From the IMG/VR virus record IMGVR_UViG_3300042934_000313, positions 1-61,491 of that record: a stretch of DNA of 61,491 nucleotides. The stretch is one strand, 5' to 3'. The translations under genes and the position numbers were made by a program. Position 1 is the stretch's first letter, and each line of letters opens with the position of its first letter. Shown here in pieces: positions 1 to 61,491 of this stretch. The notes under the pieces are model-generated. The model was given only the letters and a program-made list of their open reading frames with translations. It was not told where the DNA came from and did not search any database. The stretch is from a virus. Lineage: Duplodnaviria; Caudoviricetes.

Positions 1-127
1 CCGGCCGGGATGTAGAGGTTGGTCTGCTCAGCGCTCACGACGTGCCTTCCGCTTCTTCTCTTCGCGGATCAGTCGACGGAGCGTCTCGCTGAGTTCCGGA
101 CCACCGGCAATCTCGCGCAGGTCGTCC
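1..127. repeat. Terminal overlap identical to 61365-61491 (circular assembly overlap)
   Basis: The first 127 nt match the last 127 nt exactly; the overlap cuts through two genes. Confidence 0.95.
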
Positions 128-198
128 ATGTCGGCATCCGACAGGCGGAACTTGACAGTGTGACGCATGGTCACTGCGCCGATAGGAGGTCTGGCCAT
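28..198 (-). CDS. Ribbon-helix-helix/CopG-like DNA-binding protein
   Basis: VKFRLSDADMDDLREIAGGPELSETLRRLIREE beta-alpha-alpha pattern; probable leaderless ATG at 198 after TGTGGGACAAT. Confidence 0.65.
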   Translation of the reverse strand: MARPPIGAVTMRHTVKFRLSDADMDDLREIAGGPELSETLRRLIREEKKRKARRER

Positions 199-284
199 GG
201 CTTTATTGTCCCACACAACTATTACGTACCTCAGAAAGTCAGACTTTTTGGCCTATCCTGGCGTGTGACAGAGGAGCCTGAACC

Positions 285-875
285 ATGCCGGATGCCGCAG
301 AGACCCCTGGAGACGACCTGGATCGAATCCCGGATGACCTCGGCATCCGGCGCATCCAGAAGCGCATCGGCTCGAACAAGGACATCCGCGACGCGGAGAC
401 CATGAGCGAGGTCATGGCACGCGGAATCGCCTCCCTCTGGACCCGCGGAGCCAACTATCCCGAGATTGCCGACGAGTTCGGGGTCTCGATCGCCACTGCA
501 CGCATGGCTGTGGAGCGCGTACTGGCCGATTCGTGGGACGACAACGAGGACAAGACCAAGCAGAGGGCCAGAGTGTCCCTGCAACTCGACGCGATGCTCC
601 GTTCCGTCGTCGACAAGGCCCTCGACCCGAACGACGACAACCAGTTGGCCTACCATCGGGCGCTTCTCCAGGTCATCGACCGCAAGGCGCGCCTGCTCGG
701 CCTCGACGCACCGATCAACGTGCAGTTGGGCCTGCCCTCCAAGGACGAGTTGGACCAGTGGGTGAACGCGGTAGCCGCCTACAACGGCACCGCGACCCCC
801 GTCGAGGGCGACCCGTTCGAGGAAATCACCATGGAACAGGACCCGGAGACCGGCGAATGGCAGTCCCCCGAGTGA
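285..875 (+). CDS. Terminase small subunit-like HTH protein
   Basis: HTH (GANYPEIADEFGVSIATAR), RKARLLGLDAP motif, GAGGAG RBS, upstream of TerL. Confidence 0.65.
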   Translation: MPDAAETPGDDLDRIPDDLGIRRIQKRIGSNKDIRDAETMSEVMARGIASLWTRGANYPEIADEFGVSIATARMAVERVLADSWDDNEDKTKQRARVSLQLDAMLRSVVDKALDPNDDNQLAYHRALLQVIDRKARLLGLDAPINVQLGLPSKDELDQWVNAVAAYNGTATPVEGDPFEEITMEQDPETGEWQSPE

Positions 876-1171
876 TTCGAGAGCAGATCGAGGCGCAGAT
901 GGTGGAGCGCCGCCTCTCCGCGCGCTTCCACACCTTCCCCAGCGCCCTGGCAGAGATTTCGGACGCCGCGTACAACCGCAGGATGACCGTCCGGGACTAT
1001 GTGGGCCGCGCAGCCCTCGCTTTCGCCGTCTACGACAGCGATGGAGAGGTCATCTGGGACGACATCACCGAGAAGGAGCCCAACATGACCGATCTGGTGC
1101 GTCCGGGCTTCGATCGGGAGCGGCTTCGAGGGGAAGGGCACGGGAAATGGCAGATCGTCCGACTGCGGTAG
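857..1171 (+). CDS. Hypothetical protein
   Basis: ORF fills the gap between TerS and TerL with small overlaps. Confidence 0.6.
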   Translation: MAVPRVIREQIEAQMVERRLSARFHTFPSALAEISDAAYNRRMTVRDYVGRAALAFAVYDSDGEVIWDDITEKEPNMTDLVRPGFDRERLRGEGHGKWQIVRLR

Positions 1172-2604
1172 GTGATGATGACGAGAATGAGCGCCTCACA
1201 CCGGCCGACATCACCAACATGGCCCAGGGATGGAGTCCCGAGGCTCGCGCAGAGGCCGCGCGACTGGTCGAGGACCTGGTGGAAGGTCGCCGCCGTGCTT
1301 GGTACTGCGCTTCTCCTGGTCGGAACTGTGATGGGAAGCCCCACGAGGGCTATCCGTACCCGCATGCGCGGTCTGACCAGTGGCCCCCGCCAGGCGTCGA
1401 CTGGTTCACATGGTTCCTGAGCGGCGGTCGCGGTTCCGGCAAGACCCGAACTGGTGCCGAGTACGCGCGGAAGATGAGCGAGCGCGTCGGGCGCATGGCA
1501 CTCATCGCACCGACCGGCGCGGACGTTCGCGACACGATGATCGAGGGTGAGTCCGGACTCGTCGCCGTCTGCGCGTTCGCCGGGGAGCCCGTGAAGTGGG
1601 AGCCGTCGAAGCGCCGCATCACTTTCCAGAACGGGTGCATCGCCACCACGTTCTCGGGCGAGGAGCCTGACCGCCTCCGTGGTCCCCAGCACGGCTTCGC
1701 CTGGCTGGACGAGCCCGCGCACATGCCGCTGATCGAAGAGGTCTGGTCGAACCTGATGTTCGGCCTCCGTCTCGGCAAGCGTCCCCACGTCGTGCTCACG
1801 TCGACACCGCTTCCGACGAAGTGGGTGCGCGACATCCAGTCCCGCGACAAGACCCGCGTCGTCCGAGTCTCCACCTACGCCAACCTGGACAACCTCGCGC
1901 CGAACTTCCGCGAGGAGGTCGTCAACGCGTTCGAGGGAACCCGCAAGGGTCGCCAGGAGTTGTACGGCGAACTGCTCCTCGATGTCGAGGGTGCGCTCTG
2001 GGCCGAGGAGTATCTCCAGCGGATGGGTCACGGCATGGTCCCGGACCTCGATCGCATCGTCATCGCGATCGACCCGGCCGGTTCTCAGACCAAGCGTGCT
2101 GACGAGACCGGCATCGTCATGGTCGGCCGCGAAGGCAAGGTGGCCCACGTCCTCGCCGACCGCTCGGGCAAGTACAGCCCGCAGGGGTGGGCGCGCATGG
2201 CGCTCTCGCTCTACAAGGACAACGAGGCCGACGCGATCGTGGCCGAGAAGAACTTCGGCGGCGACATGGTGAAGAAGGTCATCGAGACTGAGGCCGAGGC
2301 CATGGGGCTGAATCCTCGCATCATCGTGAAGCAGGCCATGCGGTCGAAGGCGCTTCGCGCGGAGCCGGTCGTCGGCCTCTACGAACAGAAGCGCGTCTTC
2401 CATCACAATGACCTGTCGGCACTGGAAGATGAGATGCTGACGTGGATTCCTGGCGAGGGCGCATCGCCCAACCGGGTCGACGCGTTGGTGTGGGCAATCG
2501 ACGAACTGATCAGCGGATCGACTATCGGTCGCATCCGGAGTGCTCGTGGCGGTACGATTCGCCCGAGGGACGAAGGGCCGTTCTGGCCGAGGAGGAGCGC
2601 ATGA
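1147..2604 (+). CDS. terL: Terminase large subunit
   Basis: Walker A GGRGSGKT, Walker B WLDEPA, RNase H-like nuclease IAIDPAG...DETGI, C-terminal NRVDALVWA. Confidence 0.95.
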   Translation: MADRPTAVGDDDENERLTPADITNMAQGWSPEARAEAARLVEDLVEGRRRAWYCASPGRNCDGKPHEGYPYPHARSDQWPPPGVDWFTWFLSGGRGSGKTRTGAEYARKMSERVGRMALIAPTGADVRDTMIEGESGLVAVCAFAGEPVKWEPSKRRITFQNGCIATTFSGEEPDRLRGPQHGFAWLDEPAHMPLIEEVWSNLMFGLRLGKRPHVVLTSTPLPTKWVRDIQSRDKTRVVRVSTYANLDNLAPNFREEVVNAFEGTRKGRQELYGELLLDVEGALWAEEYLQRMGHGMVPDLDRIVIAIDPAGSQTKRADETGIVMVGREGKVAHVLADRSGKYSPQGWARMALSLYKDNEADAIVAEKNFGGDMVKKVIETEAEAMGLNPRIIVKQAMRSKALRAEPVVGLYEQKRVFHHNDLSALEDEMLTWIPGEGASPNRVDALVWAIDELISGSTIGRIRSARGGTIRPRDEGPFWPRRSA

Positions 2605-2945
2605 TCGGCATGCTGGCGTGGCAGGAGTTCCCGGTGTTCGTCGCCGCGTTCTTCATCGCCGCCTTCGGAGTTGGCCGACTGACGCGCGCGATCGTGCACG
2701 ACGACTTCCCTCCGAGCGTCTGGTGGCGCATCACCTGGGCGCGGATTACGAACGATGGTCCGTGGAACAAGTTGTTCACCTGTTGGTGGTGCCTCTCGTT
2801 CTGGATCGCTCTGCTCTGTATCGGCTGGTTCATCGGGGGCTGGTACATCGAGTGGCTCGCATGGGCCTGGTGGATTTTCTGGGGCGGGCTGGCACTCGGC
2901 TACATCGCCACCATGATCATCGTTCGCGACGAACCGAACGAGTAA
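2601..2945 (+). CDS. Membrane protein (DUF1360-like)
   Basis: RLTRAIVHD...FTCWWCLSFW with hydrophobic helices; ATGA overlap with terL. Confidence 0.65.
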   Translation: MIGMLAWQEFPVFVAAFFIAAFGVGRLTRAIVHDDFPPSVWWRITWARITNDGPWNKLFTCWWCLSFWIALLCIGWFIGGWYIEWLAWAWWIFWGGLALGYIATMIIVRDEPNE

Positions 2946-2954
2946 GGGGAAGCG

Positions 2955-4718
2955 ATGCCGCGCGTAGCGCAGTACGAGTCGCAGGTGATTGCGACGCCGA
3001 AGGGGCGGGCCGTAGTTGCCGCCGCGCGCCGGATGGGCCGCACCGATACCAAGATTCGTGGAGAGTCCGGGTGGCAGAACCGCGCCTGGCTCTGGTACGA
3101 CACCATCGGTGAGTTCCGGTTCTCGTGCGCCTGGGTCGGGAACGTCCTCTCGCGCGCGCGGCTTCGCGTGTTCCAGGGGGACAAGGAGGTCAAGAGCGGC
3201 CCGGCCCTCGATGCCCTCCATGCACTCTTCGGTGGACTCGATGGGCAGAAGGAGATGTTCCGTCAGTTGGGCATCCAGTTCACTGTCGCGGGCGAGGCGT
3301 ACATCGTCGGAGAAGACGGCGGGGCCGAGCCGACCGACAAGTGGTGGGTCGTCGCGGCATCCGAACTCTCGAAGTCTGGCGATGTCGTGAAGATCGGCAA
3401 GAAGGAGATTGACGACCCGCTCGTCGTCCGTCTGTGGCGTCCGCACCCCCGCGTGAACAAGGACCCCGACTCTCCGGCGCGCGCGGTGCTCCCGGTCCTG
3501 GCTGAAATCGACGGCCTCACCAAGCACGTCGCCGCGCAGATCGACTCGCGCCTGGCCGGTGCGGGCATCCTGCTCCTGCCCGACAACATCTCGTTCGCGA
3601 CCACGGCGACGACGAATAGCGAGGACGACACATCCGGGCTCGCCGCGATCGACCCGTTCCTCGACGAACTCATGCAGACGATGATGACCGCGATCAAGAA
3701 TCGCGAGGACCCGTCTGCCCTCGTGCCGATTCTCCTCCAGGCCAACGGCGAGTATCTGGACAAGGTGCGTCACCTGACCTTCTCCACCCCGCTCGACCAG
3801 CAGGCGATCGAACTCCGCAAGGAAGCGATCCGCCGCCTGGCCCTCGGCATGGACATGCCTCCGGAGGTCCTGACGGGCACTGGGGACGTGAATCACTGGG
3901 GGGCTTGGCAGATTGAGGATGCCTCGATCAAGGCGCACACAGAGCCGCTCCTCCAGATCATCGTGCAGTCGCTCACCGAGGGCTACCTCTGGCCGTACCT
4001 TGAAGACGACATGGACGAGGAGGCGGCACGCGAGTTCCACTTCGTCGCCGACACGTCGCAGATGCGCCTGCGCCCGGACCGCTCGAAGGAGGCTGTCGAA
4101 CTCTTCGACCGCGCCGTGCTGAGTGAGGACGCCCTGCTCGTCGAGAACGGCTTCGCTCCCGGCGACAAGATGACCGACAAGGACCGGACTGAGTTCTTCA
4201 AGCGCAAGGTCGCCTCGGGCATGACCACGCCGGAACTCGTTGCCGCCGCACTCTCACTCCTGGGCGTGAACCTGCCGGTCGAGCAGATCACCGTCTCCGA
4301 GCGTGAGCACCCGGCCGTCGACATCCCCTCGCTCGAAGGACACCCGGACCGGAACCCGCCCGACCCGACCGCGCGCCGTCACCGTCGCACCGAGGAAGCG
4401 GGCATGGCCGAGGTCGTCGTCATCCGCGCACTGGAGCGGGCAGGCAACCGGATCAAGTCGAAGTACAAGGACCGGATCAGCATGGGCGCGGAGAACGTGG
4501 CACCGCACACGCTCCACCGCTTCACCATGACCATGACGCCGACTCAGATCGACGACGTGCTCCTGGACGCCTGGACCATCCTCGGCAACCTGCCGAAGAT
4601 GGAGACGATCACCGCCATGATGCTCGACCGCTACGTGCGCATGCTGTTCGCCAACAACCTGCCGCACGAAAGTCGGACTTTCCGGGCCTTCCTGGAAGCC
4701 GAGCCCGATGGAGACTGA
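2955..4718 (+). CDS. Portal protein
   Basis: 587 aa following terL; IRRLALGMDMPPEVLTG and NHWGAWQI portal-like motifs. Confidence 0.85.
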   Translation: MPRVAQYESQVIATPKGRAVVAAARRMGRTDTKIRGESGWQNRAWLWYDTIGEFRFSCAWVGNVLSRARLRVFQGDKEVKSGPALDALHALFGGLDGQKEMFRQLGIQFTVAGEAYIVGEDGGAEPTDKWWVVAASELSKSGDVVKIGKKEIDDPLVVRLWRPHPRVNKDPDSPARAVLPVLAEIDGLTKHVAAQIDSRLAGAGILLLPDNISFATTATTNSEDDTSGLAAIDPFLDELMQTMMTAIKNREDPSALVPILLQANGEYLDKVRHLTFSTPLDQQAIELRKEAIRRLALGMDMPPEVLTGTGDVNHWGAWQIEDASIKAHTEPLLQIIVQSLTEGYLWPYLEDDMDEEAAREFHFVADTSQMRLRPDRSKEAVELFDRAVLSEDALLVENGFAPGDKMTDKDRTEFFKRKVASGMTTPELVAAALSLLGVNLPVEQITVSEREHPAVDIPSLEGHPDRNPPDPTARRHRRTEEAGMAEVVVIRALERAGNRIKSKYKDRISMGAENVAPHTLHRFTMTMTPTQIDDVLLDAWTILGNLPKMETITAMMLDRYVRMLFANNLPHESRTFRAFLEAEPDGD

Positions 4719-7026
4719 GGAGTTCGCGGCTCGTCGTCGCGCGCAGTTCGTAGAGGTCGACAAGGAACTCGGCCCCTTCGCTCAGCGCGCAATGACCATG
4801 TACGCGAATGGACGTGCGACCTGGAGTGATGAACTCCTGGATGCCGCCGAGGTCATCTGGCGCGAGGTCTTCGAGACTGAGGCCCCGAACGCTGACCCGG
4901 AGCGGTACGTCAATCGGTTCCGCGAGAGCGTGGGCAAGGCGCTGTCCAACACCACGCGGCCGGAAGGTCCGCCGACCCAGGGGCAGATCGACCGGGTGAC
5001 CATGTGGCTCGGCACCTACACGGTGAACGACGCCACCTGGAGCGGAGTCGGCGCGCGTGGCGGTCGCTTCAAGAAGTGGGTGACCATGCACGACAGCGCC
5101 GTGCGCGAGAGCCACCGGCCTGTCGATGGACAGATCGTCCCGATCGGGGCAACATTCAACGTAGGCGCATTCGACCTTCGCTTCCCTGGCGATCCGGTCG
5201 GACCGCCCGAGTTGTGGATCAACTGCCGTTGCGTCATCCAGCCCGCGGCACGAGTAGGGGAGGCCAGCATGAGCCCGACGACCTTCGCGATCGAGGATGA
5301 CGAGAACGTCATCGAAGAGGGGCCGGTCACCGGTCCGGACGACCTCGACGACGAGATGCCGCCTGACGAGCCGGAGGAGGACGAGGAACTCATCACCGAG
5401 ATTCCCGTCCACGGCACGCTCGCGCCGGAGGGGGTGGCAACCGGCGACGGCCGCATGTTCGCGGACGGTGGCCTGTCCAACCGTGACCTTCCGCTCCCGA
5501 TCGCGTACCAGTTGCAGTCGGGCGAGGGTCACTCCAACTCCGTGACCGTGGGCCGCATCGACGAAATCTTCCGCGAGGGCAACCTCATGCAGTTCCGCGG
5601 TGCGCTCATGCTGAACCGCGACGCATCGGCTGAGGTCATCGACGGCATCATCGACGGTACTGTCCGCGGCATCTCCGTCGACGTGGATGACGTGGAAGTC
5701 GACATGGAGGCGGTCGCCTACGAGTCGGAGGTCGACACCGGCAAGGCCCCGATGACCGTGTTCAAGACCGCGCGCATCGCGGGCGTGACCATCGTCCCGA
5801 TCCCGGCGTTCCAGGAGGCGTTCATCGCTCTCGGCCACGAGTGGCCCGAGGAGTCCGAGGACGAACTCTCGCCGGAGGAGGCTCTCGCCGCCTGTGGTTG
5901 CAAGGGTCCTGAGGACGACGAGAACCCCGACATCGAACTCGGCTACGACGCCGTTGCGGCATCCGCCTTCGCCCCCGGCACCAAGGACGGACCGGGGTGG
6001 ATCACTCACCCGGTGCCGACCGCGCGCATCCGGCGCTACTGGGTGCACGGCAAGGGTGCGGCGAAGATTCGCTGGGGCCTCGGCGCTCCTGGCGGTGACT
6101 TCAACCGGTGCCGTCGCCAGTTGGCGAAGTACGTCCAGAACCCGAAGTGGCTCGCTGGGCTGTGCGCCAACATGCACAAGGAGGCCACCGGCTTCTGGCC
6201 GGGCTCGAAGGTGAACCGTGCCGCCCTCATGGCATCCGGCGAACCGGCTCCGATCTTCAACCTCGTGGCGTCGGCGTCGTACGTGTTCGACTCGAACGCC
6301 TTCAAGCGGCAGGAAATGGCTGAGCCGCGCGTGGGCGTTGAGGTCGAGGGCGATCACGTCTACGGCTACATCGCACAGTGGGGCGTCTGCCACATCGGCA
6401 TCCAGGGCGTGTGCACCACCGCTCCGCACTCGCTCTCGGACTACTGGTACTTCGCCACCGGCAAGGTCGACACCGAGGAGGGCACTGTCCGCGTCGGCCA
6501 GATCACGATGGACACCGGGCACGCGTCCATGCGCGCGAACGCGAAGGTCGCCGCCGCGCACTACGACAACACCGGTGCCGCCGCCGCAGACGTGGCTGTC
6601 GGCGAGGATGAGTTCGGCATCTGGTTCTCCGGCGTCCTCCGCTCGAAGGTCACCGACGAACAGCGCCACGCTCTCCGCGCGGCCGGTCGGGTCAGTGGTG
6701 ACTGGCGTCAGATCGGTCATGACCTGGAACTCGTCGCCGCGCTCGCGGTGAACGTCCCCGGCTTCCCGATCCCACACGTCCGCGCGGGTGTCTACAACGG
6801 CGAGCAGGTGTCGCTGGTCGCGGCTGGCCTGTTCGACGACCCCGACGAGGCGATCAAGACGGTGATCGAGAAGGACCAGTTCTCGGCCACCGAGGTCGTC
6901 GGCATTATCCGGTCGACCGTCGCGGAGTACCGCCACCAGGAGAAGCGGGCTGTGCAGGCCGCGCCGATCCGGCAGGCGCTTCGCCAGAAGAAGATCGAGT
7001 CCCTTCGCTCGAAGATCAAGGAGTAG
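4708..7026 (+). CDS. MuF-like head morphogenesis domain fused to capsid maturation protease
   Basis: MuF C-terminal motif (KKWVT..D..VR.SH...DGQ...FPGDP...INCRC) followed by a prohead protease-like region (VGRID...GISVD...AGVTIVPIPAF). Confidence 0.8.
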   Translation: METEEFAARRRAQFVEVDKELGPFAQRAMTMYANGRATWSDELLDAAEVIWREVFETEAPNADPERYVNRFRESVGKALSNTTRPEGPPTQGQIDRVTMWLGTYTVNDATWSGVGARGGRFKKWVTMHDSAVRESHRPVDGQIVPIGATFNVGAFDLRFPGDPVGPPELWINCRCVIQPAARVGEASMSPTTFAIEDDENVIEEGPVTGPDDLDDEMPPDEPEEDEELITEIPVHGTLAPEGVATGDGRMFADGGLSNRDLPLPIAYQLQSGEGHSNSVTVGRIDEIFREGNLMQFRGALMLNRDASAEVIDGIIDGTVRGISVDVDDVEVDMEAVAYESEVDTGKAPMTVFKTARIAGVTIVPIPAFQEAFIALGHEWPEESEDELSPEEALAACGCKGPEDDENPDIELGYDAVAASAFAPGTKDGPGWITHPVPTARIRRYWVHGKGAAKIRWGLGAPGGDFNRCRRQLAKYVQNPKWLAGLCANMHKEATGFWPGSKVNRAALMASGEPAPIFNLVASASYVFDSNAFKRQEMAEPRVGVEVEGDHVYGYIAQWGVCHIGIQGVCTTAPHSLSDYWYFATGKVDTEEGTVRVGQITMDTGHASMRANAKVAAAHYDNTGAAAADVAVGEDEFGIWFSGVLRSKVTDEQRHALRAAGRVSGDWRQIGHDLELVAALAVNVPGFPIPHVRAGVYNGEQVSLVAAGLFDDPDEAIKTVIEKDQFSATEVVGIIRSTVAEYRHQEKRAVQAAPIRQALRQKKIESLRSKIKE

Positions 7027-7028
7027 TC

Positions 7029-7175
7029 ATGGCGTGCGCCTGTGGAACCAAGAAGCCCGTCTCGTCTACGACGTACGTTCACACGTCGCCGACCGGCGAG
7101 CAGAAGACCTACAAGACCGAGGTCGAAGCCGCCGCCGCTACGCAGAGGCTTGGCGGAACGTACCGCCCGCAGTAG
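7029..7175 (+). CDS. Small hypothetical protein (48 aa, MACACGTKK...)
   Basis: Hand-translated; below the ORF track cutoff; starts 2 nt after the upstream stop. Confidence 0.6.
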   Translation: MACACGTKKPVSSTTYVHTSPTGEQKTYKTEVEAAAATQRLGGTYRPQ

Positions 7176-7187
7176 CATCAGAGCACT

Positions 7188-7260
7188 ATCGGACGCTCCG
7201 GGAAAAGCGGGCTGGTCTCCAAAACCGGCTGACGGCGGGGTTCGACTCCTCGGTCCGGTG
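7188..7260 (+). tRNA. tRNA-Trp(CCA)-like, non-canonical D arm
   Basis: Acceptor ATCGGAC/GTCCGGT, anticodon arm CTGGT-CTCCAAA-ACCGG, T arm CGGGG-TTCGACT-CCTCG; no encoded 3' CCA. Confidence 0.65.
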
Positions 7261-7268
7261 CAGACAGG

Positions 7269-7300
7269 AACCCTCGACACGCCGTTGTCGGGGGTTTTCT
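7269..7300 (+). terminator. Intrinsic terminator
   Basis: Hairpin AACCCTCGACA...TGTCGGGGGTT followed by TTCTGTT. Confidence 0.6.
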
Positions 7301-7416
7301 GTTGGTGCATGTCCTGAACGTGTGCTAGAAATCTCTTGACTCACTCCTGTCGTAGATGGGGGCGTGAAGGCGTAGCCGCTTATCCGTCCACACCATCCGA
7401 CAAGGAAGTGAACATC

Positions 7417-9111
7417 ATGGCTTTCGAGAAGCCCGAGACCTTCGAGGGTCTGGACCTCGACGCCCTTCGCGCCCTCAGCGCGGAGGCTCTGGAAGAGGCA
7501 CGCTCCATCATGGCGGCTGACGACGCCGACCTCACCGACGAGCAGATCGCTCAGGCCGAGGCGCTCATGCGCGACTCCGCCGAGATTGACGCTGTGGTCG
7601 TCGAGCGCGAAGAGGCCGAGGTCGCACGCGCCGAGAAGATCGCCGCTCTTCGTGAGCAGGCGGCTCCCGCAGACTCCACCCCCGTCGAGGACCCCGAAGA
7701 GGAGCCCGAGGCCGAGGTCGAAGACCCCGCAGATGCCGAAGAGTCGCAGGACGCAGAGGCCGAGAAGAAGGAGGTCGTCGTGGCCGCTGCCCCGGCACCC
7801 AAGCGCACCGTTGCAGTCGCGCGGCGCTCCGCCCCTGAGGTCGTGGTTCCGGACGAGAAGCCGGACCTCCCCACGATCGTCGCCGCCGCCGATGTGCCGG
7901 GATTCGAGTCGGGCAAGACGCTCGCCGACTTCTCGGAACTGGCTGACGCGTTCGCCAAGCGCGCGCGTGGCTTCGGTGGCCGCAACGAGGATGGTCTCCC
8001 GACCGGCGTCTACCAGATGACCGAGGGTGCCCGCCACTACGGCGTCGCCAAGATTCAGAAGCCGGAGAACGAGTTCTCCACCGGCATGAACGAGCCCATC
8101 GAGAAGCAGATGGAGGTCGTCATGGCGGCGGCGCGCGAGTCGCGTCTGCCGAAGGGCGGACTCGTCGCGGCCGGTGGCTGGTGCGCCCCGTCCGAAATCT
8201 GGTACGACTCGTTCCTCCGCCTGGAGGACGCGAACGCCGGTCTGCTCTCGATCCCCGAGGTCACCGCCCGCCGTGGTGGTATCAACTTCACCAAGGGTCC
8301 GGACTTCCAGACGCTCTACGCGGACGTGGACTTCGGCTTCATCCAGACCGAGGCGCAGGCCGAGGCCGCGACCGTGAAGCCCTGCTACGCGGTCGAGTGC
8401 CCCCCGTTCACTGAGGTTCGCCTGGATGCCGTGGGCTTCTGCATCACGGCAGGCATCCTCACGAACGCCGCCTACCCGGAACTGATCCGCCGCGTGCTCG
8501 AACTGGCCCTCGCGGGTCAGCGTCGCCGCATCAACGCGTCGACCATCAGCCGGATCAGCACGGCCGCGGGTGCCGCGATCGACTACGTGGAGGTCGGTGC
8601 CGCGACGAGCGACCTGCTCGACGCGCTGACGATCCAGGCCAACCGCATCCGGTACCAGTACTGGATGAACCCGAACGCCACGATCGAGGTCATCCTCCCG
8701 GTCTGGGCGAAGGACATCGTGCGCGCGGACCTTTCGCGTCGCACCGGGGTTGACATGCTCGCCGTCAGCGACGCGCAGATCAACTCGTTCTTCGGGGCGC
8801 GCAACCTGGCCGTGCAGTTCGTGTACGACTACCAGAACCTCACGACCGCCAACACCGGCACCTGGACCGCGTTCCCGACTTCGGTCGAGGCGATCCTGTA
8901 CCCGGCTGGTGCCTTCGTCCGCCTCACCGCCGACGTGATCGACCTCGACGCGATCTACGACTCGGTGAACACCAAGACGAACACCTACACCGCGGCCTTC
9001 TTCGAGGAGGGCATGGCTGTCGCGAACGTCGGCGGTTCGGCCGTGAAGGTGACCGTGGGCCTCAACGTCCTCGGCAACACTGGCGCGGCGAACGTCGATA
9101 ACGTCGCCTGA
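7417..9111 (+). CDS. Major capsid protein (hexamer-type) with acidic scaffold-like N-terminus
   Basis: AAGGAAG RBS; N-terminal Glu/Ala coiled coil; AAGGWCAPSEIWYD motif; position after the protease; strong codon bias. Confidence 0.85.
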   Translation: MAFEKPETFEGLDLDALRALSAEALEEARSIMAADDADLTDEQIAQAEALMRDSAEIDAVVVEREEAEVARAEKIAALREQAAPADSTPVEDPEEEPEAEVEDPADAEESQDAEAEKKEVVVAAAPAPKRTVAVARRSAPEVVVPDEKPDLPTIVAAADVPGFESGKTLADFSELADAFAKRARGFGGRNEDGLPTGVYQMTEGARHYGVAKIQKPENEFSTGMNEPIEKQMEVVMAAARESRLPKGGLVAAGGWCAPSEIWYDSFLRLEDANAGLLSIPEVTARRGGINFTKGPDFQTLYADVDFGFIQTEAQAEAATVKPCYAVECPPFTEVRLDAVGFCITAGILTNAAYPELIRRVLELALAGQRRRINASTISRISTAAGAAIDYVEVGAATSDLLDALTIQANRIRYQYWMNPNATIEVILPVWAKDIVRADLSRRTGVDMLAVSDAQINSFFGARNLAVQFVYDYQNLTTANTGTWTAFPTSVEAILYPAGAFVRLTADVIDLDAIYDSVNTKTNTYTAAFFEEGMAVANVGGSAVKVTVGLNVLGNTGAANVDNVA

Positions 9112-9117
9112 GTCTGA

Positions 9118-9154
9118 CCCTGGGGGCAGGGTGGTGATCCTCCTGCCCCCAGGG
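9118..9154 (+). terminator. GC-rich hairpin after capsid gene
   Basis: CCCTGGGGGCAGG / CCTGCCCCCAGGG inverted repeat; no U tract. Confidence 0.55.
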
Positions 9155-9185
9155 AACAACTTCTAGACGAAGGGAGGCGGATCAC

Positions 9186-9917
9186 ATGGCAGTACAGGTT
9201 TCTGTTGCCGCTCCGGCTCGACAGACTCGCCTCGGCGGCATCCGTGCCGCGGCCACCTGGGTGACCAATGCACGCATCGGCGCGGCCGAAGGTGTGGTCT
9301 ACGTCAGTGATGGGTGCTCGTTCCCTCAGCCCGCGATCGGTCTCTGCTTCGGCGAGACCGTCGTTGCTGAGAAGAGCGGCGTCGGGATCGACCAGTACAG
9401 CGGTATCGGAGAGCCGTTCGCGCTCTACGGTGGCGTTGAGTGCTTCATCGGTCCTGACAGCGACTTCCCGGATCGCGCTCGGAACATTCTGATCCAGGGC
9501 GAGGACCGGGCGATCGAGGCGCGTCTCGCGACCTGGGCCGCGGCTGGCACGTCTGTGACCGGAGGCAACATCGCCGCGTCGATCGCGGCTGTGGAGCAGG
9601 AGGCCGACCAGGACTACCTGGGACGCCCGATCATCCTCATGTCGCGCGCCAACGCCGTACTCGCCGCCGCCGCACAGGCGATCGAGTACGGCATCGACGG
9701 TCTGCCGTACACGGTGAACGGCACCCCGGTCGTGGCATCTGGCGCGATCACGGCAAACGCAATCTACGCAGTCGGAGCGGTCACGGTTCTCCGCTCGGAC
9801 GTGGAGACGATCGACACGATCAACCACACGGTCAACACCGAGTGGGCAGTGGCCGAGGCGGTCTACTCGGTCATCGTGGACTGCAACTTCCGCATCTACG
9901 CAACGGTCACCCCGTAG
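9186..9917 (+). CDS. Second capsid protein (putative pentamer protein)
   Basis: 243 aa directly after the MCP; matches the hexamer/pentamer gene pair arrangement known in some actinophages (synteny only). Confidence 0.55.
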   Translation: MAVQVSVAAPARQTRLGGIRAAATWVTNARIGAAEGVVYVSDGCSFPQPAIGLCFGETVVAEKSGVGIDQYSGIGEPFALYGGVECFIGPDSDFPDRARNILIQGEDRAIEARLATWAAAGTSVTGGNIAASIAAVEQEADQDYLGRPIILMSRANAVLAAAAQAIEYGIDGLPYTVNGTPVVASGAITANAIYAVGAVTVLRSDVETIDTINHTVNTEWAVAEAVYSVIVDCNFRIYATVTP

Positions 9918-9925
9918 GAGGAGAA

Positions 9926-10258
9926 ATGGCAGACGACTACGGATTCGTGAGCCCCCGTTCTGGCGAGGTCGCGCGCATCCTGCTCGGCCTGGCGGAGAAG
10001 CAGGGCCTTGAGCCCTACGTCGTCCGCTCGACCATCGGCGGGTACTACGTGCCCATCGCAGTCGCGAAGGCATACGAAGAGACGCTCGGCACCCCGAAGG
10101 AAGCGCCCGCTGAGGCAGACGAAAAGTCTGACTTTCCGGACGACTCCTGGAAGGTGGCCGACATCAAGGAGTGGGCATCCGCCCATGAGGTCGATCTGGG
10201 TGATGCCACCAAGAAGGCCGATCTGCTCGCCGCGATTCAGGCACACAAGGAGGAATAA
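9926..10258 (+). CDS. Virion-region protein with C-terminal HeH/Rho-N-like motif
   Basis: WKVADIKEWASAHEVDLGDATKKADLLAAI; GGAGGAG RBS. Confidence 0.6.
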   Translation: MADDYGFVSPRSGEVARILLGLAEKQGLEPYVVRSTIGGYYVPIAVAKAYEETLGTPKEAPAEADEKSDFPDDSWKVADIKEWASAHEVDLGDATKKADLLAAIQAHKEE

Positions 10259-11202
10259 TGGCTTCGCACGCGACCAAGTGCCTGTCTCTCGTCAAGGGGC
10301 GGCGCATCCGGGTCACGAGTCTCGACTCGTGTGGGCGTCCCGTCTACGGTGACGACTCGCAGGTGGTCTCGAAGGGCTTCATCAGTGTCGCGTTCACCGC
10401 GAACACCACGGAGTCCGACGAAATCAACGTCACGAACGCGGCCGGTGAAATCTGCGTCTACGAGGCGGCGGTCACGTCCCTCGTCGGCTACGGCATCGAG
10501 GTCCAGTTCTGTGAGGTCGACCCCGAACTCTTCGCCCTCGTCACCGGCCAGCCGGTGGTGCTCGCCGCAGACGGTAGCACCGTCGTCGGCTTCGACGTGG
10601 ACACGAAGATCGGCCTGGAGAACTCGAACTTCGCGCTGGAACTGTGGGCGGGCTCGCCGACTGGTGACGCCTGCGCCACTGGTGCGACCGGCTCCTACGG
10701 CTACCTGCTCCTCCCCTTCCTGACTGGCGGCATCCTCGGTGACTTCACCGTGGAGAACGGCGCGGTCACGTTCACGCTCACGGGCGCGAACACGAAGGAG
10801 GGCAACGCCTGGGGCACCGGCCCGTACAACGTGATGCTCAACAGTGACCCGACTCCGATCGCCGCGCCCATGGCTACGCCGGTTTCGACCAGCACGGCAA
10901 TGCGCACGATGATCGTGGACGTGGCTCCTCCGACCGAGGCGTGCGGTGCTCGTCCGCTCCTGGACCCGAGCCTGCCTGCGCTGACCAGCGTCACCGGCAC
11001 TCCGGGTGCGGCTCTGGAGGTCGACTTCGTGGTGGCCCCCGTCGCTACGAACCCGGTCTGGTACGACTTCGGCGACGGCACGTGGGACTACGTGGCGGCT
11101 CCGGGTGCAACCTCCCACACCTACGCCACCGCTGGCACCTACACGGTGCGCGCATCGCAGAACGGCACGTGGGTCACCACCACCGTCACCGCCTCCGCAT
11201 AA
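10258..11202 (+). CDS. Major tail protein with C-terminal PKD/Ig-like domain
   Basis: RIRVTSLDSCG tail-tube N-terminus; WYDFGDG...HTYATAGTYTV PKD motif. Confidence 0.8.
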   Translation: MASHATKCLSLVKGRRIRVTSLDSCGRPVYGDDSQVVSKGFISVAFTANTTESDEINVTNAAGEICVYEAAVTSLVGYGIEVQFCEVDPELFALVTGQPVVLAADGSTVVGFDVDTKIGLENSNFALELWAGSPTGDACATGATGSYGYLLLPFLTGGILGDFTVENGAVTFTLTGANTKEGNAWGTGPYNVMLNSDPTPIAAPMATPVSTSTAMRTMIVDVAPPTEACGARPLLDPSLPALTSVTGTPGAALEVDFVVAPVATNPVWYDFGDGTWDYVAAPGATSHTYATAGTYTVRASQNGTWVTTTVTASA

Positions 11203-11209
11203 GGAGGTA

Positions 11210-11241
11210 GAGCGGCGGCTCTGTAATCGGAGCCGCCGCTC
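11210..11241 (+). terminator. Hairpin after major tail gene
   Basis: Perfect 12-bp stem GAGCGGCGGCTC/GAGCCGCCGCTC. Confidence 0.6.
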
Positions 11242-11261
11242 AACAAGGAAGGGGCAGTCAA

Positions 11262-11615
11262 ATGGCAGGTCTCACTCAGGCACGACAGCAGGCGATCCTC
11301 GACGGGGAGTTCGTCGCTGGCGACTTCATCGCGTACTCCGCAAACGGCACGTCGGAGACCGCCTCGCTCGCGCGCACTGCCGTCGCCGCGTGGACTTCGG
11401 CCACCGCCGCGAGCCCGTCCGTAAAGACGAACTCCGGTGCGCTGACCAGCGCAGGTGCAACGGCTGGAGTCACGGTCACGCACTACGCGATCTACTCGGC
11501 ATCCACCGCTGGCACGCAGAAGACCGACTGGACCACGCTCGCGGCGTCCAAGGTGCTGGCAATCAACGACACCGTGTCCTGGGCTATCGGCGCTCTCACC
11601 GTCTCGCTCGACTGA
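11262..11615 (+). CDS. Virion structural protein
   Basis: Ala/Thr-rich beta protein (VTHYAIYSASTAG) in the structural module. Confidence 0.6.
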   Translation: MAGLTQARQQAILDGEFVAGDFIAYSANGTSETASLARTAVAAWTSATAASPSVKTNSGALTSAGATAGVTVTHYAIYSASTAGTQKTDWTTLAASKVLAINDTVSWAIGALTVSLD

Positions 11616-11683
11616 TCAACGTGTCCGACAGTGGGCCGGGGGCGACGCGCGCTCCCGGCTCGCAGTGCGTGAGGGGGTGAATC

Positions 11684-13537
11684 GTGGCAATCTCGTATGT
11701 TCGGCAGTCGTCAGGCCAGAACAAGAGTGCGAGCGCGAACATCTCGCTCAGCGCGACGCACACCACCACCGTTGGCGACACGCTGTTCGCCTTCATCGTC
11801 TTCGACAACCTCACTGCGACCACTCCCACCGTCACCAGCATCACGAAGTATGCGGCCGAGCCCAATAACTGGGTCAAGATCGCGGAGTTCGACTCACCGC
11901 AGGCATCAGGTGGAGCCGGGGTTCGCGGTGAACTCTGGCGGCTTGACTCGTCGTTCTCTATCTCCGTCAACTACCAGGCCACTCTCTCTGCGGTGGTGTC
12001 CGCAAAGGTCATGGTCGTGCTGGAGTTCGACGAGGTTGGGGTGATCCAGGATGTCCAGGCTGGTTCCGGCACGGCTGGGATCGGTTTCGCCGCCTGGGAT
12101 GCGGGCACGCTGTTCATGCACTTTGCCGGGACAGAAGACAACGGCGGGATCGACTCGCTCACACCAGTAGCCGACGCGAGCAACCCGATCAGTAGCATCC
12201 AGAGCCACATGACCAGCGGTGGCGGTGCGGCGAGCAATGCCGCTATCTCGTGGAACTGGGGCATCGCGACCTCTGCTGGCGGCGGGGGCAGTAATGCCAG
12301 CGCCAACGTCTCCGATGGTGGGCACCTGTACGCCACCTTCCTGCCCGCGGCCACCGGTCCGACCAACTACCCGGTATCTGGCACCACCGCGATCACGAGC
12401 GCCAGTACGGGTAACGTTCGCCTGCGGACGGGAGTCTCGGGATCGACGCCGATCGTATCCGGCACCACTGGCGCACCGGGCAAGGATCAGCCCGTCAGTG
12501 GTGCGGTGGTCATCTCGTCGAGCACCACGGGTGCACCGTCTCGGAACGCCCCGGTGTCGGGGGTCACCAGCATCGCCTCCGCGACCACGGGTGCTACAGC
12601 CCTGCGGGCGGCGCTCGCTTCGTCCGTGCCCATCGTCAGCGGCACGACCGGTGCCGTCTCCTCGAAGCGGGGCGTCTCGGGCACCACGCTCATCACGAGC
12701 GGCACTACGGGGGCGATCCGCCTTCGGGCTACTGCCGCTGGCGCTACCGCAATCGTCTCTACGACGACCGGTGCGGTCGACTCGGCTTCGGGGGCGGTAG
12801 ACCATCCCGTATCCGGGGCCGTCGTCATCTCGTCCGCCACCACGGGCGCGGCGGGGCTTCGCGCGGCTCTCGCTACACCGACGCCCATCGTGTCCGCGAC
12901 GACCGGCACTGTCGTCCTGCGCGCCCCCGTATCCGGCTCGACCGTGGTCCAGTCTGCGACCGCTGGCACTGCACGCCTGCGGGCAACAGTCTCCGGCGCG
13001 ACGCCCATCTCGTCCGGGTCAACTGGCGCGATGCGCCTGACCGCCTCCGTATCGGGTTCCACGGTCATCGTATTCGGCACGACGGGGAGTCCTCTCTCGC
13101 CCGGCTCCCTGGGTGGGAATGTCCAGATCGTGAGCGGCACGACCGGTGCCGTCACGGTGAACCAGCGAGTCTCGGGCTTGGTCGCGATCGTCTCCACGAC
13201 CACAGGAAGCCCTCGCCTTCGCGCGCCCATCTCTGGGGCGACTTCGATCCTGAGTGCCACGGCCGGTGCAGTGCGTGCACGGCTCGGGGTGTCCGGGCAG
13301 ACGGTGATCGTGAGCGAGGCCGCGGGCTACGTAAGCGCGCGCAGTTCTGTCTCGGGCACAGTCATCATCGTTTCCGACACGACCGGCGTGCTCGTGGAAG
13401 AAGGTGGCTTCCTGCACGGCGGCAACATCACCCTGACCCCCTCTGCTCCCACGATCGGCCTGCTCGGATCGTCGAAGTACGCGGGGCGTCAGTTGTCGGC
13501 ATCCGCGGTAAGCCTCACACTGAGGGGTGAGTCGTGA
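11684..13537 (+). CDS. Repeat-rich fibre/decoration protein
   Basis: About 17 copies of a 20-aa VSGxTxIxSxTTG repeat. Confidence 0.7.
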   Translation: MAISYVRQSSGQNKSASANISLSATHTTTVGDTLFAFIVFDNLTATTPTVTSITKYAAEPNNWVKIAEFDSPQASGGAGVRGELWRLDSSFSISVNYQATLSAVVSAKVMVVLEFDEVGVIQDVQAGSGTAGIGFAAWDAGTLFMHFAGTEDNGGIDSLTPVADASNPISSIQSHMTSGGGAASNAAISWNWGIATSAGGGGSNASANVSDGGHLYATFLPAATGPTNYPVSGTTAITSASTGNVRLRTGVSGSTPIVSGTTGAPGKDQPVSGAVVISSSTTGAPSRNAPVSGVTSIASATTGATALRAALASSVPIVSGTTGAVSSKRGVSGTTLITSGTTGAIRLRATAAGATAIVSTTTGAVDSASGAVDHPVSGAVVISSATTGAAGLRAALATPTPIVSATTGTVVLRAPVSGSTVVQSATAGTARLRATVSGATPISSGSTGAMRLTASVSGSTVIVFGTTGSPLSPGSLGGNVQIVSGTTGAVTVNQRVSGLVAIVSTTTGSPRLRAPISGATSILSATAGAVRARLGVSGQTVIVSEAAGYVSARSSVSGTVIIVSDTTGVLVEEGGFLHGGNITLTPSAPTIGLLGSSKYAGRQLSASAVSLTLRGES

Positions 13538-13562
13538 TGATCGTGACGCCTAGGAGGAACTC

Positions 13563-13859
13563 GTGACCTGGCCCGTACTGACCGTGAAGACTGGGGACCA
13601 GTACCCCACGACATGGCACGTCCCGCTGAACCTCACCGGGTCGACCGTTCGGCTGATCGCGAAGAAGCCGGGTTTCCCTGCCGTGGTCCTGCCGACGACC
13701 ATCGTCGATCCGGCGAACGGCGTGGTCGAGCATGTGCTCACCGGAACCCTCGCGGTGGGAAACTACCTTGTAGAGATGGAGGTCACCAACGGGACCACCG
13801 TCGTGACCGCCCCGACTGATTCCTACGAGAATCTCATCGTCATCCCGGACCTGGACTGA
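13563..13859 (+). CDS. Structural protein (BppU N-terminal-like)
   Basis: VKTGD...LNLTGSTVRL...GNYLVEMEVT pattern. Confidence 0.5.
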   Translation: MTWPVLTVKTGDQYPTTWHVPLNLTGSTVRLIAKKPGFPAVVLPTTIVDPANGVVEHVLTGTLAVGNYLVEMEVTNGTTVVTAPTDSYENLIVIPDLD

Positions 13860-13866
13860 GGACAAC

Positions 13867-14658
13867 ATGGCAACCGACATCTGCTACCCGACTGGGACGG
13901 ACTGGGGATGCGCGTACGACGAGACGGAAATCGAGGCTCTGGTCCCGGCAACGAAGGAGCGCTCCGAGGCTCTCGCCTGGTCTACTCTGTCGGCCCTGAC
14001 GGGGTATCGCGTTTCCCTGTGCCCGGTCGTCATTCGGCCCTGCGCCCTGCGGTGCGGGAGCCGCACCTGGGACACGGCTCCGGTATCCGACTCCGGCTCC
14101 TACTCGCCCTACATCTCTGGCGGGTCCTGGTACAACGCGTGCGGGTGCACCGCACCGCAGGACTGTTCCTGCTCGTTTACATCCGAAGTGCTCTTGCCTA
14201 CGGAGGTCGGTCGAGTCGTCAGCGTCTCTCTGGACGGCGTGCCCCTCGCGGCGGCGGACTACCGCGTGGACAACGGCAACCGCCTGGTCCGCACTGACGG
14301 TGAGACCTGGCCGCTGTGCCAGGACATGAACGATGGGCCGGATGCCGTGGGCTCGTTCACTGTCTCGTACTACACGGGCGTCGCGCCGAACGATCTGCTT
14401 CGCTACGCCGCTGGCGTCCTGGCGACCGAGTTCTACAAGGCGTGCAGTGGCGGGAAGTGCCGCCTGCCCTCGGGCGTGACGAGCGTCACCCGCAGTGGCA
14501 TCAGCATGGAGGTCCCTTCGGGCCTCTTCCCCGGTGGTGCCACCGGCATCCACGAGGTCGATGCCGTCATCCGCATCTACAACCCCTACTCGCTCAAGTC
14601 CCCCGCCAGGGTCATGAGCCCGGACGTGACGCGCGGACGCATCCAGACGGGAGCCTGA
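13867..14658 (+). CDS. Head-to-tail adaptor
   Basis: Cys-rich; AAGVLATEF.KAC...CRLP..VTSVTRSGIS motif; synteny. Confidence 0.7.
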   Translation: MATDICYPTGTDWGCAYDETEIEALVPATKERSEALAWSTLSALTGYRVSLCPVVIRPCALRCGSRTWDTAPVSDSGSYSPYISGGSWYNACGCTAPQDCSCSFTSEVLLPTEVGRVVSVSLDGVPLAAADYRVDNGNRLVRTDGETWPLCQDMNDGPDAVGSFTVSYYTGVAPNDLLRYAAGVLATEFYKACSGGKCRLPSGVTSVTRSGISMEVPSGLFPGGATGIHEVDAVIRIYNPYSLKSPARVMSPDVTRGRIQTGA

Positions 14659-14659
14659 C

Positions 14660-15193
14660 ATGTCGACTCTCCGTGAGGACACGGGCATCTACCCGCTCCT
14701 CGTCGAACTCGCCGCCTGCCTCTGCACCGAGATGCACGCTTCTGGTGGACCGGAACTCTGCTACTGCGGCCCGGTGGCGGGCGAGGTCGTGCTCGACTAT
14801 TGCGGCGGTGACGCCTGTGACAGCAATGGCTGTGGTGGGCAGGCGTGGGTTCGGTTCGTCGACGCCTACCCCTCTGGCGCTTTCCCTTCGCCCGACAACA
14901 CTCTCGCGAACTGCAAGACCCCCATGGCCTACACGGTCGAGGTTGGTGTCGCACGATGCCTTCCGGGTGGCTCGGCTAACGGGGCAACGGGCTACACGCC
15001 GCCCACCATGAGCGAGCAGTTGGAGGCCATGCGCATCCAGACGGCCGACGTGGCGGCGATGCGTCGTGCGATCCAGTGCTGCTTCGGCGCATCGGATCGG
15101 GACTACGTGCTCGGCATCTATGACCAGACCCTCGTGAATGGCGGCGGGTGCCTGGGCGGGACATTCCGCATCATCGTCTGGGAGACCTTCTAA
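14660..15193 (+). CDS. Tail terminator/neck protein
   Basis: Synteny; GQAWVR, EVGVARC and GGCLGG motifs. Confidence 0.55.
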   Translation: MSTLREDTGIYPLLVELAACLCTEMHASGGPELCYCGPVAGEVVLDYCGGDACDSNGCGGQAWVRFVDAYPSGAFPSPDNTLANCKTPMAYTVEVGVARCLPGGSANGATGYTPPTMSEQLEAMRIQTADVAAMRRAIQCCFGASDRDYVLGIYDQTLVNGGGCLGGTFRIIVWETF

Positions 15194-15690
15194 TGGCCAA
15201 CCTCCGCTTCTGCCCCGGATGCCGAGGCGGAGGTTTCACGCGTACCCAGGTGCACTACAACCGCATCATGGAAGCCTTCACGAACAACGGCATCTTCGGT
15301 CCCGACATCCTGACGCTTGCCCGCGAGGTCGAGCAGGAGGCCGTGAAGGAAGCGCCGAAGCGCACCGGTCGAATGGCGAAGAACCACTACCGGTCCGTTC
15401 CGCCTCCGCGCGGGTACGAGCGGTGGTTCTTTGTGGGCAACCGTGCCGGTTACGCCCGCTTCGTGCGTGGTGGCACCGCCGAGAATGGCGCGGGATACAT
15501 CACCGGCAACGAGGGTGGTCTGTACAACGGCGTCATGCTCATGCGTCCTGCACCGTACTCCTACTTCGGCGTCGACGACACGCGTCGCTTCCAGAGGCAG
15601 GTGAAGGGCCAGAAGGCGAACGACTGGCTGGGTCGTGCATTGAAGGCAGTGGTCGTCCGCAGGATCAATGCAGGGGCGAGGCGGCGGTGA
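15193..15690 (+). CDS. HK97 gp10-like tail completion protein
   Basis: APKRTGRM...YARFV.GGT...VKGQKANDWL.RAL. Confidence 0.6.
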   Translation: MANLRFCPGCRGGGFTRTQVHYNRIMEAFTNNGIFGPDILTLAREVEQEAVKEAPKRTGRMAKNHYRSVPPPRGYERWFFVGNRAGYARFVRGGTAENGAGYITGNEGGLYNGVMLMRPAPYSYFGVDDTRRFQRQVKGQKANDWLGRALKAVVVRRINAGARRR

Positions 15691-15768
15691 TGTACCACAG
15701 AAAGTCGGACTTTCCGCGTACTATCTCCATGAGCGCGTCCGTAGGACGCCCCGACTATGGAGGTATCC

Positions 15769-16239
15769 ATGCCCACTGCCAACCGCACCTTCCGCCGCGC
15801 AGTCGCGAAGCAGAAGGTCACCCGTCCCACCGTCCGCTTCGGGATCGAACGCCTGGACGACGACGGGGAAGTTCTCTCGACGGACTGGTTCAACGCCACG
15901 ATGCCGACCGACGAGAACATGTTCCTGATCGCCGCGCTGATCGGCGACGAGGACAACGAGGCAGGTGCGGCTACGGCCCTGCTCGAACTCTTGAAGGACT
16001 CCCTCCCGGCCGAGGAGTACCGTCTCTTCCGGAAGCGCCTGCGCGACCCGAAGGACGAGGATGTGACCATGGAGACCGTCGAGGATGTCGTCGAGGAACT
16101 CATGAAGGAGTGGTCCGCTTTTCCTACCGGGCAGTCTGCGGCCTCATCTACCTCGCAGACCACTTCTGGGCCGAAATCGACGGGGCGTGTGCGCGGCGAG
16201 GGGTCGACCCGCTCAGCCTCGGCTTCGACCGGTTCCTGA
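15769..16239 (+). CDS. Tail assembly chaperone (G)
   Basis: GGAGG RBS; directly upstream of the tape measure; overlapping -1 frame ORF. Confidence 0.75.
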   Translation: MPTANRTFRRAVAKQKVTRPTVRFGIERLDDDGEVLSTDWFNATMPTDENMFLIAALIGDEDNEAGAATALLELLKDSLPAEEYRLFRKRLRDPKDEDVTMETVEDVVEELMKEWSAFPTGQSAASSTSQTTSGPKSTGRVRGEGSTRSASASTGS

Positions 16240-16436
16240 ACCTCATCTACTCGTGGGCGTGCGAGCGCGTCCAGCACGACGAGAACGGACGGGCCGAACT
16301 CGACGAGGCCCTGTTCAGTACCGAAGAGAGAGATAGGCGGCGCGGGCTCCGAGGCGATAACGTGTCTCAGGAGGTCGTCGATGAAGAGTGGGCACTCTTC
16401 AACGCACTCTCCACCATGAAGACGGAAGTGGGGTGA
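16117..16436 (+). CDS. Tail assembly chaperone frameshift extension (GT), -1 frame
   Basis: Open -1 frame (FSYRAVCGLIY...LSTMKTEVG) ending 3 nt before the TMP; candidate slip at GCT TTT C, 16117-16123. Confidence 0.6.
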
Positions 16437-16439
16437 CGC

Positions 16440-19193
16440 GTGGCTGTCGTCTGGGGTGAAGCGGAGGTTGTCCTCCACACTGACGGGCGGGCTCTTCCTG
16501 GCGAGGTCGCGGCGGCTACCGATGCCGCCGCTCAGGCTGGCGCGGCGCGCTTCGAGAAGGTCTTCAAGAAGGAGATGCGGGCCGCGATCCGCAACTCGAT
16601 CAAGGACATCGGGCGCAACCTCGGCGATCTTGTCGCGACCCTCCTGCTGTCCAGTGGTGCGATGCGTCGTCTGTACGAGGCGACAGTCAATGTGCGCCGG
16701 GGGTTCCGCTCGCTCGGCTCCGCGGTCCGGACCTTCTCGGGCAACACGCTCCGCAAGGTGACGGACGGCTTCAAGGAGTTCGGCTCCGCGGTCCGGATCG
16801 ATGCGGTCCGGACCATGACCATGCTCCGCGAGGGATCGTCCCATCTCAAGATCAGCCTCGACGACCTCCAGCAGACGTTTCCTGGCCTGACTCGCGGCGT
16901 ACGGGCAGTCGGCAATGGCTTCCGGTACGTCCGCGATCAGGCTGTGGATTTCGGCACGTCGCTTCGCGAGGACTCGATCAAGACGATGGACTCGCTCCGC
17001 GAGGGTGCATCGCACTTGAAGATCAGCCTCGACGATCTGCGCGAGACCTTCCCCGGGCTCACTCGCGTGGTTCGCGGTTCCCGTACCGCACTGGCTCGCG
17101 TCCGGGAGGAAGTCAAGGCGCTCGGCCCGGACATGGACTTCGTGCGCCCGGCCACCGAGCGCCTGCGTGAGTCTTTCCGGAATCTTGGCGAGACGATCCG
17201 CGGAAGCCGGTACGTCCTCGGACTGTGGAGGACCGAGCAGAAGAACTACGTGGATGGGGCGGAGGAGTCTGCCGAGGCCACCGACAAGAACGAGACCTCC
17301 CAGCGTCGCCTGGGCCGCACGGTCAGCAAGGGTGTCGGCGGCATCCGGAAGTACCTTGCCTCGTGGAAGAGCCTGCCTCACGGCTTCCGCCAGGCTGTCT
17401 TCTGGACCGGCCTCGTCATCGCGGGCATGGGCTCGCTTTCGGTGCTGACCTCGGCGCTGTCGGGCACGATCGTCGCGCTGGTGGCGCAGTTGGGTGCACT
17501 GACTGCGGGCATCGGCTTCGCGGTCGCCGGTTTCGCTGGCCTCTACGCCGAGGGCACCCGGCTGACCGAGGGGGCGCAGGCGTCGAAGGATGCCTTCTCT
17601 GCTCTCGGCGACGCCTTCAAGCAGGTGCGCGAGGACATCACGAACAACATGTTCGGCGGCATGGCCGACTCGATCAGCAACATCACGAACACCCTCCTTC
17701 CGGCGCTGGAGGGCAACATCGCGACGTTCGCGCAGACCACGGGTGAGAGCCTCGGCCGCATCTTCGACGCGCTCTCCTCGCCCGCTGGTGTCGAGAACTT
17801 CAAGGCTCTGCTCGACGGATTCAGCCCGATCCTGGAGAGCCTGACCACGGCGGCGATCACCTTCGGCGACGCCATCGCCGACATCCTCGTCGCATCCCTG
17901 CCGACTGCCCAGTTGTTCGCGGACGCCATTGCCGACGTGGGCACGCAGTTCTCCACCTGGACCTCCAGCGAGGAGGGGCGCGCGCGGCTGGCCGAGTTCT
18001 TCGCGACGGCTGAGCGGATCATGCCCAAGGTTGTCGAACTCGTCGTTGCATTTGCCGACGCTCTCGCTGGGCTCGTGACGCCCACGACCATCTCGGGCTT
18101 CGAGACCTTCATCACGTCGCTGACCAACTTCATGCCGGTCCTCGGCCAGATCGTCGGCGTCGTCGCCAACCTCAATGTCTTCGGCATCCTGGCCGCGGCG
18201 CTGGAGTTGATCGGAGCACTGCTCGCCCCGATCGTTCCGGTGCTGGCTGAGTTCGCCAGGATTCTCGGCGAGGTCCTGATCGCAGGGCTCCAGACGCTCA
18301 TCCCCGAGTTCACGAAGTTGGGGGAGGCACTTGCACCCGTCATCCAGTTCGTCGGCGAACTCGTCATCGCGGCCCTGCCGCCGCTCATCGACATCATCGG
18401 CTCGCTCATCGAGAACATCGCCGCCTGGATCGAGATGTTCTCGGCGCTGGCCGAGGCTCTGCTCGGCGGCGAGGAGGGCGTGAAGGCATTCGGCGACGTG
18501 GTGACGAACATCTTCGGGATCATCGGTGGCGTCATCACCTTCACGACCGAGGTCATCACGGGCGTCCTCAAGGCTGTCGTCGCGCTTCTCAAGGGCGACA
18601 CGGCCGGGGCATTCAAGTTCCTGGAGGAAGGCGTACGGAACGCGTTCGAGGGTATCGGCATCGACTTCGACGACTTCATCCAGTGGTGCCTCGACCTGTG
18701 GAACAACGTGTCGAAGTTCTTCGGCAAGATCGGGGACGCGATCAGCGACTTCGGAGACACCGTGGCTGACGTGTTCGGCGCTGTCGGCGACTGGATCAGT
18801 GATGCGATCGGCTGGTTCGGCTCCCTCTTCGGTGCGGCCAACAAGGCATCCGGCGCGGCATCCAGCGCTCGCGCATCGGCTGGTGGCGGTGGAGGCTCCC
18901 GCCCCATGGCGACCGGTGGCCTGCTCACCCACGCGACCCGCATCCTCGCAGGCGAGGCTGGCCCCGAGGCGATCGTCCCGCTCCGTCGCTCGCTGAACAT
19001 GGTGGACCCCTCCGTGCGCTGGCTGTCGGCTATCGCGCAGGGCAAGGACCCGGCATTCGCTGGCGGCGGCGTCGTCGGTGGCGGGAAGAGTGTCACCATT
19101 GAGGCGGGTGCCATTCAGATCGTCGGCAACCAGGACCCGGCGCGCACGTCGCTCTCGGTCCTCAACCGTCTCGCAGAGAGGATTGCTGGCTGA
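16440..19193 (+). CDS. Tape measure protein
   Basis: 917 aa amphipathic helical protein; C-terminal MATGG...GEAGPEAIVPL motif. Confidence 0.9.
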   Translation: MAVVWGEAEVVLHTDGRALPGEVAAATDAAAQAGAARFEKVFKKEMRAAIRNSIKDIGRNLGDLVATLLLSSGAMRRLYEATVNVRRGFRSLGSAVRTFSGNTLRKVTDGFKEFGSAVRIDAVRTMTMLREGSSHLKISLDDLQQTFPGLTRGVRAVGNGFRYVRDQAVDFGTSLREDSIKTMDSLREGASHLKISLDDLRETFPGLTRVVRGSRTALARVREEVKALGPDMDFVRPATERLRESFRNLGETIRGSRYVLGLWRTEQKNYVDGAEESAEATDKNETSQRRLGRTVSKGVGGIRKYLASWKSLPHGFRQAVFWTGLVIAGMGSLSVLTSALSGTIVALVAQLGALTAGIGFAVAGFAGLYAEGTRLTEGAQASKDAFSALGDAFKQVREDITNNMFGGMADSISNITNTLLPALEGNIATFAQTTGESLGRIFDALSSPAGVENFKALLDGFSPILESLTTAAITFGDAIADILVASLPTAQLFADAIADVGTQFSTWTSSEEGRARLAEFFATAERIMPKVVELVVAFADALAGLVTPTTISGFETFITSLTNFMPVLGQIVGVVANLNVFGILAAALELIGALLAPIVPVLAEFARILGEVLIAGLQTLIPEFTKLGEALAPVIQFVGELVIAALPPLIDIIGSLIENIAAWIEMFSALAEALLGGEEGVKAFGDVVTNIFGIIGGVITFTTEVITGVLKAVVALLKGDTAGAFKFLEEGVRNAFEGIGIDFDDFIQWCLDLWNNVSKFFGKIGDAISDFGDTVADVFGAVGDWISDAIGWFGSLFGAANKASGAASSARASAGGGGGSRPMATGGLLTHATRILAGEAGPEAIVPLRRSLNMVDPSVRWLSAIAQGKDPAFAGGGVVGGGKSVTIEAGAIQIVGNQDPARTSLSVLNRLAERIAG

Positions 19194-21169
19194 TGCTCGA
19201 AGAGTATCTCTGTCTCGGCGGCAACGAGGTCGCGAACAACGCTCGGACCTACGGCTATGCGACGACGGCGAACTGCCCGCTCTCATGGTTCCGGTGCGAG
19301 CCGTGCGAGACCCTGCATGACGCGATCAACGACTGGGTTCCCTCCGAGTACCGCTGGATCGAACTGCGTCGCAACTTCATCACGAACCCCTCGTTCGAGA
19401 CGGATGCTTCCGGGTGGAACACCTACGGGGCGAACGTCACTATCGCGCGCTCCACCGCGCAGGCACACGGTGGCACCGCCAGCCTCCAGGTCACGCAGAC
19501 AACGGCGGGCACGAAGGGTGTCCAGTCCGTGGCCTATCCGGTGACGGTCGGTACCTCCTACGCCCTCTCGGCATGGGTGCTCTCGACGGCGGGCACGGCA
19601 CAGACCGCGGTCATCCTGTCCTGGTACAACGGTGGCTCCTTCATCTCTTCGACCAGCGGCACGCTGACTTCGCTGACGATTGGCACCTGGACCCGACTGT
19701 CGGTGGTGGGCGTCGCTCCTGCCACTGCGACCCAGGTGTACGCGATCGTCAGCACGCCCTCGGCGCAGATTGCGGACATCCGGTTCGTCGACGAGTTCCT
19801 GCTGGAAGCGTCGACCGTCGTGGAGACGTACTTCGACGGCGACAGCGCTGGCACAGTGAACGTCCCGGTGGGAGCGGGCGACATCGACTACGCCTGGGCA
19901 TCTGGCCCGCCCGGACCGTCGATTCAGCAGCAGTACACCGTCGTGAGCGAGGGCTACTCGGCCACACAGCCGTACACCTACGCGAACATCGAAGATGCTC
20001 CGTGGTACGACCAGCAGAAGAGTGATCTGACCAGCCGGTTCTATGGAGCATGGATCGTCTCGGTGACTGGCGTCGACGACTCCACTCGAACGGCCACCGT
20101 GACGGAGGCGATCCTCGATGGTGGCGTGGTCGGCCTCGTGCGGCATGCCGCACGCGAGATGGTCGTGACGGCGCTCCTTCCCGCCGAGGGGCAGGACGCC
20201 CTGGAGTATGGACTGTCCTGGCTCGATGCCGCACTGGCCGCAGACGGTTGCTCGTCGCACGGCTCTGCCTGTGGCGCTGTCGACATGACATTCCTGGGGG
20301 CATGCCCGGACCCCGAGACTCCGGACGGAATCGTTCTTGCCGCCGATGCGCAGACTCGCCACCTGCACAATGTCACCGTGACGAGCGGACCGCTCATCAT
20401 CCAGCGTCTCCACTCGAACGACGGCAAGCACTTCGCCTACATCGTCGAGTGGACGATGGTCGCAGGGACGCCGTTCGTGTTCGGCCAGACGACGGAGATT
20501 GAGGTCCAGCCCTCCATCCCGCTGGTCATCCAGGACGTGCCGTACAACCTGGTCCCGTACCCCTCCGCCGAACTGCCCGGAAGCACTGTGGTGGTCGCGA
20601 CGAACTACTCGACGAACCCTTCGGTCGAGGTCAACGCGACGAACTGGAGTGCGTGGGGGGCGGTCGACAGCGGCACCAGCCCGGCCGCCTTCATCACCGG
20701 GGCTCGCTCCACGGACCTGCACGCTGGTACTGGAGTGGCCTCGTTCCGCACGCGCCTGCTCGGCAACAACGGCTCGACCGTCGTGACCAACGCGGTGTCC
20801 TTCATTGGCGCTACGAACGTCATGAACCTCACCCCGGCCACCGGCCAGCGGTACTCGTTCACCATCTGGGGGGCGCTGTTCATCATCGCCGGGGCATCCG
20901 GCTCGCAGTTGCAGGAACTCGCCGCAATGGTCGAGTGGAAGAGCGGCACGAACGGCTCGGGTACCACCCTGCGGGCCGACACCATCGGCTCCACGACGAC
21001 CGAGTACAACGGCAAGGTATTCTCCGCGAAGTCGATCATCCCGCCTGCCGGGACGCTGAGCATCAACTTCTACGTCCGTGGCAAGGTGCGCTGGTCGTCC
21101 TCGGCTACGGCCGCGAACAACAGTGACATCCAGATGTTCGCTGACACCGTTGCCGTGACCACGCCGTAG
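19193..21169 (+). CDS. Minor tail protein (Dit-like) with carbohydrate-binding domains
   Basis: Follows the TMP; NFITNPSFETDASGW and NYSTNPSVE CBM-like starts. Confidence 0.75.
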   Translation: MLEEYLCLGGNEVANNARTYGYATTANCPLSWFRCEPCETLHDAINDWVPSEYRWIELRRNFITNPSFETDASGWNTYGANVTIARSTAQAHGGTASLQVTQTTAGTKGVQSVAYPVTVGTSYALSAWVLSTAGTAQTAVILSWYNGGSFISSTSGTLTSLTIGTWTRLSVVGVAPATATQVYAIVSTPSAQIADIRFVDEFLLEASTVVETYFDGDSAGTVNVPVGAGDIDYAWASGPPGPSIQQQYTVVSEGYSATQPYTYANIEDAPWYDQQKSDLTSRFYGAWIVSVTGVDDSTRTATVTEAILDGGVVGLVRHAAREMVVTALLPAEGQDALEYGLSWLDAALAADGCSSHGSACGAVDMTFLGACPDPETPDGIVLAADAQTRHLHNVTVTSGPLIIQRLHSNDGKHFAYIVEWTMVAGTPFVFGQTTEIEVQPSIPLVIQDVPYNLVPYPSAELPGSTVVVATNYSTNPSVEVNATNWSAWGAVDSGTSPAAFITGARSTDLHAGTGVASFRTRLLGNNGSTVVTNAVSFIGATNVMNLTPATGQRYSFTIWGALFIIAGASGSQLQELAAMVEWKSGTNGSGTTLRADTIGSTTTEYNGKVFSAKSIIPPAGTLSINFYVRGKVRWSSSATAANNSDIQMFADTVAVTTP

Positions 21170-21176
21170 GAGAACC

Positions 21177-21377
21177 ATGAGCGCCTTCGGCGAGACCATC
21201 ACGATCTGCAACCTGTGCGTGGCTGACGGGAAAGAGCCCTTCAAGACGTACGCCGAGGACGGCATGTTCGAGATGATGGAGGTGCACACGCGCACCGAGC
21301 ACCCGGAGCACGTGGAGTTTCTGCGTAGCGGCGGGACGTACCGGCCGCTGATCCCGAGCCCGATGGGAGATGACTGA
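21177..21377 (+). CDS. Hypothetical protein (CxxC...HxxxxH)
   Basis: AGGAG RBS; coupled to the next gene. Confidence 0.65.
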   Translation: MSAFGETITICNLCVADGKEPFKTYAEDGMFEMMEVHTRTEHPEHVEFLRSGGTYRPLIPSPMGDD

Positions 21378-23569
21378 TGGATGTCACCCGTAGCGCTGGC
21401 TACTCCGGTCGCCCCTACACCGCCCATCTGCGCGTCTACACGCTCCAGGTCAGCGGCAACTCCTCTCGCTACCACCACGACGCATGGGGCACGTCGAACT
21501 CCGGCTACGGCTCCTACGCGAACAGCGCCTCGACGGTCAACGTCTGGGTCGCCAACGACTACTGGGGCCACCACCGCCCCAACATGCCGTTCGCGCCGGG
21601 CGACTACGCCGGGAAGTCGATCGCCTACGGCTCCGGCGACGGCAACTGGAAGGGCCATGACGGCAACGGCAACATGTCGTTCGTCATGCGCCTCCAGCAC
21701 CCCGCGCCGGGTCCATTCAACACGGCCGACACGGGCGACCAGTGGGTGGCCGCTGACCGCATCGGCGCTGTCCCCGGCCAGGTAGGCGGGCTCGGCGCGA
21801 ACACCATCACGCCGACCACCGCAACCGTGTACTGGAGCACGCCGTCACGCGGTAACGCGGACATCGACAACTACGACCTGCACGTCTGTGACAACACGGC
21901 GTTCAACGGCTCCGGCTGTGTGCACTACAACTGGACCGGCAACACCGCGACCAGCAAGGCGCTGACCGGATTCAACCCTGGCACGACGTACTACATGCGC
22001 GTTCGCGCGCACAACGGCGACGGTGACGGTGCCTGGTCGGGCACCTACTCCTTCACCACGCTTCCCTCCACGCCGCCGACCATGAGCGTCTCGGCTTCCC
22101 CGGCCGGGTCCTCGGCAGTGGTGACGCTTGGGCCTCCCAGCGGCGTGAGCGGCGTCGACAAGTACATCGTCACCCGCCAGTACCTTTCGCCTGCCCCGAT
22201 CCCGACGCCCGCGACAGTCTCGGTGGAGACGACCTCCTCCAGCCTCACCATCAGCGGGCTCACGCCGGGGGCGAGGTATCGCTGGACGGCCAAGGCTGTC
22301 ATTGGGAGTTACACGACCCCGGCCAGCGCAAACCTCGACCTCACTCAGCCCCAGCCCTCGACGGGCGCGGGCGACTACTTCGACGGTGCTAGCCCGGCTC
22401 GCACCGACATCACGTTCGCATGGACGGGTACCGCCAACAACTCCACGAGCGTCGCGAACGGTGTTTCCGCAGACGGGTGGGCCGCAACGGCTCCGTCAGG
22501 TGGCGGCTCGGTCGTGCTCCAGCGCGTGACCGGTGGCCGGTCGGGAGCGTACTGCGCAAGGATGCTCGTCACCGCTGACGCCACGGGCGCTGGCAAGGTG
22601 CTGGGTGGCGCGACCTCCGCTATCACGGCGGATAAGCGCGCGGTGGTCGAGGAGGGGGCAACGTACTTCGGCTCGATCTACGTCCGCCCGTCGCGCACTC
22701 AGCGCCTCAATGCCGAACTGCTGTGGTTCGATGAGGCCGGTGTCGAGATTGGTCCGCGCGGTAGCGGATCGGCTTCGGTCGTCAGCGACACGATCGGATG
22801 GACGCGCCTCACCTGTAGCGGAACGGTTCCCCCCACCGCCGTGAACGCATCGGTGCGCGCGCGTGACGCTAGTGGGGAGGGGTGGAGCGTCTGGCTGTCG
22901 GGCGAATGGATGGATGCCGATGACGCGATGATCAGCCTCGGCGAACTCTTCACGTACTTCGACGGGAACACGCCCGACTCGGCCGAGTTCCAGTACGCCT
23001 GGACCGGTACCACGAACGCCTCTGAGTCGACGCGGACGACCCTGGACTCGACGTTCGATCCTCTCGCCGACCCCGACTGCGTGGCGATCCCGGCCGCACC
23101 GCGGCCTCCGGTCGTGCCCTCGGACTGCATCGCTGATGTCGGACAGTGGCGTCGCTACTGGGCCGCGATCCCCGCCTCCAACGTGTCGGACTGGCTCACG
23201 ACGATCCCCACTCTGGAACTGACCACGAGCGCCAGCGCTGAGCGTCAGGTCCGGGTGCGCGTGTACCAGAACCCCTTCAACCGGGGTAGCGCCGATGTCG
23301 ACCCGACCGACTTCTGCTCGGAGCAGATCATCTCGTACATCCCGCCGAACACGACCATGACCCTCGACGGCGTGACCGAGCGTGTGTGGGCAGAAGTCAA
23401 TGGTGGTGCCACGATCAGCGCTGACCACCTTCTGTACGGCTCGGGTGGCACGCCTGCAACCTGGCCGCACCTGTCCTGCGGCATCGGCTACTGGGTGTCG
23501 TTCGACGTACCGAACGAGGCTCCTGCCGGTAATCTGACGGTGCGCGTCTACCTGACTCAGCGGACCTAG
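21377..23569 (+). CDS. Minor tail protein with fibronectin type III and CBM-like domains
   Basis: LTGFNPGTTYYMRVRAHN.G.GAWS and ISGLTPGARY FN3 motifs. Confidence 0.75.
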   Translation: MDVTRSAGYSGRPYTAHLRVYTLQVSGNSSRYHHDAWGTSNSGYGSYANSASTVNVWVANDYWGHHRPNMPFAPGDYAGKSIAYGSGDGNWKGHDGNGNMSFVMRLQHPAPGPFNTADTGDQWVAADRIGAVPGQVGGLGANTITPTTATVYWSTPSRGNADIDNYDLHVCDNTAFNGSGCVHYNWTGNTATSKALTGFNPGTTYYMRVRAHNGDGDGAWSGTYSFTTLPSTPPTMSVSASPAGSSAVVTLGPPSGVSGVDKYIVTRQYLSPAPIPTPATVSVETTSSSLTISGLTPGARYRWTAKAVIGSYTTPASANLDLTQPQPSTGAGDYFDGASPARTDITFAWTGTANNSTSVANGVSADGWAATAPSGGGSVVLQRVTGGRSGAYCARMLVTADATGAGKVLGGATSAITADKRAVVEEGATYFGSIYVRPSRTQRLNAELLWFDEAGVEIGPRGSGSASVVSDTIGWTRLTCSGTVPPTAVNASVRARDASGEGWSVWLSGEWMDADDAMISLGELFTYFDGNTPDSAEFQYAWTGTTNASESTRTTLDSTFDPLADPDCVAIPAAPRPPVVPSDCIADVGQWRRYWAAIPASNVSDWLTTIPTLELTTSASAERQVRVRVYQNPFNRGSADVDPTDFCSEQIISYIPPNTTMTLDGVTERVWAEVNGGATISADHLLYGSGGTPATWPHLSCGIGYWVSFDVPNEAPAGNLTVRVYLTQRT

Positions 23570-23584
23570 AAAGTCGGACTTTTC

Positions 23585-24700
23585 ATGGCAACTGGTGTCT
23601 ACGGCGGGGGCTGTGCCGAGAAGCACACGGTCTACATCTTCGACCGTGGCGGCATGACTCGTGTCGCGCAGATTCTCGACGTGGCTACTGTGCAGTGGTC
23701 GCGCGATCGGGACGGGATCAGCGAGGCGACGGTCCGAGTCGAGGGCTCCGCTTGCTCCGCACAGGCGGAGACCCTCGCTGGCATCGAGCCGAAGCGCCAC
23801 GAAATGGTGATCTTCCGGGGCGCAGAGCGCGTCTGGGAGGGGCCGGTGTGGCGGGTGGGCTGGCACTCCGACTGGGTGGAAATCAACGCGCACGATGTCT
23901 TCCAGTACCTCCTGGGCACGCCTCTGAGCCAGCCCTACTCGAACGCCTACCCGAACATCGCCACGGTCACTGACCGCATCCAGACGATCCTCGACTACGA
24001 ACTCGATCGCTGGGAAGTTCTCGATCCTCCCGCCAACATCTACCCCTACCTCCAGGTTCACCACTTCGCGAACGAGGCCCAGACCACGGCCGTCACGAAG
24101 TCGTTCGAGATGACCGTGGGTGAGCACATCCAGAACCTCGCGCACTATGGCGGCATCGACTTCGCGGCAGTCGGACGGTCCCTCCACTTCTGGGACGTGA
24201 ACCGGCACCTGGGTCGTACGCGCATGCTGACGGAGGCCGACTTCCTCGGCTCCGAGGTCATCCTCACGGCATACGGATCGGAGCACTCGCAGAACGCCTA
24301 CGTCATCGGGTCGGACGGCATCTACGGCGAGGCCCACGACCTCGACTACGCCGACTACTACGGCCCCTGGACGACGATCCACTCGGCCTACAACGAGGAG
24401 GGGAGCGACGCCCCCACCCAGGCCGAACTGAATAGCCAGGCCCAGCGCAACCTCTCCGGCCGCACGCCGGTTCCGGTGGAGGTCCGCATCCCGGACAACT
24501 CGACGATCCGGCTGAACGAAACGCTGGGGATCAACGACCTGATTCCCGGCGTCCAGGTGCCGGTGCTCGCTACGCTGAATGCACGGCGCATGAGTCAGAT
24601 GCAGAAGTTGGACCATCTCCTGGTGACCGAAGACTCAACAGGAGAGACTGTGCAGGTGACCCTCGTGCCTGCCACACGCGACGATGACGAGGAACCCTAG
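23585..24700 (+). CDS. Minor tail protein (hub/Tal-like)
   Basis: WSRDRDGISEA...VWEGPV; synteny. Confidence 0.7.
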   Translation: MATGVYGGGCAEKHTVYIFDRGGMTRVAQILDVATVQWSRDRDGISEATVRVEGSACSAQAETLAGIEPKRHEMVIFRGAERVWEGPVWRVGWHSDWVEINAHDVFQYLLGTPLSQPYSNAYPNIATVTDRIQTILDYELDRWEVLDPPANIYPYLQVHHFANEAQTTAVTKSFEMTVGEHIQNLAHYGGIDFAAVGRSLHFWDVNRHLGRTRMLTEADFLGSEVILTAYGSEHSQNAYVIGSDGIYGEAHDLDYADYYGPWTTIHSAYNEEGSDAPTQAELNSQAQRNLSGRTPVPVEVRIPDNSTIRLNETLGINDLIPGVQVPVLATLNARRMSQMQKLDHLLVTEDSTGETVQVTLVPATRDDDEEP

Positions 24701-24708
24701 GAGTAATC

Positions 24709-25137
24709 ATGCCCAAGTGCCAGTGTGCCGGGAACGCGTGCTCTTGCAGCATCGTCGCGGGTGACGGCCTGCTCATCACGGGTACCGGCAACGCCAGTGC
24801 CCCGTACCAGATCAGCCTCAACGCCGCCCTGATCACGGTCACGGTCGCCGCTCCGGGGCCGATCGACCTGTCGAACATCGGGTCGGGCGCAGTCGTCCGC
24901 CTCGACATGAGCGCGAACGTGACCGACCTCACGCTCCCGTCGACACAGGGTGCACGCATCGACATCGTGGCCAACCATGTCGTCGGCGCAGTAGCGATCA
25001 CCTGGCCCGCGGCAGTGAAGTGGGCCGCGGCCACGCCGCCCACGCAGACCAGCACGATCAACCGCTACGACTGGTTCACCCTGCGGAGCGTCGGCACGGA
25101 CTGGATCGGATCGCTCACGGCAGGCAACGCCGGATAA
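24709..25137 (+). CDS. Minor tail protein
   Basis: ITWPAAVKW...P fibre C-terminal-type motif. Confidence 0.6.
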   Translation: MPKCQCAGNACSCSIVAGDGLLITGTGNASAPYQISLNAALITVTVAAPGPIDLSNIGSGAVVRLDMSANVTDLTLPSTQGARIDIVANHVVGAVAITWPAAVKWAAATPPTQTSTINRYDWFTLRSVGTDWIGSLTAGNAG

Positions 25138-25149
25138 GAAGGGTCCTCC

Positions 25150-26505
25150 ATGACCAGTGGTCCCAACACCAAGGGGTCGATGGATGCCCTCCTCAGGGAC
25201 ACCCTGACCCGCATCACGCTCCTGGAGCGCCGCCTGGCAATCGCTGGCGGCGGCAGCAGTGGCGGGTCCAGCGTGTCCGCTGGCATGATGCAGCCCTTCG
25301 CTGGGGCATCTGCGCCTGCGGGCTGGCTGGTCTGTGATGGTGCGGCCGTCTCGCGCACGACCTACGCCGAACTGTTCAACGTGATCGGCACGACGTGGGG
25401 CGCTGGCAATGGGAGCACTACGTTCAACTTGCCCGACATGCGCGGCAGGACGACGTTCGGACGGGACACGGCGCAGACCGAGTTCAACGCGCTCGCCGAG
25501 AGTGGTGGCGCGAAGACTCACCGGCACGACTTCCGGTTCGGCCTCTTCGACAAGAACTGGACCGCCACCGGCTCATACGCCGGTATGGAGGATGCCGCCC
25601 AGCCGAACGCCAACGACAAGATGGGCGCGTACCGCTACTCCACGGGAGCGTTCCAGGGAGCCGTTGCCGGAACGCCCTCGCAGTCCACGGCCACCAACCT
25701 CGCGACCAACAGCGCGACCAATGGCGGGACTCTTGTCACCAGCCAACTCAACCGGATGTTCTCGACCGGTGACACGGCCACGCCGACCGGCACGACCGGT
25801 CTGCCGCCCTATGTGGTGACCAACTGGATCATCGCCACGGCATCCGGGGCTGGCCTCCAGCCGACGATGCTCATGAACCAGGGCACGACCGCTCAGCGCA
25901 ACGCCATCTTCGGCTCGCCGACCACCGACGCCCAGCGTGTGGCGTTGGCGAACCAGGTGGTCTCCTGGTACAACACGGAACTCGGCTGGTGGGAGACGTA
26001 CTACGCCACGACAGGACTGTCCGGGCTGACCGCCCGCGGGCTGGTGTCGGGCGTCACGTCGGGCTGGTACCCCAATGCTGGGGCACCGATCTATGCGACC
26101 CAGCGGCGCACGGTGGACACGAGCGTTGGGGCGGGCGCGACGGCCGTCATCGCATTCAACACCACGACAGCGGCGGCAGGTTTTGCAGGGCTCCCGGCCA
26201 CGGCTATGACAGTCCCGTACGCCGGGAACTACGAAGTCAGCGGCTCGCTGGTGGCCGCGCAGACTGGCGGGAACTACGCGAACATGGCGATCCTTCTCAA
26301 CGACTCCAGCATCGTCGGAGAAACGGGATCGGTCTTCCCCCACACGAACGGGTACTCCATCGCCGTCGTCACGCCGTTCGCCTACTTCGCTCCGGCTGGA
26401 TCGAACTTCAAGATGAACGCCACTCTGTCATCGGCCGGGACCGTGGTGGGGTCGTCACCGCGACTCACGGTCCGATACCTCGGCCCTGCACTCGTCTATC
26501 CGTAA
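25150..26505 (+). CDS. Tail fibre protein with tail-collar domain
   Basis: FAGASAPAGWLVCDG..VSRTTY..LF..IGTTWG.GNGSTTFNLPDMRGR collar motif. Confidence 0.85.
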   Translation: MTSGPNTKGSMDALLRDTLTRITLLERRLAIAGGGSSGGSSVSAGMMQPFAGASAPAGWLVCDGAAVSRTTYAELFNVIGTTWGAGNGSTTFNLPDMRGRTTFGRDTAQTEFNALAESGGAKTHRHDFRFGLFDKNWTATGSYAGMEDAAQPNANDKMGAYRYSTGAFQGAVAGTPSQSTATNLATNSATNGGTLVTSQLNRMFSTGDTATPTGTTGLPPYVVTNWIIATASGAGLQPTMLMNQGTTAQRNAIFGSPTTDAQRVALANQVVSWYNTELGWWETYYATTGLSGLTARGLVSGVTSGWYPNAGAPIYATQRRTVDTSVGAGATAVIAFNTTTAAAGFAGLPATAMTVPYAGNYEVSGSLVAAQTGGNYANMAILLNDSSIVGETGSVFPHTNGYSIAVVTPFAYFAPAGSNFKMNATLSSAGTVVGSSPRLTVRYLGPALVYP

Positions 26506-26513
26506 GGAGTCAC

Positions 26514-26846
26514 ATGTCGTACAACACTCTCGCAAGCATGCAGGAGGACTCGGCGCTGTACCGTCGCCTGGTCGCGTGTGCCGCAGAAGAGCAGAAGCCG
26601 GGATCGCCCTACGCCTGGGTCACCGAGCGCATCTGGCGGATCGTCACCGCCTCATCCGACTGGGAGGCATCGTGGGCCTACGCCGAGGCTGTGCCCATCG
26701 AGAACATCGGGGCCGATGAGAGCGTGATCACGGATGCCATGATCCTCGCGGTGATTCAGCCGATGGACGCTCCCGAGCCCGAGCCGGAGCCTGAGCCGGA
26801 GGTACCTCCTGTGGACCCCGAACCTGAGGATGTACCCTCGACGTAG
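26514..26846 (+). CDS. Hypothetical protein (tail-associated)
   Basis: AAGGAG RBS; ITDAMILAVIQ motif; PE-rich tail. Confidence 0.65.
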   Translation: MSYNTLASMQEDSALYRRLVACAAEEQKPGSPYAWVTERIWRIVTASSDWEASWAYAEAVPIENIGADESVITDAMILAVIQPMDAPEPEPEPEPEVPPVDPEPEDVPST

Positions 26847-26916
26847 CGCTGGTTGTAGACCAGTTGCGCTCCGCACGTAGTGCCGAAAGTCTGACTTTCT
26901 CACGTGAGGAACCATC

Positions 26917-28812
26917 ATGGGCTACGCCTTCCCCTCCAACAGCGACTTCGTGTCGTGCTCCTGGTCGTGCCACCGGGACCGCAACCCTCCCTCGACTGAA
27001 CCCGGCACGGACTACGGCGTGCCCTATGGCTCGCCGCTCTACGCCGTGGGCAACGGCAAGGTCGTGGATGTCAAGCACACGAACACCAACGCCACCGGCC
27101 GCTACCTGACGATCGATCTGGATGACGGTCGGCGTACGCGCTCCCTGCACCTGGCCGAAATCTGGGTCCGGGTCAATGACCGCGTGTCGCGCGGCCAGCA
27201 GATCGGCAAGACCGGGGCATCCGGCTACGGCTCGGACTGGGGTTACGGTGCGCACGTTCACCAGACCCTCTGGCCCTCGCATGCCTACTCCTTCGGCAAG
27301 GACGCCACTCTCGACTTCGCGAAATACGTGGGCGACGAGCCCACCGCAGGCAACCAGCGCACAGTCGGCCCGAATGGCGCGAACCAGCGGCCGGAGCCCA
27401 AGACCTCCTCGCCGTCCTCGAACCTGCTCGCGCCCGGAACGGTCGGCACCTTCGACGGCTGGATTCACGGCGAGAACGTCCAGGGTAACGACGTGTGGTT
27501 CCGCGGCCAGTTCTCCGGCCTCTGGTCCTGGAGCGGTGGCTTCACCGACACTGGCACGCACGACCTCACGGACCTGAACCCGTCGACCATCGCTGGCAAC
27601 CAGCGCAAGGTGGGACCCAACGGCGCGAACGGCCGCGTTGAGGCGAACACCAACCAGCCGCCGACGCAGACCCTCGCACCGGGAACCGTCGCCGACTTCA
27701 ACGGCTGGATCAACGGCGAGACTATCGAGGGCAACTCGGTCTGGTTCCGTGGTGCCCACTCGGGCGACTGGTTCTGGAGCGGTGGCTTCGAGGACACCGG
27801 CACCCACGACCTCGCCGACCTGAACCCGCCGCCTCCGGTGGTCGACCAGACGCGCACGGTCGGCGTCAACAGCGCGAACGTGCGGGCGAAGCCGTACACG
27901 TCCTCGCCTGCTGTGGGTTCCGAGAACCCTGGCGCTGTCGTCGAGATGTCCGCATGGGCAGAGGGCGAGAGTGTCCAGGGCAACGCGGTCTGGTTCCAGC
28001 GCAAGGACGGGAAGTGGATGTGGTCGGGCGGCTTCACGTCGCAGGCCACGGATGGTCTCGCTCAGGTAACGCCGCCGCCTCCGGACCAGGCGTATGACCC
28101 GGACAACCCTCGTGGACTGGTCGAGTACGCGCCGATCTACCCGCGCGCCAAGATCGGGCTGGAGTCACCGCTCGGCTTCACTGACTGCGCCAACCCGGTC
28201 ACCCGGACGCCGCGCACGATGGGCTACAAGCCCGCACGGCCGACGAGCGGAACGATCGACCGCTTCATCATCCACTACACCGCTGTCACAAACGACCAGT
28301 TGGACTGGTTCTCGTGGTGCAACCCGCGCTCGGTCTGCCCGACGTTCTACCTGCGCACGGACGGCACCGTGTTTGAGATGATCCGTCCTGGCACCAAGCC
28401 CTCGGCCACCGGCCCGGACTGGAACTGGCGCTCGATCGCCGTCGAATCTCTGTGCGTCACCCCTGGTCCCGAGGGCCAGCAGACCGATGCGCAGATGGAA
28501 GAGATTGCGCAGATGATCGCGTGGCTCGCCGAGTTTGACGGGAAGGAACTGGACGGCGCACCCGTGTCGTTCAAGATCGACCGCGAGCACGTCATCAGCC
28601 ACCAGGAGGCACTGCCTGGCACCGAGTGCCCCGGCGTGTACATCCAGTCGCGGATGGATGAAATCGTGGCGCGCGCCAAGGTCATCTACGCCGAGAACAA
28701 CCCTGGCCCCGATCCTGAGCCGGTCATCGTCGAGATTCCTCGCGAGGCCCTGGAGGCATGGCGTGACGCCACGGCCACCATCTCCCAGGACATCGGGTCC
28801 TACCTCGGCTGA
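26917..28812 (+). CDS. Endolysin: M23 peptidase + 3 SH3-like repeats + amidase domain
   Basis: GTDYG..YGSP.YA..G.V...GAHVH (M23); three ..VWF....W.WSGGF repeats; FIIHYT...SIAVE...HQE..GTECPG (amidase_2). Confidence 0.85.
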   Translation: MGYAFPSNSDFVSCSWSCHRDRNPPSTEPGTDYGVPYGSPLYAVGNGKVVDVKHTNTNATGRYLTIDLDDGRRTRSLHLAEIWVRVNDRVSRGQQIGKTGASGYGSDWGYGAHVHQTLWPSHAYSFGKDATLDFAKYVGDEPTAGNQRTVGPNGANQRPEPKTSSPSSNLLAPGTVGTFDGWIHGENVQGNDVWFRGQFSGLWSWSGGFTDTGTHDLTDLNPSTIAGNQRKVGPNGANGRVEANTNQPPTQTLAPGTVADFNGWINGETIEGNSVWFRGAHSGDWFWSGGFEDTGTHDLADLNPPPPVVDQTRTVGVNSANVRAKPYTSSPAVGSENPGAVVEMSAWAEGESVQGNAVWFQRKDGKWMWSGGFTSQATDGLAQVTPPPPDQAYDPDNPRGLVEYAPIYPRAKIGLESPLGFTDCANPVTRTPRTMGYKPARPTSGTIDRFIIHYTAVTNDQLDWFSWCNPRSVCPTFYLRTDGTVFEMIRPGTKPSATGPDWNWRSIAVESLCVTPGPEGQQTDAQMEEIAQMIAWLAEFDGKELDGAPVSFKIDREHVISHQEALPGTECPGVYIQSRMDEIVARAKVIYAENNPGPDPEPVIVEIPREALEAWRDATATISQDIGSYLG

Positions 28813-29237
28813 TGTTCTCGCACCTGCCGCCGAGACAGCGCACCTTCGTTCGGGTTGCGCTGTCTTCGGCGTGGGGAATGTCCGCCCTCGCCGGAGCATC
28901 GTCGCTCATCGTTGCTCCGGGGTGGACTCTCGGCGTCCTGGCTGTGACCACGGTCATTGCCGGGATCGCGCTGGCGAGCATGGCGTCACTTGCCGCCCTC
29001 GGAGTGATTCTCAACCGGTACCGCATGGAATGGGTCGCGGCATGGTTCTCCGCCGCGGCCTTCGCCCCCCACGTACTTGCCTACTGGTACTCCGTGTTCG
29101 CCGTGGACCTGGAGAGGCTGTCCCCGGCGTTTCTGATGACTGCACTGGTTGGGTTCTACATGTCGCGCGCGATCATGTGTGCGGCGCACGCTGAGCGCCT
29201 GCGTCTGTTGCACGAGGGGGAGACGAAGGATGAATGA
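28812..29237 (+). CDS. Membrane protein (lysis cassette)
   Basis: About 4 hydrophobic segments. Confidence 0.7.
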   Translation: MFSHLPPRQRTFVRVALSSAWGMSALAGASSLIVAPGWTLGVLAVTTVIAGIALASMASLAALGVILNRYRMEWVAAWFSAAAFAPHVLAYWYSVFAVDLERLSPAFLMTALVGFYMSRAIMCAAHAERLRLLHEGETKDE

Positions 29238-29628
29238 TGCGGTTGCGCCGTGGCTTCCGGTTCTGATCGCTATTGTGACGGGTCTGCTGGGTAGCGGTGG
29301 AGTAGCCGCATGGATGAAGCAGAGGCATGACAAGAAGGTCGGCATCGCGTCGCTCGAAGCGGCTGAGGACGAGGCCCTCGCCAACCGCTGGCGGGCGATC
29401 ATCGAGACGCAGACCAAGGCCCTGCTGGAACCGATGCAGAAGCGGCTCGCTGACGTGGAGGCCGAGGTCACTACGCTCAAGGTCGAACTCGAAGGAGCGC
29501 GGCGAAAGTACTGGTCGGCTATCTCGTACATCCGTACGCTGTTGACCTGGATCGCTCGGCACATGCCTGATGACGTAGAGCAGACACAGGTGCCGAGTCC
29601 CCCGACCACCGTGGTCGAGGACATCTGA
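29230..29628 (+). CDS. Membrane protein with coiled coil (lysis cassette)
   Basis: N-terminal TM followed by a coiled coil. Confidence 0.7.
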   Translation: MNDAVAPWLPVLIAIVTGLLGSGGVAAWMKQRHDKKVGIASLEAAEDEALANRWRAIIETQTKALLEPMQKRLADVEAEVTTLKVELEGARRKYWSAISYIRTLLTWIARHMPDDVEQTQVPSPPTTVVEDI

Positions 29629-29639
29629 GAGGAGTCCGA

Positions 29640-30083
29640 ATGGACATCGCAATCCCGGAAGGGATGACGGACGCGGCACTGCTCGCGGTCATCATCGGCT
29701 TCCTGGCACCGCTGGTGCTGAACTTCATCGTGAGTGCAACCTGGCCCGCATGGGCCAAGTCCCTCGCGGCATTCGTGTTCGCGGCCGTCGCTGGTATCCT
29801 GACGGCCTGGATCACCGGAGCGTTCCAGGGTCTTTCGATCCTGTCCACGGTCCTGCTCATCCTCGTGGTGTCGATCACGTCGTACCAGAACTTCTGGAAG
29901 CAGGTCGCCCCGAACATGCAGAGGGGTGCGGCCGAGAAGCAGGCACAGGATGAAGCGGCGAAGAAGGCGGAGATTGTCGAAGTCGCCGCCCCCGTCGCCG
30001 CGAACGTTGCCCAGCAGGTGGTCAACGATCAGACAGTTCTTCCTGAAATGCAGGACCCCACCGCCGAAGGGGCAGTGGGGTAA
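29640..30083 (+). CDS. Holin
   Basis: Three TM helices, charged C-terminus, last gene of the lysis cassette. Confidence 0.65.
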   Translation: MDIAIPEGMTDAALLAVIIGFLAPLVLNFIVSATWPAWAKSLAAFVFAAVAGILTAWITGAFQGLSILSTVLLILVVSITSYQNFWKQVAPNMQRGAAEKQAQDEAAKKAEIVEVAAPVAANVAQQVVNDQTVLPEMQDPTAEGAVG

Positions 30084-30254
30084 TCAGGACAGGATGCGCT
30101 CGGTCTGCTTGGCGCTCTCGAAGATGGTGGAGTTGATCCGTTCCTTGTCGACGAGCGGTGCGTGAGTGGACAGAGCCAATGCGGTGACGACTGTCGCCCA
30201 GTCCTCCAAACGGAGGGTGACCTGGATGCACTGATTGCGGTCTGAACTAGCCAT
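30084..30254 (-). CDS. Hypothetical protein
   Basis: Stop abuts the holin stop; lies beyond the main terminator. Confidence 0.35.
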   Translation of the reverse strand: MASSDRNQCIQVTLRLEDWATVVTALALSTHAPLVDKERINSTIFESAKQTERILS

Positions 30255-30309
30255 GGATACGTCCCCTTGCACTCGTAGGATGGAGTCCTTGGTTGTTCCT
30301 ACCACGAAA

Positions 30310-30348
30310 AAGAAGGGCCAGACTTCGGGGGGAAGTCTGGCCCTTCTT
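30310..30348. terminator. Bidirectional intrinsic terminator near the convergence of the two arms
   Basis: 17-bp stem AAGAAGGGCCAGACTTC/GAAGTCTGGCCCTTCTT with A/T tracts on both sides. Confidence 0.85.
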
Positions 30349-30356
30349 GTGTCGTA

Positions 30357-30542
30357 CTAGAACCCCATCGCGAGGCGCGTGAGCCACACCCCGAGCGGGA
30401 CGAAGAACGACAGCACGATCACGCCGAGCACGATGAGGAACCCTGTCTGCTGGTGCCTCGTGTGCCGAGCGTTCTCGATCTTGATTCTGTCGTCGGCCGA
30501 CAGGCCCTCGTACTTGTCCACTGGTATCGGGTCCTCCATCAT
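30357..30542 (-). CDS. Small membrane protein
   Basis: C-terminal TM helix. Confidence 0.65.
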   Translation of the reverse strand: MMEDPIPVDKYEGLSADDRIKIENARHTRHQQTGFLIVLGVIVLSFFVPLGVWLTRLAMGF

Positions 30543-30706
30543 GCGGCCAGTCTCCTCAGGAGTTCCAGGTCGTAACGAATCTGGTCCGTCCAGATCGTCT
30601 TTTCTGTAGCCGACAGCGAGTACCGGCAGTCACCGCATAACGTGCCTCTGCGACCTCTCCTGAGGATGCCGCAACGCGCACACGGTCGGGGCAGATCGCC
30701 GCTCAT
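30539..30706 (-). CDS. Small Zn-finger protein (CxxC...CxxC)
   Basis: MSGDLPRPCARC...LCGDC; ATGA overlaps. Confidence 0.55.
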   Translation of the reverse strand: MSGDLPRPCARCGILRRGRRGTLCGDCRYSLSATEKTIWTDQIRYDLELLRRLAA

Positions 30707-31464
30707 GCGACGAGCGTGTGATCCTTCTGGAGCAGACCACCGGTCAGATGGAACGACGGCGCGGTCATCGCCGGGTTGAACGTCATGTTGACCGTCATCC
30801 CAGTGATCGTCGGGAAAGTCTGACTTTCCACGATTCCGCCCGACGCGTAGGTCGGCGCGACCTGGACCACGGTCTTCGCAGAGCCGATCTTGCCGAACAT
30901 CGCGACATGCTCCTGCACCTGAGCCGCCGCCTTCTTCGCCGCCTCGCTGACCTCGACGAAGTAGTTCGACATGATCTGGTCGCCGGTCATCGAGGGGAGC
31001 ATGGCGTACCCGTCCGCGACCGGGGTCGGCTCGCCGGTGACCTGCTCCACGGCCGCGTAGTACAGGTCGTGGACACCCCACGGGTTGCTGTACCGACGAT
31101 CCTGGTTCTGGAGTTCCAGAGCCGCCTTGTAGATCGCGAGGGACTCGTCCCAGCGCTTGTTCCGGTCCTGGTGCATCTGTGCGCACCGCGCGGCGACGGA
31201 TGCCTTCAGCCCAAGGCCGTAGCCCTGAAGCACCGCGTGCGCGCCACGCTTGTCGGCCATGAGCGGGAGGTCCACGCCCAACTCGGCCAGCGCGGCACCG
31301 ATGAGGCAGGTCGCCTCGCCGAGCGCGTTCTGGTACGTCGGCGATCCGCCACCGGGGGTGTAGTAGCCGTTGCTCCCCGGCTCACCCCAGCGCGGGTAGC
31401 GGTAGTCGCCGCCGCGCTTCTCGACAGCACGCTCCATCGCCGCCGTGAAATCCTTCTCCTGCAT
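30703..31464 (-). CDS. Hypothetical protein
   Basis: GAGGAAAGG RBS; good codon usage. Confidence 0.7.
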   Translation of the reverse strand: MQEKDFTAAMERAVEKRGGDYRYPRWGEPGSNGYYTPGGGSPTYQNALGEATCLIGAALAELGVDLPLMADKRGAHAVLQGYGLGLKASVAARCAQMHQDRNKRWDESLAIYKAALELQNQDRRYSNPWGVHDLYYAAVEQVTGEPTPVADGYAMLPSMTGDQIMSNYFVEVSEAAKKAAAQVQEHVAMFGKIGSAKTVVQVAPTYASGGIVESQTFPTITGMTVNMTFNPAMTAPSFHLTGGLLQKDHTLVA

Positions 31465-31478
31465 GGTTGTTCCTTTCC

Positions 31479-31970
31479 TCACACTCGACCTTGGGCATAC
31501 GACACCAGCCGCCACAGCGCTTCGCGGAAGGGGTCGTCGGAGGCGTCAAGGTCGAACAACGCCTCCATGTCTTCGTTGCGCCGAAGGTGGTTCTCCACGA
31601 GGGAGGCCGCATCCAGCGTTTCCCGGTCGGCCTTGTGCACCACGCCGTGTGCCTCGGTCGGCCGATCGTTCACGTACTCCGGCAGGACATACACCTTGCA
31701 CCGACCGCGAGTTTCGGTCAAGCGGGCCAACTTCCCCACCTTGTGCAAGACGCTCAGCGCCCCGCTCACGCGTCCGTGATGCAGGGTGCTGTCCCGCAGT
31801 TCAGCGACCGTGATTCCCTTCTCCTTGGCCCTTCCAGCCAGGATGAGGATGAATCTCTGCCGCTTGCTGGCGGTGCCCTTCACCACATCGTCCTGAGCCC
31901 TCTGCTTCGAGGTCTCAGAACCGGCGTAGCCCTCCGTCCCCGCATAGGGGAGGGCTGTCTCATCAGTCAT
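31479..31970 (-). CDS. Winged-helix-like DNA-binding protein
   Basis: GITVAELR...HGRVSGALSVL...GKL..L.E.R...KVY. Confidence 0.55.
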   Translation of the reverse strand: MTDETALPYAGTEGYAGSETSKQRAQDDVVKGTASKRQRFILILAGRAKEKGITVAELRDSTLHHGRVSGALSVLHKVGKLARLTETRGRCKVYVLPEYVNDRPTEAHGVVHKADRETLDAASLVENHLRRNEDMEALFDLDASDDPFREALWRLVSYAQGRV

Positions 31971-32256
31971 GCTCTTCCTCCGTCACGAACTCGATGTATC
32001 CCAACTTCCGAGCCATGGCGAAGATCGGGTCGTCGTCAGCGAACCGGTCGTACCAGCCTCGGCATACGGCATCCTCTTCGCCGCCGCCAGCGATGGTCGT
32101 CTTGTGGCAGATGAAGGAAGCACCGTCCTCATCCTTGGTCTCTCGGACTATCTCGGCGACCCGAGCGCCCGGCACGATCCGGTTCGGCGTGAACGCACAG
32201 GCATTGCACTCCTTGCCGATGACGTGCACCTTGCCGTCCCGGTAGATCGTGGCCAC
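31963..32256 (-). CDS. Hypothetical protein (Cys motifs CNAC, FICHK, CRG)
   Basis: Coupled ORF. Confidence 0.65.
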   Translation of the reverse strand: MATIYRDGKVHVIGKECNACAFTPNRIVPGARVAEIVRETKDEDGASFICHKTTIAGGGEEDAVCRGWYDRFADDDPIFAMARKLGYIEFVTEEEHD

Positions 32257-32257
32257 G

Positions 32258-32572
32258 TCACACCTTCCTTGCCCACTTCGGCGGCTTCCAGTCCTCGATG
32301 GTCGTCGGCTCCTGGAGCGGCAGACCGTTGAGTTCGGTCACCAGGATGTCCTTGGCCATGTGGACGGATGCCAGCAGTTCCTCGTACCGGCGCTTGTACC
32401 CGGCCTGTGAGCCGGGGCTGTCGGCGTACCGCTGGAGCATGAAGTTCGCATGCCGCAGTCTGCGAATCTCCGAGCGGAGGCGAGCGTTCTCGTCGTTCGC
32501 CGCCGCCGCCCTTCGCTGTGCGTGCCTGCGCTGGCTCTTCGCCTGCGCCAGTTGTTCCTCCAGGGTCAGCAT
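32258..32572 (-). CDS. Hypothetical coiled-coil protein
   Basis: TGATG coupling; GGAGG RBS. Confidence 0.6.
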   Translation of the reverse strand: MLTLEEQLAQAKSQRRHAQRRAAAANDENARLRSEIRRLRHANFMLQRYADSPGSQAGYKRRYEELLASVHMAKDILVTELNGLPLQEPTTIEDWKPPKWARKV

Positions 32573-32832
32573 CAGCCCAACCTCCATCGTGGTGTCCCGC
32601 AGACGGGGCACCACATCTGCTCTTCGCAGGCGGGACACTCGATGCGCCCACCCTCCAGTGGTCCGGTGTTCTTCTCGTCCCAGTCGAGGGGGAGGCCGCA
32701 CAGGGCGGTCACGAACTCCGGCCGAGGGTTCGCCAGGACATGGCACTCCTCGTGGACCAGATGACGCATCCCGTCGTCGGTGTCCTCTTCCGTAGAAAGT
32801 ACGACTTTCTCGTCGTCAAGAATCTGTGTCAT
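32572..32832 (-). CDS. Hypothetical Zn-binding protein
   Basis: ALCG...CPAC...CPVC. Confidence 0.6.
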   Translation of the reverse strand: MTQILDDEKVVLSTEEDTDDGMRHLVHEECHVLANPRPEFVTALCGLPLDWDEKNTGPLEGGRIECPACEEQMWCPVCGTPRWRLG

Positions 32833-33100
32833 GTGCGTGCACCCAGATCGTGTGGTTCTCGTCAAGGTCCTTCGCCACGATCGCCTCACGGCAGACGCCG
32901 CAGACCCAGACCATCTCGACATCATGCTCGGGCATCATGGCCAGAGTTGCCTCAGCACCCTGCTTCGCGGCGTCGGCGAGCAGGTTCCGCAGAGAGTCCG
33001 TTCCGACCATGGTGACGGAGCCGACCTTGCTGGTGACCTTCTTGTACCTGTCCGACGCCATGATCGAATCGGCCACCTGCTCGAAGAATGAGTCGGTCAT
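32816..33100 (-). CDS. Hypothetical protein
   Basis: Coupled ORF with RBS. Confidence 0.6.
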   Translation of the reverse strand: MTDSFFEQVADSIMASDRYKKVTSKVGSVTMVGTDSLRNLLADAAKQGAEATLAMMPEHDVEMVWVCGVCREAIVAKDLDENHTIWVHAHDTDS

Positions 33101-33465
33101 GCCTTGTCCTCCACGTGCTGTGCTGAGCGGGTGTCGACCTTGCGAGCCACGGTCATCAGCGCTTCGACACTGATGTGCGGCCCGAAGATACGAAGCCCTT
33201 GGTACTCGAAGTTCTCACGAGCCTCGTGCTCCCAGTACCTCAGGAAGAGGCCGAAGATCACCTGGACCAGTTCGGAGTGGGTGGAGTGCTCCGAGGGATA
33301 AGCCTTCCCGCCGAAGCCCCAGTCCCACTCGCCCGTGATGACATCGCGCCGCCAACACTTGATCTGGACGAAGGGTCCCTTCGCGTCCTCCTCCACGCGG
33401 ACGGTGCACTTCATGCCGAGAGTGATGTCGGCCGCGATTTCCTGGAGTCGTTCGAGGAGCGTCAT
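33097..33465 (-). CDS. Hypothetical protein
   Basis: ATGA overlaps; EHEARENFEY...IFGPH motif. Confidence 0.7.
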   Translation of the reverse strand: MTLLERLQEIAADITLGMKCTVRVEEDAKGPFVQIKCWRRDVITGEWDWGFGGKAYPSEHSTHSELVQVIFGLFLRYWEHEARENFEYQGLRIFGPHISVEALMTVARKVDTRSAQHVEDKA

Positions 33466-34010
33466 TCGGGAACCTCCGCCAGCGCCTTGTCGATGTCCTG
33501 CACGGCGCGCTTCCAGCCGCATGCCACCGTGTCGTCGTCAGGATGAACGTTGCACTCAGGGTGGTTCGAGCGGGCGGTCTTGATCCGCTCGATCACGTCT
33601 GCCTGCTTGTTCACCGTGTCGATGAGCGCCTTCTCCGAGTCGGTGTGGTCGCCACGGAGTTGCTCGTTCTCGCGCTCGCTGTACTCACGCTGGCCGCGCT
33701 CACCACGGATGACGAGAGCCTGCCCAAAGTGGAGTTCTGCCAGAGCGCGGACCAGTTCGTCCTCGTTGGCCCCGACCGCATCGGCCTGGTCGAAGAACCC
33801 CTGGATGATTTCCAGGCTCTTCTCGATAGTCGGCGGATTCTCCGGCTCGCTGATCACGAACGGGTTGTAGTCGTCGGCCGCAGGCGATGCCATTACCACG
33901 ACCCCCATCGGCTTGACCGCATCCGCGAGGATGCCGAGGTTGGCGGAACCGTCGACATAACCGCGCAGTTCGATGTCCACCCCACGCAGTGTGACTCGTG
34001 CTCTGGTCAT
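33462..34010 (-). CDS. Hypothetical protein
   Basis: ATGA overlaps. Confidence 0.65.
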   Translation of the reverse strand: MTRARVTLRGVDIELRGYVDGSANLGILADAVKPMGVVVMASPAADDYNPFVISEPENPPTIEKSLEIIQGFFDQADAVGANEDELVRALAELHFGQALVIRGERGQREYSERENEQLRGDHTDSEKALIDTVNKQADVIERIKTARSNHPECNVHPDDDTVACGWKRAVQDIDKALAEVPE

Positions 34011-34309
34011 GACAGGTTCCCCCCTTGTAGTGCCTCCTCGTTGACAATGACGCGGGTGCCGTCTGGCTTGATCCGCATGAGTTCGCCGTCGTGGTGCCAC
34101 TTCGCGGCAGTCCCATCGGCGATGAAGTGCTTGTGGTCGTAGACGAATGCCCACGCGGTGCCGAACACCTGGCCCGCGATTCGGTGCGCGGCATCCAGGC
34201 TGACGGCCTCGATGACCGCGTACCCGTTCTTCTGCATCCGAAGTGGGTGTCGTTCCGAGTTGACCGACTGTCCGTATTGGACGCCGAAGGTCACGTAGAA
34301 ATCTTCCAT
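34007..34309 (-). CDS. Hypothetical protein (FYVTFG...WAFVY family)
   Basis: GAGAGAGAG tract before the ATG. Confidence 0.65.
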   Translation of the reverse strand: MEDFYVTFGVQYGQSVNSERHPLRMQKNGYAVIEAVSLDAAHRIAGQVFGTAWAFVYDHKHFIADGTAAKWHHDGELMRIKPDGTRVIVNEEALQGGNLS

Positions 34310-34334
34310 CTTCTCTCTCTCGGTTATGTGGTAC

Positions 34335-34363
34335 AGAATACTGTAGAAAGTCGGACTATTCAA
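34335..34363 (-). promoter_or_regulatory. SigA-like promoter overlapped by the palindromic motif
   Basis: TTGAAT-N17-TATTCT; motif copy 34347-34359 covers the spacer and part of the -35. Confidence 0.65.
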
Positions 34364-34427
34364 GAGGAGCGGGGGGAGGGGTGTTCAAGTCCTCCCCCCG
34401 CTCGGACGCGCCACCAGGGAGGGCGCG

Positions 34428-34625
34428 TCAGTCCGGAGTGGGGGAATCTCCGGACGTTTGTGTGGGGCCAGCGCGCCTCCACTCTTCGTCAGCGCGCTTC
34501 CACTGCTCCATTTCTTCGGCGTCGCGGATGCGTGCCGAACGGTCCCAGTACCATGCGATTGCCCAGCCTACGAGCAATGCGGCGCAGAGACCACAGGCGA
34601 TGAGCACTACGACGATGGGCTTCAT
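34428..34625 (-). CDS. Small membrane protein
   Basis: N-terminal TM; ATGA overlap. Confidence 0.55.
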   Translation of the reverse strand: MKPIVVVLIACGLCAALLVGWAIAWYWDRSARIRDAEEMEQWKRADEEWRRAGPTQTSGDSPTPD

Positions 34626-35251
34626 GCCGTGCTCGCCTCTTCGCGCTCCTCGTCGGTGTACTCGGCCGAGAGTCCCGAGCGGGTGCGCGTGACGAGGTTG
34701 CTGGTGCCCGCGTAGGCCGACGCGAATGACTGCCCGGTTCCTGCCACCGAGATGGTCGAGCCCTTGGCGAAGCCGTAGGCTCCACCGGTGGCGAACGCAT
34801 CGACGTTGGCGGCGAGGTAGACGAAGGTCCACGACCACTTCTCGGTCTGCTCCGTCACCATCGCCTTGACCTGAGCCGCGGTGAACTCACGGCTGGAGTT
34901 CTCCTGGCCGTCCGTCGCGATGACCACGATGACGTGAGCCGGACGCTTCTCTTCCGGCATGGTCCTGAACTTGTTGCCAAGCCGCAGGATCATGAGGCCG
35001 ATCGCGTCGTTCAGCGCGGTGCCCCCGCGCGGAGCCACGAGGTCGGAGGGAACGTCGGCCACGGCCGCATCCGTGGCCACGAACTCGACGACGGAATCGA
35101 AGGTGCACACGTCGACCTTGAGGGTCCCCGGTTCCTTCGCCTGGTCGCTGAGCAACTGCGCGATTGCCCCGTTCACGTCGTCGACGATCGTCTGCATGGA
35201 CCCCGACGAGTCGACGACCAGGGCCAGGTGGGTGTAGTTCTCGTCGGTCAT
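34622..35251 (-). CDS. von Willebrand factor A domain protein
   Basis: MIDAS DSSGSM, GGTALNDA, ATDGQENSS. Confidence 0.85.
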   Translation of the reverse strand: MTDENYTHLALVVDSSGSMQTIVDDVNGAIAQLLSDQAKEPGTLKVDVCTFDSVVEFVATDAAVADVPSDLVAPRGGTALNDAIGLMILRLGNKFRTMPEEKRPAHVIVVIATDGQENSSREFTAAQVKAMVTEQTEKWSWTFVYLAANVDAFATGGAYGFAKGSTISVAGTGQSFASAYAGTSNLVTRTRSGLSAEYTDEEREEASTA

Positions 35252-35460
35252 AGTTCCTCCTCGATGATGACTTGCGCAAACGCCACAGCGGCCTTGCACT
35301 GGCGACACTCGCACTCGGAGGCGTCGCCTTCCTCCGCTTCCCACTTCTTCACTTCGAGAGTGGCGTTGAGAACCTCGTAGATCGCCGCCTCAACGGGGTC
35401 GTCGCCGAGCGGCTCCCCGAGCACGGCCAGGGCTTTCTCGATGGTCTCCATCTGGGTCAT
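35248..35460 (-). CDS. Hypothetical protein
   Basis: Coupled ORF. Confidence 0.6.
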   Translation of the reverse strand: MTQMETIEKALAVLGEPLGDDPVEAAIYEVLNATLEVKKWEAEEGDASECECRQCKAAVAFAQVIIEEEL

Positions 35461-35624
35461 CAGTAACTCGCTTCCAGGATCGTCTCGCAGATCATCCGGG
35501 CCGCGGTCATGATGGTCTTCTCCAGCGCCATGATGTCGCCCTGGCTGGCGGGTCGGCTGGCATACGGGAGGCTTCGGTCGATCTGGTCCTCTCGTGCCGC
35601 GAGGATTTTCTCGGCGTCGGTCAT
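35460..35624 (-). CDS. Hypothetical protein
   Basis: Coupled ORF (MTDAEKIL...). Confidence 0.55.
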   Translation of the reverse strand: MTDAEKILAAREDQIDRSLPYASRPASQGDIMALEKTIMTAARMICETILEASY

Positions 35625-35701
35625 CGTACGTCCACCCCCTCGAAGATGCACTGGCAGTCGCGCCCCTCGTAGGGCTCGCCGCAGTGCTCGCAGACGGTCA
35701 T
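35621..35701 (-). CDS. 26-aa Cys-rich microprotein
   Basis: MTVCEHCGEPYEGRDCQCIFEGVDVR; ATGA overlap at both ends. Confidence 0.5.
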   Translation of the reverse strand: MTVCEHCGEPYEGRDCQCIFEGVDVR

Positions 35702-35967
35702 TCTCTTGCTCCTTCCCAGTTGCAGTCGAGGCCACTGGCCTTGGTTTCATTCCACGAGTCGTACTCGCTCCACGTCACACAGATCAGGGTGCGCCCGTCG
35801 TTGAGCGTGATGATGTTCTCGCGGAACGCGCTGTCGTTCGCGTTCTGACGAACGGTGGACGGCGCTTCGGGTACCGGGGTCTCCTCCGAAAAGTCGGACT
35901 TTTGGCTGGCGCATCCGGCCAGGGCCAGGGCGGCGACCAGCGCCGCCCCGACCATGACCTTCTTCAT
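35698..35967 (-). CDS. Lipoprotein
   Basis: MKK-hydrophobic-LAGC lipobox. Confidence 0.75.
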   Translation of the reverse strand: MKKVMVGAALVAALALAGCASQKSDFSEETPVPEAPSTVRQNANDSAFRENIITLNDGRTLICVTWSEYDSWNETKASGLDCNWEGARE

Positions 35968-36305
35968 GACTCCGGCTCGCCTTCGAGGAGGACGATTTCG
36001 ACCTCCGCCTGCCCGAACCACTCGGCGATCGTGCCACCCGTCCGCAGGTGCGTGATCAGAGCGAGGAGGGACCGGATGATTTCTCCGGGCTTGTCCCCGC
36101 CCTTCGCCACCAGGACCTCGATCATCTCGTGGGTCATCTCCTCCGCGCGCTTCTCGCGCTCCGAGCCAGGGTCGGCGAGGAGGTATTCCGTTGAGACGGT
36201 GATGAGGGCGGCGGTGGCGGCGAGCAACTTCTGGTACGCCTCCGCCTCTGCCTCGCCGTAGTGCTCACGCATTTCAGCCAGATGGGTCTTCTCCTCGGCG
36301 CTCAC
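35964..36305 (-). CDS. Hypothetical protein
   Basis: GTGA/ATGA overlaps. Confidence 0.65.
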   Translation of the reverse strand: MSAEEKTHLAEMREHYGEAEAEAYQKLLAATAALITVSTEYLLADPGSEREKRAEEMTHEMIEVLVAKGGDKPGEIIRSLLALITHLRTGGTIAEWFGQAEVEIVLLEGEPES

Positions 36306-37207
36306 TGGGGCGCTCCTGCGAAGTTGCCCAGGCCGGTGAAGCCCTCGGGGACGACGATCAGGTTGGCGTTCTCCAGCACGTCGTAGTACCTCTGCTGGAG
36401 AACCTGCGGGGTCAGCGACTCCGTGAGGATGCGGTTCGCCTCGGCCTCGGCGGACGCCACAGCGATCTTCTGCTGGGCGTCAACCTTCGCCTTCTCCAGA
36501 TCGGCCTGCGCCTTGACGACCTCGGTCTGCGCGTTCTGCGCCTCCTCGAAGCGGACCTTCACGGCCTCGGAGTAGCGAACCTCCTGCATCGACACGTCCT
36601 CGATGATGATGCCCTTGTCCTTCCACTCGGCCTCAAGGGCCTCGCGGATGTCGTTTGCCACCTTGGCGCGCTCGGTCAGCATTTCGATCGTGGTGTACCG
36701 GCCGGGGATGTCACGCGGGACGGAGCGGATGTCCTGCTCGATGACCTTCGTGCGGAAGTCATCCTGGTTCTGGTACTGCTCGACGAGCGCCTCCACCTTC
36801 TTCGGGTCGATGGAGTACAGGACCACCAGGTCCATGTTCGCGGAGACACCATCCTTGTCGGTGAAGGTGATCTGCGGACCGTTGGTGGGCGAGCCGTTGT
36901 ACGTCTGGTTGCCGTCGCCGAGGAACACGGACAACTGGTTGCGCACGTCGAAGTCGATCGCGTCGACCCACGGCTCCTTCCAGTGAGGGCCAGGTGCCGA
37001 CTCGGAACCCTGCACCACACCAGTCCAGTCCTTCATGACCTTCGCCTCGCCGGGCTCGATCGTGTAGTACGTGGAGAAGATGAAGAACATGAGGCCGAGC
37101 AGGCCGGTGAAGATGCCGCCCGCGATGACCCACCCGTTGCGGACGATGAGACCGATCGCGAGCACTATGGCCGCGATGATCCATACGATGATTGCGAAGA
37201 CGAACAC
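36302..37207 (-). CDS. SPFH/band 7 (prohibitin-like) membrane protein
   Basis: Two N-terminal TMs; PG.HW..PW; C-terminal AEAEANRILTESLTPQVLQQRY. Confidence 0.85.
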   Translation of the reverse strand: MFVFAIIVWIIAAIVLAIGLIVRNGWVIAGGIFTGLLGLMFFIFSTYYTIEPGEAKVMKDWTGVVQGSESAPGPHWKEPWVDAIDFDVRNQLSVFLGDGNQTYNGSPTNGPQITFTDKDGVSANMDLVVLYSIDPKKVEALVEQYQNQDDFRTKVIEQDIRSVPRDIPGRYTTIEMLTERAKVANDIREALEAEWKDKGIIIEDVSMQEVRYSEAVKVRFEEAQNAQTEVVKAQADLEKAKVDAQQKIAVASAEAEANRILTESLTPQVLQQRYYDVLENANLIVVPEGFTGLGNFAGAPQ

Positions 37208-37227
37208 GAAAAGTCCTACTTTCTGGC

Positions 37228-37821
37228 CTACGCGGCCGGTGCGTAGTCGGGCTCGGAAGCCGCGACAGCGGAGTCGGAAGGCGTTCCCTGCAATGCCTTC
37301 TCGACGAGTTCGTTCGCTTCTCTCTGCGAACGAGCCTTGACGGTGGTGTGGAACTGCACACCGTTGACGGTCTTGTTGACCGTGAAGTCGCGCGGTCGTC
37401 CGGGGATGCCGAGTTTCGCGGTCAGCGCGTCGTACTGCGGGCAGTACCCCTGCTGGTCAGCGAACTTGCCCATGTCCTCGAACAGCCATTGGATGCCGGG
37501 GTGGTCGACGCCGATGAACTCATCGCCCTCCGGCTTCCGGCCCAACTTGCGCGGCGCGGGACGGTTCGGATCGGACAGTTGCAGTTGGTGGAGCATGAAC
37601 GAGAACGACATCTCCTCATTGCGCCCGGTCCACCGGTTCTCTTTGCGTTCGAGAGAACGCACATTGACCGACTCCGCGAAGATGGATGTGACCCGGAAGA
37701 CTTCTTGCGTCTGGATTCGGTATCGCCGAGTCGTGTTCAGCCGGTAGTAATCATCGGTCTGCACCACTTGGACTTCCATGCCGATGTAGAGGTCACCGTG
37801 TGGAATCTCTGATAGCCGCAT
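37228..37821 (-). CDS. Hypothetical protein
   Basis: GGAGAGAG RBS. Confidence 0.7.
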   Translation of the reverse strand: MRLSEIPHGDLYIGMEVQVVQTDDYYRLNTTRRYRIQTQEVFRVTSIFAESVNVRSLERKENRWTGRNEEMSFSFMLHQLQLSDPNRPAPRKLGRKPEGDEFIGVDHPGIQWLFEDMGKFADQQGYCPQYDALTAKLGIPGRPRDFTVNKTVNGVQFHTTVKARSQREANELVEKALQGTPSDSAVAASEPDYAPAA

Positions 37822-37830
37822 TGCTCTCTC

Positions 37831-38001
37831 CTATCTCTGGTACTTGTTGACGTTGAACGGGTTGGTGTACTTCTGCCGCGCTTCCAGGTACGCGGCCCTG
37901 ATCTTCTTGATGGTCGCCGTGTTGATCGACTCCTTCTCGGCAACCGAGAGGACTACTGCCAGTTGGGCGACCTGGGCCATGTAGAACGCGCTGTCCTTCA
38001 T
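37831..38001 (-). CDS. Hypothetical protein
   Basis: ATGA overlap. Confidence 0.5.
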   Translation of the reverse strand: MKDSAFYMAQVAQLAVVLSVAEKESINTATIKKIRAAYLEARQKYTNPFNVNKYQR

Positions 38002-38117
38002 CCGAGAACCACCGCCACCACGGTGCCCGCTGTCACGATCACCAAGAGCGCGATCAGCGAGATAAGCGGCCAGGTCCACGGAGAGCGCTCCTTGCGCTTG
38101 TGCTGTCCCTGGTTCAC
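37998..38117 (-). CDS. Small membrane protein
   Basis: Single TM; GTGA overlap. Confidence 0.5.
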   Translation of the reverse strand: MNQGQHKRKERSPWTWPLISLIALLVIVTAGTVVAVVLG

Positions 38118-38887
38118 GCGCGCCACACACGGACTTCCACTTCGAGGCCGGATGCCGCGACGCTGGTGAAGTAGTCGCCGAGCGTCATGTGCATGGGCAA
38201 CTTGCTCAGGTCCACGACCCATGAGTCATGGGTGTCGAGGAACTCCCGCTCGCCGAGACTCTTGAGCCGGGCGACCTCGGCCTCATCCCGCGTGGGATTC
38301 ATGGCCTCCTCGTACGCCTCGGCCTCCGCCAGCGTCAGCGGCGGCTGGAAAGTCGGACTTTCTGTCTCCGCCACTCGGCCTACCTCCGGCGCTCCGGTCA
38401 GCCAGTCCTCTTGCTTCGGCTTCTTGGCGAGAATCTCCTCGGGCACGATCCAGTCACGAGCGCCACGCTTTCCCTTCACGGGGGTGAAGCCCATCTGGTA
38501 CATCGCCCTCGTCGCCGTGATGTGCACCATCTCGGTGTGGTCGACGAGTTCCTTCACCGTGAGGACTTCGGGGAAGCCGGTCTCCACGATGTAGTCGATC
38601 ACCTTCTGCTTCGTCCGTGCCGCCACGGCCGGGCCTTCGGTGATGTTGGACGGAAGTTCCCGCACGTCCTTCGGGTCATCTGGGTGTCGCACGCCAGCCC
38701 TCCTCAGTCGAGCCATGAGATTGATCGGAGCCCGCACATCGCTGTTCGTGAAATGCAGGCTGGTGGTCTCTCCGTCCGGTAGCCGGAGCAAGAGACCCTT
38801 CGTGGTCCTGGTGACGCCTACGCCCTGTTCCTCCATGGATCGGACGAAGCGTTCGATCGCTGATGCGGTCATCGTCTTACTCGGCAT
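38114..38887 (-). CDS. Hypothetical protein (HicA-like N-terminal pattern, possible HTH)
   Basis: G..V.RT.KG......PDG....LH.T.SD.RA..N..ARLRRAG. Confidence 0.6.
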   Translation of the reverse strand: MPSKTMTASAIERFVRSMEEQGVGVTRTTKGLLLRLPDGETTSLHFTNSDVRAPINLMARLRRAGVRHPDDPKDVRELPSNITEGPAVAARTKQKVIDYIVETGFPEVLTVKELVDHTEMVHITATRAMYQMGFTPVKGKRGARDWIVPEEILAKKPKQEDWLTGAPEVGRVAETESPTFQPPLTLAEAEAYEEAMNPTRDEAEVARLKSLGEREFLDTHDSWVVDLSKLPMHMTLGDYFTSVAASGLEVEVRVWRA

Positions 38888-39221
38888 CCGTAGACACCCC
38901 CTCCGCGGCGCTGTGCGCCCCGTCTGCGGGAGAAACCCATGGCCCGGTAGGCAGGGGCACCCCTGAGGCGTTCGTGTCGTCCTGGTGCCACAGGACGCGC
39001 TGGTACCACCGATCGCTCGGCGTGCGCCAGAACCATGCTGACAGCGCACCGATGATGACGGTGATGATGAGACTGAGCCCGGCGCACACGAAGTTCCAGA
39101 ACATCGCATCGGGGCCGACTGCCGCCAGCGTGTTGCGAGCGAAGATCAACGTCAACGCCGCCATGCCGACGAGTGGGATCAGAAGCAGGTGACCGGTCCA
39201 GCACCACAGCCAGCGCTTCAT
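38877..39221 (-). CDS. Membrane protein
   Basis: Two TM helices. Confidence 0.6.
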   Translation of the reverse strand: MKRWLWCWTGHLLLIPLVGMAALTLIFARNTLAAVGPDAMFWNFVCAGLSLIITVIIGALSAWFWRTPSDRWYQRVLWHQDDTNASGVPLPTGPWVSPADGAHSAAEGVSTDAE

Positions 39222-39487
39222 TGCTTGAACCAGATCGACTGGGCCATGACGGCCTGTTGCGTCTCGGCGAAGCCGGGGATGGTCACGAGTGCGACCTTCT
39301 CCTCCGGCGTCAGATCGCGTAGGCCGAGAGTCCCATCCTCGTTCTCGGTGTACGCCGATGGGATCGCGCAGTACAGGCAGAGCGCGATGTCCCCTGGCTC
39401 CGGCGTCTCGTCGCCGTTGCCAATCTCCGTTGCCCCATCGACCTCTTGGTCACATGATGGGCACTTGGCCTTGATTTCCCTGGTCAT
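39218..39487 (-). CDS. Zn-ribbon protein
   Basis: CPSC...PEPGD..LCLYC. Confidence 0.65.
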   Translation of the reverse strand: MTREIKAKCPSCDQEVDGATEIGNGDETPEPGDIALCLYCAIPSAYTENEDGTLGLRDLTPEEKVALVTIPGFAETQQAVMAQSIWFKQ

Positions 39488-39502
39488 TTCCTCTTTCCTC
39501 TC

Positions 39503-39847
39503 TCATGCGGTGAAGCCCTTGAACCACGGGTCCACCAGTTGCCCGTACTCCCGGACGGAGTACGCGGTCTTGCCAATGAGGTCTTCGGTCACGAGACCGA
39601 CCCCCACGTTCTTCGCCGCCTCCACGATTCCCCTCGTGTCGACATCGTTCAAGAGCCCGTACATCTGGACCCCGAACGCCATGCGCCGCAGGGCCTCGGT
39701 GACTTCCTCCATCCGCCCCGCCTGCTTCGCCGCCGTGATCGCGTACTTCGGATGCGGGAACCCCGCCGCCGCGTACGCCGTCTCGATCGCGAATATCCGA
39801 TCCAGCGTCAACTCGTCGACCATGCCGACGAGTTCGTCTGCCGTCAC
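39503..39847 (-). CDS. Hypothetical protein
   Basis: GTGA overlap with the exonuclease gene. Confidence 0.65.
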   Translation of the reverse strand: MTADELVGMVDELTLDRIFAIETAYAAAGFPHPKYAITAAKQAGRMEEVTEALRRMAFGVQMYGLLNDVDTRGIVEAAKNVGVGLVTEDLIGKTAYSVREYGQLVDPWFKGFTA

Positions 39848-40761
39848 GGCTTGACCTTCGTGACGTAGAGCGTGTTCTCAGTCGCCCAGTTGACGCTGTA
39901 CCCGCTCGGCGTCCTGCCCGAGACTCCCCTCAGGGCCTCGCGCAGTTCGCGCCGCTCGACTGTCGCCGAGTCCTGTGTCTCTCGCACATGAACGAACTTG
40001 TCGACGAGGGCGATGACCTCCTCGTCCTCGATCACTTCGTTCGGGTTCCACTCGGACCCCTCCCAGCACAGGTCACGGAACGGACACATCACCCGCGGCG
40101 AGTAGCAGAACGGCGGGGTCTTGTCCCGCAGGCTCCGCGCCCACTCGACCTCACCCTTGTCGATGTGCTCCTGTGCCGTCATCACATCATCGAGCCGACT
40201 CATCAGCACGTCGATGAAGTAGTTGATCCGCTCCCACCCGAGGGTGACTTCGTAGATGTCCTGCTCCTGGCCAGACCGATCGACGTAGAGCAGGGATGCC
40301 GTGGCACCCTCGCTCAGCACGCCCGCCTGCACCAGACCCAGCACGTAGATGCTGACCTGGATGCAGTTCTCCAGCGACGGGCCATTCTTGCGCACGTCAG
40401 AAAGTCCGACTTTCGACTTCAAGTCGGCCAGCGCGTTCCGCTCCGGGAACACCATGTCCGCTGTGCCCGACGACCTGAGCCCGTTGGGCAGGGTCGCCGT
40501 CACCGGCACCTGGGTCACTGCACCCAGAGACTCCTGGGCGACAGCCTCCAGGTGGTCGCCGAGCAGGGTGCCGACGACTGCGGCCGTGGGCCACTCGCTG
40601 TTGCCCTGGACCGGAGCCCCGACCATGACGTTCCTGATGTACTCGCGGCACCCGCCGAGTTCCGAGGGTCCGAGCCGCATCTGCTGACTGCGGGGCCTAC
40701 GGTTCTCATGCTCCACCAGAGCCGCGAGCAGTTCGTCACCGAGCACCGGCCGACCGGTCAT
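39844..40761 (-). CDS. Cas4-like / PD-(D/E)xK exonuclease
   Basis: GPSELGGC, GT..GDH, GTAD...DLKS, Q...Y, C-terminal C....CPFRDLC. Confidence 0.8.
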   Translation of the reverse strand: MTGRPVLGDELLAALVEHENRRPRSQQMRLGPSELGGCREYIRNVMVGAPVQGNSEWPTAAVVGTLLGDHLEAVAQESLGAVTQVPVTATLPNGLRSSGTADMVFPERNALADLKSKVGLSDVRKNGPSLENCIQVSIYVLGLVQAGVLSEGATASLLYVDRSGQEQDIYEVTLGWERINYFIDVLMSRLDDVMTAQEHIDKGEVEWARSLRDKTPPFCYSPRVMCPFRDLCWEGSEWNPNEVIEDEEVIALVDKFVHVRETQDSATVERRELREALRGVSGRTPSGYSVNWATENTLYVTKVKP

Positions 40762-41347
40762 TGGTCGCCTGCTGGAGACGATCGACGGATGCCGCCTGTG
40801 CGCCAGCCTGAGCCGGGGGAGGAGTCGTCTCCTTGAACCACGGAGACTCCGGGTCGGTCAACTGGAGGGTGCCCTTGACCAGCGGCTTCGTCTCACCGTT
40901 GTCGTAGAGTCCCAGACCCAGCCGGTCACCGAGTCCGATCGCCGCCCGACGTAACGCGTACGACTCCACCGAAGTGATCGCCATGGCGTGCGCCTCACCG
41001 CGATCCGGCAGGACGGAGTTCGCCTCGGCGTGACACTCGACGAAGGAGCAGACCTTCTCGCCCCAGTAGTCGCGGATCGTCAGCCGCACCGTCGCCTTGT
41101 AGCAGGCCCGGTAGTACGTCGGCTTCGTCCCCTTCTCGGGGTACTCAGGATGACCCTTCGGAACCTCGTACTCCCAGAGGAACTGCATCTCCTCGACCTG
41201 GCTATCCCAGTTGCCGTAGCCGAAGATGCGCGTAAGTTCTGCGCGAACCTCGTGCTGGCTCATGTACGAGAGCCTCTGCTTCTTGTCGACATGGCTGGGG
41301 TCGATGCCCCTCACCAGTCGTTCGATCTGTGTCCTGGTCAGAGGCAT
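40736..41347 (-). CDS. Rad52/Sak-like single-strand annealing protein
   Basis: LSYMS..EV...L..IFG..NW; A....ES.ALRRAA..LG...G..LYD. Confidence 0.8.
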   Translation of the reverse strand: MPLTRTQIERLVRGIDPSHVDKKQRLSYMSQHEVRAELTRIFGYGNWDSQVEEMQFLWEYEVPKGHPEYPEKGTKPTYYRACYKATVRLTIRDYWGEKVCSFVECHAEANSVLPDRGEAHAMAITSVESYALRRAAIGLGDRLGLGLYDNGETKPLVKGTLQLTDPESPWFKETTPPPAQAGAQAASVDRLQQATNDRSAGAR

Positions 41348-41349
41348 GG

Positions 41350-41709
41350 CTACTGCTCCCTCGCGTTCATGAGTGCAACAAAGTTGTCCACCGTCATCGT
41401 GACCCACTGCTCGCCCGGCGCTCCCTTGCCGTGACGCTTGTGGATGATGATGCCAGCCAGGGCACCGAGGTTCAGTCGCTCGACCTCTGCCTCAGATGCC
41501 CACTTAGAAAGTTCGACTTTCGCGGTGTTCTTCACTTCGACGGCGATCTTATGCCCATGGAAGCGGAGCCCTGCGATGTCTCCAACGTCCTTCGTCCCAC
41601 GCTTGACGGCCCGGTCGATCCGGTCGTCCACCGTGAGGGCGAAGTAGTCAGCGATCTGGCGCTCGAACGTCGAGCCTGCCTTCTTCGCCGAAGCGTGAGT
41701 TCTTGCCAC
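41350..41709 (-). CDS. Holliday junction resolvase (Hjc-like)
   Basis: G..FER.IA.Y, D.GDI.G, IAVEVKN. Confidence 0.75.
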   Translation of the reverse strand: MARTHASAKKAGSTFERQIADYFALTVDDRIDRAVKRGTKDVGDIAGLRFHGHKIAVEVKNTAKVELSKWASEAEVERLNLGALAGIIIHKRHGKGAPGEQWVTMTVDNFVALMNAREQ

Positions 41710-41711
41710 TG

Positions 41712-42134
41712 TCAGAACGGAGTGTCGTCGCCTGCGGCCGGGAAGAACCCGTCCTGAGCAGGAGCCGGAGCCGCGCCGCCCTTCGTGTACGAGGCGAACG
41801 TGGTCGACATGCCGACCTCATCGACGATCAGATCGGTCGCCTTCTTCGCGTTGCCCTCGGCGTCCTGGTACGTGCGGGACTTGAAGGAACCGGTCAGGAT
41901 GACCCGACTGCCCTTCGTGGCGGATGCCGCGAAGTTCTCTGCGGGCTTGCCCCACAGGGTGCAGTTCGTGAAGATGGGCTCGCCGTCTTCGTACTCCTTC
42001 GTGTCCTTGTTGAAGGACCGAGGGGTCGAAGCCACGGAGAACGAGGCGACTGCCTGTCCGCTCTGCGTGTACCGAACCTCAGGATCACGAGTCAGGTTGC
42101 CGACGATGGTCAACTGAGTGGTGAACTGTGCCAT
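41712..42134 (-). CDS. ssb: Single-stranded DNA-binding protein
   Basis: GNLTRDPEVRYT.SG, LWGKPAEN, acidic DDTPF tail. Confidence 0.95.
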   Translation of the reverse strand: MAQFTTQLTIVGNLTRDPEVRYTQSGQAVASFSVASTPRSFNKDTKEYEDGEPIFTNCTLWGKPAENFAASATKGSRVILTGSFKSRTYQDAEGNAKKATDLIVDEVGMSTTFASYTKGGAAPAPAQDGFFPAAGDDTPF

Positions 42135-42180
42135 TGGAAAGTCCAACTTTCTGGCCTTGGTGGTGTTGCGTTATACCTCC

Positions 42181-42209
42181 ATTCTACTAGTTCTGTGGGA
42201 CGAAATCAA
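42181..42209 (-). promoter_or_regulatory. SigA-like promoter for the ssb/recombination operon
   Basis: TTGATT-N17-TAGAAT. Confidence 0.65.
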
Positions 42210-42215
42210 ATTGGA

Positions 42216-42497
42216 TCAGGGGCCGAACGTCTTCACGATGCTGATGAAGAGGTAGTAGACCCATGCGCTCCAGAAGAACCCCATGCCGACGAAGTACCAC
42301 CTCCGCGCCTTCTTCGCCGACGCGATGTGACGCTCCAGGTCTGCGGCCAGCGAATCGAACATGCGGTTCAGGTCTGGCGGTAGGTCCATGCTCATCACGT
42401 AGTGGTGCCCATCCTCGTCGCTGTGACCATACGGCCTGGTGCACGTCGAACCGGCAGGTCCGGGGTGCTCGCACCGGATGATGTCGCTCTCGCTCAC
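42216..42497 (-). CDS. Membrane protein
   Basis: Cys/His N-terminus and a C-terminal TM. Confidence 0.6.
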   Translation of the reverse strand: MSESDIIRCEHPGPAGSTCTRPYGHSDEDGHHYVMSMDLPPDLNRMFDSLAADLERHIASAKKARRWYFVGMGFFWSAWVYYLFISIVKTFGP

Positions 42498-42802
42498 TCC
42501 GCCTCCAGGTTCAGGTCATGTACGCCGGGGCTGATTGCGACGGTGAGCAGGGAGCACACCGTCTGCATGCGGGCCATGCCCTCCGGCTCGTTCAGGTCGA
42601 TGGGCTTCGCCTCGACGATGAACTCCTCGATGACCGCCCACACCGTCTTGTAGAGGCTGGACTCCTGGATGCCGGTGAGCGCCGCCCGGAGCGCGGCCTC
42701 CATGTCGGTGCGCCGGTCGATCGTGGTGTCGTTGACGTGCAGGCGCGGTGCTCTGTAGGCATCCACGGCCCGCGTCACCATCTCGTCGAATGCATCAGCC
42801 AC
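42494..42802 (-). CDS. Hypothetical protein
   Basis: GAGGA RBS with GTG start. Confidence 0.6.
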   Translation of the reverse strand: MADAFDEMVTRAVDAYRAPRLHVNDTTIDRRTDMEAALRAALTGIQESSLYKTVWAVIEEFIVEAKPIDLNEPEGMARMQTVCSLLTVAISPGVHDLNLEAE

Positions 42803-43160
42803 GCTTGTTCCTCTCGATGATCTGCTCGACCCATCCGTCCTCGGGCTGAGGACCACGGCCGAGGACTTCCTGACAGTAGTGCGCGTGCATGGCCAGCGCA
42901 TCATCCTCGGTGTCAGTGCGGACGAAGCGGACGAGGTTGCCCTCGCCGTCCAACTCGGCAGTCTCGAAGACGTGGTACGGCCGGTCAGGCTCCATGAAAC
43001 TGTCGGCCGACATGCCCATCCAGATCGTCGACACGGACGGCTCGCCCTCCTTGGAGCCGTCGAACGCGACGCACCGCTGAGCGATGTCCTCGTACAACTT
43101 CGCCCACTCGATCGTGTCGTCGATGGGTTCGCCCTTGCGGGACCAGAATCGGAGACTCAT
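42795..43160 (-). CDS. Hypothetical protein
   Basis: VSTIW.G...FET motif; ATGA overlap. Confidence 0.65.
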   Translation of the reverse strand: MSLRFWSRKGEPIDDTIEWAKLYEDIAQRCVAFDGSKEGEPSVSTIWMGMSADSFMEPDRPYHVFETAELDGEGNLVRFVRTDTEDDALAMHAHYCQEVLGRGPQPEDGWVEQIIERNKRG

Positions 43161-43270
43161 TTCCACTGCCTATCTCTCTTGTTGTAGCCCCAGATGAAGC
43201 CGAGGCCGATGCCGATGAATCCAACGAGCGCCGACATGAGGCCGAGAATCCATGCCTCCATGGCGATCAT
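43157..43270 (-). CDS. Small membrane protein
   Basis: Single TM; ATGA overlaps. Confidence 0.5.
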   Translation of the reverse strand: MIAMEAWILGLMSALVGFIGIGLGFIWGYNKRDRQWK

Positions 43271-43611
43271 TCGGAGACCACGATCTTCTCGCCGAGGATG
43301 CGGGCGATGGTCGCCTGGTGTTTCTCGGTCAGTTCGCTTCGGGTGAGGACCGCCCAGTAGGCGGTCTTGTCGATGAGGCAGTTCGGGCAGGTGCGCGGAG
43401 ACAGCACGCCCCATAGGCCGATGAAGGGCGGGTAGTCCCAGCCTGCGGTGTACGCCTGCTCCTCGGTGAGTTCTTCAACCACGTCGCAGACCTCGCACTC
43501 GTAGCGGTTGAGACGCTCTTCGTCGAGGTTCTCCATCGCCTCCACCATGGAGTTCATGAGTTCGTCGTTCGGCACGAACGTGAATGCTACGGTCTTGTCG
43601 TTCTCTTCCAT
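43267..43611 (-). CDS. Zn-binding hypothetical protein
   Basis: CEVC...GWDYPP...SPRTCPNC. Confidence 0.65.
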   Translation of the reverse strand: MEENDKTVAFTFVPNDELMNSMVEAMENLDEERLNRYECEVCDVVEELTEEQAYTAGWDYPPFIGLWGVLSPRTCPNCLIDKTAYWAVLTRSELTEKHQATIARILGEKIVVSE

Positions 43612-43868
43612 CACTCCTCGATTCCTCCGCGCGTGACGCACGGCTCGCTGGCTCCGACCGGCTCCCATTCGCCGATCATCACCACTCTCTCCACGACATA
43701 GGCGGGCTCGGGGAACCCGTGTTGCTTCGCCCTCTTGTTCACGAATCGGGCGACGCTCTCTGCCTCCTCTCTCGTGTCGCGCTTGCGGGTCTCCCATATG
43801 CGACCCTCCGGCTCGGCCGGATTCATGCTCACCGGATACCGCACCGCGTACTCGATCACCTGCTTCAC
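43611..43868 (-). CDS. Hypothetical protein
   Basis: Coupled ORF. Confidence 0.6.
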   Translation of the reverse strand: MKQVIEYAVRYPVSMNPAEPEGRIWETRKRDTREEAESVARFVNKRAKQHGFPEPAYVVERVVMIGEWEPVGASEPCVTRGGIEE

Positions 43869-44023
43869 CAGAGCACCACCCTCTCTTGGTCCTCGACTCC
43901 GAGGTCGGCACCCATGACCTCGAAGTCGTACTCGTCGTCGCCGGTGAGCCCAGGGTTCAGGGCCACGAGGACGAACCCGTCGTACTCACTCAGAGCGGCG
44001 ATCAGTTCCCGCACTGTCATCAT
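43865..44023 (-). CDS. Hypothetical protein (MTVRELIAAL)
   Basis: GGAGG RBS. Confidence 0.6.
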   Translation of the reverse strand: MMTVRELIAALSEYDGFVLVALNPGLTGDDEYDFEVMGADLGVEDQERVVLW

Positions 44024-44148
44024 CACTGCCTCCAGAAAGTGGGACTTTCGCGTGCTCGTCGCAGAGCGCACAGTCGCCCTGCTTGTGGACGCCCTGCCCC
44101 TTCGCGATGTCCTGCCGGTGCACCCGGTCCAGGAACTCGCGGTATCCC

Positions 44149-44352
44149 TCAGTCATTGAAGGGGGCGATCGGGATGCCGAGCGTCTTGCTGACGTACTTC
44201 AACTGCTCCTCCGCGACCTCCCGGTCCGAGTACGTGCCGTCGAGGCGAAGGATGATTTCGTATCCGCCCTCGCTCTGCCCGAGTCCGAGCATGGTCATGT
44301 CCTCGCGGTTCTTGATGTACTCGTCGAGCGTCATCTTCTTGCTTCGTGCCAT
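44149..44352 (-). CDS. Hypothetical protein
   Basis: GAGGAGG RBS. Confidence 0.65.
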   Translation of the reverse strand: MARSKKMTLDEYIKNREDMTMLGLGQSEGGYEIILRLDGTYSDREVAEEQLKYVSKTLGIPIAPFND

Positions 44353-44365
44353 GGCTCCTCCTCGG

Positions 44366-44507
44366 TTTGTGACAGGTCTGCTCTATACATGAAACAACGT
44401 CACTGTGTCACAGGTTGTGACGTTGTGACACAAGTTGCGTACTCAGAGAAGGCCCTAGGTTGTGACGTTGTGACGTTGTTTCATGTAAAGGGGTGACGTG
44501 TCACAAC
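44366..44507. repeat. Putative replication origin: GTTGTGAC iterons plus an 18-bp inverted repeat
   Basis: Tandem GTTGTGAC copies; TACATGAAACAACGTCAC (44386-44403) / GTGACGTTGTTTCATGTA (44470-44487); adjacent to the helicase stop. Confidence 0.6.
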
Positions 44508-45643
44508 TACGGCGTCGGCTTCAACTTCATGGACTGATACCAGCCCCGCTCGGGCGCATCGAGGAGCCCGGACTTGGCCATGCGAGAGACGGTCTGACGG
44601 ACGACATCCTTCCTCTGCTCGGGGAACTCCTGGTAGATGTGGTTCAGCGACACCGCCCCCTGCTGGGCGTCTACCCACTCCTTGATAGCGCCCTTCAACC
44701 AGCCCTCTCTGCGGTCCTCAGTGCCCGATGCGAGCACGTCGCCGACCGTCCTGGTACTTGCCCCCAGCCACTCGATTCTCGGGACGCTACCGACCTCTCC
44801 GCTGTCGTGCTCGTGGTCGTACGAGTGGACGCGGTACGTGTAGTTCTTCCCGTTCCTGGCGTAGTTCCCCTTCGTGTTGCCGAACGTCACGTCGGTGTAC
44901 TCGACGTTCGGATCGGGCTCGTCCATGGCGAACAGCAGGGTGCCGCGCGTGGCATCCACCCACGCCGCTGATCCCGTGACCGCCGTCCTCGCGTTGCTCA
45001 CCGACTTGTTGATATGAGCGATGCCGATGATCGTGATGTTCTTCCGCTGGGCCAACTGGTTCAGCGGGTCGATGAGTTCGCGGACATCGACGTTGGAGTT
45101 CGGGTCCCGGCCCGCCGCCATGGCTGACAGGAGCGGGTCGATGATGACCAACTTCGCGTTGACCTCCTCGATCTTCTCTTCCAGCAGGGCCAGGTCCTCG
45201 GGGAACTTCGGCATCGTGATCCCGTTCATCGACTTCATGGCGATGCCGAAGATGTGGAACCGCGTGGTGTCTACGCCATTCGCCTGCGCCCTCGGAAGCA
45301 CCACGTCCTCGATGCCGTCCTCGTGGCTGACATAGAGCACGTCGCCCGGCTCGTTGCCGAGCGTCTGCATCTCGCCGCGCGTGACCTTGCCCGCGAACCA
45401 GATCGAGAACGTCGACTTGCTGACGCCGCCCATCCCGGCGAAGATGACGGCCGCGCCCATCGGGATCAGCCCATCCCAGAGCCACGCCATTTTCCTGGAC
45501 CGGAAGTTGGCGAGCGTCTGGACCACGCCCTGCTTCGCGGGTACGGCATCCTCCAGCGCCGACTCGTAGATGCCAACGTTGTCGTCGTGCGTCTTGTGGC
45601 TGACCGTCTCGTAGATGTTCGGCCACTCACTGCTCTCGGTCAC
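44507..45643 (-). CDS. RepA-like (AAA_25) helicase with C-terminal winged helix
   Basis: WLWDG.IP, Walker A GMGGVSKS, LVIIDP, IAH.NK, GS.AW...R, KGNY. Confidence 0.85.
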   Translation of the reverse strand: MTESSEWPNIYETVSHKTHDDNVGIYESALEDAVPAKQGVVQTLANFRSRKMAWLWDGLIPMGAAVIFAGMGGVSKSTFSIWFAGKVTRGEMQTLGNEPGDVLYVSHEDGIEDVVLPRAQANGVDTTRFHIFGIAMKSMNGITMPKFPEDLALLEEKIEEVNAKLVIIDPLLSAMAAGRDPNSNVDVRELIDPLNQLAQRKNITIIGIAHINKSVSNARTAVTGSAAWVDATRGTLLFAMDEPDPNVEYTDVTFGNTKGNYARNGKNYTYRVHSYDHEHDSGEVGSVPRIEWLGASTRTVGDVLASGTEDRREGWLKGAIKEWVDAQQGAVSLNHIYQEFPEQRKDVVRQTVSRMAKSGLLDAPERGWYQSMKLKPTP

Positions 45644-45972
45644 AGTTTCCCCGCTCTGATATTCGCTACGGTTGGGACGAAAAGTCCCACTTTCACAGCC
45701 ACGTCCACGTCATCCATGCCCTCGGCTATGAGGGCTCGGGCTTCATCGAATCGCCGTTGCTCCTCGGCATCCAGTTCAGCCCAGCGCTTGCGGCGTTCCT
45801 CGTTCGCCTCCTGCCCGTCGATGATCGAGTTGACCATCTTGACCTCGGGCCACTCCGAGCGCGGGTTGTTGGCGCGGAAGTACCAGAAGTCGGCGAGCCG
45901 CTGGAGGGCATCGACTTCATCGTCACGCGATGCACGGCCTGCCGCGTAGCCCGAGTCATACTCGGCGGTCAC
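45640..45972 (-). CDS. Hypothetical protein with C-terminal HTH
   Basis: LIAEGMDDVDVAVKVG...TVANIRAG. Confidence 0.6.
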   Translation of the reverse strand: MTAEYDSGYAAGRASRDDEVDALQRLADFWYFRANNPRSEWPEVKMVNSIIDGQEANEERRKRWAELDAEEQRRFDEARALIAEGMDDVDVAVKVGLFVPTVANIRAGKL

Positions 45973-46137
45973 TGGCGGGGAAACCAGATGTTGGTGTGCA
46001 CAGAACTAATTCCTCCCATATGTAGTAAGGCGTTCTGTGTACACTGGGGTACGACGGAACGCCTAGGTTTGACGGCCTGGCTCCTGATCTTAGATGTGGC
46101 CCCCAGGGTGAGCAACTCCCCTGGGGGCCACTCCAGT

Positions 46138-47022
46138 TCAGTGCGGTTCCGGGTACTTCTCGGGGTGCGCACCGCCCACCTTGAAGCGGAGCAGGTTGAT
46201 CGTCTCGCCGTCACGGTAGGCGTTCCACGCCTTGATCGTGATAGCGATGATCACGTCGGCACGCATCTTGTCGCGCGTGCCGGGGAGCAACGCCTCGCGC
46301 CGAAGCAACTCGCGAAGGGCGTAGATCGGATTGCCCGACTCCAACCCCTGCCCGTCGACGAGCCGGTCCCAGAAGAACTCGGCGTCATCGGTGTCGATCA
46401 TGCTGAACAGCCAGTAGCACAGGCCGAACGACTGACGACTGCCCGCTCCGAGCGCGTTCGTCACGCGGTACGAGTAGCGGTTGGACGCAACGATGTCGTC
46501 CTTGTTCTTGTCGTAGAAGTGGACGAGCGCGTCGTTCGAGATGTACTCGTTCCGCAGGTTGTTGCCGCGGAACCCTCGGACCCACCGGACCATGATCGTC
46601 GCCACGCTGGCCACGTTGTTCACGTCGGTCAGCGCCGGGTCGTGAATCTTGAGCACGTCGCCACGGTTGCGCATCTTGCCGGTGTCGAGCGTGGTCATCG
46701 CCTCATCCGGCACGCCCCACACGACGAGGAACGTCTGGGCCAGACCGGTATTGATCACCGCCCGGAGGCGATGCTGGCCGTCGATCAGGTGGCCGTGCGT
46801 GTTGAACTTGATCGGCGATCCGTCCGTATGCCAGCGCCCCTCCTCCATCGCCCGCATGAGCGTCGTGAGGTTGGTCGCGCTGACGTTCCGGTTCGCCACC
46901 ATCGTGTCGAGCCACTCGCGTGCGATGTCGGGCGTGACCTCGACGATCGCCGTCGTGATCTGGACAGCGGCCGGGGCTTCTGCCTCGACCGCTGTCTCTT
47001 CCTTCGTGGTTGTTCCTGCCAC
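46138..47022 (-). CDS. ParB/Srx-like N-terminal domain protein
   Basis: VTP..A..WL.....NR..S, G.LIDGQHRL.A, TLDTGK.R. Confidence 0.75.
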   Translation of the reverse strand: MAGTTTKEETAVEAEAPAAVQITTAIVEVTPDIAREWLDTMVANRNVSATNLTTLMRAMEEGRWHTDGSPIKFNTHGHLIDGQHRLRAVINTGLAQTFLVVWGVPDEAMTTLDTGKMRNRGDVLKIHDPALTDVNNVASVATIMVRWVRGFRGNNLRNEYISNDALVHFYDKNKDDIVASNRYSYRVTNALGAGSRQSFGLCYWLFSMIDTDDAEFFWDRLVDGQGLESGNPIYALRELLRREALLPGTRDKMRADVIIAITIKAWNAYRDGETINLLRFKVGGAHPEKYPEPH

Positions 47023-47023
47023 T

Positions 47024-47395
47024 TCAATCTCCTTCAATGAGGGAACTGATGTCGTCGGGGACGACGACGGGGACCATCTCTGCCTTGCCAGGGATGTTGC
47101 GTGCGGTCTCCAGCAGTACCGCGGATGCCGCGCCCTCGGCCATGGTGTGCGCCAGCGCGTGATCCTCGATGTGGGCGAACGTGTCGTGCGCCATGTGGTC
47201 ACTGAGAATCTTGTGCGCCACGACCACGAGGGTCTGCGCCGCCACCGTGGGCGGGACGTTGTGGACGTGCGAGTGGATCACTGCCTGGCCGGGGTGAAGT
47301 TCACCATCGGCGTCGACCGTGACATCGAACTCGACCTTGACCAGCACTTCGTGGTCGTCATCGCCGGAACCACAGCGATCCTCTTCGTCCATCAT
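47024..47395 (-). CDS. Hypothetical protein
   Basis: GGAGG RBS immediately after a palindrome copy. Confidence 0.65.
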   Translation of the reverse strand: MMDEEDRCGSGDDDHEVLVKVEFDVTVDADGELHPGQAVIHSHVHNVPPTVAAQTLVVVAHKILSDHMAHDTFAHIEDHALAHTMAEGAASAVLLETARNIPGKAEMVPVVVPDDISSLIEGD

Positions 47396-47420
47396 GTGTA
47401 CCTCCAGAAAGTAGGACTTT

Positions 47421-47789
47421 TTATTCCCGAATGGGAATGTGTTCATTCTTCGGGCGGGCCGTAGTTACGTCCCACGGAATACCTTCTTCGGCCAGACGGG
47501 CGGCGATTGCCACCCTGACCACAGCACTCAGGCGCACTCCCGACTGCGCCGCCTGCTCAACCGCCGCGCTCCAGATGGAGTCACGGATATACACGGACGA
47601 GTAGTCCTTCCCTGCCGGGGGGATGGGCTGGCCCGCGTACTTTGCCGGGTCGTCCAGGTATCCCTGGATCAACTCGACGATGAAGGGGGAGGGCTTCGTC
47701 CGGTTCTTCCAGCAGAACTCGGCCACTGCCTCTTTCATCTCGGTGGGAAGCCAGACCTTTCTGATCTGAGGCTTCTCGTCAGTCGTCAT
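47421..47789 (-). CDS. Tandem ribbon-helix-helix DNA-binding protein
   Basis: Two RHH-like units: KVWLPTEMKEAV...SPFIVELI and SVYIRDSIW..A.....LSAVVRVAI. Confidence 0.65.
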   Translation of the reverse strand: MTTDEKPQIRKVWLPTEMKEAVAEFCWKNRTKPSPFIVELIQGYLDDPAKYAGQPIPPAGKDYSSVYIRDSIWSAAVEQAAQSGVRLSAVVRVAIAARLAEEGIPWDVTTARPKNEHIPIRE

Positions 47790-48177
47790 CACGACGCTCC
47801 TTGTCTCGCCGGTTCGCACGGACCCGGCGCTTTCTTTCTGCGGAACGTTCCGACGACGTGATGTCGTGACTGACTTCACGCTCGTACAGACCTGACCGGC
47901 CGGGGCGAGGGACCACATGGAACGGGTTGACGCACCGCATATGCGGGCACGCCTCCGTCATGCGGCGGCACTCAAGCCGGTGATCCGTGCGGACGAGGAC
48001 CATGCCAGGCGGTATCGGAGCGACCTCGCGCTCGTAGAGATACCGCATGACACCCCGAAGGTTGATCGCAGGACGGCCCTCGTGAAGCGAGCCCTCCCAC
48101 CACCAGCAGTCACCGCGTCCACGACGAGTGAAGCGGGCGTCCACCTTCTCGTCGAACGTGATCTGTCGTCGGAACAT
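47779..48177 (-). CDS. HNH endonuclease
   Basis: CWWWEG...DH..C...CVNPFH; probable leaderless promoter TTGAAC-N16-TACACT at 48185-48212. Confidence 0.7.
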   Translation of the reverse strand: MFRRQITFDEKVDARFTRRGRGDCWWWEGSLHEGRPAINLRGVMRYLYEREVAPIPPGMVLVRTDHRLECRRMTEACPHMRCVNPFHVVPRPGRSGLYEREVSHDITSSERSAERKRRVRANRRDKERRDDD

Positions 48178-48208
48178 GACTACCAGTGTAGTCCCCTAGG
48201 GTGGTAGT

Positions 48209-48928
48209 TCAACTGTCGAAAGCAATGAGCAACCTCACCCTGGTCTTGTCGTCGTCGGGAGCGACGAGCCGCATCGCGGCCAGCGTTGCCCACCATGCAC
48301 GACCCGCCTCTTCGCGGATGGTCTGTCCGGTCCACCTGATGTGGACTGCGGTCTGCCCCTCGCCACGCTCGCCCGCGTCGTACTCCTCCTCGGTCACGAT
48401 GCGGAGGCCGGGGCCACCGACCTGTCGTGCGATCTGGCCAGGCAGTTCGCCCGTCTCCTTGTACTTGAGGTACTCCGCCTCGACGACGACACCATCTTCA
48501 TGAAGCACCTGGTCCCACATCGGGTGCTGATCGTCGAGTTCGTCGAGCGTGAACCACGTTGCCGAGTGGATGCCGTCCTGTCTGGCGAACATCTGCCATG
48601 CGGGGTCGGCGTCCAGCGGGATGCCGCGCGGCTCACTGATCGGAACGATCGGCTCGTGCCCGCCGTCATCCATGTCGTACTCGATGTCGATGGGGCCGTG
48701 GTCCGGGATGTCGTGATGGATGATGGTCACACCCATCCGGCCGGTGCGATTCACCACATCGGCGAGCAGGCTGAACAGACCGTACTTCCGCTCTATCTCG
48801 GGGTTCGGTCCGAGCGGGGACCTGCCTGTCTTGCGCCAGGTCTCAGGCTGGGGGAAGAGGGGGAGGGTGCACATCTCCCAGCCCTCATCCGTCTTGACTT
48901 CGACCATCGCGTGGGCGTCTGTGCCCAT
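48209..48928 (-). CDS. Hypothetical protein (MG.D.H..VE...RGIP.D...HS.TW...R....FDS family)
   Basis: Conserved-looking phage protein pattern; (AG)n tract upstream. Confidence 0.7.
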   Translation of the reverse strand: MGTDAHAMVEVKTDEGWEMCTLPLFPQPETWRKTGRSPLGPNPEIERKYGLFSLLADVVNRTGRMGVTIIHHDIPDHGPIDIEYDMDDGGHEPIVPISEPRGIPLDADPAWQMFARQDGIHSATWFTLDELDDQHPMWDQVLHEDGVVVEAEYLKYKETGELPGQIARQVGGPGLRIVTEEEYDAGERGEGQTAVHIRWTGQTIREEAGRAWWATLAAMRLVAPDDDKTRVRLLIAFDS

Positions 48929-49036
48929 CCGTCTCTCTCTTTCTCTCTCTCAGAAAGTCTTACTTTTTGGGGCTGGTGACCCCTGAGCCACCAGCAGGGG
49001 GCCACCCGAAGGTGACCCCCTGTTGGCTACGCCGTG

Positions 49037-50437
49037 TTACTCGGCGACCTGGACCGCGTAGTGCTGCTCGTAGGAGGGGTCGTAGGTTTCGACCTTCTCC
49101 ATCGCCGAGAGCACCGCACCCTGGAGTGCCTTGTCCAGCGTCGGAGCCTTGACGCCCTCAGTCGCAGCGTTCAGCGCTGCCAACTGCGGGTGCAGGGACT
49201 GCGCCGCGTGGATGAGGTCCGGGGTGTCGATGACGTACGCGCCCTCGCCCTGCATGCGGGCGATTGCGAACGTGATCGAGCGGTTGATCGTCTCGCGGAT
49301 GAAAGCCGGAAGGAACCCATCCATCGAGGTGTACACGGCGTCGTAGTCCACGTCCGGGGACAACTTGCCCTCGGGGACCACGGCCTTGATCAGACGCTCG
49401 CATCCACCGCGGTCGAGACCGGCGATTTCCACGATTGCGTCGAGGCGTCCCGGACGGAGCATCCCCTGGTGGATGCGGTCCAGGTGGTTGGTGGTGAGGA
49501 CGATCATGAGTTCCCCACCCTTCGACGTGATGCCGTCGAACGCGTCGAGCAGACGCGTCACGTTGTCGGCCTCACCCGATGCCGACTGCGTGTCGATGTC
49601 CTCGACGAACACGACCGCGGGCTCGTACAGACGAGCCGTCTGGAGCACGCGCTCCACCTTGTCGCGGCCCGGCTTCGCGGAGAGGAACGTCCACCCTGCG
49701 GCGACGGCCTCCTTCGCCGTGATGATGCCGGTGCTCGTCTTGCCCGTGCCGTACGGGCCGTGGAGCAGGACCGCCCGCTTGAGCGACAGGCCGTTGTCAC
49801 GCATGGCCTGCGAGTAGCGGAGGCTGGACCAGACCATGCCTCCGAGTTCCTCCATCACCTTGTCGGAGAACACGATCGTCGACATGTCGATGTCGAGGTT
49901 CAGGAACTCCAGCGAGTCAGCGCCGATGAGCGCCTTCCCCCGGTAGATGCTCTTCGTCTGGAGGAACTCCTGCACGTCGTCGAACAGGGCCTCGACCTCG
50001 GCCTTGTGCTTCTTCGGACCACGGGCGTACAACTTGAACACCTTGCCGTAGTCCTTGTGCTCGTCCTCCAGGATGAAGAACTCCAGGCCCTCCAGGTGGG
50101 GGACCTCGACGCGACCCCACGGGACCTGCATCGTGGTGCCGAAGCCGGTCGCGATAGTCCGACTTTCTGCGGGGCGCGTTCCGAAGAACGTCTCCGTGAT
50201 CTTGCCGAGCGCCATGCCCCAGCGCGCACGCATGCAGTGATACGTGGCGTGCGCGCCGTCGTCCGGCCGGTAGAGGAACGTCCGGTCGAACTGCGTGGGG
50301 GTGTTCGCCTCGTCCTTGAGACGAGTCAGGATCGAGAACGCGCGCTCGTAGGTCATGCCCATGGGGAGGCTGATCTTCTTGCCCTCGTGGAACTCGACCT
50401 CTTCGCCAGTGATGACCTGGCCCTTCTTTTCTGCCAT
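49037..50437 (-). CDS. AAA+ ATPase
   Basis: Walker A GPYGTGKT, Walker B VFVEDID, TTNH...LRPGRLD SRH. Confidence 0.9.
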   Translation of the reverse strand: MAEKKGQVITGEEVEFHEGKKISLPMGMTYERAFSILTRLKDEANTPTQFDRTFLYRPDDGAHATYHCMRARWGMALGKITETFFGTRPAESRTIATGFGTTMQVPWGRVEVPHLEGLEFFILEDEHKDYGKVFKLYARGPKKHKAEVEALFDDVQEFLQTKSIYRGKALIGADSLEFLNLDIDMSTIVFSDKVMEELGGMVWSSLRYSQAMRDNGLSLKRAVLLHGPYGTGKTSTGIITAKEAVAAGWTFLSAKPGRDKVERVLQTARLYEPAVVFVEDIDTQSASGEADNVTRLLDAFDGITSKGGELMIVLTTNHLDRIHQGMLRPGRLDAIVEIAGLDRGGCERLIKAVVPEGKLSPDVDYDAVYTSMDGFLPAFIRETINRSITFAIARMQGEGAYVIDTPDLIHAAQSLHPQLAALNAATEGVKAPTLDKALQGAVLSAMEKVETYDPSYEQHYAVQVAE

Positions 50438-50648
50438 TGTGGCTGTTCCTTCCGTTCACCCGCCCACCCTGGACGGGAGTCTTTGTGGCGGGACAGGGGG
50501 CGCACCCTGGGGGAGTGCGCTCGCCCCTGTCCCGCAGTCCGACCACCGAAAAGTCGGACTTTCTGCCGGGCGTATCAGATGCCCGGCTGGCCCTGAGTGT
50601 TCTCCAGTAGCGGCAACCCCCCGGTCTCGCTACTCACTCAGTACCTCT

Positions 50649-50678
50649 AGTATACCAGACTGGTTGGACCGAAGTCAA
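50649..50678 (-). promoter_or_regulatory. Repeated promoter, copy 1
   Basis: TTGACT-N18-TATACT with extended -10 TGG. Confidence 0.75.
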
Positions 50679-50679
50679 A

Positions 50680-51057
50680 TCAGGACTGGCGTGGCTCCAT
50701 CAGGTGGAGCCGAGCGGACATGCTCTCGGCTGGCTGACCCCAGCCCACGTCACACCAGTTGCCGTCCGAGTTCAGGTAGTAGAACTCGTAGCCGTCGATG
50801 TGATGAGTGCCCATGTTCTCCTGGTTGCCGCGTGCCATGAGCATGCGGTACATGCCGGGCTCGTCGGGCAGGGGCTCGCGCAGGACCTTGATCGTCAGCG
50901 CTTTCGCTTCCGGGTCGACCCACCCCGTGACGACGGAAGCGACGGGCTCCAGTCGAACGCGAACTCCGGAACGGGGACGACCAATCCCGGCGTCGACCTC
51001 CGCCACACGCGCACGGTAGGTGACTTCGACCTCTTGCCCAACCCGGTACTCCGTCAT
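50680..51057 (-). CDS. Hypothetical protein
   Basis: ATGA overlap; LPDEPG.Y motif. Confidence 0.6.
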   Translation of the reverse strand: MTEYRVGQEVEVTYRARVAEVDAGIGRPRSGVRVRLEPVASVVTGWVDPEAKALTIKVLREPLPDEPGMYRMLMARGNQENMGTHHIDGYEFYYLNSDGNWCDVGWGQPAESMSARLHLMEPRQS

Positions 51058-51365
51058 CGGATGGGGTCGAAGGTGGTCGCGACCTCGATGCCGGTCACCT
51101 TCCACTTGGCGACGGCGGTGAGGAACGCGAGCGTCGAGTCGTACGCCTGGTTGAGAAGGCGACCCTCGCCGGTCACCCACCACTTGCTCGCCGCGTAGAG
51201 GGCGGCGTAGGTGTAGGCGTGCGGACCCTTCGTGTCCTCGTTGTCGATCACCACGTCGAAGCGGAGGATGGTTCCGTCCTCGACCTCGGGGGCGATGATG
51301 TCGAGGCTGGCACCCAGCGCCTCGGCGATCTTGCTCTTCTTCTGCTTCTTCTCGGCATCGGCCAT
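51054..51365 (-). CDS. Hypothetical protein
   Basis: AGAGGGA RBS after a palindrome copy. Confidence 0.7.
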   Translation of the reverse strand: MADAEKKQKKSKIAEALGASLDIIAPEVEDGTILRFDVVIDNEDTKGPHAYTYAALYAASKWWVTGEGRLLNQAYDSTLAFLTAVAKWKVTGIEVATTFDPIR

Positions 51366-51398
51366 GGTTGTTCCCTCTCTTCTGGAAAGTCCGACTTT

Positions 51399-51959
51399 CT
51401 AGTCGGACCCGTAGACCCCCTGCTCGGAGGGGGGCGTGCTGGAGTGCGGCATCAGGCGATGGACGATCATGCCGATGGTGCACATGGTGAGGAAGTGCGA
51501 GCGCAGTTCGTAGATCACCGGGTCGATGGTCTTCTTGTCGATGTCGGGCATGTGCGCGCGAGCGAGGAGCGCACCCTCCGTCGCGGCCGTCATGATCTGC
51601 ATGTTGTTCGCGACGCCCTGTCGGACGAGCGCATTGGTCACTGCCGTGAGCGTGAAGATGTAGTCGTTGTCCGCGCGCTTCGGAATCTCCAGCCCGCCCA
51701 TCGAGCCGTCCGGTTCCTGCATCTGGAACGGCATCCGGCGATGGTAGAGCAGGCCGATGAAGGCGCAGTCGAGGACCTCGGTCGTCTCCTTCGGTGAGCG
51801 CAACGGGCGGTCGCCCGCCTTGACTACCTCCTGGAAGACGTTGGCGACGAACTCCATGTCGCCGTGCACTGTCTCTTCCGTCACCCCCAATGTCTGTAGC
51901 CCTCGCACCAGCGCCCCGGTGGTGGTGTCGAACTCTGTGGCAATCGGCCCCGTGGTCAT
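51399..51959 (-). CDS. Hypothetical protein
   Basis: Flanked by palindrome copies; AGAGAGG RBS. Confidence 0.7.
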   Translation of the reverse strand: MTTGPIATEFDTTTGALVRGLQTLGVTEETVHGDMEFVANVFQEVVKAGDRPLRSPKETTEVLDCAFIGLLYHRRMPFQMQEPDGSMGGLEIPKRADNDYIFTLTAVTNALVRQGVANNMQIMTAATEGALLARAHMPDIDKKTIDPVIYELRSHFLTMCTIGMIVHRLMPHSSTPPSEQGVYGSD

Positions 51960-52024
51960 GCCAAACGTCCTCTCTGAAAGTCAGACTTTCCGGTGTCGAG
52001 GGTGGAGTTGCCCTCAGTACCTTT

Positions 52025-52054
52025 AGTATACCAGACTAGGGGTGGACTAGTCAA
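52025..52054 (-). promoter_or_regulatory. Repeated promoter, copy 2
   Basis: TTGACT-N18-TATACT with extended -10 TGG. Confidence 0.75.
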
Positions 52055-52337
52055 ATCCAGGGGGCTTCGGCCCAGCCCACAGGGGCTCGTCTGCGTCGAT
52101 AGAAATGTGGAAGCGCAGGCAGTCCATGCACAGCGTGATATCCCCGTCCACGGGCCTGCTGTGCGGGTGCTCGGGCACCTTCTGGTTCGGGTTGATCCAC
52201 ACCATGTCGCCGCACTCATCGCATGGCACCTGGATCGAGCCCTCGACAGGGTTCTTCAACTGGTCCACGCGCACGCATCCGCGGATTCGGTACTGCTTGT
52301 CCGGGTCGTGGATGTAGTCCAACTTGTAGTCGGCCAT
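52047..52337 (-). CDS. Zn-ribbon hypothetical protein
   Basis: CDECG..VW...LCMDC. Confidence 0.65.
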   Translation of the reverse strand: MADYKLDYIHDPDKQYRIRGCVRVDQLKNPVEGSIQVPCDECGDMVWINPNQKVPEHPHSRPVDGDITLCMDCLRFHISIDADEPLWAGPKPPGFD

Positions 52338-52343
52338 GGAAAG

Positions 52344-52823
52344 TCAGACTTTCTCGCCGAAGTTGCCGGGCAGGCTACTGATCATGGCCTCCCAGATGAC
52401 AGCCATGTCCCGAGGAAGGGGCTCGGCCTGGTCCCAGAGTTCAGCCCATACGTCCTCGTACCCTGCGCCGTCCGAAACGACGATGCCTCCCTCTACCTCC
52501 TTCGCCACCATGCGGGCGATGAAGTCGGTCTTGCTCATGCGAAACCGGAGCGTGGCGTACGTGCTGTCGTACGTGTCATCGGCATCCGAGACGTAGGTGG
52601 TGAGCGCCTGCATCTGACGGATGTTGTCGGCATACTCTTCCCGGTTTCCGCCACCGATGCGGGCGTACACAGCAAGGACGAGGGCGGGCTCGTCCCCACT
52701 CTCGTCACGCTCCAGCCAGTGGTCGCGGTACCGGCCGACCATCTCCGGAGTGATGTCCCACATGATGTCCATGAGAGCCTTCGGCCAACCACTGTTGCCG
52801 ATTGCCAGATCGAACATGCTCAT
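52344..52823 (-). CDS. Hypothetical protein
   Basis: GRYRD...RIGGGNRE.Y...D.DD.YDSTYA; stop lies inside a palindrome copy. Confidence 0.7.
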   Translation of the reverse strand: MSMFDLAIGNSGWPKALMDIMWDITPEMVGRYRDHWLERDESGDEPALVLAVYARIGGGNREEYADNIRQMQALTTYVSDADDTYDSTYATLRFRMSKTDFIARMVAKEVEGGIVVSDGAGYEDVWAELWDQAEPLPRDMAVIWEAMISSLPGNFGEKV

Positions 52824-53182
52824 CCCTGTCCTCCAAGGTTGTCCGCTACTTCGCCACCGCGGGTGGCCCATTCATGTGTCAGCATTCCGAGCACCACCAG
52901 ATCGGAACACTCCTGGTGCTTGCGCATGGCTCCGAGGGTTGCGTTCTCGGGCAGGCCGAAGGTCTCCTCGCACAGCACCTTGGCTCGGTGCAGCAGGTCA
53001 TGGAAGTCTTGCGTCGTGAACTCCGTCAGGGTGTTCAGTGCGTTGAGCAGAGACTTGATGTCCTCGTCGTAGGGCGTGGCCAGGATGGTTGCCAACTGGT
53101 CGGGAGAGTACGCCCAGAGTTCGCGGAAGGGGGTGTCCTCCGAGGGGATGTCGAAGTCGTCATGGGGGAGGTCGTCGGTCAT
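52820..53182 (-). CDS. Hypothetical protein
   Basis: GAAGGA RBS; ATGA overlap. Confidence 0.6.
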   Translation of the reverse strand: MTDDLPHDDFDIPSEDTPFRELWAYSPDQLATILATPYDEDIKSLLNALNTLTEFTTQDFHDLLHRAKVLCEETFGLPENATLGAMRKHQECSDLVVLGMLTHEWATRGGEVADNLGGQG

Positions 53183-53366
53183 GCTGGTCCTTCCGATGGG
53201 ATGAGAAAACCCCCTCCGAACACCGAGAGAGAGAGTGGCGTCCGAAGGGGGCTGGTGTCCCATGTCTCCTTTGACATGAGGTCTTATTGCGTAGCGCTCT
53301 CTCTTCGCTACTGAGTTGAGTGGGCCGATGCCACGGTGGCACCGGCCCTGTAGAAAGTCAGACTTT

Positions 53367-53783
53367 CTACTCTCCGTCGACCGTGTGGTAGACGAAGACC
53401 TGGAGGAAGTCGTGGTTGTAGCCCACGAAGACATCCTCCGTTACTGCCAGGGTCACGTTTCCGGGGAAGCGCCGCATACTGCCTGGCTGATCTGATCCGG
53501 GCGGCAGGAACCTCACGCCGTACGGATCGGATGTCATCTTGCGCGCGCCAGGCACCCACAACTTGAGGACTGTGCCCTCGTCATCGTAGGTGGCCTGGAG
53601 CGTTTCGACCTGGTGCCCGTGGTGCTCTCTGCACCACAAGCGCATGCCGCCCATCTTCTGCGGATGCGTGAAGGCGGTGCGGATCAGGGTGACCCACCGC
53701 TCTGCCTCTTGCTGGTTGGTGTTGGCATGCAACTGCTCGATGAGCGTGCGCACCTTCGCCTCTGCTTCCGGTACTGCTCTCAT
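53367..53783 (-). CDS. Hypothetical protein
   Basis: Flanked by palindrome copies. Confidence 0.65.
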   Translation of the reverse strand: MRAVPEAEAKVRTLIEQLHANTNQQEAERWVTLIRTAFTHPQKMGGMRLWCREHHGHQVETLQATYDDEGTVLKLWVPGARKMTSDPYGVRFLPPGSDQPGSMRRFPGNVTLAVTEDVFVGYNHDFLQVFVYHTVDGE

Positions 53784-53789
53784 GGAAAG

Positions 53790-54080
53790 TCAGACTTTCT
53801 CGTCGTCTTCCGGGCGCATGTTGTCCTCCCAGCACTTCGGGTGTGTGCCTGAGATGATCTGCTCTCGGAACTCGGGGGAGCGATTGGGCAAGGCATCCTG
53901 AATGGACAGGATGCCGTTGTTCACCGCGCGGAACTCTTCGCGGGTGAGAACGAGCACATCATGCTTGCCGCAGAACGTGCACGTTGGCGTACGGAGGTTG
54001 ATCGTCACTTCCTCCGGCTTCAACGGCTCACTTGGCATGAACCGGACCTTTCGTTTCGCGGCGTGACCACGCCTAGACAT
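53790..54080 (-). CDS. Zn-binding hypothetical protein
   Basis: CTFCG...IQDALP...RE..ISG.HP.CW; stop lies inside a palindrome copy. Confidence 0.65.
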   Translation of the reverse strand: MSRRGHAAKRKVRFMPSEPLKPEEVTINLRTPTCTFCGKHDVLVLTREEFRAVNNGILSIQDALPNRSPEFREQIISGTHPKCWEDNMRPEDDEKV

Positions 54081-54225
54081 GGATGCTCCATCGCCCATCG
54101 GCACAGCGCGAGCAGACCTCGCACATCGAGTCGAACCGCACCCACTTGTGCCCGACCAGCGCACAGATGAACTGGCGCAACCTACCGAAGCGACCCTTCG
54201 GGACGTACGTCACGCGCTTGCTCAC
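54073..54225 (-). CDS. Small Cys/His protein (DUF1660-like)
   Basis: ICALVGHKW...CSRC; GTGA overlap. Confidence 0.5.
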   Translation of the reverse strand: MSKRVTYVPKGRFGRLRQFICALVGHKWVRFDSMCEVCSRCADGRWSIHV

Positions 54226-54566
54226 AGATGGGCGTACGGATCGGAGTCGGCCGCGATGATCGCGATGAGTGCCTCGAAGCACTCCTTCGTGGCGTCGAGT
54301 TCGTGAGCCTCGCCATGGATGGGGCAGTTGACCTGCGGCTTCGGCGGTGCGGACGGTGCGACAGCCAGCACGAGGCGCTGACCGAAGCCCGTGCCGAGGC
54401 GGCCGATGCCATGCAGTCCGAAGTGGACCGAGCACATGTTGGCCCACGGTCCCTCCTTCGTCCGCGCATCGAACGATGCCTCGACGTGCGAGTACTCGTC
54501 GACCTGCTTGCAGAAGTCGCAGAGCGGCAGGGTCGCCACTTCGGCGACAGTTCCTCCCTTTGCCAT
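54222..54566 (-). CDS. Zn-binding hypothetical protein
   Basis: CDFC...DA.T..GPWANMC..H...LGTG.GQ. Confidence 0.7.
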   Translation of the reverse strand: MAKGGTVAEVATLPLCDFCKQVDEYSHVEASFDARTKEGPWANMCSVHFGLHGIGRLGTGFGQRLVLAVAPSAPPKPQVNCPIHGEAHELDATKECFEALIAIIAADSDPYAHL

Positions 54567-54684
54567 GATGTCTCTCTCTTCTCTCTGTGTACCGACCGGA
54601 GATAGTCGGACTTTCTGGGCTGAACAACCCGACCCACCCTCCTGCCTCGGGTGCAGGAGGGGGAGTCGCACAGGTCAGGCCGTG

Positions 54685-55260
54685 CTACTTGGCGGCGTGG
54701 CGCGTGGCGCTGATCGCCTTGCCGTGGAGGTTGGACGACGTGACGAGGACAGCCGTGCCCTCGGGTGCGTTCGTGTCCAGGTGGAAGCCGACCGACGTGA
54801 CGACGGTGCCCGCGTTGGCTTCGAGGTACTCAGCGATCGTGATGCTGACGTTGGCACCCGGCACCCAGACCGTGGAGTCGAGGGTGACCGGCGATCCCGA
54901 CAGCACGCTGAGCGACTGGTAGTCGTCGCGCCGGTTGCCCGTGACCTCGGCGTCCTCCACGTTGTCGACGACGAGTCGGACGTGGAAGAACTCGGTGCCT
55001 TCGCCGGTCGCCGTGTACGTGATGGTCGGCAGTGCGCTGAGCGGGAAGTCCGACGCGACTCGGATGCCGGTCGCGATGGACCCGGCGTCCTCGAACAGCG
55101 TGCCCTCGTCGGTCACGGTGGGAGCGGCGTCGTCGCCCTCCGTGTACCAGCCGTTGTTGCCGGTCACGCTGTTGATCGGCTCGGCGCTGGCGATGCCCGG
55201 CGTGAGGATGCCGATGACGGCGAGCGCCGCGATGGTCGTGATGGTGGTGATCTTCTTCAT
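54685..55260 (-). CDS. Secreted protein with Sec signal peptide
   Basis: MKK-hydrophobic-ASA cleavage site. Confidence 0.75.
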   Translation of the reverse strand: MKKITTITTIAALAVIGILTPGIASAEPINSVTGNNGWYTEGDDAAPTVTDEGTLFEDAGSIATGIRVASDFPLSALPTITYTATGEGTEFFHVRLVVDNVEDAEVTGNRRDDYQSLSVLSGSPVTLDSTVWVPGANVSITIAEYLEANAGTVVTSVGFHLDTNAPEGTAVLVTSSNLHGKAISATRHAAK

Positions 55261-55379
55261 GTTCTTTCTCTCTCTCCTGTGGAAAGTCAGACTTTCTGAC
55301 TTGGGCCAGACAGCCCACGCGGCCCCCCTCCAGAGACGGATAAAGGGGGGCCGCGTGCAGTGGCTGGACGCAGGTGGGA

Positions 55380-55676
55380 TCAGGTGTGCCAGTAGTGGTT
55401 CGGCGACACCGAGATGTAGATGACGTTGATCCAGAGCACGAACATGCCGAGCAGGATGTGGAGCACGATGCTGTGCCCCTTCTGCTGTCGGTTGTAGATG
55501 ACCTCGCGCTTGACGTTCAGCGCGCCTGCGGTCATCGGTCCGCGCGTGTGCTGGGCGGCGGCGACGGGCTGAGGCGTGGCGACGACGTGCTCAGTCCACT
55601 GCTTGCCGTCCCACCATCTCTGGTTGCCTTCGGCATCCGGATACCATCCGGCCGGTGTGGGGGCTGTCGTGGTCAC
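55380..55676 (-). CDS. DUF2510-domain membrane protein
   Basis: PAGWYPD....RWWDG.QWT plus a C-terminal TM. Confidence 0.75.
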   Translation of the reverse strand: MTTTAPTPAGWYPDAEGNQRWWDGKQWTEHVVATPQPVAAAQHTRGPMTAGALNVKREVIYNRQQKGHSIVLHILLGMFVLWINVIYISVSPNHYWHT

Positions 55677-55804
55677 GACTTCTTCCCCTTCTTCATGGAG
55701 AACGTGCCGTTGCCGTGGTTCACCTTCGTGACACCCTTGACGGTCGTTCCCGACTTCTGGTGGAGGCGTGCCTGGCTGACACCCTTGCCCTTGCTCTTGC
55801 CCAT
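55673..55804 (-). CDS. Small Lys-rich basic protein
   Basis: (AG)n RBS tract; GTGA overlap. Confidence 0.55.
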   Translation of the reverse strand: MGKSKGKGVSQARLHQKSGTTVKGVTKVNHGNGTFSMKKGKKS

Positions 55805-55952
55805 GTTCTTCTCTCTCTCTCTTCGATGACTGGGCTGGACAGCCCGAACCGCGACCCATCCCGGAGGATGGGGCACGATCCGCGGAGTCCAGAAAGTCTG
55901 ACTTTCTGTGAGTCTCGTCCGGTGAAGGTCCTACTTCAACCTTCATACTTCT

Positions 55953-55981
55953 AGTATACCAGACTGGTGGGGTCAAGTCAA
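55953..55981 (-). promoter_or_regulatory. Repeated promoter, copy 3
   Basis: TTGACT-N17-TATACT with extended -10 TGG. Confidence 0.8.
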
Positions 55982-56125
55982 ATCGAGACCGGCCTCGACA
56001 ATCTGGCGTGCGGACATGATGCTGACGACGGCGGCACCCGCGAAGGGGTCGCCATGGAGCAGGACGGCGGCATCTTCGCAGTCCTTGATCGTGTGCTCTT
56101 CGTTGGCGTCACACAACTGGCACAT
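55973..56125 (-). CDS. Hypothetical protein (MCQLCDANEEH...)
   Basis: Hand-translated 50 aa; GGGGGTG RBS. Confidence 0.45.
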   Translation of the reverse strand: MCQLCDANEEHTIKDCEDAAVLLHGDPFAGAAVVSIMSARQIVEAGLDLT

Positions 56126-56138
56126 GGGAGTTCACCCC

Positions 56139-56315
56139 CTACCGAGACTCGAACCTTGATCGGAGTCGACGCTCGGCCTCCTCGAAGTCGCGCCGGTATT
56201 GCAGGCGCTCGGCCTCGGAGAGTTGTTCCCACGTCACACGGTGAGAGGACATGGACCACGCAGTCTTGACGCGCTTCCACATCCTGCGGTCGGCCAGGTC
56301 GACGAGTTCGCCCAT
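56139..56315 (-). CDS. Hypothetical protein
   Basis: AGGAGG RBS; TGATG coupling. Confidence 0.6.
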   Translation of the reverse strand: MGELVDLADRRMWKRVKTAWSMSSHRVTWEQLSEAERLQYRRDFEEAERRLRSRFESR

Positions 56316-56638
56316 CACCCGGCCTCCTTCTGCACTCGTCGCATCTCGTCCTCGACCGCCTCGAAGCGGGCATCGAGAACCTCGACGCGCTGGATGTTGG
56401 CCGCATCGAGATGCTTCACGGTGTGGTACGCGATGGTGTCGAGTAGCCACGCCAGTTTCATGATCCTCTGCTTCGCAAGATAGCGAGGACTGGGAGAAAG
56501 TCGAACTTTCTGGAGAGCGTCACGAGTCCGCTCAGCATGGAACCAGACGACCGGACGACGGCCGGTGCTGGTGGGCGCAGTGCATGGTGCACCAGGGGGA
56601 ACCTGGCACACCATGCACTTCACTTCGATCGCTTCCAT
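56315..56638 (-). CDS. Zn-finger hypothetical protein (possible internal start at 56461)
   Basis: CMVC...G.PC...H.ER; reads through a palindrome copy. Confidence 0.5.
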   Translation of the reverse strand: MEAIEVKCMVCQVPPGAPCTAPTSTGRRPVVWFHAERTRDALQKVRLSPSPRYLAKQRIMKLAWLLDTIAYHTVKHLDAANIQRVEVLDARFEAVEDEMRRVQKEAG

Positions 56639-56645
56639 GAGAAAG

Positions 56646-57140
56646 TCAGACTTTCTGGGGCTCGGCATCCCGGACAGCGGGACGCTGACGCCACTTCTCC
56701 TCGTGCCCCGTGCGTGCAGGCACGCCGAGGGCGAGGTTGAGTTCGTACACCGAGAGCGGCGTCTCGTGACGGGACAGCACGACTTCGGTGCCCATCGAGT
56801 GGTCGTGCGCGGCGTGGCCGAGGAGCACGATGAGTCGGCCGATGGAGACCCACTGCGGCTCATACGTGAACTCCTGAGAGTCCACCCCTTGGCAGTCGCA
56901 CCCGTTGCACTCGAACGTGACCCAGTGCTCGTTGTCCGTCTCCGAGACGGCTCGGTAGTACAGCAGAGCGGCCACCTGTTCGGGCGTACGCGGCTGTGTG
57001 ATGAGCGGCTTGCAGACCTTGCAGGTGACCTTCTTGAGCACCTGCGTGGAGTTGCCGCTCTGTTGGCAGGCGTTGAAGGTGAACGCCGAGTTGTCGACCG
57101 CGTTCACGTCCCTCACCGCCGAGGCGATTTGCCAGTGCAT
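56646..57140 (-). CDS. Cys-rich hypothetical protein
   Basis: (AG)n-AAGG RBS; VTCKVC; stop lies inside a palindrome copy. Confidence 0.65.
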   Translation of the reverse strand: MHWQIASAVRDVNAVDNSAFTFNACQQSGNSTQVLKKVTCKVCKPLITQPRTPEQVAALLYYRAVSETDNEHWVTFECNGCDCQGVDSQEFTYEPQWVSIGRLIVLLGHAAHDHSMGTEVVLSRHETPLSVYELNLALGVPARTGHEEKWRQRPAVRDAEPQKV

Positions 57141-57255
57141 GATTTCCTTCTCTCTCTCTCTTCTCTGTGGTTCGGACTTGGAGAAAGTCCGACTTTTTGG
57201 GTGCCGATTCGCGGGCACAGCAAGCACCCCGAGTTTCTTCGGGGTGCCCACTCTG

Positions 57256-57480
57256 TCAGCGAGGTTCGCCGTGGCAGATGCCTCCGGCATCCGCGATCTG
57301 GTCGGTGCACGCAGGGACGCCGTTGAAGGGGTCCGCGTGGTCGATCGCGAACTGTGCCGCCATGCCGAGGCAGAAGGCGACGAGTGACGCGACGATGACC
57401 GTGATCACGGCATCCCAGCGGACGAAGAATCCTGAGCGGTGACGCACGCGGTATCCGGTGCTGTCGACTTCGGTTTCCAT
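57256..57480 (-). CDS. Small membrane protein
   Basis: Single TM; (AG)n tract. Confidence 0.6.
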   Translation of the reverse strand: METEVDSTGYRVRHRSGFFVRWDAVITVIVASLVAFCLGMAAQFAIDHADPFNGVPACTDQIADAGGICHGEPR

Positions 57481-57530
57481 GAATCTCTCTCTCTTGTGTC
57501 GGTCCGGAAAGTCGGACTTTTTGGCTGGCT

Positions 57531-57686
57531 TCCCGGAGGGCGCGACAGACAGAGGCCGGACGCGGAAGTCCTAGGTCCGAGCGTTGAGCGGATATCCCGC
57601 CGCGCGGAGAGCGTGCCTGTCGTGCCGTCGAGAAAGTCAGACTTTTTCGAGTGAGACCCAGGCGCGTTGAAGCGCCCTGTCTGGGA
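57531..57686. ncRNA. Candidate structured non-coding element B
   Basis: No credible ORF; closing stem 57531-57543/57672-57686 with nested hairpins. Confidence 0.35.
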
Positions 57687-57688
57687 TG

Positions 57689-57981
57689 AGCGTTAGTCGC
57701 CAAGTCACGGCACGCCTGGTCAGCGATTGGTGAGTTCGTCCCACGTCGTGCCGTGGATTCGGTGCGCGTAGGACGCGCGAGCACGGACGAGGGATTCGGC
57801 GGGCGTCAGCATGGCGTCGCGTTCGAGGGCGGCACGCTCGGAGTTCGCCCGAGTGAAGTCGGGCGACGCGATGAGTGCGCCGAGTTCGTCGAAGGTGAAG
57901 CGGTACTCAGTCATGGTGCCTCGTTTCTGGAAAGTCTGGACTTTCTGGGAGAGGGCATGCCGTGGCTAAGCGACTAACGCT
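57689..57981 (-). repeat. Cassette 3: complementary arms 57954-57981 and 57689-57716 enclosing one gene
   Basis: 28-bp duplex on the - strand: 24 WC, 2 G.U, 2 mismatches. Confidence 0.85.
57720..57914 (-). CDS. Hypothetical protein (cassette 3 cargo)
   Basis: GAGG RBS. Confidence 0.65.
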   Translation of the reverse strand: MTEYRFTFDELGALIASPDFTRANSERAALERDAMLTPAESLVRARASYAHRIHGTTWDELTNR

Positions 57982-57987
57982 TGTCCG

Positions 57988-58386
57988 GTGAGTCAGTAGC
58001 CAAGTCACGGCACGCCAATGGATTAGATGCGGGAGAGTCGCTGGTATTCATTGTCGGCGGCGAGCATGCGCGCTTCCAGGAGGTCGACGCGATCGAAGTC
58101 GCGACGGTCCAGGGCGTTATCAGTGTGGTTGCTCAGCAGGATGCACAGATTGCTCAGGCGTCCGAGACGTGCCTCATCCGTCTCGCTGGGCGTGACGGTC
58201 ACCGTGAACCCGAGGTTCAGCAGGTGAGAGAGGGTCGCGTCGAGCACGGCACGGTTGATCGTTCGAGTCTGGTCAGTGCCACCCTCGAAGGGGGCGTGAA
58301 CAGTGAGAGTGATCATGTTGTCCTCGATTCTCAGAAAGTCTGGACTTTCTGGGTTGAGGCATGCCGTGGCTAAGCCACTGACTCAC
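57988..58386 (-). repeat. Cassette 2: complementary arms 58358-58386 and 57988-58016 enclosing one gene
   Basis: 29-bp duplex on the - strand: 24 WC, 3 G.U, 2 mismatches. Confidence 0.85.
58023..58316 (-). CDS. Hypothetical protein (cassette 2 cargo)
   Basis: GAGGA RBS. Confidence 0.65.
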   Translation of the reverse strand: MITLTVHAPFEGGTDQTRTINRAVLDATLSHLLNLGFTVTVTPSETDEARLGRLSNLCILLSNHTDNALDRRDFDRVDLLEARMLAADNEYQRLSRI

Positions 58387-58388
58387 TT

Positions 58389-59208
58389 TCGGATACGGGA
58401 TCGCTAGATAGTCCGGTCCCTCATGACGTGTGGAAGCGGTCGCTTCCGGTCAACACGTCGGTACTACGAGGGTGTTGCGGGACTACTCGGCGACGGAGAC
58501 GGCGGCGTTGGCCAGCAGGTCGCGCAGAGCGGCCTTCTGGTCGGCCGTCAGGCCGTCGAGCGTAGGGATCACCTGGAGGACGGCGACGATCGAGTCGAAC
58601 GTGATCGCCTCGTCGGCGTCCTTGTCGTTCGATCCACGAGCGCCCTTCTGATCGGCGTCGGCCTTCTTGTCGGCCTTCAACTTCTCCGTCTGCTTCTGGA
58701 ACGTCGAAGCAGGGTCGGCACCGTTCAGGATCGCCTCAATGGCGGGGATGACGTAGTTCTCTTCCTTCTTGCGGAAGGACTGCGACGCGAGGTTGAAGGA
58801 CGCCTTGGCGATGCCGTAGACATCGGCGTTCGTGGCCTCGTTGACGTCGACGTTCGCGCGGAGCATGTACTTCCACGCGTTGACCAGGTTGGTCACGCCG
58901 GGAACCGAGAGCGGTGCCTCGTGGTGACGACGGAGCGCCTCGTTGGCGTGCTTCGCGAACGTCTCCTTGAGTTCGGCCGCCTCTTTCCCTTCGGTCGAGC
59001 CGACGTACATGTACGTCAGACGTGCCTGGTGGAAGCGGAGCGAACCGCTGTCGGAGATGTTCGCGAACTCCTCGGCGATCTGGTCGATCGTCTTGGTCGC
59101 GGTCTGGACGGGGGCAGTTGCGGTCTTAGCCATGATGGCTCTCTCTTTCTGTCCAGAAAGTCTGGACTTTTTGAGAGGGACCGGACTACCTAGTCATCCC
59201 GTATCCGA
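58389..59208 (-). repeat. Cassette 1: complementary arms 59175-59208 and 58389-58422 enclosing one gene
   Basis: 34-bp duplex, 31/34 WC plus 1 G.U and a 2x2 internal loop. Confidence 0.9.
58483..59133 (-). CDS. Hypothetical protein (cassette 1 cargo, probable first early gene)
   Basis: 216 aa; strong codon bias; AGAAAGAGAGAG tract. Confidence 0.8.
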   Translation of the reverse strand: MAKTATAPVQTATKTIDQIAEEFANISDSGSLRFHQARLTYMYVGSTEGKEAAELKETFAKHANEALRRHHEAPLSVPGVTNLVNAWKYMLRANVDVNEATNADVYGIAKASFNLASQSFRKKEENYVIPAIEAILNGADPASTFQKQTEKLKADKKADADQKGARGSNDKDADEAITFDSIVAVLQVIPTLDGLTADQKAALRDLLANAAVSVAE

Positions 59209-59210
59209 GT

Positions 59211-59320
59211 CACTGAGAGACGCCGATGAGTGTCGGTATCGAGCCGCCAGGATTTTCCGGGTGGACCGAAGTCCAAGCCGTCAGCGGGGAGGCACCGATT
59301 GATGGGTGTCTCTCAGAGTG
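59211..59320 (-). ncRNA. Candidate structured non-coding element A
   Basis: Closing stem 59213-59224/59305-59316; internal UGGAC-UUCG-GUCCA hairpin on the - strand (59262-59275). Confidence 0.45.
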
Positions 59321-59853
59321 CGTTATCAGCAGAGGTATCCGGTCGCTGACCGCGTGTGCGGGGTCGTTGGATCATGCTGTCTCAGGCCATGCGGCCCGCG
59401 TTTTATCGGGGCTCAGACAATGCTGTAGCCACGCCCTCGCGTCGCGCGCGGGGGATTTTTTGAAAAAGTCCCGACTTTTTGGACCTCCAGTCCTCGTTTC
59501 GTTGTACCCCCAGTCTAGGGGTACAGCCCGCCGAATGCAACAGCGGCACTACGCTCTCCGTCTTGCTGTGCACATGCCTCATGGGGAACATAATGTGGTA
59601 CGGAATATACGAGGAGAGGTACAGACGTTATGTCCCACGGAATGGGCGGCGGGAGCCGCCAACACGGATGGTGCAGGGTCGAGAGTGGTGGGGGTAGAGC
59701 AGGGGGACTAGACAAGACAGAGGAAGATTCACGAGAGGGCCAAGAAAGCCCTGATCAGTAGCCGATACAAGGGCATCTAGGGGGATACCGCGCGTGAAAT
59801 ACCCCCATAGCGCGTACACTGCTAAGTGATACCTCCTACGATATGATTGAGGG

Positions 59854-60327
59854 ATGGAACAGCCGAGCAACGTCACTCCCCTCCGCCAGATCGGGCAGGT
59901 CATGGGTACCGGGGAACCGGTCCTGGGACCGAAGCCCTACACGGGGCAGAGACGCAAGGCGGCGAAGAAAGGACATCGCGTGGCCATGGTGGACTTCGAC
60001 CTCTTCATGCGGGTCGAGATGACGAACGCAGAGCACCAGGTGTACGCCGCGATCGTGCGGCACATCCCCGACCGGGGCGGCATCGAGTCGCGTATCGGCG
60101 TCGGCGAGATTGCCCAGATGCTCGGCGTCAAGCAGCCGAACGTCAGCCGCGTGATCAAGGACCTGCTGGAGCGCAACCTCATCCGCCGCGTCCGTCAGGG
60201 CGTCTGGCTGGTGAACCCGCACCTGGTCTACAACGGCGAGTTCGTGGAGTGGAACGAGAGCCTCTCGCACTGGGACGAGCCGGTCTATGCTCGTAACGTG
60301 GACCAGAACACGGGAGAGGTCAAGTAG
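59854..60327 (+). CDS. HTH DNA-binding protein (RepL/MarR-like winged helix)
   Basis: EIAQMLGVKQPNVSRVIKDLLERNLI...WLVNPHLVYNG; TATGAT 6 nt before the ATG (leaderless). Confidence 0.75.
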   Translation: MEQPSNVTPLRQIGQVMGTGEPVLGPKPYTGQRRKAAKKGHRVAMVDFDLFMRVEMTNAEHQVYAAIVRHIPDRGGIESRIGVGEIAQMLGVKQPNVSRVIKDLLERNLIRRVRQGVWLVNPHLVYNGEFVEWNESLSHWDEPVYARNVDQNTGEVK

Positions 60328-60329
60328 TC

Positions 60330-60539
60330 ATGGCGCAGAAGTGGCACTCACTGTCGAAGAACCAGATCAGCAACCTCAAGCGCGTCAAGGCGCGGCAGGA
60401 CATCTCCACCATCGCGGCCGTTGACCTCGAAGCCCTCCGGCTGGTCACCCTCCGCGACACCAACGACGGCACCGAGGTCTGGCTCACGGACCGCGGACGC
60501 GTCAGCATCATGACCGGCCGCGTACTGATCGACGTGTGA
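60330..60539 (+). CDS. Hypothetical protein
   Basis: L....LV.......LTDRGR winged-helix-like ending. Confidence 0.6.
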   Translation: MAQKWHSLSKNQISNLKRVKARQDISTIAAVDLEALRLVTLRDTNDGTEVWLTDRGRVSIMTGRVLIDV

Positions 60540-60540
60540 C

Positions 60541-60636
60541 ATGACTGGGGACCAGATCGTCACCGCCCTCTACGGCCTCTTCCTGATCGTCGGCGTGACG
60601 ATCACCTTCATCCTGGTCTGGAGGGACATGCCGTGA
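60541..60636 (+). CDS. Small membrane protein (31 aa)
   Basis: Hand-translated single TM; GTGA overlap. Confidence 0.5.
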   Translation: MTGDQIVTALYGLFLIVGVTITFILVWRDMP

Positions 60637-60815
60637 TCTACGACCCGAGTGACGTGAATATGGCCCTGAGGGAAGACCTCGTGCTGATGTACCGCGGAGT
60701 CCTGGACGTGGAGGCCGAGGGCAAGAAGGTGGGCGAGATTGAAGAGTGGTTCCCGCTCCACGAAATCCGCAAGGCGTCGAACCACCCCGACGACTTCACT
60801 CGCCCCTCGTGGTGA
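60633..60815 (+). CDS. Hypothetical protein
   Basis: Coupled ORF. Confidence 0.55.
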   Translation: MIYDPSDVNMALREDLVLMYRGVLDVEAEGKKVGEIEEWFPLHEIRKASNHPDDFTRPSW

Positions 60816-60992
60816 GCGTGGAAGAGCGGGTGGAGTAGGCGCGCAGAGTCGCCTCGTTCTTAAGCCCCTCGCCAACTGTCGAACACAAACCCGACAGATA
60901 CGACTCTCCCACTCGGTATGCAACTTTCTGCAAGTGCTGGTCAGGGGCCTCCACCCGCTCAGAGGGACAGCCTACCTGGTAATGTCCCACGT

Positions 60993-61148
60993 ATGGACTG
61001 GCAGATCACTGAGCACAGGGACGGGAACTACTACGTCGGGCTCGTGAGCGATGACGGCTCCGTCGTTCGCCAGCACCCCATCGAGTTCCTGAACATCCGC
61101 GAGGCGCACCGCGCGATCGACCGGCTGAACAAGCGCGACTTCGGCTAG
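60993..61148 (+). CDS. Hypothetical protein
   Basis: TGGTAATGT 7 nt before the ATG (leaderless). Confidence 0.55.
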   Translation: MDWQITEHRDGNYYVGLVSDDGSVVRQHPIEFLNIREAHRAIDRLNKRDFG

Positions 61149-61402
61149 TCGAGTTCCCGGATCGTCAGCCGATCGGCGAAGCCGGTCATCTCGACCTCGA
61201 AGCCCACCACCGCGTCGGGCTCGGCGAACCAGAAGCCGGGGTACTCGTGGACCTGGCCCTCTTCGACGACAGGGGTCAGCCGAAGCCGCATCATCCTGCC
61301 GGTAGTGAGGATCATCTCGCGGTCACCGCCGCCCAGCATGTGCGCCTGCACGGTGATGGTGGAACCGGCCGGGATGTAGAGGTTGGTCTGCTCAGCGCTC
61401 AC
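61145..61402 (-). CDS. Hypothetical protein
   Basis: Downstream of the RHH gene across the circular junction. Confidence 0.6.
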   Translation of the reverse strand: MSAEQTNLYIPAGSTITVQAHMLGGGDREMILTTGRMMRLRLTPVVEEGQVHEYPGFWFAEPDAVVGFEVEMTGFADRLTIRELD

Positions 61403-61491
61403 GACGTGCCTTCCGCTTCTTCTCTTCGCGGATCAGTCGACGGAGCGTCTCGCTGAGTTCCGGACCACCGGCAATCTCGCGCAGGTCGTCC

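What the first reader, a model, noticed from the sequence alone, without database searches (positions are those of the whole stretch)
57689..59208. Array of single-gene cassettes, each closed by its own long-range complementary stem
Seen: three consecutive - strand genes are each bracketed by an upstream and a downstream arm that are reverse complements. Gene 59133-58483 has arms 59175-59208 and 58389-58422 (31/34 WC, about 750 nt apart). Gene 58316-58023 has 58358-58386 and 57988-58016. Gene 57914-57720 has 57954-57981 and 57689-57716. Cassettes are separated by only 2-6 nt. Cassettes 2 and 3 share the inner half of the stem, but their outer halves differ with compensatory changes (GUGAGUCAGUGGC/GCUACUGACUCAC vs GCGUUAGUCGC/GCGACUAACGC). 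Their G.U pairs fall on the sense strand and both keep the same U-U and C-A mismatches. Cassette 1 uses an unrelated sequence for the same architecture, which points to selection on pairing. Known: RNase III cuts long-range stems that loop out 16S/23S rRNA, whereas T7 early sites are local hairpins. Inference: the early polycistronic RNA folds into gene-sized loops that are excised as end-protected (possibly circularised) monocistronic mRNAs. I do not know this architecture from phage mRNAs.
Basis: partly seen in the sequence, partly recalled or inferred. Interest (0 to 1): 0.9.

Follow-up and report, generated by a model that had tools for sequence, protein, structure and literature searches.

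The report
Gene-sized RNA loops in phage operon
In a soil actinophage and its relatives, the first genes of one operon are each bracketed by long complementary arms that co-evolve to stay paired, which probably folds the messenger RNA into gene-sized closed loops for cutting or end protection.

Summary
Three adjacent minus-strand genes (58483-59133, 58023-58316, 57720-57914) of a complete 61.5-kb high-GC phage are each bracketed by 28-34-nt complementary arms. These are the three best long-range inverted repeats in the genome.

- **Conservation:** All 10 related metagenomic loci keep the first closure, and 7 keep a second-class one.
- **Covariation:** It is strong. Class 1 has 18 of 35 pairs changed on both sides. 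Class 2 has 14 of 29. In both, 0 of 500 shuffles reach the observed value.
- **Folding:** Minimum-energy, centroid and consensus folds all close each cassette.
- **Cargo:** Class-2 arms enclose unrelated small genes in different phages. A co-occurring strain seems to lack cassette 3 exactly.

Best reading, at 0.55: these are sense-strand long-range dsRNA stems that host RNase III cuts, or that protect mRNA ends. No cleavage has been shown. Circularisation has no support, because the phage encodes no RNA ligase. DNA-level module exchange is the main rival.

I class it as a new variant of a known kind: rRNA-type or B. subtilis-type long-range RNase III stems, here arrayed around phage genes. I found no description of this arrangement in my literature searches.

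The parts
59175..59208 (-). Cassette 1 upstream arm (class 1)
   Evidence: Pairs with 58389-58422, 31/34 Watson-Crick. It is conserved and covaries in 11 sequences. It forms the closing helix in the MFE, centroid and RNAalifold consensus folds.
59156..59171 (.). 16-nt palindrome GAAAGTCNNGACTTT(C/T), 22 nt upstream of the cassette 1 start codon, inside the loop
   Evidence: It is one of four 16-mer variants of the genome-wide 15-mer palindrome. It is absent upstream of the homologous gene in several relatives (alignment).
58483..59133 (-). Cassette 1 cargo: 216-aa protein of unknown function
   Evidence: ORF. No Pfam or PHROG match. Homologues at 48-62% identity in 10 loci. Atlas neighbours are viral hypotheticals.
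58425..58459 (-). Small local G+C-rich hairpin between the stop codon and the downstream arm
   Evidence: Read and formed in the MFE and centroid folds. By eye, similar hairpins are present in some relatives.
58389..58422 (-). Cassette 1 downstream arm (class 1)
58358..58386 (-). Cassette 2 upstream arm (class 2)
   Evidence: Pairs with 57988-58016. Covariation in 9 class-2 cassettes. Closing helix in the fold. An RNA-library contig covers 58188-58380.
58334..58349 (.). 16-nt palindrome, 17 nt upstream of the cassette 2 start codon
58023..58316 (-). Cassette 2 cargo: 97-aa protein, no known family
   Evidence: No similarity to the other class-2 cargo ORFs that were compared.
57988..58016 (-). 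Cassette 2 downstream arm (class 2)
57954..57986 (-). Cassette 3 upstream arm (class 2; core 57954-57981)
57930..57945 (.). 16-nt palindrome, 15 nt upstream of the cassette 3 start codon
57720..57914 (-). Cassette 3 cargo: 64-aa protein, no known family
57684..57716 (-). Cassette 3 downstream arm (class 2; core 57689-57716)
   Evidence: One DNA contig of run X2 joins 57687 to 57989, skipping the whole of cassette 3.
59209..59517 (-). Untranslated leader from a candidate promoter (invariant TAGACT at 59512-59517) to the cassette 1 upstream arm. It holds the fourth 16-mer palindrome at 59464-59479.
   Evidence: Alignment of 7 loci. The fold is not unusual (z -0.90). The promoter role is inference.

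Best explanation
The leftward operon is transcribed from the divergent control region near 59.5 kb, through the upstream arm of cassette 1 and onwards. In that sense-strand RNA, each upstream arm pairs with the arm just after its own gene. This gives a 29-34-bp duplex that closes a loop of 240-750 nt holding one gene, sometimes with a mini-ORF.

- **Structure:** Each duplex is about two to three helical turns long and has conserved non-Watson-Crick pairs near its middle. That is the form of a bacterial RNase III substrate.
- **Proposed mechanism:** Host RNase III most likely cuts within the stems. This would release monocistronic mRNAs whose 5' and 3' ends stay paired by the conserved inner half of the stem, and so are shielded from end-dependent RNases.
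- **Specificity:** The cassette-specific outer halves make each gene close on itself and not on its neighbour.
- **Modularity:** The arms, with the short palindrome and ribosome-binding site, form a stable scaffold in which cargo genes have been exchanged.

What is shown: complementarity, its conservation, covariation, the predicted folds and cargo turnover. What is inferred: that pairing happens in RNA, that RNase III cuts the stems, and that the ends are protected.
For: 1. **The arms are real and outstanding in the genome**.
2. **The class-1 closure is conserved.** It is present in 10 of 10 related loci, whose cargo protein is 48-62% identical.
3. **Class-1 covariation.** 88.0% of 375 cells are paired. 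18 of 35 pairs changed on both sides, against a shuffled mean of 8.3, with 0 of 500 shuffles as high. Controls with the partner slid by 1-3 columns give 0-3 such pairs and 28-42% paired.
4. **Class-2 covariation.** 89.7% of 261 cells are paired. 14 of 29 pairs changed on both sides, against a shuffled mean of 6.0, with 0 of 500 as high. Slid controls give 0-4.
5. **RNAalifold finds the class-1 closing helix unprompted** (columns 17-48 with 827-861).
6. **Single-sequence folds close each cassette.** This holds for both MFE and centroid. For cassettes 2 and 3 they do not form the local hairpin between neighbouring arms. z-scores are -7.06 and -9.90 from 20 shuffles each.
7. **Wobbles favour the sense strand.** G.U or U.G occurs at 12 pair positions (37 cells). 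A.C or C.A occurs at 3 positions (17 cells). This is my tally.
8. **Both classes share a geometry.** Although unrelated in sequence, both place conserved non-canonical pairs at about positions 14-15 from the outer end. In class 1 this is A.C in 11/11, plus G.G in 4/11. In class 2 it is U.G in 9/9 and U-U in 9/9.
9. **This fits what is written about RNase III.** The idealised E. coli substrate is 22 bp, and loops or mismatches at target sites restrict cleavage to one strand (passages of PMC3867540).
10. **A bacterial precedent exists.** B. subtilis RNase III cuts mRNA duplexes of 10-36 bp whose strands lie up to 505 nt apart (section 24 of PMC11780869).
11. **The upstream arm is probably co-transcribed with its gene.** Several relatives have no palindrome between the arm and the cassette 1 gene, so transcription there must enter through the arm. 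One RNA-library contig also joins cassette 2 coding sequence to 23 of the 29 nt of its upstream arm (weak).
12. **The phage encodes no integrase or resolvase** that could act on the arms as DNA sites.
Against: - No cleavage site, transcript end or RNase III dependence has been observed.
- The host is unknown, so its RNase III is assumed. The only support is that PF00636 is found in the Corynebacterium glutamicum control genome.
- The antisense strand folds with the same closing helices, so thermodynamics does not pick the strand.
- The wobble asymmetry rests on few independent events. In each class one conserved A.C or C.A pair would be a wobble on the other strand.
- The two RNA-library contigs end at 58380 and 59157, not at the middle of a stem. 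The second does not reach the cassette 1 upstream arm. Contigs cannot show ends and may come from DNA.
- Many arm positions never vary (11 of 35 pairs and 12 of 29). This would also fit a sequence-specific protein.
- Cargo turnover and the exact absence of cassette 3 in a variant are just what a DNA-level module system would give.
- Only this small phage group, and perhaps Curtobacterium phage Sunfish, shows the feature.
Confidence: 0.55

Rival explanations
1. The arms pair in the sense RNA but are not cut. The closed loops would act as structural insulators or stabilisers. Each cistron folds and is translated independently of its neighbours. Alternatively, the duplex is bound by a phage or host dsRNA-binding factor that times expression.
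For: All the pairing evidence applies equally. Conserved sequence and conserved mismatches in the stem centre could be a protein recognition site, or antideterminants that block RNase III. The review passages note that RNase III-like proteins can also act without cutting. The hok mRNA is a known case where a 5'-3' long-distance stem closes and stabilises a whole mRNA (passages of PMC9841398).
Against: A 29-34-bp duplex is longer than the 22-bp idealised substrate. It lies within the 10-36-bp range of duplexes that are cut in vivo in B. subtilis, so escape from RNase III would need special features. The Shine-Dalgarno sequences lie outside the arms, so hok-like sequestration of the ribosome-binding site is not seen.
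Confidence: 0.2
2. The arms work at the DNA level as module boundaries. Conserved flanks would promote exchange, gain and loss of small accessory genes between co-infecting phages, as PeSL motifs do in T4-type phages. Complementarity between the two arms would then be kept by gene conversion, by inversion-type recombination, or by descent from palindromic junction sites.
For: - Class-2 arms enclose at least 7 unrelated cargo genes in 9 cassettes.
- One cargo (L009 and L015, 69% identical) sits in two different arm subtypes.
- A contig of a co-occurring strain skips exactly cassette 3 (57687 joined to 57989, depth 30 against about 64).
- The phage encodes a Rad52-family annealing protein.
- PeSL-mediated shuffling is established for T4-type phages (abstracts of PMC2839356 and PMC4122927).
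Against: - Recombination at conserved flanks needs direct identity between phages. It does not need complementarity between the two flanks of one gene, so it does not explain 32 pairs with compensatory changes.
- The variable, cassette-specific halves lie next to the junction and the conserved halves lie next to the gene. This is the reverse of a crossover site.
- The spacers differ in length (2 and 6 nt).
- The phage has no integrase or resolvase.
- No strand-switching joints appeared in four runs (contigs only).
- Arms 240-750 bp apart cannot extrude as a cruciform.
- Conserved G.U wobbles would be mismatches in DNA.

This rival can be true in addition to the RNA role. The cargo turnover is real.
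Confidence: 0.15
3. The two arms of a cassette are a pair of binding sites, in inverted orientation, for a sequence-specific DNA-binding protein that loops or insulates each gene.
For: Many arm positions are invariant. A winged-helix (MarR-like) protein is encoded divergently at 59854-60327.
Against: - Two unrelated arm classes share the same architecture.
- Lineage-specific changes at many different positions are always matched on the partner arm. The protein's specificity would have to drift in step at each of them.
- Arms of 29-34 nt are long for one operator.
- The abundant short palindrome is the more obvious protein site.
Confidence: 0.05

Closest known systems
RNase III processing stems formed by distant segments: the stems that loop out 16S and 23S rRNA (textbook, recalled), and the long-range intramolecular mRNA duplexes cut by B. 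subtilis RNase III (PMC11780869, section 24 read)
   Same: A duplex of two to three helical turns forms between sequences hundreds of nucleotides apart and brackets a functional RNA. The duplex lengths of 29-34 bp fall in the reported range of 10-36 bp. Wobble pairs are present.
   Different: - The loops here enclose protein-coding genes of a phage.
- They stand head to tail, 2-6 nt apart.
- They come in two arm classes with swappable cargo.
- Spans reach 752 nt, against the reported maximum of 505 nt.
- Cleavage is not shown.
RNase III processing signals of the bacteriophage T7 early polycistronic mRNA (five signals in a precursor of about 7000 nt; passage of PMC3867540. Their local-hairpin form is recalled.)
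   Same: The position is the same: between the first genes of a phage operon. The presumed outcome is the same: monocistronic mRNAs with structured, protective ends. Both have an internal non-canonical region in the middle of the helix.
   Different: T7 signals are local hairpins that lie between genes. Here the two strands of each helix lie on either side of a gene, so the gene itself is looped out and both of its ends would end up in one helix.
PeSL regulatory cassettes of T4-type phages (abstracts of PMC2839356 and PMC4122927)
   Same: Repeated regulatory motifs flank small, variable genes of unknown function. Indels and replacements between close relatives map to them.
   Different: A PeSL is a sigma-70-like promoter plus a local terminator stem-loop, and it acts by homologous recombination. 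Here no such promoter was found (0), the stems are long-range, and their two halves co-evolve.
tac/fbi closure of the hok mRNA (passages of PMC9841398)
   Same: A long-distance 5'-3' interaction closes and stabilises a whole mRNA. As I recall the original studies, it is supported by covariation.
   Different: hok closure sequesters the ribosome-binding site of a toxin mRNA and is relieved by 3' trimming. Here the ribosome-binding sites are outside the arms, the stems are much longer, and they occur in series.
Integron gene cassettes with attC sites (recalled)
   Same: An array of promoterless small genes, each carrying its own imperfect inverted-repeat element with conserved unpaired bases. 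Cargo is highly variable.
   Different: An attC is a local hairpin at the 3' end of each cassette and is recombined by IntI. Here the repeat halves flank the gene, and the phage has no tyrosine recombinase.
Start-associated short inverted repeats of actinophages (Cluster EG Microbacterium phages and Cluster O mycobacteriophages; passages of PMC7302621)
   Same: The 15-16-nt palindrome inside each cassette, 15-22 nt before the start codon, matches this known kind in position and size (14-22 bp upstream in Cluster EG).
   Different: This concerns only the short palindrome, not the long-range arms. The passages I saw do not mention the arms. The supplementary figures of that paper were not seen.

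Membership tests
Long-range RNase III processing stem (rRNA type / B. subtilis mRNA type) | Duplex of about 20 bp or more formed by segments far apart in one transcript | tested here: met
   Complementary arms of 34, 29 and 28-33 nt lie 752, 341 and 237 nt apart. They form the closing helices in the MFE and centroid folds.
Long-range RNase III processing stem (rRNA type / B. subtilis mRNA type) | Pairing maintained in evolution | tested here: met
   18 of 35 and 14 of 29 pairs have changes on both sides, with 0 of 500 shuffles as high. RNAalifold recovers the helix.
Long-range RNase III processing stem (rRNA type / B. subtilis mRNA type) | Staggered cuts on both strands (2-nt 3' overhang) that depend on RNase III | not testable with these tools
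   Only assembled contigs of one RNA library were available. They cannot show ends.
Long-range RNase III processing stem (rRNA type / B. subtilis mRNA type) | RNase III available in the infected cell | tested here: inconclusive
   The phage encodes none and the host is unknown. No relative was found in bacterial genomes. PF00636 is present in the actinobacterial control genome Corynebacterium glutamicum.
T7-type early RNase III signal | Local hairpin between two cistrons | tested here: not met
   The possible local hairpin between the cassette 2 downstream arm and the cassette 3 upstream arm is not chosen in the MFE or centroid fold. The cassette 1 and cassette 2 arms at their junction are unrelated in sequence.
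PeSL regulatory cassette | Strong sigma-70-like promoter joined to a terminator stem-loop | tested here: not met
   No promoter-like site was found in 57000-60000. That scan uses an E. coli consensus, which is a weak test for an actinobacterial host. No minus-strand terminator-like site was listed there.
PeSL regulatory cassette | Indels and gene replacements between relatives map to the motif | tested here: met
   Unrelated cargo lies between class-2 arms. One contig skips cassette 3 exactly (single contig, 30 letters on the shorter side, likeness threshold 88).
hok-type 5'-3' mRNA closure | The closure locks the ribosome-binding site in an inactive fold | tested here: not met
   The Shine-Dalgarno regions lie 30-40 nt inside the loops and are not part of the arms.
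Integron cassette / attC | IntI-type tyrosine recombinase, and a local attC hairpin after each gene | tested here: not met
   PF00589 gives 0 matches in the complete genome. The repeat halves flank the genes.
Start-associated short inverted repeat of actinophages (applies to the palindrome only) | Inverted repeat of 15-18 bp, many copies, in short intergenic regions about 14-22 bp before start codons | tested here: met
   There are 34 copies of the 15-mer with up to 2 mismatches, against 0.16 expected, and 4 copies of the 16-mer. They lie 22, 17 and 15 nt before the three start codons. The description is in PMC7302621.

The most novel reading that the evidence does not exclude
The arms are a portable RNA-level cassette scaffold.

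- **Self-addressing stems:** The variable outer halves act as address labels, so that each cistron in a tandem array closes only on itself.
- **Processing:** RNase III, or an unknown factor that reads the conserved central mismatches, excises 'panhandle' mRNAs with paired ends. In the boldest form, a host ligase then closes them into circles.
- **Cargo exchange:** Phages trade cargo genes in and out of the scaffold.

This would make it an RNA-structure counterpart of integron cassettes for early or accessory phage genes. The 26-bp closure around gene 121 of Curtobacterium phage Sunfish hints that it may be widespread in this actinophage supergroup.
Probability: 0.2. Interest if true: 0.85.

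Novelty: new variant of a known kind. Interest (0 to 1): 0.68.

Why it matters
- **A second solution to an old problem.** Phages need to turn one long early transcript into separately stable, separately translated messages. T7 does this with local hairpins between genes. Here the gene itself would be looped out, as ribosomal RNAs are.
- **Comparative evidence from mRNAs.** It would give strong comparative evidence for base pairing over hundreds of nucleotides in bacterial-type mRNAs. [quoted passage not shown]
- **A ready-made part.** It would also be a natural, modular 'insulator' part: arms, palindrome and ribosome-binding site, with exchangeable cargo.
- **A route to experiments.** The analogous stem in the cultured Curtobacterium phage Sunfish makes this testable.
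- **If the DNA rival is right.** The arms would then be a new kind of module boundary for gene exchange in actinophages.

Tried and rejected
- **GenBank relatives of the cassette region:** none by DNA or by protein.
- **Bacterial genomes:** no relative of the cassette 1 protein.
- **Rfam:** no family in the window.
- **Pattern scan for class-2 downstream arms in viral contigs:** 85 stretches matched. A partner upstream-arm motif occurs in only one of them, L058, which is the contig of L008. I take the other 84 to be chance matches.
- **Leader 59205-59485 as a structured RNA:** the fold is not unusual (z -0.90).
- **Similar closures in related cultured phages:**
  - Kithara: none flanking gene 99.
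  - Squash: only its own short palindromes.
  - Beagle: a 20-nt pair around gene 131 overlaps its palindrome motif, so I did not count it.
  - Sunfish: one good candidate. It has no GenBank relatives to test covariation.
- **Strand choice by energy:** the antisense strand also folds into the closures, so this test does not discriminate.
- **Transposon reading:** I saw no conserved target-site duplication beside the arms when reading. No recombinase was found.
- **Cassette 1 protein function:** no Pfam, PHROG or informative Atlas neighbour. The nearest named cluster, DUF3102, scores 0.89, which is only a lead.
- **RNA run X4:**
  - Parts of the 3.5-kb stretch without cover say nothing.
  - The contig ends at 58380 and 59157 are not evidence of RNA ends.
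  - A third X4 piece (58651-58683, loose ends on both sides) probably belongs to another organism.
- **Low-share runs X5-X24:** not used as evidence.
- **Literature:**
  - The searches found no description of gene-bracketing long-range stems in phage mRNAs.
  - These searches cover only the held library and are not exhaustive.
  - Supplementary files were not seen. Table S3 of PMC11780869 and Figs S10 and S13 of PMC7302621 could bear on how common gene-bracketing duplexes or such repeats are.
- **Limits of the cargo comparison:** the script compared the longest forward ORF of each cassette. For L006 and L009 that was a wrong frame. L009 against L015 was redone. The real 45-aa ORF of L006 was not compared with the others by any tool.
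Full report
**What the window is.** The window is a complete virus record of 61,491 bp with direct terminal repeats and about 64% G+C.
- Structural genes run rightwards.
- A long block of small genes runs leftwards from about 59.1 kb.
- Its large terminase is 45-53% identical to those of lytic Curtobacterium, Arthrobacter and Microbacterium phages. The host is therefore probably an actinobacterium of that kind, but it is not known.
- The region of the finding has no GenBank phage match by DNA or protein.
- The three genes have no Pfam or PHROG family.

- Cassette 1: 34 nt, 31/34 Watson-Crick, 752 nt apart.
- Cassette 2: 29 nt at 83%, 341 nt apart.
- Cassette 3: 28 nt, extendable to 33 nt at 82%, 237 nt apart.
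- The cassettes are separated by 2 and 6 nt.
- In my G.U-tolerant scan of the whole genome, the three score 28.3, 21.9 and 21.6. The other 23 hits free of the palindrome score 15.0-18.3.
- The feature is confined to the first three genes of the leftward block.

**A second repeat is present and is a known kind.** Each cassette holds a 16-nt palindrome 15-22 nt before its start codon.
- It is a variant of a 15-nt palindrome that occurs 34 times in the genome, against 0.16 expected.
- Short start-associated inverted repeats like this have been described for Cluster EG Microbacterium phages and Cluster O mycobacteriophages (passages of PMC7302621).
- Sunfish, Kithara, Squash and Beagle each have their own version.
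- The long-range arms are a separate feature.

**Relatives.** Searches with the 216-aa cassette 1 protein found ten distinct related loci in IMG/VR and JGI metagenomes, at 48-62% identity. L010 duplicates L005.
- All ten have complementary arms of 28-37 nt flanking the homologous gene.
- Seven also have one complete class-2 cassette directly after it: L005, L006, L008, L009, L013, L014 and L015.
- L011 and L012 end just after a class-2 upstream arm.
- L007 has none.

**Covariation.**
- Class 1: on the alignment of 11 whole class-1 cassettes (A2), the helix I wrote from the window's own arms is paired in 88.0% of 375 cells.
  - 18 of 35 pairs show changes on both sides, with 0 of 500 shuffles as high.
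  - Sliding the partner by 1-3 columns leaves 0-3 such pairs.
  - L008 has a 3-nt insertion in both arms that the alignment cannot register, which costs a few cells.
  - RNAalifold, given no structure, predicts the same helix. 15 of its 29 closing pairs carry double changes.
- Class 2: on 9 cassettes (A3), 89.7% of 261 cells pair and 14 of 29 pairs have double changes.
  - 0 of 500 shuffles are as high, and slid controls give 0-4.
- Caveat: the sequences are related, so the shuffle counts are not probabilities. The slid controls and the number of different positions involved still make chance or shared descent an unlikely explanation.

**Conserved irregularities.**
- Class 1 keeps an A.C opposition in 11/11 sequences, a neighbouring G.G in 4/11, and a G.U five pairs further in, in 9/11.
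- Class 2 keeps U.G in 9/9, an adjacent U-U in 9/9, a third mismatch three or four pairs further in (C.A in 5, A.G in 4), and another U.G in 6/9.
- In both classes the first irregular pairs lie at about positions 14-15 from the outer end. The outer helix is therefore about one turn long, and the inner one is 14-19 bp.
- Across both classes, G.U-type pairs occur at 12 pair positions and A.C-type pairs at 3. G.U pairs in the sense RNA but not in the antisense. This favours the sense strand but rests on few independent events.

**Folding.**
- The minus-strand RNA of cassette 1 (839 nt), and of cassettes 2 and 3 together (713 nt), folds with each cassette closed by its own arms. This holds in both the MFE and the centroid structure. 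z-scores are -9.90 and -7.06 from 20 shuffles.
- The local alternative is a hairpin between the shared inner halves of the cassette 2 downstream arm and the cassette 3 upstream arm. The folds do not use it.
- The plus strand gives the mirror-image closures, so energy does not decide the strand.

**Cargo turns over.**
- The class-2 loops hold small ORFs of 45-97 aa, with no detectable similarity among those compared.
- The exception is the Cys-rich protein of L009 and L015, which is 69% identical (E 2e-25). It sits in two different arm subtypes.
- L005, L006, L009 and L013 share the upstream arm, the downstream arm and a conserved 15-22-aa mini-ORF before the downstream arm. They differ in the main ORF (sequences printed).
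- In soil DNA run X2, one contig of a second strain joins 57687 to 57989, which removes cassette 3 as a unit. Its depth is about 30, against about 64 for the main strain. This is a single contig with 30 letters on the shorter side, laid at likeness 88, so it is a hint.

**RNA library.** One soil metatranscriptome run (X4) has contigs 98-99% identical to 58188-58380 and to 58852-59157.
- The first contig covers cassette 2 coding sequence, the palindrome and 23 of 29 nt of the upstream arm.
- The second covers cassette 1 coding sequence up to the palindrome.
- This is compatible with transcription through the cassette 2 upstream arm.
- Contigs show neither ends nor strand, and DNA carry-over cannot be excluded.

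**What the phage encodes.** Searches of the complete genome found no integrase, resolvase, RNase III, RNA ligase or RtcB. It does encode a Rad52-family protein, AAA ATPases, and SPFH and VWA proteins.

**Where transcription probably starts.** Upstream of cassette 1 lies a block conserved in 7 of 7 aligned loci, with an invariant TAGACT at 59512-59517.
- I take it as the likely promoter of the leftward operon.
- That would put the cassette 1 upstream arm about 300 nt into the transcript.
- In several relatives no palindrome lies between arm and gene, so the gene must be transcribed through its upstream arm.

**Mechanism.** The simplest account of two unrelated arm classes sharing one geometry is base pairing in the sense transcript. 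The shared features are matched changes on both sides, sense-biased wobbles, and positions just outside the coding sequences.
- Duplexes of 29-34 bp exceed the 22-bp idealised RNase III substrate.
- Mismatches at target sites are known to restrict cutting to one strand, and single-strand cuts can leave protective structures (passages of PMC3867540).
- B. subtilis RNase III cuts mRNA duplexes of 10-36 bp whose strands lie up to 505 nt apart (PMC11780869, section 24).
- I therefore favour RNase III processing into monocistronic mRNAs whose two ends remain paired by the conserved inner half-stem (0.55).
- Uncut closures that insulate or stabilise come next (0.2).
- The different outer halves of the neighbouring cassettes 2 and 3 make sense as a way to stop an arm from pairing with the wrong partner.
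- A purely DNA-level role (0.15) explains the cargo turnover but not the complementarity. The turnover may simply be recombination within a conserved scaffold, filtered by selection for intact closures.

**Comparison with known systems.**
- It works like the stems that loop out rRNAs, and like the T7 early processing signals. It differs from T7 in being long-range, and from rRNA stems in enclosing arrayed, exchangeable protein genes.
- It resembles PeSL cassettes in flanking variable small genes, but lacks their promoter-terminator make-up.
- It resembles hok closure in joining the mRNA ends, but does not sequester the ribosome-binding site.
- It is not an integron.
- My four literature searches found no description of this arrangement. 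That is a limited search of an open-access library.

**Verdict.** This is a real, conserved, covarying structure with an inferred RNA-processing role, and a new variant of a known kind. Interest is 0.68: high for its clean comparative support and testability, held back by the absence of any direct RNA evidence and by its narrow known distribution.

Noticed in passing
window, genome-wide (e.g. 4668-4682, 26885-26899, 55282-55296; list); 16-mers at 57930, 58334, 59156, 59464: The palindrome GAAAGTCNGACTTTC occurs 34 times with up to 2 mismatches, against 0.16 expected. A 16-nt variant with a 2-nt centre occurs only at the three cassettes and once upstream of them. It is the same kind as the start-associated inverted repeats described for Cluster EG and Cluster O actinophages (PMC7302621). 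The divergently encoded MarR-like winged-helix protein (59854-60327) is a candidate binder. That is inference.
   Followed up: partly
window 59505-59618 (minus strand), invariant TAGACT at 59512-59517: A sequence block conserved in 7 of 7 aligned loci lies upstream of cassette 1. It may be the promoter and leader of the leftward operon. No E. coli-type promoter was called there.
   Followed up: partly
L017 33907-33933 and 34957-34982 (Curtobacterium phage Sunfish, record about 63906-63932 and 64956-64981): A complementary pair of about 26 nt, with one bulge, brackets gene 121. That gene is the first leftward gene and encodes a 247-aa hypothetical protein unrelated to the cassette 1 protein. 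This is the same architecture in a cultured phage with unrelated sequences. There are no GenBank relatives to test covariation.
   Followed up: partly
L005 about 4928-4978, L006 4873-4920, L009 about 4936-4995, L013 (3' end of class-2 loops): A conserved mini-ORF of 15-22 aa, starting MT(E/D)DIT(D/Q)W, overlaps the stop of the variable main ORF and ends just before the downstream arm. It is present in four relatives and absent from the window's cassettes (sequences).
   Followed up: no
window 44367-44412 and 44461-44506: This is the longest inverted repeat in the genome (46 nt, 83%, 48 nt apart). It is rich in TGTGAC(A/G) words and lies just upstream of the AAA_25 (DnaB/RepA-like) gene at 44507-45643. 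It may be a replication origin.
   Followed up: no
window 57423-57506: The second strain in DNA run X2 also skips 82 nt here (depth 26.7, one contig). That removes the start region of the 74-aa ORF 57256-57480, up to the next palindrome.
   Followed up: no
window 58340 and 59164: In the same X2 variant strain, one base is missing inside the palindromes of cassettes 2 and 1. This would turn the 16-mers into the common 15-mer form (table 4).
   Followed up: no
window 7188-7261: A single tRNA-Trp (CCA) gene lies among the structural genes.
   Followed up: no
L009 4784-4939 and L015 1894-2043: The cargo shared by two class-2 cassettes is a protein of about 50 aa with two CxxG/CPxCG-like cysteine pairs. 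By eye it looks like a zinc ribbon. The two copies are 69% identical.
   Followed up: partly
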